Source: an uncultured Chloroflexia bacterium (lineage in GTDB: Bacteria; Chloroflexota; Anaerolineae; Anaerolineales; Anaerolineaceae). Taken from it: a stretch of DNA of 32,000 nt. Positions within the stretch are counted from its first letter, which is position 1; each line of letters starts with the position of its first letter. The DNA lies in the NCBI GenBank assembly GCA_963704755.1, contig OY969938.1, forward strand, positions 1,230,001 to 1,262,000, read 5' to 3'. The position numbers were made by a program, and so were the translations under genes. Under the pieces are notes generated by a model. It did not search any database, had not been told where the DNA came from, and saw nothing but the letters and a program-made list of their open reading frames with translations. Of this stretch, positions 1 through 32,000 are shown piece by piece.

Positions 1-311
1 AGCGCAATCTGCGTTCAGCCGTGGAGGCCACAGTGCGTTCGCTCAAACATCCCTTCCCGGGGAGCAAACTGCCTGTGCGCGGTCGGTTTCGCACGGCTTG
101 CCTGATTATAGCCTCGGCTGCTATGACCAATCTCCGCCGGATCCATCGTTACCGCCTGGAATTGATGCAAGAGGAAGCCAAAAAAACGCAAGAAAACCTG
201 ATTAAAACCGCTCAACCAACCTGTCAGGATTCTTTTTTGCTTCCCCATTGGCTTCTTGCCTTATTCCGTTGGCTCCCTGTCCAGCCTGCTTTTTCAGGCT
301 TGGGCTATTAG
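1..311 (+). CDS. 3' end of a DDE transposase gene (IS5/IS1182/IS4-type C-terminal region), 5' part outside the window
   Basis: Frame 3 is open from nt 3. The translation ...VEATVRSLKHPFPGSKLPVRGRFRTACLIIASAAMTNLRRIHRY... resembles the conserved C-terminal block (..RGl.kv....l.aaA.NL.R..) of these transposases, from memory of the family. Stop TAG at 309-311. Composition drops to AT-rich right after it. Confidence 0.4.
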   Translation, partial: RNLRSAVEATVRSLKHPFPGSKLPVRGRFRTACLIIASAAMTNLRRIHRYRLELMQEEAKKTQENLIKTAQPTCQDSFLLPHWLLALFRWLPVQPAFSGLGY

Positions 312-443
312 TACTCCATTTTTTCAGTGGACTCATTTATAACAATCGATTTAAACCTGAAGCGACCGTAGAATCGAATAAAGTCATAGGTTTGAAAAAC
401 GGGTTCAATATTGATTCAACAAGTTTTGCGTGATTCAAAGGAA

Positions 444-3245
444 TTAATTTTGCTCACAGGAATAGCGAAAGACTAAATCGCCTGATTGGAGTTGATTGTT
501 AATCTGCATTATTCCATCTGGATATTTATCATCTTTACTATAATACAACACAAAGGCATTATTTTGAGTGCCCTGAGGAGCAGAAATAACTATTTTTAGA
601 GATTGATCAATCGATACCTCTAACGGTGGTATCTTAAAATAATGTAGCTGATTATCTGCCATATTCAAAGTAGATAATTGAGTAGTATCTAGTGTTTTTC
701 CAAATTGATCCAGGATTTGAATTGTAATCGGAGGTGTATCCTTACGGCCAAAAGTACCGAAGAAGAGACCTATCTGATCAATGTCTCCTTGGCACTCTGA
801 GAGAAAGCTTTGGCTAACCTTGTCACCAGCGACAATATTCGCAGTCACTGTCTGGGGGGGAATACCGGACAAGGGATATCCACAAGCATATGGCCAATTG
901 GCTTGATTGTCAGCCTGAATAAATTCAATACGTTTGAATTGCAAAGAATAAGTTTCTGGTCCATCGTTGGATATCCGAATTTCGATACCAGTAACATGAA
1001 TACCTGGGGACAAGTTTAGGAGTCGCAGTGGGTAAGTATAAGTATGTTCTTCACCATCTGCCAACAGTGGAAGATTAAATCCGGTTACCTGTCCATTGTC
1101 GAGTGTAAAAATAATAAACAGAGATCTGGGGCTCAACTCAGGTTCAACTGCAAGAGAAATAAGAAAATCCGAATATGCGGGTAAGCATGCGCTGTTGGAT
1201 AAATTTAACTTAAAAGCAGGGTTAGAACCAATAGTCCATTCCGACGGATCAGCTTTTGACTGAGTGGCATTCGTGCCGGAAAGAACATAAGGATTTGTGA
1301 AAAGATTTACTGATTCCGAATCCTGGACAGCAGAAGCACTTTCTGCCAGATCTGTGTTATCAGGAGCAATTACCAACGATTCTGATTGAATGGGCGTTGG
1401 ATTAACATGCAAATCAATGTGTGGAAATTGGAACATCGCCCAAGCACCCGCACCATTTTCATCACCTTTGGTCTCGAAATCAATTATGATTTGTTGGCCA
1501 GCATAGGCAGATAATGGGATATTTACCGGGGTCCATGTATGCGAGTCGGGTTGCAGCGTTTTTTCGAATACAACCTGCTGATTGTCACTTGAGGTCAGTC
1601 GGATGGTAAAAGTAACTTTATTTTCTGTGGCTGAGGAAACACCCGCTTGATAATTAATCCCGACAGCAGTTTTTAGATCCGCTGAAATTAGCTGCTCTGG
1701 AATCTCAACCGTCCAACTGACCGTATGTGGTGCCGGGATCAAAACATCCAAGTGTTTATAATCCGACCATTGGGACATTGCTCCATCCAAACCAGTCCAC
1801 CAGGTAATATCAGTAGGCAGAGCATCTGTTTTTACCCGATCTTCAAAAACATACTCGCCCTGAAGAGTTTTTTCCTGGTAAGGACCAAATACAGAAAGGT
1901 CGTACTGCTCTAGAGGAGATGCCAGACTTGTGAGAAAACCGTTGTTACCGACCCCCCATTGGAAAACACTGCCTTCGCAATAGGTTGGCGCTGTCTGGTA
2001 ATATTGCAGACAAGCAGCCGAGGCTGGACTACGCGAAAGAAGGTGAAAAATCTTATCCTCGTAAGAGAGATTAGTATTTATCCAAAAAACCGTTATTGAC
2101 AAGAAATATATAATTACGGTTCCATATTTTAGAATCAGAAAAATCTTTTTATCGGCAGTTTGGAGAAATGCGATTGAAAAAACCAGTCCGGATAATCCTA
2201 TCCAGAACGGTGCTCCATCAACTATATACCAGGATGCAATAGAAGTTCGAACAATACTTATCTGCCAAATAGAGCCTAGTCCAAAAAGAGCCAAGCAAAG
2301 TTGAGGAAAGTAGTCGATGATAAATCGAAACCGGAACAATTTAAATAAAAGAATAATACATACGATAAACAGAGTTAAGCCAGCTAAACCAGTTAAAGTT
2401 TGATGAGATTTAAACAGTTGGACAACCTCGTTTGGAGTTAGTCCAATTCCATTGGAAAAAAACATCCCTAATAGATGAATAACAAATTTATAGTTAAAGA
2501 AATTAAAAGGAAGCGCTTCTGCCTTTCCACCTGTCTGAATATATTGGAAATATTCTAAATAGGGAACACAAACGGCGCAAAAACCTATGAACCAAATTCC
2601 CACAAATAGTTTCTTTCGAAAATGAAGCAACAAAGCAAGAAAAGCCAAAGGAATCACGATCAATCCAGCGCCATAAGACCAAGCAGCGATGATCATACCA
2701 ATTATTAAAAGAGCTAACCCTTTGTATGAACCCGGAAAAAATTTATAACCTACCAGGCAGATTGTCAGGCCAAATAAGGTTGTCGCTGGATAGATTGATG
2801 CCTGACCAAAAGTGAATGAAGCTATTTGTGTAAAAGAAAACCCTATCCCGGAAAGAATAACCAACAACCAAATTTTATTTTTAGAAAAAGAAATTCCCGC
2901 AAATAAAAAATAAATTATCAAGACCGAGATTGACGTAATGATGATAGAAAACATCATCTCGGCATATACATTCCACGAAAAGAACTTGGCAATGAAGGTC
3001 ATCACCATAAATGTTAGGGGTTCGCATTGATCTCTGAAACAGGCATTGCCCAAATTGCTTAGATGAAATCCATTATTGAGATAATTAATAACTACCGGTG
3101 TAAATGCCCGATAGTCATTGGATAGATTATTCATTCCAGTGGTTAAAATAATTTTTATCAATCTGATTACAGGGATCAGACTAATCAAAACTAACAAAAT
3201 TGGTAAGATAATGTTAATGGACTTTCTTGTGATTCCACGATGCAT
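444..3245 (-). CDS. Polytopic membrane glycosyltransferase-like protein: GT-C / ArnT-PMT-YfhO-like N-terminal ~430 aa, fused to a ~500-aa hydrophilic beta-rich extracytoplasmic region
   Basis: 933-aa ORF. The N-terminal part is a run of hydrophobic helices (INIILPILLVLISLIPV, MFSIIITSISVLIIYFLFAGI, LALLIIGMIIAAWSYGAGLIVIPLAFLALLL, LAGLTLFIVCIILLF, etc.). The C-terminal half has no TM segments. The start ATG overlaps the stop of the upstream GT2 (TAATG at 3243-3247). Family assignment rests on architecture and gene context only. Confidence 0.55.
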   Translation of the reverse strand: MHRGITRKSINIILPILLVLISLIPVIRLIKIILTTGMNNLSNDYRAFTPVVINYLNNGFHLSNLGNACFRDQCEPLTFMVMTFIAKFFSWNVYAEMMFSIIITSISVLIIYFLFAGISFSKNKIWLLVILSGIGFSFTQIASFTFGQASIYPATTLFGLTICLVGYKFFPGSYKGLALLIIGMIIAAWSYGAGLIVIPLAFLALLLHFRKKLFVGIWFIGFCAVCVPYLEYFQYIQTGGKAEALPFNFFNYKFVIHLLGMFFSNGIGLTPNEVVQLFKSHQTLTGLAGLTLFIVCIILLFKLFRFRFIIDYFPQLCLALFGLGSIWQISIVRTSIASWYIVDGAPFWIGLSGLVFSIAFLQTADKKIFLILKYGTVIIYFLSITVFWINTNLSYEDKIFHLLSRSPASAACLQYYQTAPTYCEGSVFQWGVGNNGFLTSLASPLEQYDLSVFGPYQEKTLQGEYVFEDRVKTDALPTDITWWTGLDGAMSQWSDYKHLDVLIPAPHTVSWTVEIPEQLISADLKTAVGINYQAGVSSATENKVTFTIRLTSSDNQQVVFEKTLQPDSHTWTPVNIPLSAYAGQQIIIDFETKGDENGAGAWAMFQFPHIDLHVNPTPIQSESLVIAPDNTDLAESASAVQDSESVNLFTNPYVLSGTNATQSKADPSEWTIGSNPAFKLNLSNSACLPAYSDFLISLAVEPELSPRSLFIIFTLDNGQVTGFNLPLLADGEEHTYTYPLRLLNLSPGIHVTGIEIRISNDGPETYSLQFKRIEFIQADNQANWPYACGYPLSGIPPQTVTANIVAGDKVSQSFLSECQGDIDQIGLFFGTFGRKDTPPITIQILDQFGKTLDTTQLSTLNMADNQLHYFKIPPLEVSIDQSLKIVISAPQGTQNNAFVLYYSKDDKYPDGIMQINNQLQSGDLVFRYSCEQN

Positions 3246-4003
3246 TAGGAAACCTTATCCCAAAACAATCGAATCTGCACGACCATAATCAAATACTTCC
3301 ATCCCCGCTTCAGATACTGAGAGAGCGTTGTCCCCGTTTTTGATTCGCCACTTCGTCGTGGCTGTGCTGTGTATGGAAGTTCACATACTCGAAAGCCCAA
3401 CCGGATCGCTCGATAAATAAAACCGATGAAGTATTCTCCATAATCACCGTTCAAGGTTATTCTGTCGAAGACCTGGCGACGGACAGCCACAAAACCGCTG
3501 GTATAGTCCGAAAATGAAGGCTTTAAAAGGAATCGGATTCCCCAGTTCAACATCCGACTGAGAATTAGTTGAATTGGTCCGCCCTTACCAATTCTGTCCT
3601 CACCACCGCCAACCACATATCGGGAATTAACAACGATATCGAAGCCCTGATCGATCATGTAAAGTAGCTGAGGAATTTTTTCCGGTGGATGTGAGAAATC
3701 ACAGTCCATCCAGACCACTGTATCGAACCTGGCCACGGAAATACCCTCACAGATTGAAGCCGTTAAACCATGATCCTTTTCCCGCCTAATCACACGCAAT
3801 ATGTCAGAATTTGCATTCGGGGTCTGAGCGGCAATTTTCCAGGTGCCATCGGGAGAATCATCATCCACCACAATAATTTCGAAATCATATTTTCCATTAT
3901 TGTTGAGAGCATTTATCACGGATTGGATAAGCGCTTGGATGTTCCCGGCTTCGTTGAGGGTGGGCATAATGACTGAAACACCTGGTTGCCATGTATTCTT
4001 CAT
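3245..4003 (-). CDS. GT2 polyprenyl-phosphate glycosyltransferase (DPM1/Ppm1/ArnC-like catalytic domain, no obvious TM anchor)
   Basis: 252 aa with GT2 hallmarks in DPM1-like order: VSVIMPTLNEAGNI, IIVVDDDSPDGT, WMDCDFSHPPEKIP (DxD), NSRYVVGGG, DYTSGF, RRSGESK. ATGA overlap with the upstream GNAT stop (4000-4003). Confidence 0.8.
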   Translation of the reverse strand: MKNTWQPGVSVIMPTLNEAGNIQALIQSVINALNNNGKYDFEIIVVDDDSPDGTWKIAAQTPNANSDILRVIRREKDHGLTASICEGISVARFDTVVWMDCDFSHPPEKIPQLLYMIDQGFDIVVNSRYVVGGGEDRIGKGGPIQLILSRMLNWGIRFLLKPSFSDYTSGFVAVRRQVFDRITLNGDYGEYFIGFIYRAIRLGFRVCELPYTAQPRRSGESKTGTTLSQYLKRGWKYLIMVVQIRLFWDKVS

Positions 4004-4614
4004 AAAGTGATCCTTTTTGTTAAAATGACGCTGTCAACCCTAGATTCCATTTCTCTGAAGCCTAGCGCTTTATAAAACTGGCGTGCCTGATCGTTTTCGA
4101 TCAAAGTGTCCAATCGATAATAATTAACCTTATTTTGAATAAAGTAATTCTCCAGCGCAAATACAAGATGCTTTCCGACACCTTGCCTCTGGCACAATTT
4201 CGAGACGGCAATTGTGGTCAAAATTGCATTGACTGGTTCATCCTCAACGGCTATTGGCCGGGCAATTATATCGCCATTTTTTAATACACTTAATAAGTAA
4301 GGCCGTTTACAAATTCCGAAGGCGATCCTTAAGGCCGCTTTCGCGGTCAGAGATTGCCGGAGTAGCGCCTTAGTCTGGTCGAGATGGACGGTGCCGCTTA
4401 CAACACCAACGGGATGGTTCTCGAAATATGCAACCCCGACGTAACAACCCTCCCCTCGAGCCATCAAGGAATAAATAAACCGCAAATGCTCTTTGCCAAT
4501 TAAGCTGTTGAATGTATATTCCAAGACATCTTGATGAATACGAATCACCTCATCTGCATTTGTTTCATCAAATGGTCGGATACTAATTAACTGGTCTAGA
4601 GGGTTGATCTCCAT
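4000..4614 (-). CDS. GNAT-family N-acetyltransferase (candidate amino-sugar N-acetyltransferase by context)
   Basis: 204 aa. GNAT motif A QRQGVGKHLV, followed by ...ARQFYKALGF. TAATG-type 1-nt overlap with the aminotransferase stop at 4614. Confidence 0.75.
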   Translation of the reverse strand: MEINPLDQLISIRPFDETNADEVIRIHQDVLEYTFNSLIGKEHLRFIYSLMARGEGCYVGVAYFENHPVGVVSGTVHLDQTKALLRQSLTAKAALRIAFGICKRPYLLSVLKNGDIIARPIAVEDEPVNAILTTIAVSKLCQRQGVGKHLVFALENYFIQNKVNYYRLDTLIENDQARQFYKALGFREMESRVDSVILTKRITL

Positions 4615-5744
4615 TAACTGCGGTCTCGGGCAATCAGAGAGCTTTTAACCGCTTCGACCACAGTTAATTGTTGATCTTCGGTGAGTGCTAGTCCGCTAGG
4701 GATATAGAAACCCCTGCGAGAAAGTTTTTCTGTTACAGGATAGCTATCATGCTGAAACATGCCAGCCTTGCGGAAAACAGGCTGCTCATGCATGCCCCAG
4801 AAAAACGGTCGTGCACCAACCCCACGTTCTGACAAGCGCGAAATCATTTCATCAGCGTCAAAGGGGATTGAATCATCTAAGACGATGCCGTATACCCAGT
4901 ATATATTCTGGGCATAATCAGTTTCAGTGATTGGGATTTGTAAACCTTCCACCGAAGATAATTGCCGGGTATAAAATTTACCTATCTTGCGCTTACGAAT
5001 GATAAAATCGTCCATCCGTTCCAACTGGGCTACCCCTAACGCTGCTTGCATATTAGTCATGCGAAAATTAAAGCCCAATTCTTCATGTATGTAACGACGC
5101 TTTTGGAAGCAAAGATTACGCAATGAGCGGCAGTATTGCGCTAACTCAGGATCATCCGTTACAACCATCCCCCCTTCGCCAGTCGTAACATGTTTATTCG
5201 GATAAAAACTAAAGCCACTTACGCTGCCAAAACTGCCACAAGGCTTACCGCGATAGGTTTGACCGTGCATCTCAGCAGCGTCTTCAATAATAAGTAGGTT
5301 ATAACGATCAGCAATTTCGTTTATGGCATCCATATCTGTCGGCAATCCATAGATGTGAACAACCATAATCGCTTTTGTCTTATTGGTAATTTTCTCTTCG
5401 ACCAAAGCCGGGGCCATATTCCACGTATTTGGATCAGCGTCCACCAAAACAGGGATCAGACCGGCACGAATGATTGCCGCTGCACAAGAAATAATTGTAA
5501 ACGAAGGGAGTATTACTTCACTGCCCGGCTCGATTCGAAGAGACTTAACAGCGATTTCCAAAGCTACGGTGCCGTTTGAGACAGCAATGCCAAACCGTCG
5601 GCCAACCTTTTGACAAAAGTTATCTTCAAATTTCTTGATAAACGGCCCTTCAGAAGAAATCCAACCTGTATCAATACATTCCATTAAATATTTTTTTTCA
5701 TTGCCAGATAAATCGGGTTCATTAACCGGTATGAATTTTTGCAT
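4614..5744 (-). CDS. DegT/DnrJ/EryC1/StrS-family PLP-dependent sugar aminotransferase
   Basis: Family-typical N-terminus MQKFIPVNEPDLSGNE and TGWISSEGPFIKKFE. PLP-lysine region SFYPNKHVTTGEGGMVVT. The ORF is open to 5756 (TTG), but ATG at 5744 is preceded by GGAGGG, so it is preferred. Confidence 0.9.
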   Translation of the reverse strand: MQKFIPVNEPDLSGNEKKYLMECIDTGWISSEGPFIKKFEDNFCQKVGRRFGIAVSNGTVALEIAVKSLRIEPGSEVILPSFTIISCAAAIIRAGLIPVLVDADPNTWNMAPALVEEKITNKTKAIMVVHIYGLPTDMDAINEIADRYNLLIIEDAAEMHGQTYRGKPCGSFGSVSGFSFYPNKHVTTGEGGMVVTDDPELAQYCRSLRNLCFQKRRYIHEELGFNFRMTNMQAALGVAQLERMDDFIIRKRKIGKFYTRQLSSVEGLQIPITETDYAQNIYWVYGIVLDDSIPFDADEMISRLSERGVGARPFFWGMHEQPVFRKAGMFQHDSYPVTEKLSRRGFYIPSGLALTEDQQLTVVEAVKSSLIARDRS

Positions 5745-5758
5745 ATAACCCTCCAATG

Positions 5759-6193
5759 TTAATCGTATACAATTTTGTCCTTTGAAATTGGATCAAATTT
5801 AACCTTATCATTCTCTTCACCGCCATAAGGTCCTTGCTTGATCTCGATCATCTCTACTTCTTCTAAAACCTCGAATCCATGTCCCCCAAAAGCAAGCAGA
5901 ATGATATCACCGGCTTCAAGTATTCGGCTCTTAATATAACCCTTCTCGTTATCATAAAAATCCACCCGGAGGCTCCCTCGTTTGATCACTAATACCTCTT
6001 GCGTATATTCTACACTCCGGAGCGAAAGCAAGTGGGTATGGGGTTTAATAATTTTGCCTGTATGGTGATGCATATACGCTAACTGTTGCGAATAATCTGG
6101 GGGGGTCAGAAACTTCAGGCCTTCTTCGTTATGATCTTTTGAAATAATGATAGCCAAAGTGTCGTGGTCAGAGGTAACGTACTCGATTGTCAT
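5759..6193 (-). CDS. Cupin-fold protein, FdtA/QdtA/WxcM-like sugar ketoisomerase candidate
   Basis: 144 aa. KPHTHLL...TQEVLVIKRGSLRVDFYD...GDIILLAFGGHGFEVLEE resembles the HxH...vLvcl.Gs.rv..dD pattern of dTDP-sugar 3,4-ketoisomerases. AGGAG lies upstream of the ATG. Sits immediately upstream of the aminotransferase. Confidence 0.5.
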   Translation of the reverse strand: MTIEYVTSDHDTLAIIISKDHNEEGLKFLTPPDYSQQLAYMHHHTGKIIKPHTHLLSLRSVEYTQEVLVIKRGSLRVDFYDNEKGYIKSRILEAGDIILLAFGGHGFEVLEEVEMIEIKQGPYGGEENDKVKFDPISKDKIVYD

Positions 6194-6208
6194 TTTAGAT
6201 CTCCTCGT

Positions 6209-6388
6209 TTATTCTGTACCTGAGAAACCCAAAGGTAAATGCGTAAATAATACGTTAGTATTATTAATATACAACAATGAATGGTGAAATTCTTTTGTTA
6301 TTGACCAAATTAATATGCCAATATAAATTGTCGCAATGCCAGGCAACTTAATTTTAATCTTAAAGTAACTATGGAAAATCTCTGTCAT
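6209..6388 (-). CDS. Possible small membrane protein (59 aa), below the ORF-track cutoff
   Basis: Hand translation of the minus strand gives MTEIFHSYFKIKIKLPGIATIYIGILIWSITKEFHHSLLYINNTNVLFTHLPLGFSGTE. It has one hydrophobic segment and fills the only gap in the island operon. No homology recognised. Confidence 0.2.
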   Translation of the reverse strand: MTEIFHSYFKIKIKLPGIATIYIGILIWSITKEFHHSLLYINNTNVLFTHLPLGFSGTE

Positions 6389-6401
6389 AAATACGCCTAG
6401 G

Positions 6402-8510
6402 TTAATTTAATAATTTCCGGAATATATTGATGTTTGATAATTGCATATCCAGTTTGTCTTTGCCTTGAATATTTTCTGGTATCTTTTCCAAAGAAGCAAA
6501 AAATTCTATCGTGTTATATTTAGTATCGTAAAAATCGACAACTTCAAAGTCCAACAGATCTAAACGAGAGAATAACTCTATGAGGTTTAGGAAGGAAATG
6601 GGAGTAAATACATTTACATGTGCATCATGATAGGTCGCTTCATCAAAAGACTGTTTAGATATATTGAAAGCATGTATTAACAGCATTTCGTTAATCTTCA
6701 TTTCGGAAGCAACTTTTTTTTGCCATGCAGATGTTACATCAATTTTTTGGGAAAGGGCAATGTAATCAAAAACTGCTTGAGGAGAAGGTTCTCTATTATG
6801 TCGGAAATATGCCTCGATAATCGCACCAGGAGAACTAAGTTCTCGATAATAGTCAAAAGTAAACCGTTTATCCGGGATAGCAAGCGAAAGGACTCCGCCC
6901 GCTATCAATATTTCGGAAATTTCTTTTAACCACCCTAACATATCGGGAACATGTTCGATGACGTGCGAGGCAATTACGTAATCAAAAAGTTTTCCATCAG
7001 TTAATTCAATTAATTCTTTATTTCCCCAAATATAATCAACGTCTACGATATTTTTAATTTTTACATAAGTATCATTTTTGTAAATTTCTCTCAACACATC
7101 CGCCGGCGCATAGTCGACATATTTTATAAGGCCACCGCTTTCATCTTTTGTCACGACAGGATCTGCGAGAGGACCTATTTCTATTCCCGCATCGGTCAGG
7201 GGGGAAATCTTGCTAAGCAGTTTTTGTTTTCGGTTTTTTTTCTCTGTGGATAGTGAATACCTAAAAGATAATTCTGGAGTAATTTCCGAGACCCAATCTG
7301 AGCGGAGATGAACATTCTCATTGGGATATATATTTGAATCATTTTCATGGATAGAAAATAGGGAATTGTTTAATTTCTCGGCAAAATTTTCATAAGAATA
7401 TTCAACAAGGCTTCGGTCATATGCTACTTGAGCAATTTCCGAATATGTTGGTAAAGAATAAATACAGTTTTGGATTGCTGCAAACCACTCATGTGATTTT
7501 GCTAAATATCCATTAGCTGGAGGATCAATAGCATTAATAAACGTATACGTGGGTGTGGCGATAGATAATGTGCCAACGATGCCAGCTTCAAAATATTTTA
7601 GTTCCGATTTACAATTGGTAAACTCATTATCTTGTAAGGGGACGAGGTTGATTTCAACTTCCCCTATATATCTTTGTAAATTAATAAAGTCTTGCAGTGG
7701 AATCATTTCTATCCTGGATTGATAGTTTTGCAACGGTCCCTTTATATCAATATAACCGACGATCCGTACAACTAACCTGGGATCAGATTCCAGCAAATTA
7801 ACCAGTGAATCAGAAATGATTTCCAAATCTTTATTATGAGATGGCGTGCCGCTAAAATATCCAAGGTGAATTTGGTCATTTCGGGCAAAATTTTTCGCTT
7901 TTTTCTCCTCAAATATCTTCTCTGAATAATTCAACTGCTCACGGTTCAAAAAATTGGGAATAATAGAGACATTTTTCTTTGTAAAGGCTTGGATCTGTGC
8001 TGCAAGATACTGATTCGTCGTTATTGCTTCATCACATAACTTTAATGTCATTCCCAACCGCGCGGTATAAGCAGCCCAAAAATCCCAGACGTTGGGATGG
8101 TTGAGATCCTGATCCAGTGTATCCAACAGCAAATGGATGTAATCTGTATTAAATACGAGATCGTCAACGTCGAAAAAGACTTTTTTCCCTTTGTTCCGTG
8201 CTTTGGTAATTGCGTGGTTTAGCTTATCGTTATACCGCGATCGACAAATAACCAGTACGTCAGAAATATCGATAACTTTATCCAAATCATCGATTTCCCT
8301 TTGGGTAAAATATGCCGCAGACACACCATTTTTTGCAGATTGAAGTGTCTGGATCATGTTATAAACACGGTATCGAAAAGTGCTGTTATCCGGAGTTTCG
8401 TAAAAATAAGCTACCCTTTGCTCACCACGAGACAATGTCTTAATTCTTTCTTCGAATGAAGACACCCAGGGATCGTGATACGGGAAAGGCGGGGTATCAA
8501 TGAGAAACAT
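6402..8510 (-). CDS. Bifunctional glycosyltransferase (N-terminal GT-B-like) / class I SAM-dependent methyltransferase (C-terminal)
   Basis: 702 aa. The N-terminal part has KKVFFDVDDLVFN, HLGYFSGTPSHNKD and NLVPLQDNEFTNCKSELKYFEAG. The C-terminal part has IEIGPL...FDYVIASHVIEHVPDMLGWLKEISEILIAGGVLSLAIPDKRFTFDY. 14-nt overlap with the upstream gene. Confidence 0.7.
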   Translation of the reverse strand: MFLIDTPPFPYHDPWVSSFEERIKTLSRGEQRVAYFYETPDNSTFRYRVYNMIQTLQSAKNGVSAAYFTQREIDDLDKVIDISDVLVICRSRYNDKLNHAITKARNKGKKVFFDVDDLVFNTDYIHLLLDTLDQDLNHPNVWDFWAAYTARLGMTLKLCDEAITTNQYLAAQIQAFTKKNVSIIPNFLNREQLNYSEKIFEEKKAKNFARNDQIHLGYFSGTPSHNKDLEIISDSLVNLLESDPRLVVRIVGYIDIKGPLQNYQSRIEMIPLQDFINLQRYIGEVEINLVPLQDNEFTNCKSELKYFEAGIVGTLSIATPTYTFINAIDPPANGYLAKSHEWFAAIQNCIYSLPTYSEIAQVAYDRSLVEYSYENFAEKLNNSLFSIHENDSNIYPNENVHLRSDWVSEITPELSFRYSLSTEKKNRKQKLLSKISPLTDAGIEIGPLADPVVTKDESGGLIKYVDYAPADVLREIYKNDTYVKIKNIVDVDYIWGNKELIELTDGKLFDYVIASHVIEHVPDMLGWLKEISEILIAGGVLSLAIPDKRFTFDYYRELSSPGAIIEAYFRHNREPSPQAVFDYIALSQKIDVTSAWQKKVASEMKINEMLLIHAFNISKQSFDEATYHDAHVNVFTPISFLNLIELFSRLDLLDFEVVDFYDTKYNTIEFFASLEKIPENIQGKDKLDMQLSNINIFRKLLN

Positions 8511-18038: not shown

Positions 18039-18446
18039 TTGGAACAACTTTTTCTCTCACCTGAACAAATACGTCAGATCGAAGCCCACCTGCAAGCCAA
18101 CCTGCCGGAGGAAGCCTGCGGATTGTTGGCCGGGAGGGATGGCCACGTTAGCGCTGTAATCCCAATTACCAACCATGTCCACAGCCCGGTGCGCTTCTAC
18201 ATGGACCCGCTCGAACTGGTTTCCGCCCTGACCCGCATCGAAGAGCAAAAGAGTGAACTGCTGGCGATCTTTCACTCCCATCCTACCGGACCCGCCCATC
18301 CCTCGGCAACCGATATTCGCGAATTCAATTATCCCGGTACGGCGGTGATGATCTGGTCGCCTGACCTGGCCGGGCACTGGTTGGGAAAAGCTTACAAAAT
18401 TGAACAGTCAAAATCCTACCCAATAACGATTACAATAGCTGTCTAA
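18039..18446 (+). CDS. JAMM/MPN (Mov34, prokaryotic JAB) metalloprotease-domain protein
   Basis: 135 aa. Catalytic Glu context PEEACGLLAG and JAMM motif HSHPTGPAHPSATD. TTG start as given by the ORF track; no better start seen. Confidence 0.8.
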   Translation: MEQLFLSPEQIRQIEAHLQANLPEEACGLLAGRDGHVSAVIPITNHVHSPVRFYMDPLELVSALTRIEEQKSELLAIFHSHPTGPAHPSATDIREFNYPGTAVMIWSPDLAGHWLGKAYKIEQSKSYPITITIAV

Positions 18447-18715
18447 CCTAAAGTTCTCACCTGGCGACCGGGCGAGCGGATTCTGGTGCAATACCACCGA
18501 TAACCCTTTGGAAATACCTTGATCGAGGCAGAAATGTATGGCCAAGCAGTGATTTTCACGTCATAACCGCCTGTTGGCCATACCAAAACGCTTTCTTCGA
18601 AGGAATCCAAAGAACCACAACCATTCCAGGCACGCTTTTGCTCTGTTGAGGAACGAAATTCTCTGTCGTAACCTTAAATTTAATGTGGTGTTGGTAATAT
18701 TGTCTGGAGGTAACG

Positions 18716-19456
18716 ATGCAAAATGTTTTGAATATTGGGATTGCGCTTTTCCTGGCGTATCTGGTCGGTGCGATACCCTTCGGTTTATTGATCGTTTGGA
18801 TCGCCAAAGGGAAAGATATCCGTGAGGTTGCCAGCGGGCGTACGGGTGGGACCAACGCCATGCGCGCCGCCGGCTTATTCGCCGGGGTTCTTACAGCGGT
18901 ACTGGATGTATCGAAAGGCGCATTTGCCGTATTCACGGCAAGCATCATCGTGCCTGAATCGGTCTGGATCAAGATCGTGGCCGGGTTGTTAGCAATTATG
19001 GGGCACAATTACTCGGTTTTCTTGATCGAAAAGACAGCCAAAGGCAAGATCAAGCTGCGCGGCGGAGCCGGCGGATCGACGGCCTTCGGAGGCGCAATCG
19101 GCTTCTGGCCCCCGGCCGGTTTTGTTATCCTGCCGCTGGCCATCCTGGTCTTTATTTTTGGCGGCTATGCCTCGGTTACCACCATCAGTATCGCGGTCAT
19201 CGCCACGATTTTATTTGGAGTTCGGGCCGCTCTGGGCCTGTCTTCCTGGACCCTGGTTATCTACGGTATCGGCGCACTGGGACTGGTGTTATGGTCGCTG
19301 CGGCCCAACCTGGAAGCGCTGCGCAACGGCACCGAACGGATGGTTGGCTTACGCGCTCTATACCAGAAGCGCCGTGAAGCCATGATCAATGGGGCTCAGG
19401 CAGCCGTAGAGCAGGTCAAGACCCAACACCGCCGGAAACAGGAAAACCAGGCCTAG
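18716..19456 (+). CDS. plsY: Glycerol-3-phosphate acyltransferase PlsY family (acyl-phosphate dependent), divergent member
   Basis: AYLVGAIPFGLL, SGRTGGTNAMRAAG (canonical SGN.GATN), LDVSKG, GHNYSVFL...GGAGGSTAFG, RPNLEALRNGTE. GGAGG lies 6 nt upstream of the ATG. The antisense ORF 18556-19008 is discounted. Confidence 0.8.
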   Translation: MQNVLNIGIALFLAYLVGAIPFGLLIVWIAKGKDIREVASGRTGGTNAMRAAGLFAGVLTAVLDVSKGAFAVFTASIIVPESVWIKIVAGLLAIMGHNYSVFLIEKTAKGKIKLRGGAGGSTAFGGAIGFWPPAGFVILPLAILVFIFGGYASVTTISIAVIATILFGVRAALGLSSWTLVIYGIGALGLVLWSLRPNLEALRNGTERMVGLRALYQKRREAMINGAQAAVEQVKTQHRRKQENQA

Positions 19457-19476
19457 CACCTTTTCCTTTTGAATTA

Positions 19477-19542
19477 AAAGAGGGTGTCTGATTATCATAC
19501 CGGCAAAGCCGGTACGAAATTCAGACACCCTCTTTATTTTTT
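19477..19542. terminator. Intrinsic terminator with nested hairpins between convergent plsY and the MBL gene
   Basis: Outer 15-bp stem: AAAGAGGGTGTCTGA (19477-19491) with TCAGACACCCTCTTT (19521-19535). Inner stem: TACCGGC-AAA-GCCGGTA (19498-19514). Followed by ATTTTTT. Confidence 0.8.
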
Positions 19543-19600
19543 AAATTATTCGTTACTACTCAGGCTGGTTTGGATATTAGGGGTAGCTGAGTAGTAACAA

Positions 19601-20461
19601 TTATTCGGCAGTCGGAGATGCGGAAATAGCCTCTTCGGCGGCAACCTGTTTATAAAGGAAGCGCACATTGCGTTTATGCAGATCATCAGCCAGGCCGCCC
19701 AGAAATACGCGGCTTTTCCCGCATGATTCAATGTCGATGTTAGCCAGGTTCTCCATTGGGTTGCGTTTCCGCGAAGCAGTTTTGACCGCTTTGCGCACGC
19801 TGGCGATGTACGCCAGGTTATCGCGGACGGCCTCGTCGATTTCTCCGCGCAAAATAATGTCGCCATGTCCCTGGATGATATTCTCCAGGCCCATTTTGCC
19901 AATATTGCGGATGGTGTCGCTCAACTCGTCCGGGTCGCCATCCACCATCGAAGGCAGCGGCAGGAAGGCATCCCCGGCAAACAAGACCCGGTCTTCCTCG
20001 ACCAGGACAGAAATACCATCCCGGCTGTGGCCAGGGGTCGACATCATGATCAGGTTCTTTTTGCCCACCCGCAAGGATAAGGTGCCCTGTTCGAAGGTCA
20101 ACTGGGGATAAACCAGCTTGACCTGCTTGAATACCTGATTTTGCCGTCGGGCAGTTTCGAGTGAAACCGAACTGCGCTGTTCCATTAATTCGCGGCATAA
20201 GGCGTGTGCGACCACCGTGGCGCCAGGAAAGAAGCAGTTTCCCCAGCAATGATCGGCGTGATGATGGGTGTTGATAACATAACGCACCGGCACACCAAGC
20301 TGCTCCTCGATAAAGGCGCGCATCTCGAGGGTTTCCTCGGGAATAGCCAATGTATCAATGACAATAGCCCACTGCGGCCCGGTAATTGCTCCGGCAGTCA
20401 CCTGAGCATAAATTTCACTTTGAAACCAATATACGTTCTCAGAAACACGTTCACGCTGCAT
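19601..20461 (-). CDS. MBL-fold metallo-hydrolase
   Basis: 286 aa with the HxHxDH motif (NTHHHADHCWGN) and a downstream TPGHSRDG histidine. Substrate not inferable. Confidence 0.8.
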   Translation of the reverse strand: MQRERVSENVYWFQSEIYAQVTAGAITGPQWAIVIDTLAIPEETLEMRAFIEEQLGVPVRYVINTHHHADHCWGNCFFPGATVVAHALCRELMEQRSSVSLETARRQNQVFKQVKLVYPQLTFEQGTLSLRVGKKNLIMMSTPGHSRDGISVLVEEDRVLFAGDAFLPLPSMVDGDPDELSDTIRNIGKMGLENIIQGHGDIILRGEIDEAVRDNLAYIASVRKAVKTASRKRNPMENLANIDIESCGKSRVFLGGLADDLHKRNVRFLYKQVAAEEAISASPTAE

Positions 20462-20660
20462 AAAAGACCCTGAGAGGAGAATTGTGGATGAGGTTCTTGG
20501 AAATTCGTACCCAATTCACCCATCTATCGCACTGAATAATTATTGGGAAAGATAAGCCATCGGCTCCGATCCAATCAAGGGACTAGAATAGCACAAATGC
20601 AGTGAAAAGTCAAAAATTGGACTATGGGGGTCTTGAAAAAGTCACTTTTCATCATCCGGA

Positions 20661-20711
20661 TTGGGATATATGTGGCGGGGCGGCGAAGCCGCCCCGCCAC
20701 ATATATCCCAA
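20661..20711. repeat. 24-bp-stem perfect palindrome with GAA triloop in a divergent intergenic region
   Basis: TTGGGATATATGTGGCGGGGCGGC-GAA-GCCGCCCCGCCACATATATCCCAA. The central 13 nt GCGGCGAAGCCGC are identical to the centre of the palindrome at 30273-30313. Confidence 0.85.
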
Positions 20712-20833
20712 AAATTTTTATATGAAGGCGTTTTCCAACACTCTCGGGCGATTATCCCCCTGGCCAGATGATCCTTTTCTATGTTAGAGTATTAACAAGC
20801 ATTCTGGCTCAGGTGAAGGAGTTCCCCGAAATT

Positions 20834-21400
20834 ATGGCTGTTTATCCAGGATCGAACCTCTTCTTGGCTGGTGAAAAAATCTATCTGCGCCCAATCGAAC
20901 GAACAGATTTAGATTTAATCCAGCAATGGTATAACAATCCCACTACCCGCGGCTTGATTGGGGAGTGTTTGCCAATGACCCAACCCAGCCTGGACCCTTA
21001 TTACGAAAAGCTGACTACCGACCCCAGCCGGGTCTGGTTTGCAATCATCGAACAAACTTCCGGTAGGCTAATAGGCGAAACCGGCTTACTGCGGATGTTT
21101 CCTACCTGGCGCACCACCGATCTCACGATCATCATTGGCGAACAAGATGCCCGTGGAAAAGGCTACGGCAGCGAAGCCATTGGCCTGATATTGGATTACG
21201 CCTTCGGGAACCTAAATTTCCACCGCGTAGCGATCGGCATTGTGGGTTTCAATGAAAAAGCAGTGGCATTTTACGAAAAAGTGGGGTTTAAACGCGAAGG
21301 GATCCAACGGGACGGATACTTCTTCAACCATCGTTACCATGACTTCATCATGATGAGCATTTTGGAAGAAGAATTCCGCGCGCTGCGCCTCCCGGCGTAA
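20834..21400 (+). CDS. GNAT-family N-acetyltransferase (RimJ/RimL-like)
   Basis: MAVYPGSNLFLAGEKIYLRPIERTDLDLIQQWYNNP..., motif A ARGKGYGSEAI, AVAFYEKVGF. ATG 20834 is preferred over the upstream in-frame extension from 20768. Confidence 0.8.
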   Translation: MAVYPGSNLFLAGEKIYLRPIERTDLDLIQQWYNNPTTRGLIGECLPMTQPSLDPYYEKLTTDPSRVWFAIIEQTSGRLIGETGLLRMFPTWRTTDLTIIIGEQDARGKGYGSEAIGLILDYAFGNLNFHRVAIGIVGFNEKAVAFYEKVGFKREGIQRDGYFFNHRYHDFIMMSILEEEFRALRLPA

Positions 21401-21459
21401 AACCAATTCCCTAAAAGCCGGATCAGCAGCTGCTCGTGCGGCGGTCAACAGGTGCAGTA

Positions 21460-22131
21460 CTACAAATGTCCGTCATTCGAAACAGCAACGATCTCCCAAT
21501 TGTGCTGGTCGGCGTAACCCCGTAAGGTTTCGTCCGGCGTAACCGCAACCGGGTGATCGACCAATGACAGCAGTGGAATGTCATTATGCGAATCGCTGTA
21601 GCCCCAGGAGCCTTGTAAAGACTTCTGCTGATTGCCCAACCAGGTCTGCAGCAGCAGCACCTTGCCCTGCTGAAAAGCCGGTTGGCCCTGGATTCCCCAG
21701 GCCAGCGAAGGGATTTTTTGTGTAACCCGTGTGCAAATAACCCCCTCGAAGCCCAAATAGCGGGCCACCGGTTCGGCCAGGAGGTGGTTGCTGGCCGTCA
21801 GGAGCAGTAATTCATCTCCTGCTCCACGGTGGCGGTTGACCCGCGCGATCATCTCCGGCCGATAGCGTCGACTGAGCTGGTTGACAAAGTCCTCACGCAG
21901 TCGAAGCAGCCGCGCAGTCGGCATCGACCGCAGCGGGGACAGCAGGAAGGCCTCATAGGCTTCGATATCCAGATTACCCTGCTCGTAATCCAGGTAATAT
22001 GCATCGATGCGAGCCAGAAAGCGATCATCAACGATGCGGCGTTCGCGTAAAAAATGGCTCCATAACATCTCGCAATCGCCGTCCAGCAAAGTATTGTCCA
22101 GGTCGAAAATCGCCAGGTTGGATTGCGCCAT
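21460..22131 (-). CDS. HAD-IB family hydrolase (phosphoserine-phosphatase-like superfamily)
   Basis: Motif I FDLDNTLL, motif II LLLTASN, motif III/IV K...GYSDSHNDIPLL. ATG 22131 is preceded by GGAGGAA. The ORF extension to 22215 is discounted. Confidence 0.8.
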   Translation of the reverse strand: MAQSNLAIFDLDNTLLDGDCEMLWSHFLRERRIVDDRFLARIDAYYLDYEQGNLDIEAYEAFLLSPLRSMPTARLLRLREDFVNQLSRRYRPEMIARVNRHRGAGDELLLLTASNHLLAEPVARYLGFEGVICTRVTQKIPSLAWGIQGQPAFQQGKVLLLQTWLGNQQKSLQGSWGYSDSHNDIPLLSLVDHPVAVTPDETLRGYADQHNWEIVAVSNDGHL

Positions 22132-22310
22132 TGATTCCTCCGAAAAACAATAAAAACACCCCTTCTTTGGTGGTAGCTGTATGGTGACGAGTTTTCTAAA
22201 TTTATGCTGACCCAAAAGCTTTTTTAAGCCCCTCTCTCAGAATTGGGAAAGGGGTTGGGGTGAGCACAGGGCAATCGCATCATGCCAATTTAGTCCCAAC
22301 AGAGAGATAA

Positions 22311-22355
22311 TTTTGAGTGTTATTGTGGGGCGTAGCCCCACAATAACACTCAAAA
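22311..22355. terminator. 21-bp perfect stem / GTA triloop hairpin downstream of the ABC operon
   Basis: TTTTGAGTGTTATTGTGGGGC-GTA-GCCCCACAATAACACTCAAAA. Lies ~120 nt after the ATPase stop (22478) on the minus strand. T/A runs flank the stem on both strands. Confidence 0.5.
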
Positions 22356-22477
22356 ACCCATTCTTTGGAGAATTGCCCTCGAAAAGCAGGCAGGCTGCAA
22401 TCACCCTGGGGGTGAGCATGAGTTTCGCTTGGCCCTCAGAAACCCTGGCCCAAATATTTCTTGAGAGTTTTTCCCGA

Positions 22478-23539
22478 TTAGATCAGCCAGCAAGCGTCCA
22501 CCGGGAAATGAACATCCAATGGTGCGCCGATCTCGGGCAAGCGCATGCGTTTCTCATTGAACAGGTCCATCGAGACCGGCGTGCCGTCCAGGTCCACCAA
22601 CACCCGCACGATCGAGCCCAGGTATTGGATCGAACTCACCGTGCCGGAGACGTTATTGTATCCTTCTTGCTGGCCGGGATTGAGTTCTTCCGGCCGGATC
22701 GCCAGGCGCAGCGGATTGCCATTCTGTTGGGCCAGGGTACGGCCCACGCGTACCGGCCGGCCAGCGACCTTGACCATACCCGCCAGTAAATCTTCGGGGG
22801 TGACCGGTATCAGGTTGATCTGCCCGACGAAGGAGGCGACAAATTCACTGGCCGGGTTATTGTAGATTTCAACCGGTGTTCCGATCTGCTCCACTTTACC
22901 GCGGCTCATAACCACCACCCGGTCGGAAAGCGAGAGCGCTTCTTCCTGGTCGTGGGTAACGTAAATAGTGGTAATACCCAGCATCTGCTGGATGCGGCGG
23001 ATTTCCTGGCGCAGTTCGACCCGAATTTTGGCGTCCAGGGCCGAAAGAGGCTCATCCAGCAGCAGTACACTCGGCCGGATGGCCAGGGCTCGCGCCAGCG
23101 CTACCCGCTGCTGCTGTCCGCCCGAAAGCTGGTAGGGATAGCGGCGGCCAAATTCGTCCAGGTGGATCAGCCCCAGTAGTTCCTCTACCCGTTTGCGGAT
23201 TTCTTCTTTCGGCTCTTTGCGCACCTGCAAACCAAAACCGATATTCTGCTCGACGGTCAGGTTGGGGAACAACGCGTAGGACTGGAAGACCATGCCCACG
23301 TTACGCTGGTTGGGAGAGTGCTGGGTTATATCCTGGTCGTCCAACAGGATCTGGCCGGCACTGGGCATTTCGAACCCGGCGATCATCCGCAAGGTAGTTG
23401 TCTTGCCACAGCCCGATGGGCCCAGAAAGGAGATGAACTCACCTTTCTGTACGGTCAGGTTAAAATCATCCACCACGGTGGTTTCATTGAATATTTTCGA
23501 AATTTGAGTTAATTGTAAATGTGCCATGTCAATTCTCAT
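22478..23539 (-). CDS. ABC transporter ATP-binding protein (PotA/FbpC/MalK-like, with a C-terminal TOBE-like domain)
   Basis: Walker A GPSGCGKTT, Q-loop MVFQSYAL, signature LSGGQQQRVALARAL, Walker B LLLDEPLSALD, H-loop YVTHDQ. Confidence 0.93.
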   Translation of the reverse strand: MRIDMAHLQLTQISKIFNETTVVDDFNLTVQKGEFISFLGPSGCGKTTTLRMIAGFEMPSAGQILLDDQDITQHSPNQRNVGMVFQSYALFPNLTVEQNIGFGLQVRKEPKEEIRKRVEELLGLIHLDEFGRRYPYQLSGGQQQRVALARALAIRPSVLLLDEPLSALDAKIRVELRQEIRRIQQMLGITTIYVTHDQEEALSLSDRVVVMSRGKVEQIGTPVEIYNNPASEFVASFVGQINLIPVTPEDLLAGMVKVAGRPVRVGRTLAQQNGNPLRLAIRPEELNPGQQEGYNNVSGTVSSIQYLGSIVRVLVDLDGTPVSMDLFNEKRMRLPEIGAPLDVHFPVDACWLI

Positions 23540-24373
23540 TTAATGGGTTCCTGCCGATTGGCCTTGCTCACCGGTGAGCAGTTGGATGACCCCCATGGCT
23601 GCCCAGGTCAACAGGAAGCTGGCAAAGGACAGCGCCGCGGGTTCGTATGCCTTGTGCTGGCCTAACAGCCACAGGTATGGCCCAAAGGCCGGCCGGCTCA
23701 AGAAGGATGCCAGGGTTACTTCGCCTACTACGATGGCAAAGGTCAGCAAAGCGCCGCTCAATAAAGCCGCCCGCAGGTTGGGCAAAATAATCTTGATCAT
23801 CACGGTGATCCAGTTTGCGCCCAGGCTTTGGGCAGCCTCGGTCAGCGAGCGCACGTCCATAGCCCGCAAGCCGGTATCCACCGAACGGTACAGGTACGGC
23901 ATGGCCAGGATCACATAGCCGGCTACCAGCAGCAGGTTGGTGCCCACGCTCGAGTTGGTCAGAGGCTGGATCAGGATGATATCAGTAAAAGGAATTTTCA
24001 GCGGGGTACCGTAGATGCGGATCAAACCGAAGACCAGGATAATGGCCGGGACCACGAATGGCATCAGGGTCAAGAACTCGACGATGCGGCGGGCGTTGGG
24101 CAGTCGCAAGCGAATCCAGTAGGCAGTTGGGATAATAATAAAAAAGCCGGCAAATATGGTCACAACGGCAATGCCGCTGGAAAACAAGAACGATTGCACA
24201 AATTCCGGGTCACCCAGGGCACGCACATACGCTAACAAGCTGATCGAATCGCGCTGCATCCGCAGCGAAAAATCCAGGGTAGCGTAGAGCGGCAGGATAA
24301 AATAAACGGCGCCTAATACGAACCACAGCCAGGTCCAGGCCGATGCCCTGGTTTGTTTAACCTGTACATTCAT
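23540..24373 (-). CDS. ABC transporter permease (PotC-like)
   Basis: Six-TM-type profile. EAA loop EAAQSLGANWITVMIKIILPNL. ATG 24373 forms an ATGA overlap with the upstream permease stop. The ORF is open to GTG 24382. Confidence 0.9.
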   Translation of the reverse strand: MNVQVKQTRASAWTWLWFVLGAVYFILPLYATLDFSLRMQRDSISLLAYVRALGDPEFVQSFLFSSGIAVVTIFAGFFIIIPTAYWIRLRLPNARRIVEFLTLMPFVVPAIILVFGLIRIYGTPLKIPFTDIILIQPLTNSSVGTNLLLVAGYVILAMPYLYRSVDTGLRAMDVRSLTEAAQSLGANWITVMIKIILPNLRAALLSGALLTFAIVVGEVTLASFLSRPAFGPYLWLLGQHKAYEPAALSFASFLLTWAAMGVIQLLTGEQGQSAGTH

Positions 24374-25260
24374 CGCAGCCACCGTTCGGTATAAGACTGT
24401 AACCAGGAATACCCGGCCAGCGAGACCGCCATGATGACCACCATCCCCAGGGCCATGGCATAACCCAGGCCGGGGTTGTGGAGCACATCTCCGCGGATTT
24501 GGGCGCCGATCTGGATGGTGACAATCGGCAGAGAGCCGCCGGTCAGGGCGTAGGCCGTGGCGTAAGCCCCAAAGGCATTTCCAAACAAGAGGATCATCGA
24601 CCCCAACAGCGAGGGCAATAAGATGGGCAAGGCCACCTTCAGCCAGTATTGGGTGGCCGAGGCGCCCAGGTTTTCGGCCGCCTCACGCCAATCGCGTTTC
24701 AGGCCATCCAGCGCCGGGGTCAAAATCAATACCATCAATGGGAATTGAAAATATAAGTAAGTCAGGCTCAAACCGGCGAAACTATATAAATTAAAACCGG
24801 TATCGTAAAGGCTGACCCCAAAGAGGCTCTTCAACAGAGCCGTGATAAAACCGGTTCGACCGAGCGTGGCCACAAACGCAAAAGCCAGAGGCACACCCGC
24901 AAAGTTGGAAGCCACACCGGAAAAGGTGATTAATACCGGGCGCAAAGCCTTGGGAAGTCCGCCAATGGTAATTCCATAAGCCAGCAAAAAACCCAGGATC
25001 CCGCCACCAAGGGCGGTGACTGCGCTGATCCGGATGCTCAGCCAGTAGGCGTTCAATATGGTCGACTGGTTAAACAATTGCACGATGTTTTCCAGGGTAA
25101 ACTTGCCGGCTTCGTTCGTAAAACTGCCAATGAACAACCTGGCCGAGGGCAAGATCAGGAATAACAGTGCAAAAATGAAAAATGGCACCACACCTAACCA
25201 GTTCTTCAGGTTAGATCTTGTCGTATTGGTCTGGGGAATACTTATTGTCAAACTTCTCAT
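24370..25260 (-). CDS. ABC transporter permease (PotB-like)
   Basis: EAA loop EAAENLGASATQYWLKVALPILLP, with multiple TM helices. Confidence 0.9.
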   Translation of the reverse strand: MRSLTISIPQTNTTRSNLKNWLGVVPFFIFALLFLILPSARLFIGSFTNEAGKFTLENIVQLFNQSTILNAYWLSIRISAVTALGGGILGFLLAYGITIGGLPKALRPVLITFSGVASNFAGVPLAFAFVATLGRTGFITALLKSLFGVSLYDTGFNLYSFAGLSLTYLYFQFPLMVLILTPALDGLKRDWREAAENLGASATQYWLKVALPILLPSLLGSMILLFGNAFGAYATAYALTGGSLPIVTIQIGAQIRGDVLHNPGLGYAMALGMVVIMAVSLAGYSWLQSYTERWLR

Positions 25261-25281
25261 TTTTCTCGGCTACATTCATTG

Positions 25282-25314
25282 CTGAAAGGCGGGTCGTAGA
25301 GACCCGCCTTTCAG
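25282..25314 (-). promoter_or_regulatory. Intercistronic stem-loop between the binding-protein gene and the first permease gene
   Basis: CTGAAAGGCGGGTC-GTAGA-GACCCGCCTTTCAG (14-bp stem). Located 27 nt after the SBP stop and 22 nt before the permease start on the minus strand. Confidence 0.6.
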
Positions 25315-25340
25315 GTCAAACTTATATATTTGATTGAAGA

Positions 25341-26507
25341 TTACTGCGCAGCATTCTGGATATCGGCACCGACCACGGAGTCCCAATTCTTGGTGATGAG
25401 ATCGTTGGCAGCCGAGAGCTGATCTACGGTGGGGAAGACTGCACCGCTCACATCGGGGAGCTTGGTGAGCAAGTCCTGGGGAACAACATTGCGAGCGCGC
25501 AGGTCGGTCTCGCGGATCGGGTGGCAGTAGCCCTGCATCCACAACAGTTGGCCCTGGTCGGAATAGAGGAACTCCATCCACAACTTGGCCGCATTGGGGT
25601 GCGGAGCGTAAGCGCTGATCGCCTGGACGTACACACCGGCGAAGCGGCCGGACTGGGGAATAACTACCTGAGCCTGGGGGTTGCCGGCGAAGGAGTCGAT
25701 CGCGGCCAATCCGTTGTAGTCCCAGGTGATGCGCACAGGGGTCTCGCCTTTGGCGACCAGGCCGTTATTGGCAATCAAGGGGATAAGGTTGCCCGCCTTG
25801 TTCATCTGGGCGAAGTAATCCAGGCCGGGCTGGGCATTGTCGAGCGAACCGCCGTTGGCCAGGGCCGCGGCATAGACCGACTGGATCGCCTGGTTGGAAA
25901 CACGCGGGTCGCCGGAGAGCGCAACCTGGCCATTGTATTCCGGTTTGAGCAGGTCAGACCAGTCCGATGGGATGTTGGATTGAATATCGGTATTGACCAG
26001 GAAGGAAAGAACGCCGTAATAGTCGCCGTACCAGTAGCCATCGGCATCTTTGGCATCCGCCGGGATCGAATCCCAGGTGGACACTTTGTAGGGCTGCAGC
26101 AAGCCATCGGCTTTAGCCGAGGGTCCGAAGGCAAAACCGACGTCGATCACGTCCGGAGCCTGCGGGCCGCTGTTGTTTTCGTTGGCCTTGATGGCTTCGA
26201 CTTCATCACCGGAACCGGCATCGGGGGTCAATTCATTGACCTGGATACCATAGGTGGATTTGAAGGCATCGATTACAGCACCATAATTGCACCAGTCGTG
26301 CGGGAGAGCGATTGTCGTAAGCGTTCCCTCTTGCTTGGCTGCCGCGATCAGGGCTTCCATACCAGTGTCACTGGCGGACTGTTGCGAAGTCGGGGCCGGG
26401 GCGCTGGTATCGGTCGCAGCCAGCTGTGCCTGGCCGCAGGCCGAGAGAACGGTCGCCACGAGAATCGCCAATGTGACGAGCTGAAGGGTTAGTTTCTTGC
26501 CACGCAT
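25341..26507 (-). CDS. ABC transporter substrate-binding lipoprotein (family 1 solute-binding, PotD/AfuA-like)
   Basis: MRGKKLTLQLVTLAILVATVLSACGQ is a signal peptide with lipobox (LSAC). PHPNAAKLWMEFLYSDQGQ is typical of this SBP cluster. ATG 26507 is preceded by AGGAG. The ORF is open to 26543. Confidence 0.88.
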   Translation of the reverse strand: MRGKKLTLQLVTLAILVATVLSACGQAQLAATDTSAPAPTSQQSASDTGMEALIAAAKQEGTLTTIALPHDWCNYGAVIDAFKSTYGIQVNELTPDAGSGDEVEAIKANENNSGPQAPDVIDVGFAFGPSAKADGLLQPYKVSTWDSIPADAKDADGYWYGDYYGVLSFLVNTDIQSNIPSDWSDLLKPEYNGQVALSGDPRVSNQAIQSVYAAALANGGSLDNAQPGLDYFAQMNKAGNLIPLIANNGLVAKGETPVRITWDYNGLAAIDSFAGNPQAQVVIPQSGRFAGVYVQAISAYAPHPNAAKLWMEFLYSDQGQLLWMQGYCHPIRETDLRARNVVPQDLLTKLPDVSGAVFPTVDQLSAANDLITKNWDSVVGADIQNAAQ

Positions 26508-26644
26508 GTATTCTTCTCCTAAAAATAGACTTATTGAACTCAACTGATGTTAAGGGCTGTCGATTAATGCCGTTTTTCAGGTGAATTAATGATTTGTTAA
26601 TGCCTTGTGAATAAATGAATATTTGACAAATTTACAAAAGACTA

Positions 26645-26837
26645 TTCACCACGGAGGCACAGAGGGCACGGAGAAGAAGGAAGAGTTCAAGAAGAGGAAA
26701 GAAGTTTTTAAAGCTGAGCGGCCTCGGTCTGGAGACCGAGGCCGATCTACTTTAGACTGTCTGTCTTTTAATCGCAGTTTCTTTCTTCTCTTCCTTTTCT
26801 CTTTTCTTCTCCGTGCGCTCTGTGCCTCCGTGGTTAA
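26645..26837. repeat. ~190-bp MITE-like nested-hairpin element (full-length member of the ACCACGGAGGCACAGA family)
   Basis: 31-bp terminal inverted repeats (29/31): TTCACCACGGAGGCACAGAGGGCACGGAGAA at 26645-26675, and the reverse complement of 26807-26837. A purine-rich arm (26676-26704) faces a pyrimidine-rich arm (26774-26806). Central perfect hairpin: CGGCCTCGGTC-TGGA-GACCGAGGCCG (26719-26744). Confidence 0.8.
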
Positions 26838-26929
26838 CTTCTTCTTCCTGCCATGGTTTTCTTTCTCCCTGCGGTGATAGAATTGACATCATCCAGGCCT
26901 CATCCATCCCTCGACCTGAGCGAACCGGT

Positions 26930-29656
26930 ATGACCCTCCCCCTGTTGCAAACGAAAATGACCATTCCCGCCGTCCGCCGGCAGGCGATTGCCCGCCCGCG
27001 CCTGCTCGCCCGCCTGGACGAAGTTGTTCAGAACGGCTACAAGCTGGCCTTGCTGTCCGCCCCGGCCGGCTACGGCAAAACTTCGCTCCTGGCGGCCTGG
27101 GCGGCCGCTCTGCCCGGCCGCTTCTCCATCCGGCCGGCCTGGCTCAAGCTCGAGCCGACCGAAAATGACCCCCGCCGCTTCTGGAACTACAGCCTGGCGG
27201 CTTTACAGCAGGGATATCCGCAAGTCGGCCAGTCCGCAGCCAGCCTGCTGCATGCCGACCCGGGCGTGCCGATCGAAAACGTGCTGACCCTCTGGCTGGC
27301 CGACCTGGAGCAGCTTGACGAAAAGGTCGTCTGGGTACTGGATGATTTTCACCAGATCCAGTCGCTCGACATCTTGAAGGGGCTGGCCTTCTTTCTAGAA
27401 CACCTGCCCGCCATGGTTCACCTGGTGATTGCCGGGCGCAGCGATCCCTTCCTGCCTCTGCCTCGTTTGCGCGCCCGCAATGAAGTCCTCGAACTGCGCC
27501 TGGCCGACCTGGCTTTCGACCCGGTCGAAGCAGCCGCCTTTTTTACCCAGACCATGCACCTGGATCTGCCCGAAGGGCTGGTTGGCGACATCACCGGCCA
27601 GACCCGCGGGTGGATCGCCGGTTTACAGCTTGCCGGCCTGTCCCTGCAGCGCAATCCGGCCACCAACGCCCGCCCGAGCGGGGCAACCTACGCCGCCGCA
27701 GACCTGTTCCAGTTCTTCAAACAAGAGGTGCTGGCCAGTTTGCCGGAAGACCGGCAGCGTTTCCTGTTTGAAATATCCATATTGGATTTATTTTCGGCTG
27801 ACCTTTGCCAGCAGGTTACCCGCCGCAGCGACAGTGCGGCCCTGTTGGAGCAGTTCGAGCGGGAAAATCTGTTCCTTTCTGCGCTGGACTTGCAGGGAAC
27901 TGTTTTTCAGTTTCACCCGCTCTTCCGCGAGCTGCTCAACCAGGAGCTCCGCCTTTCAGTTTCAACCGGCGAAATTTTGGAACTGCACCAACGGGCTGCC
28001 GACTGGCTGGAACAACACGGCCAGGCCGAAGCAGCTTTCAGCCAGGCCCTGGCCGGCGCAGCTTATCCCCAGGCCGAACGCCTGCTCGTGACCCTCGGCC
28101 TGGAACGCATTCTGGCCGGAGAAGGTCTATCGATCTATAATTTTTGCCTGGCGTTCCCGGAAGCCTATCGTCGTGAAAGCGCACAGGTCAACCTGTTGGC
28201 CGGCTGGGCTCTGCTGGCCGCGGCCCGCTTCGAGCAGGTCGAGCCCTACCTGGCTGCTGCCGAGGCGGCACAGACCGGCTCAGGGGCGATGAGCGACGAC
28301 GTACGCGGCCAGCTCGCGGCCATACGCGCCACGGTGGCATTCAATTTGAAGGACATATCCCGGTCCATGGACCAGGCCAACCTGGCCTTGACTTTGCTTC
28401 CGGAAGAGGCCTACCTGGTGCGCAGTGTGGTCATGCTGGACCTGGCCGATTCGCTGCTGATCCAGGGTGACATCGATGCGGCGCGGCTGCGCTACCTGGA
28501 AACCGCCGAATACGCCGGACGGGCCGGCAACCGTTTTGTGCAGATCAATTGCCTGGCGATGGCCGGACGCGCCTTATTCTGGCAGGGCCGCCTGCATGAA
28601 GCTGAAACGATGGCCAGGCAGGCGATTCATTTAGCCGAAAGCACCGGCCAGGCCAACTTGCCGATCCTGGGGCTGGTCGAGGCGGTGCTGGCCGAGATCC
28701 GCCTGGCCCGCCAGCAGCCCGAACAAGCCTGGGAATGGATCACCAAGAGCCTGGATCACTTTCGGATGTGGGGTCATCCCAACCACATCGTCCAGGCCAC
28801 CCTGGCCGAGATTGAAATCCTGGCGGCCCTGGGAAAACTGGATGAAGCCCTGGATCAAGTCATCCAGGTTCGTTTGCTGATCCAGCAGCAGCGGCTGATG
28901 CTATCCCAAAGTCGGGCCGAATCTGCGGCAGCCGGGATCTATTTGCAAAAGGGCCAGGCCGGCCTGGCGCGGGAAACCCTGCTGGCCGCCGGGCTGGTCA
29001 CGAAAACCGGCGCAGAAGACCCGGCTTACCAGCCGGTTCCCTTTAGCGACCCGATCCAAATTTTTAGCTACCCGATCGGCATCCGTTTGCTGTACGAGCT
29101 GGGCCAGGCAAACCCGGCCCTGGCCTGGCTGGAAGCCTGGCTGGCACCGGTCAAGGCCAAAGACTTTCGCGGGCAGGCCATTCGCCTGCTCACCTTACGC
29201 GCCCTGATCGAACGGCAGCAAGGCCGGCTGGCAGCAGCCCTGGTCACTCTCGAACAGGCCTTGAGCCAGGCCGAGCCGGAAGGATTTATCCATGCCTTCG
29301 TGAAAGAAGGCCAACCCGTCCAGGAGCTGATCCAGGCCTGGCTGGGGCTGCCCGACCGCCCAGATGTTCTGGTTGTGTTTGCCCGGCGCCTGCTGCTTTG
29401 TTTCAACGGCACAACGCTTGGCCAGGCTGAACCGCTCACTCCAGCCCTGAACAGCGAGACTTTGAGCCCGCGCGAAGGGGAGGTACTGCGGCTGGTCGCT
29501 GCAGGGATGACCAACGAGGACATCGCCCGCGAACTGTACGTGTCCACCAACACGATCAAGACCCATCTCAAGCGTATTTACGACAAGTTGGGGGTCAATG
29601 ACCGCTGGGAAGCCGTCCGGGTGGCCCGACTGACGGGATTGAAATCCCGAAATTGA
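26930..29656 (+). CDS. MalT/LAL-type large ATP-binding LuxR-family transcriptional regulator (STAND NTPase + helical repeats + C-terminal HTH)
   Basis: N-terminus MTLPLLQTKMTIPAVRRQAIARPRLLARL, typical of MalT-like proteins. Walker A LLSAPAGYGKTSL. Walker B VWVLDDFH. C-terminal LSPREGEVLRLVAAGMTNEDIARELYVSTNTIKTHLKRIYDKLGV. The ORF extension from 26813 runs into the repeat and is discounted. Confidence 0.88.
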   Translation: MTLPLLQTKMTIPAVRRQAIARPRLLARLDEVVQNGYKLALLSAPAGYGKTSLLAAWAAALPGRFSIRPAWLKLEPTENDPRRFWNYSLAALQQGYPQVGQSAASLLHADPGVPIENVLTLWLADLEQLDEKVVWVLDDFHQIQSLDILKGLAFFLEHLPAMVHLVIAGRSDPFLPLPRLRARNEVLELRLADLAFDPVEAAAFFTQTMHLDLPEGLVGDITGQTRGWIAGLQLAGLSLQRNPATNARPSGATYAAADLFQFFKQEVLASLPEDRQRFLFEISILDLFSADLCQQVTRRSDSAALLEQFERENLFLSALDLQGTVFQFHPLFRELLNQELRLSVSTGEILELHQRAADWLEQHGQAEAAFSQALAGAAYPQAERLLVTLGLERILAGEGLSIYNFCLAFPEAYRRESAQVNLLAGWALLAAARFEQVEPYLAAAEAAQTGSGAMSDDVRGQLAAIRATVAFNLKDISRSMDQANLALTLLPEEAYLVRSVVMLDLADSLLIQGDIDAARLRYLETAEYAGRAGNRFVQINCLAMAGRALFWQGRLHEAETMARQAIHLAESTGQANLPILGLVEAVLAEIRLARQQPEQAWEWITKSLDHFRMWGHPNHIVQATLAEIEILAALGKLDEALDQVIQVRLLIQQQRLMLSQSRAESAAAGIYLQKGQAGLARETLLAAGLVTKTGAEDPAYQPVPFSDPIQIFSYPIGIRLLYELGQANPALAWLEAWLAPVKAKDFRGQAIRLLTLRALIERQQGRLAAALVTLEQALSQAEPEGFIHAFVKEGQPVQELIQAWLGLPDRPDVLVVFARRLLLCFNGTTLGQAEPLTPALNSETLSPREGEVLRLVAAGMTNEDIARELYVSTNTIKTHLKRIYDKLGVNDRWEAVRVARLTGLKSRN

Positions 29657-29691
29657 GGCATTTACGACGAAAAAACTTACGAATTCCCCCG

Positions 29692-29722
29692 CGCCGGGTG
29701 ACAGACTGTCACCCGGCGTTTT
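29692..29722 (+). terminator. Intrinsic terminator after the LuxR-family gene
   Basis: CGCCGGGTGACAG-A-CTGTCACCCGGCG followed by TTTT. Starts 36 nt after the stop. Confidence 0.8.
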
Positions 29723-29759
29723 GCTATTGTCAATATAGATTTCCACAGGAGATAAAATC

Positions 29760-29990
29760 ATGTCCCAATCCAATAAAAATAATCCATCCAGCGATCCCAC
29801 CATCTTCGAGAGTGGATCGTACTTATTCGCCAGCAACGTATGTGACACGCTCGAAAAAGCCGGTATCCCGGCCATCCTCCGCCAGGCCGGCCGCTACCAG
29901 GTGGCCGTCCCGGAAGAATTTTCTCGCCAGTCGCAGCAATTGCTTTCCGTTGAGCCGCATAGCGCGGAAATATTCTGCTATTGCCGCTAA
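29760..29990 (+). CDS. Small protein, DUF2007-like (putative signal-transducing beta-alpha-beta fold)
   Basis: 76 aa. IFESGSYLFASNVCDTLEKAGIPAILRQAG.YQVAVPEEFSRQSQQLL resembles the DUF2007 pattern (recalled, not searched). AGGAG lies 7 nt upstream of the ATG. Confidence 0.5.
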   Translation: MSQSNKNNPSSDPTIFESGSYLFASNVCDTLEKAGIPAILRQAGRYQVAVPEEFSRQSQQLLSVEPHSAEIFCYCR

Positions 29991-30002
29991 CCGGTCGCCC
30001 CA

Positions 30003-30239
30003 ATGCCGTCTCATCAGCCTGCTTATACCTACCGCATCCGCGTAGAAGGACACATTCCTCCCGCCTGGCTGGACTGGTTTGGGGATCTGAGCATCCTCTC
30101 ACAGGCCGGGGAAACGACTCTGATCGCCACTTTACCCGATAACCCGGCTCTGATGGGCCTGCTTAATCACCTGGCCAGCCTGAACCTGTCCCTGATTTCG
30201 GTTGAACGCCTGGCGCTCGAAACTAGGCCAAAGGAGTAG
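30003..30239 (+). CDS. Small conserved hypothetical protein (78 aa)
   Basis: YRIRVEGHIPPAWLDWFGDLSILSQAGETTLIATLPDNPALMGLLNHLASLNLSLISV resembles a recurrent small-protein pattern (Y.i.v.G.l...w..wF.g......G.T.L.g...DqaaL.GlL..l..l.l.L.sv) seen in GC-rich bacteria. Function unknown. Confidence 0.55.
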   Translation: MPSHQPAYTYRIRVEGHIPPAWLDWFGDLSILSQAGETTLIATLPDNPALMGLLNHLASLNLSLISVERLALETRPKE

Positions 30240-30244
30240 CCACA

Positions 30245-30342
30245 GATGGACACAGATAAGACAAAAAGTTAAGCTATATAAGGTCAGCGGCGAAGCCGCT
30301 GACCTTATATAGCAGATTTCTTATCTTTCATCTGTGTCCATC
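30245..30342. repeat. Nested-hairpin intergenic element: outer 13-bp arms plus an inner 19-bp perfect palindrome with GAA triloop
   Basis: Outer arms: GATGGACACAGAT (30245-30257) with ATCTGTGTCCATC (30330-30342). Inner palindrome: GCTATATAAGGTCAGCGGC-GAA-GCCGCTGACCTTATATAGC (30273-30313). The inner centre GCGGCGAAGCCGC is identical to 20678-20690. Confidence 0.8.
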
Positions 30343-30375
30343 CGTGTATATCTCTGGCAAAAATGGAGATTTTCG

Positions 30376-31716
30376 ATGGAATCGAAACAAATGCACTACC
30401 GCAATTCCTCTCAAGACTTGATGAATTACATTACCCGCGCCAACGCGGACCAGCAACTGCACGGGATCATCTCTGTCCGCGGTCGCCTGGACGAACACAC
30501 GCTTCAATCGGCTATGCGCATTGCGATGGACCGCGAACCGGTGTTGGGCTGCCGCTTCGTCCAGCAGGACAACCATACCGGCTGGGAACGGCGCAGTGAC
30601 CTGGACCGGCTCGACCTGTGCCCGCTCATTCACCCGGCCGACCTCCGCGGCGAACTTAAGGCTTTCGTCACCACCCCGGCCGATCCCTGCCGGGACCCGC
30701 TGATCCAGGCCCGCCTCTTCCGCACCACCGCAGGCGACACCTTCTGTCTCAAGGTCAACCACGTGGCCGCCGACGGGGCCGGGACCAAGGAGATTGTTTA
30801 CCTGGTCGCGGACACCTACACCCGCCTGGTCGCCGACCCCTCTTACCGGCCCGGCCTGAGCAGGCCCGGCAAGCGCTCGCAATTGGGCCTGTTTCGCCAG
30901 GCCGGGTTGAAGAATCTGTTCAAGTACCGCCCGCGCAAATTGGGGCTGCCCTCCGGCGGGCGCTTCAGCCTGCCCTTCCACGGCAGCGAACCTGACGGCC
31001 GCGCGTTTGCCCTGCGCCAGGTTGATCCCGATACCTTCCGCATGCTCAAGGCCTATGGCAAGCGCCAGGGTGCGACGATCAACGATTTGATCCTGGCAGC
31101 TCTGTACAAAGCCCTGTTCAGCGTGGCCGAAACGCCCCAGTCCACAGCGCTGCCGGTGCAGGTCTCGATCGATCTGCGCCGCGCCTTGCCGTTCCATCAG
31201 CCCCAGCCGATCTGCAACCTGTCCGGTGCGCTCTTCCCGGCCATCCCATACCGGCCGGGTGCGTCCTACGAAAAAATCTTGAGCGATGTCCAGGCCCAGA
31301 TGAAGCGCTGGAAATCCGGCCGGCCCGGCCTGACCGGCGCCATGCTGATCGAGCTGGCCATGCTGCAGGGCTTTCACAAAGCCAACGCGATGCTTGGCCA
31401 GATGACCGCCGTGCGCAGCAACCAGGTCAACCCGCTGCTGCTGAGCAATTTCGGCCTAATGGACGAATCCCGGCTGGTCTTTGGCAGTGCGGAGATCGTC
31501 GATGCATACCTTCTCGGCCCGGTTATGTTCAAGCGGGGGCTGATGCTGACCGCAAGCACCTATGCGGACCGGCTCACCCTGGCCATCGGCTACTGCCAGG
31601 GCTGCATTTCAGCCAGCGTCATCGAAGCGATCCTGGAGCAGGTGTGGGTGGAGTTGCGGCAGGCTGGTGAATACGTGGGCGACGAAGCGCCGGCTTGCCA
31701 ACTTATTGGCTGGTAA
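30376..31716 (+). CDS. Stand-alone condensation-domain / WS-DGAT-PapA5-like acyltransferase (HxxxDG superfamily)
   Basis: 446 aa with catalytic-type motif LKVNHVAADGAG. ATG 30376 is preceded by GGAG. The ORF extension from 30334 starts inside the repeat arm. The long antisense ORF 30328-31377 is Ala/Gly/Arg-rich shadow. Confidence 0.6.
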   Translation: MESKQMHYRNSSQDLMNYITRANADQQLHGIISVRGRLDEHTLQSAMRIAMDREPVLGCRFVQQDNHTGWERRSDLDRLDLCPLIHPADLRGELKAFVTTPADPCRDPLIQARLFRTTAGDTFCLKVNHVAADGAGTKEIVYLVADTYTRLVADPSYRPGLSRPGKRSQLGLFRQAGLKNLFKYRPRKLGLPSGGRFSLPFHGSEPDGRAFALRQVDPDTFRMLKAYGKRQGATINDLILAALYKALFSVAETPQSTALPVQVSIDLRRALPFHQPQPICNLSGALFPAIPYRPGASYEKILSDVQAQMKRWKSGRPGLTGAMLIELAMLQGFHKANAMLGQMTAVRSNQVNPLLLSNFGLMDESRLVFGSAEIVDAYLLGPVMFKRGLMLTASTYADRLTLAIGYCQGCISASVIEAILEQVWVELRQAGEYVGDEAPACQLIGW

Positions 31717-31742
31717 AACCAGCGCTTTGCCCCCCTTCCCTG

Positions 31743-31777
31743 CTTCCCTCCAAATCAAAAACTGATTTGGAGGGAAG
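31743..31777 (+). terminator. 15-bp stem hairpin downstream of the acyltransferase gene
   Basis: CTTCCCTCCAAATCA-AAAAC-TGATTTGGAGGGAAG, 27 nt after stop TAA 31714-31716. No clear T-run follows. Confidence 0.45.
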
Positions 31778-31839
31778 AGCCAGATTCTTCCTCCCAAAAA
31801 CTTTCTGCGACTGTGGCGTATTTTTTGGCCGGTGTTGAA

Positions 31840-32000
31840 GATCGGCCTCGGTCTGGAGACCGGGCCGATCCACTTTAGGCTATCTTTCTTACACACAGTA
31901 ATATCTCTTCTTTTTCTCTTTCTTTTTCTTTTTCTTTTTCTTTTTCTCTTCTCTTCTTTTCTTTTCTTTTCTTTCTTCTCTCTGTGCTCTCCGTGCCTCC
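31840..32000. repeat. Partial or variant second copy of the MITE-like element: core plus an expanded 80-nt polypyrimidine arm plus a related right end, cut by the window edge
   Basis: By hand alignment, core GATCGGCCTCGGTCTGGAGACCGGGCCGATCCACTTTAGGCTATC (31840-31884) matches 26716-26761 at about 40 of 45-46 positions. 31904-31983 is pure C/T and includes (CTTTTT)n and (CTTTT)n. It ends ...CTCTGTGCTCTCCGTGCCTCC, related to 26811-26830. Confidence 0.7.

Follow-up and report, generated by a model that had tools for sequence, protein, structure and literature searches.

The question raised by this locus is whether five closely packed genes, encoding a cupin-like protein, a DegT aminotransferase, a GNAT acetyltransferase, a GT2 glycosyltransferase and a large membrane protein, serve a single pathway, and, if so, which sugar they handle and where it is delivered. 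The genes lie in this order on the minus strand, from position 6193 to position 444 of the window (the whole stretch of 32 kb that was analysed). Together with their neighbours they are:

5759..6193, minus strand: cupin-like protein, 144 aa (AF2 cupin fold, no Pfam match)
4614..5744 (4614-5756 in the ORF lister), minus strand: DegT PLP aminotransferase, 376 aa (Pfam DegT_DnrJ_EryC1, 2.9e-118)
4000..4614, minus strand: GNAT N-acetyltransferase, 204 aa (Pfam Acetyltransf_1, 7.6e-13)
3245..4003, minus strand: GT2 glycosyltransferase, 252 aa, DPM1/DPMS-like (Pfam GT2, 8.5e-35)
444..3245, minus strand: membrane protein, 933 aa, GT-C-like (AF2 model and Foldseek, no Pfam match)
6402..8510, minus strand: GT1-like plus methyltransferase protein, 702 aa (Pfam)
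8497..11007, minus strand: Methyltransf_24 plus WsaF-like protein, 836 aa (Pfam)
11254..12457, minus strand: split ISAs1-family transposase (NCBIfam transpos_ISAs1 on two adjacent ORFs, 3.6e-43 and 5.1e-11)

The gene order and junctions given in the first-pass annotation are present in the sequence as described, and the profile search of the ORFs bore out its DegT, GNAT and GT2 assignments. The cupin stop TAA is followed by CATTGGAGGGTTAT and an ATG, a gap of 14 nt; GGAGG lies 5 nt upstream of this ATG (position 5744), and it is probably here, not at the TTG of position 5756, that DegT begins. The other junctions are stop-start overlaps: TAATG between DegT and GNAT, ATGA between GNAT and GT2, and TAATG between GT2 and the gene for the 933-aa protein. 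The same five genes occur in identical order on three independent metagenomic contigs (L006, L100 and L101). All three retain the GNAT-GT2 overlap, have a homologue of the 933-aa protein after GT2, and carry WsaF-like and GT1-like genes alongside the module. Since the order recurs although the 933-aa protein has diverged (59%, 34% and 33% identity to the respective counterparts), the arrangement is more than chance, and the overlaps and the conserved order uphold the description of the five genes as one translationally coupled unit. The reading which we favour, with somewhat better than even confidence, is that they form the part of a glycan decoration system that makes the sugar donor and carries out its transfer, the decoration being extracytoplasmic and the logic like that of the Arn pathway.

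The association of these genes was followed in 80 metagenomic loci selected solely by GT2 similarity. Where GT2 identity was at least 46% and at least 1.5 kb was available on each side, a same-strand gene for a perosamine-synthase-like DegT lay no more than 3 kb away in 10 of 11 loci; eight of these ten also had the cupin within 3 kb, and in a ninth (L032) it was 3.2 kb off. The DegT linkage is weaker among loci whose GT2 identity does not exceed 44%, where it is seen in 4 of 11, and this counts against the Arn-like reading. Gene orders vary (cupin-DegT-GNAT-GT2, DegT-GNAT-GT2-cupin, GT2-cupin-DegT), the GNAT being placed between DegT and GT2 in L006, L100, L101, L020, L023, L032, L034, L057 and L063. 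The adjoining membrane proteins are multi-helix and belong to PMT_2, DUF2079, DUF6798 or a PIG-U/GT87-like group, or have no Pfam match. That GT2 stays with DegT, and usually with the cupin, while the gene order is shuffled and the neighbouring GT-C-like protein changes, argues for an amino-sugar donor carried on a lipid and lends weight to the polyprenyl-phosphate-linked amino or acetamido sugar postulated at the outset.

The GT2 protein has no transmembrane segment. DPM1, the Ppm1 catalytic domain and PpgS likewise lack membrane helices. Its best PDB match is the Dol-P-Man synthase (DPMS) of P. furiosus (1.7e-33, over the whole DPMS catalytic domain), with ArnC next, and its top NCBIfam matches are PgfS, ArnC, AglJ and a Dol-P hexose transferase. 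The catalytic residues, the acceptor-loop Arg, Glu and Lys and the phosphate-binding Arg of DPMS are kept, with counterparts of Glu12, Asp39, the DxD motif, His94, Arg117, Arg202, Glu206 and Lys208. The family of DPMS includes DPM1 and Ppm1 and works with PMT/GT-C users. All this agrees with the earlier assignment to a DPM1/ArnC type acting on polyprenyl phosphate. In distinction to DPMS, however, the metal-coordinating Gln93 is replaced by Ser104 and Lys178, which contacts mannosyl O4/O6, by Glu190; both replacements are invariant in the GT2 subfamily, which is genomically tied to the aminotransferase. We propose that the protein is a polyprenyl-phosphate amino-sugar synthase.

A different explanation is that two separate pathways share one glycan cluster, the nucleotide-activated acetamido sugar made by cupin, DegT and GNAT being incorporated into the polymer by a cytoplasmic transferase (WsaF-like, GT1-like or other) while GT2 supplies the GT-C protein with ordinary polyprenyl-phosphate-mannose or with some other neutral hexose. 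Mixed pathways are frequent in glycan clusters, the best solved relative of GT2 is a true Dol-P-Man synthase, and in L007 and L008 the cupin-DegT pair is found next to conventional transferases, with this GT2 absent. We nevertheless consider it unlikely, given that the GT2 subfamily keeps the company of DegT and cupin despite differing orders, membrane partners and surroundings, that the GNAT-GT2 overlap is conserved in the window and on all three contigs, and that the invariant Ser104 and Glu190 depart from DPMS.

The AF2 model of the 933-aa protein is confident (pLDDT 87, pTM 0.81). It comprises a GT-C-like domain of 11 helices (approximately residues 1-391), a periplasmic segment that is conserved, and three beta-sandwich domains similar to carbohydrate-binding modules (CBMs); a profile comparison gave a match to a fucolectin-type domain (4e-4). 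In the Foldseek search the only membrane-protein matches were GT-C enzymes, namely EmbC (3.3e-5), STT3A (5e-4), EmbA/B (5.2e-4) and ArnT (8.3e-4), which supports the GT-C-like fold suspected from the sequence. This assignment depends on a predicted structure and on moderate scores (ArnT TM-score 0.43, normalised to the target), which counts against the Arn-like reading. Sequence searches of Pfam and the PDB gave no match, and hhalign against the PMT_2 alignment showed no significant link (E 0.0022, 12.8% probability only). The residues S42-N43-D44, following helix 1, are nearly invariant. On this model the protein is proposed to be an extracytoplasmic transferase. Family members on L001, L010, L012 and L016 have no such GT2 nearby; the family is therefore not tied to the polyprenyl donor of this module, which also counts against the Arn-like reading.

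Those loci, where the family sits with rml genes and without a DPM1-like GT2, speak for a 933-aa protein that is not a single-sugar transferase, and which would either move a whole lipid-diphosphate-linked glycan, in the manner of an oligosaccharyltransferase, or act as a non-catalytic anchor or scaffold with rhamnan-binding beta-sandwich domains. STT3 is among the structural matches, and by sequence the family is linked to none of the characterised GT-C families. This explanation appears less likely still: the start of the gene overlaps the GT2 stop in the window and its homologues follow GT2 on the three contigs, the loop after helix 1 holds a near-invariant Asp, as in GT-C catalytic sites, and elsewhere the donor module adjoins recognised GT-C families (such as PMT_2) and other multi-helix membrane proteins.

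As to the sugar, the best solved relative of the DegT protein is the GDP-perosamine synthase of Caulobacter (3bn1, 2.5e-86). The two align end to end, from residue 5 to residue 366, and the alignment takes in the conserved FSF(F/Y)xNK segment with its lysine. Its best NCBIfam match is the LegC family (332 bits, under the cutoff of 420); against GDP-perosamine synthase the DegT scores 293 bits, against QdtB 205, and it stays well under the WecE thresholds. Gmd (TIGR01472, 409-510 bits) is encoded within or adjoining the module in L032, L083 and L038, and homologues of the L032 protein (51-66% identity) adjoin it in L048, L039, L071 and L094. Because the nearest relative of the DegT is GDP-perosamine synthase and gmd turns up in related modules, the sugar is probably derived from GDP-mannose and N-acetylperosamine-like, rather than dTDP-linked as the first-pass annotation had it on the models of FdtABC/QdtABC and WecE/WecD. 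The GNAT is proposed to N-acetylate the amino sugar.

The cupin (AF2 pLDDT 91, all-beta cupin fold) is a member of a large uncharacterised family. Its relatives at about 60% identity number over 7200, without a Pfam domain in any of them, and many loci pair its gene with that of a perosamine-synthase-like DegT. The conserved His/Glu pattern among the invariant residues H43, H52, H54, E66, D78 and H105 resembles that of metal-binding cupins. The FdtA/QdtA-like assignment made previously did not hold: none of 40 family members matches Pfam FdtA, the only NCBIfam match is WbuC (28 bits, cutoff 42), and every structural match is non-significant (E 0.03 or worse). The FdtD, FdtA and WlaRB ketoisomerases are among the weak structural neighbours, and FdtA, QdtA and WlaRB are likewise small cupins encoded beside DegT and acetyltransferase genes; the present cupin differs in having no sequence-family match, in its metal-cupin-like His/Glu residues and in its GDP-sugar, not dTDP-sugar, context. 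We propose that it isomerises or epimerises a GDP-4-keto-6-deoxyhexose, although perosamine synthesis needs no cupin, and this too counts against the Arn-like reading. That the lipid carries a dTDP-derived 3-acetamido-3,6-dideoxyhexose (FdtABC/QdtABC-type) or Fuc4NAc (WecE/WecD-type) is very improbable, for although a small cupin, DegT and acetyltransferase fit in outline, as do the ketoisomerase neighbours and an HxH (H52, H54) positioned similarly to H49/H51 of FdtA mutant entry titles, this is opposed by the FdtA and structural searches, by the DegT scores, by gmd, not rmlA/rmlB, in related modules and by a GT2 nearest to a GDP-mannose-using enzyme.

For the Arn-like reading we infer the following route. 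Gmd encoded elsewhere in the genome would make GDP-4-keto-6-deoxy-D-mannose, a possible substrate for isomerisation or epimerisation by the metal-type cupin; the perosamine-synthase-like DegT would transaminate the keto sugar and the GNAT would N-acetylate the product. The DPM1-like GT2 would then load the acetamido-dideoxyhexose (N-acetylperosamine or an isomer) onto polyprenyl phosphate at the inner membrane face, a putative flippase would carry it across, and the 933-aa GT-C-like enzyme would transfer it to an acceptor glycan gripped by its own beta-sandwich domains. As previously noted, the window holds no 4,6-dehydratase or flippase (tblastn of the 32 kb gave no GDP-mannose dehydratase or small flippase match) and no nucleotidyltransferase among the ORFs scanned; Gmd, GDP-mannose pyrophosphorylase and a flippase are missing from L006, L100 and L101 also, which counts against this reading. 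Small four-helix proteins like ArnE/ArnF are encoded in L032, L061 and L037.

Most likely, the sugar is accepted by a rhamnose polymer which the WsaF-like and GT1-like transferases encoded next to the module assemble. The 836-aa protein (WsaF_C 4.8e-45, WsaF_N 3e-14, N-terminal Methyltransf_24 2.1e-29), of the rhamnosyltransferase type, probably builds it; orthologues of residues 376-836 are found on L100 and L101 (55-56% identity). The 702-aa protein combines a GT1-like domain (residues 1-386, weak Pfam Glyco_trans_1_4 match) with a C-terminal methyltransferase and is a conserved companion of the module, which orthologues of residues 1-386 adjoin on all three contigs (64-76% identity).

Arn (PmrHFIJKLM; ArnB, ArnA, ArnC, ArnD, ArnT, ArnE/F), the polymyxin-resistance pathway, adds 4-amino-4-deoxy-L-arabinose to lipid A. 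The combination had been thought undescribed, but ArnB, the ArnA formyltransferase domain, ArnC, ArnT and ArnE/F already follow the same logic; by this analogy the module appears to be Arn logic run with uncharacterised enzyme families. Common to both are a DegT aminotransferase, an N-acyltransferase, a GT2 loading polyprenyl phosphate with the N-acylated amino sugar and a GT-C passing it on outside the cytoplasm, all in one operon, and related modules add the ArnE/ArnF-like and PMT_2-family proteins. In contrast to Arn, the donor here probably stems from GDP-mannose (through Gmd and the perosamine-synthase-like DegT) and not UDP-glucuronate, a GNAT acetyltransferase stands in place of the formyltransferase for the acylation, an ArnD-type deacylase was not found, the GT2 is short, DPM1-type and without membrane helices, the GT-C is of another, unclassified family with beta-sandwich domains, the cupin is extra, and a rhamnose polymer, not lipid A, would be the likely acceptor.

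The GDP-perosamine/N-acetylperosamine route (Gmd, Per, PerB/WbdR; Caulobacter, E. coli O157, Vibrio cholerae O1) shares the Per-like DegT, the Gmd of related modules and a subsequent N-acetyltransferase. Its products are consumed by cytoplasmic transferases, and the Caulobacter acetyltransferase is a left-handed beta-helix enzyme, whereas the present module has a GNAT for this step, contains a cupin in addition and apparently hands its product to polyprenyl phosphate. Three-component systems (GtrA/GtrB/Gtr*, GacI-L, CsbB/GtcA/YfhO, Citrobacter ribofuranose GT136) have in common a polyprenyl-phosphate sugar synthase, a flippase and a polymer-decorating GT-C, but they use common sugars (Glc, GlcNAc, Gal, Ribf) without dedicated nucleotide-sugar tailoring genes in the operon; the present module has a built-in aminotransferase, acetyltransferase and cupin and no adjacent flippase gene. 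Decoration of rhamnan backbones is the pattern in streptococci and lactococci, and a GT-C whose CBM grips the acceptor polymer backbone has a precedent in the Citrobacter ribofuranose system with GT136 (PMC11127046).

Beyond these transferase genes, the split ISAs1 transposase marks the edge of a low-GC island, where GC content rises from about 40% to 52-63%.

On the minus strand the ORF listing gives five open reading frames between window positions 444 and 6193. Three independent contigs from metagenomes (L006, L100 and L101) carry this set of five genes in an unchanged order, so that the arrangement is no coincidence. The genes are listed here with the identity of each protein between the window and these contigs.

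Genes of the five-gene module
5759-6193, minus strand: cupin, 144 aa; 57-83% identity across the three contigs
4614-5744, minus strand: DegT aminotransferase, 376/380 aa; 68-84% identity across the three contigs
4000-4614, minus strand: GNAT acetyltransferase, 204 aa; 39-64% identity across the three contigs
3245-4003, minus strand: GT2 glycosyltransferase, 252 aa; 63-82% identity across the three contigs
444-3245, minus strand: large membrane protein, 933 aa; 59% (L006), 34% (L100) and 33% (L101) identity

Pfam matches were obtained for DegT (2.9e-118), GNAT (7.6e-13) and GT2 (8.5e-35), and none for the 144-aa or the 933-aa protein. Direct reading of the strand gave, at the cupin-DegT junction, a TAA, then 14 nt (CATTGGAGGGTTAT), then an ATG at 5744, which is likely to be the DegT start, although the ORF listing puts it at a TTG (5756). 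The remaining junctions are TAATG (DegT-GNAT), ATGA (GNAT-GT2) and TAATG (GT2-933-aa gene), and the overlap of GNAT stop and GT2 start is kept in the window and in all three contigs. The gene content, order and coupled junctions described in the first-pass annotation are thus confirmed. Scores in a promoter and terminator scan were no better than those of shuffled sequence.

Gene linkage provides the strongest evidence for a GT2 acting on the aminotransferase product and for a pathway that begins with GDP-mannose. Metagenome contigs were scanned with the GT2 alignment as sole anchor, and the 80 loci kept were searched by tblastn with the window proteins; 22 of them have at least 1.5 kb on either side of the GT2, including eleven with a GT2 at least 46% identical to that of the window. 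Ten of these eleven have a perosamine-synthase-like DegT gene on the same strand, no more than 3 kb away, and the link drops to four out of eleven loci at a GT2 identity of 44% or less. The cupin is also within 3 kb in eight of the ten DegT-linked loci, and at 3.2 kb in locus L032. Gene orders vary (cupin-DegT-GNAT-GT2, DegT-GNAT-GT2-cupin, GT2-cupin-DegT and GT2-DegT). A GDP-mannose 4,6-dehydratase gene, gmd (TIGR01472, 409-510 bits), is present in or beside the modules of L032, L083 and L038, and homologues 51-66% identical to the L032 Gmd occur in L048, L039, L071 and L094. The related modules carry gmd and not rmlA/rmlB, and the dTDP-sugar context suggested earlier is not supported. Small four-helix proteins similar to ArnE/ArnF are part of the modules of L032, L061 and L037, and the adjoining large multi-helix proteins vary, being PMT_2, DUF2079, DUF6798, PIG-U/GT87-like or without Pfam match, so that the donor cassette appears to pair with GT-C-like partners that can be exchanged for one another. 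The full series is found in L032: cupin, Gmd, DegT, ArnF-like protein, GNAT, GT2 and DUF2079. No gmd, manC or flippase gene is located within the window or on L006, L100 and L101.

Residues 5-366 of the DegT protein, for which the Pfam match spans 354 residues, align with the Caulobacter GDP-perosamine synthase 3bn1 (2.5e-86, 293 bits), the next solved relative scoring 243 bits, QdtB 205 bits and ArnB 185 bits. The ranking would be consistent with amination at C4 of GDP-4-keto-6-deoxymannose, a best-relative score as such fixing neither regiochemistry nor nucleotide. The motif FSFYPNK of the window protein (FSFFGNK in 3bn1) keeps the lysine which we take to be the PLP-binding residue. The best NCBIfam model is the LegC family; the LegC enzyme of Campylobacter also works on a GDP-linked sugar. 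In the GNAT protein the acetyl-CoA-binding core is matched by the Pfam models Acetyltransf_1 (7.6e-13), Acetyltransf_10 (3.2e-10) and Acetyltransf_7 (4.7e-10).

The cupin had been labelled FdtA/QdtA-like, and at family level this assignment was rejected. None of 40 family members matches Pfam FdtA (PF05523), even at E values up to 1; no PDB relative is found by sequence or profile, nor any ketoisomerase in the profile search, and the only NCBIfam match, the WbuC cupin, is under threshold. The fold was modelled at pLDDT 91, and all Foldseek matches have an E value of 0.03 or worse, which is non-significant, with TM-scores of about 0.4 for FdtA, FdtD and WlaRB; these weak neighbours are ketoisomerases and epimerases (FdtD, FdtA, WlaRB, WbcA, RmlC-like) mixed with metal cupins. 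Invariant in the family are H43, H52, H54, E66, D78 and H105, with H52-x-H54 forming a His-x-His pair, and by this residue pattern the protein resembles a metal-binding cupin. The family numbers more than 7200 relatives, with about 60% identity kept across phyla, and has no Pfam domain and no solved relative. Its members consistently have a perosamine-synthase-like DegT as partner. A cyanobacterium and Ignavibacteria (loci L007, 8001-8435, and L008, 8001-8429) have such a pair, with a DegT of the same subfamily, in loci not carrying this GT2. There the pair is followed, in place of the GT2, by a protein of about 270 aa without Pfam match, a methyltransferase and a glycosyltransferase.

For the GT2 the best solved relative is the dolichol-phosphate mannose synthase of Pyrococcus furiosus, PfDPMS (1.7e-33), followed by ArnC (about 1e-16) and GtrB; the top NCBIfam matches are PgfS, ArnC, AglJ and Dol-P hexose transferase, every one under its equivalog cutoff. 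The alignment with PfDPMS spans residues 8-236, which is nearly the whole protein, and was mapped onto the residues described for that enzyme (PMC5526996). Identical counterparts, invariant in 23 members, are found for Glu12, Asp39, Asp89/Asp91 (DxD), His94, Arg117, Arg202, Glu206 and Lys208. D100-C-D102 lies opposite D89-A-D91, as in a GT-A catalytic domain, and R128, R216, E220, K222 and E18 correspond to Arg117, Arg202, Glu206, Lys208 and Glu12 of the acceptor loop and phosphate-binding site; the counterpart of Ser135 is ambiguous, falling in a gapped loop of the alignment. With PfDPMS and ArnC as closest relatives and the DPMS residues kept, the protein does not fall among enzymes acting on non-lipid acceptors, and its earlier assignment as a lipid-phosphate transferase is retained. 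In PfDPMS, Gln93 coordinates the metal and Lys178 touches the mannosyl O4 and O6 (PMC5526996). Opposite these stand S104 and E190, both invariant in the GT2 subfamily; the replacements are compatible with a sugar altered at C4/C6, the alignment being only approximate there, and the two residues may be specificity determinants for an amino or acetamido-deoxy sugar. The C-terminal membrane helices typical of ArnC, GtrB and type III DPMS are absent from the 252-aa protein, and a scan for hydrophobic segments in homologues of similar length found mostly none. In this the protein resembles the anchorless types DPM1, Ppm1 and PpgS.

The membrane domain of the 933-aa protein has no match in Pfam, NCBIfam or PDB, either as single sequence or as profile. 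A word-indexed search returned 39 homologues, none with a Pfam domain, and an exhaustive profile search gave 326 representative clusters at E values up to 1e-30 and 1604 at up to 1e-10, mostly of about 800 aa. The AlphaFold2 model built on the 39-sequence alignment (pLDDT 87, pTM 0.81) has eleven long helices in residues 2-391; helix 1 is followed directly by short helices (45-89), and the part from about 450 to 933 is rich in beta structure. This last part retrieves carbohydrate-binding and similar beta-sandwich proteins from the PDB with Foldseek, and a search with the family profile gives a match to a fucolectin-type domain (4e-4). Foldseek matches to GT-C enzymes include EmbC (3.3e-5), STT3A (5e-4), EmbA/B (5.2e-4) and ArnT (8.3e-4, TM-score 0.43 normalised to ArnT); these scores are moderate, and GT-C is the only membrane-protein class among the top 50 matches, in line with the GT-C-like call made before. 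The loop after helix 1 holds the catalytic acidic residue of known GT-C enzymes. S42-N43-D44, directly after helix 1, is nearly invariant, D44 being conserved in at least 90% of the 39 homologues, and in the membrane topology inferred from the model this conserved acidic residue would lie in an extracytoplasmic loop. Compared by hhalign, the family profile gave no significant match to individual proteins of PMT_2 or DUF2079; its match to an eight-member PMT_2 alignment was colinear over columns 42-356, with D44 opposite the loop-1 Asp of PMT_2, at a weak score (E 0.0022, 12.8% probability) which is only suggestive. With moderate confidence, drawn from the model, we accept a GT-C-like fold for a protein which, by comparison with Pfam, NCBIfam and PMT_2, is placed outside the described sequence families. 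Carbohydrate-binding modules holding the acceptor polymer are described for the GT-C enzymes EmbA-C, AftD and the GT136 founder (PMC11127046). Elsewhere the 933-aa family also has members with no such GT2 nearby.

Two further genes lie upstream of the module, and the region is bordered on both sides.

Features around the module
6402-8510, same strand, immediately upstream: 702-aa protein with GT1-like domain and C-terminal methyltransferase (Pfam)
8497-11007, same strand, upstream: 836-aa protein with N-terminal Methyltransf_24 and WsaF-like glycosyltransferase (WsaF_C 4.8e-45, Pfam)
11254-12457: split ISAs1-family transposase, bordering the island on one side
21-311: ORF fragment, bordering the island on the other side

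On L006, L100 and L101 the five-gene module also comes with orthologues of the glycosyltransferase parts of both proteins, and the conserved set therefore comprises seven genes. On L100 and L101 these orthologues are of 387 aa and 456-458 aa and lack the methyltransferase domains. Such fusions of glycosyltransferase and methyltransferase recall the methylating chain terminators known from glycan pathways that depend on an ABC transporter. The seven-gene island was probably acquired horizontally, since the GC content of 444-11007 is about 40% against 52-63% in the remaining window, the ISAs1 transposase is adjacent and the orthologous contigs have 41-43% GC. Housekeeping genes, gyrB and plsY among them, and an ABC transporter lie in the part of the window with 52-63% GC. 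Bracketing repeats were looked for around the island and none was found.

In the pathway we propose, a Gmd encoded elsewhere would form GDP-4-keto-6-deoxymannose, which the cupin may isomerise or epimerise; DegT would aminate the keto sugar and GNAT would acetylate the amino sugar. The GT2 would then move the sugar onto polyprenyl phosphate, some flippase would carry the lipid-linked sugar over the membrane, and the 933-aa GT-C-like enzyme would attach it to a polymer held by its own beta-sandwich domains. A rhamnose polymer is the probable acceptor, because WsaF-like transferases always accompany the window version of the module, because a 41%-identical relative lies after rmlCBAD, a WsaF-like gene and genes for an ABC transporter of the Wzm/Wzt type, and because rmlC and rmlD are found downstream of the relatives in Spirulina sp. 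CCY15215 (L010) and Cyanobacteria SBLK (L012).

The logic of the module is that of the Arn pathway, with which it shares aminotransferase, N-acyltransferase, lipid-phosphate GT2 and GT-C within one operon, and more broadly that of three-component glycosylation systems; to call the combination undescribed, as the first-pass annotation did, was therefore too strong. Of that interpretation, the lipid-phosphate GT2 and the GT-C-like fold are supported; the FdtA/QdtA cupin, the dTDP-sugar context and the claim of novelty for the combination are not. The differences from Arn are the GDP-mannose origin, the GNAT in place of the formyltransferase, the extra cupin, the lack of a deacylase, the anchorless DPM1-type GT2, the unclassified GT-C family and the likely polysaccharide acceptor. 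Neither an ArnD-type deacylase nor an ArnE/F flippase is encoded in the window, and no deacylase was among the proteins scanned. A literature search of incomplete coverage returned no paper linking perosamine-type sugars with polyprenyl-phosphate transferases or GT-C enzymes. We see an even chance that the operon belongs to a widespread Arn-like system not described before and present mainly in environmental metagenomes, with named relatives from, among others, Chloroflexota and cyanobacteria. In this system polyprenyl phosphate would carry a 4-amino or 4-acetamido-4,6-dideoxyhexose made from GDP-mannose and possibly rearranged by metal-dependent cupin enzymes of a new family, and interchangeable GT-C enzymes would add the sugar to surface glycans. 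A new GT-C family, with several hundred clusters at 50% identity and carbohydrate-binding domains of its own, would be one of these. If the proposed pathway is correct, a polyprenyl-phosphate N-acetylperosamine-type sugar would be a new donor on the short list for extracytoplasmic decoration, and the Arn design would have a GDP-sugar counterpart common in environmental bacteria. Three uncharacterised families would gain candidate functions, i.e. the cupin, as candidate enzyme acting on GDP-4-keto-6-deoxymannose, the highly conserved DPM1-like GT2 subfamily and the GT-C-like family.

Elsewhere in the window, a 947-aa MalT/LuxR-type regulator (26813-29656) is followed by a 460-aa ORF (30334-31716) which has weak condensation and PapA acyltransferase domain matches and overlaps an antisense 349-aa ORF; the two genes appear to have no connection with the glycan module. 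In the contig L011 of a metagenome-assembled genome (isolate STL-UBA1), three paralogues of the 933-aa family are located within 16 kb (1-2193, 9914-12391 and 13334-15712); between them lie two short GT2 genes and the genes for a PMT_2 protein and an MBOAT acyltransferase. The Anaerolineae contig L003 carries at 7349-17082 a run of GT2, PMT_2, a homologue of the 933-aa family, a Dpy19-like membrane protein, GT4 and a second PMT_2, flanked by a sulfotransferase and a sulfatase.
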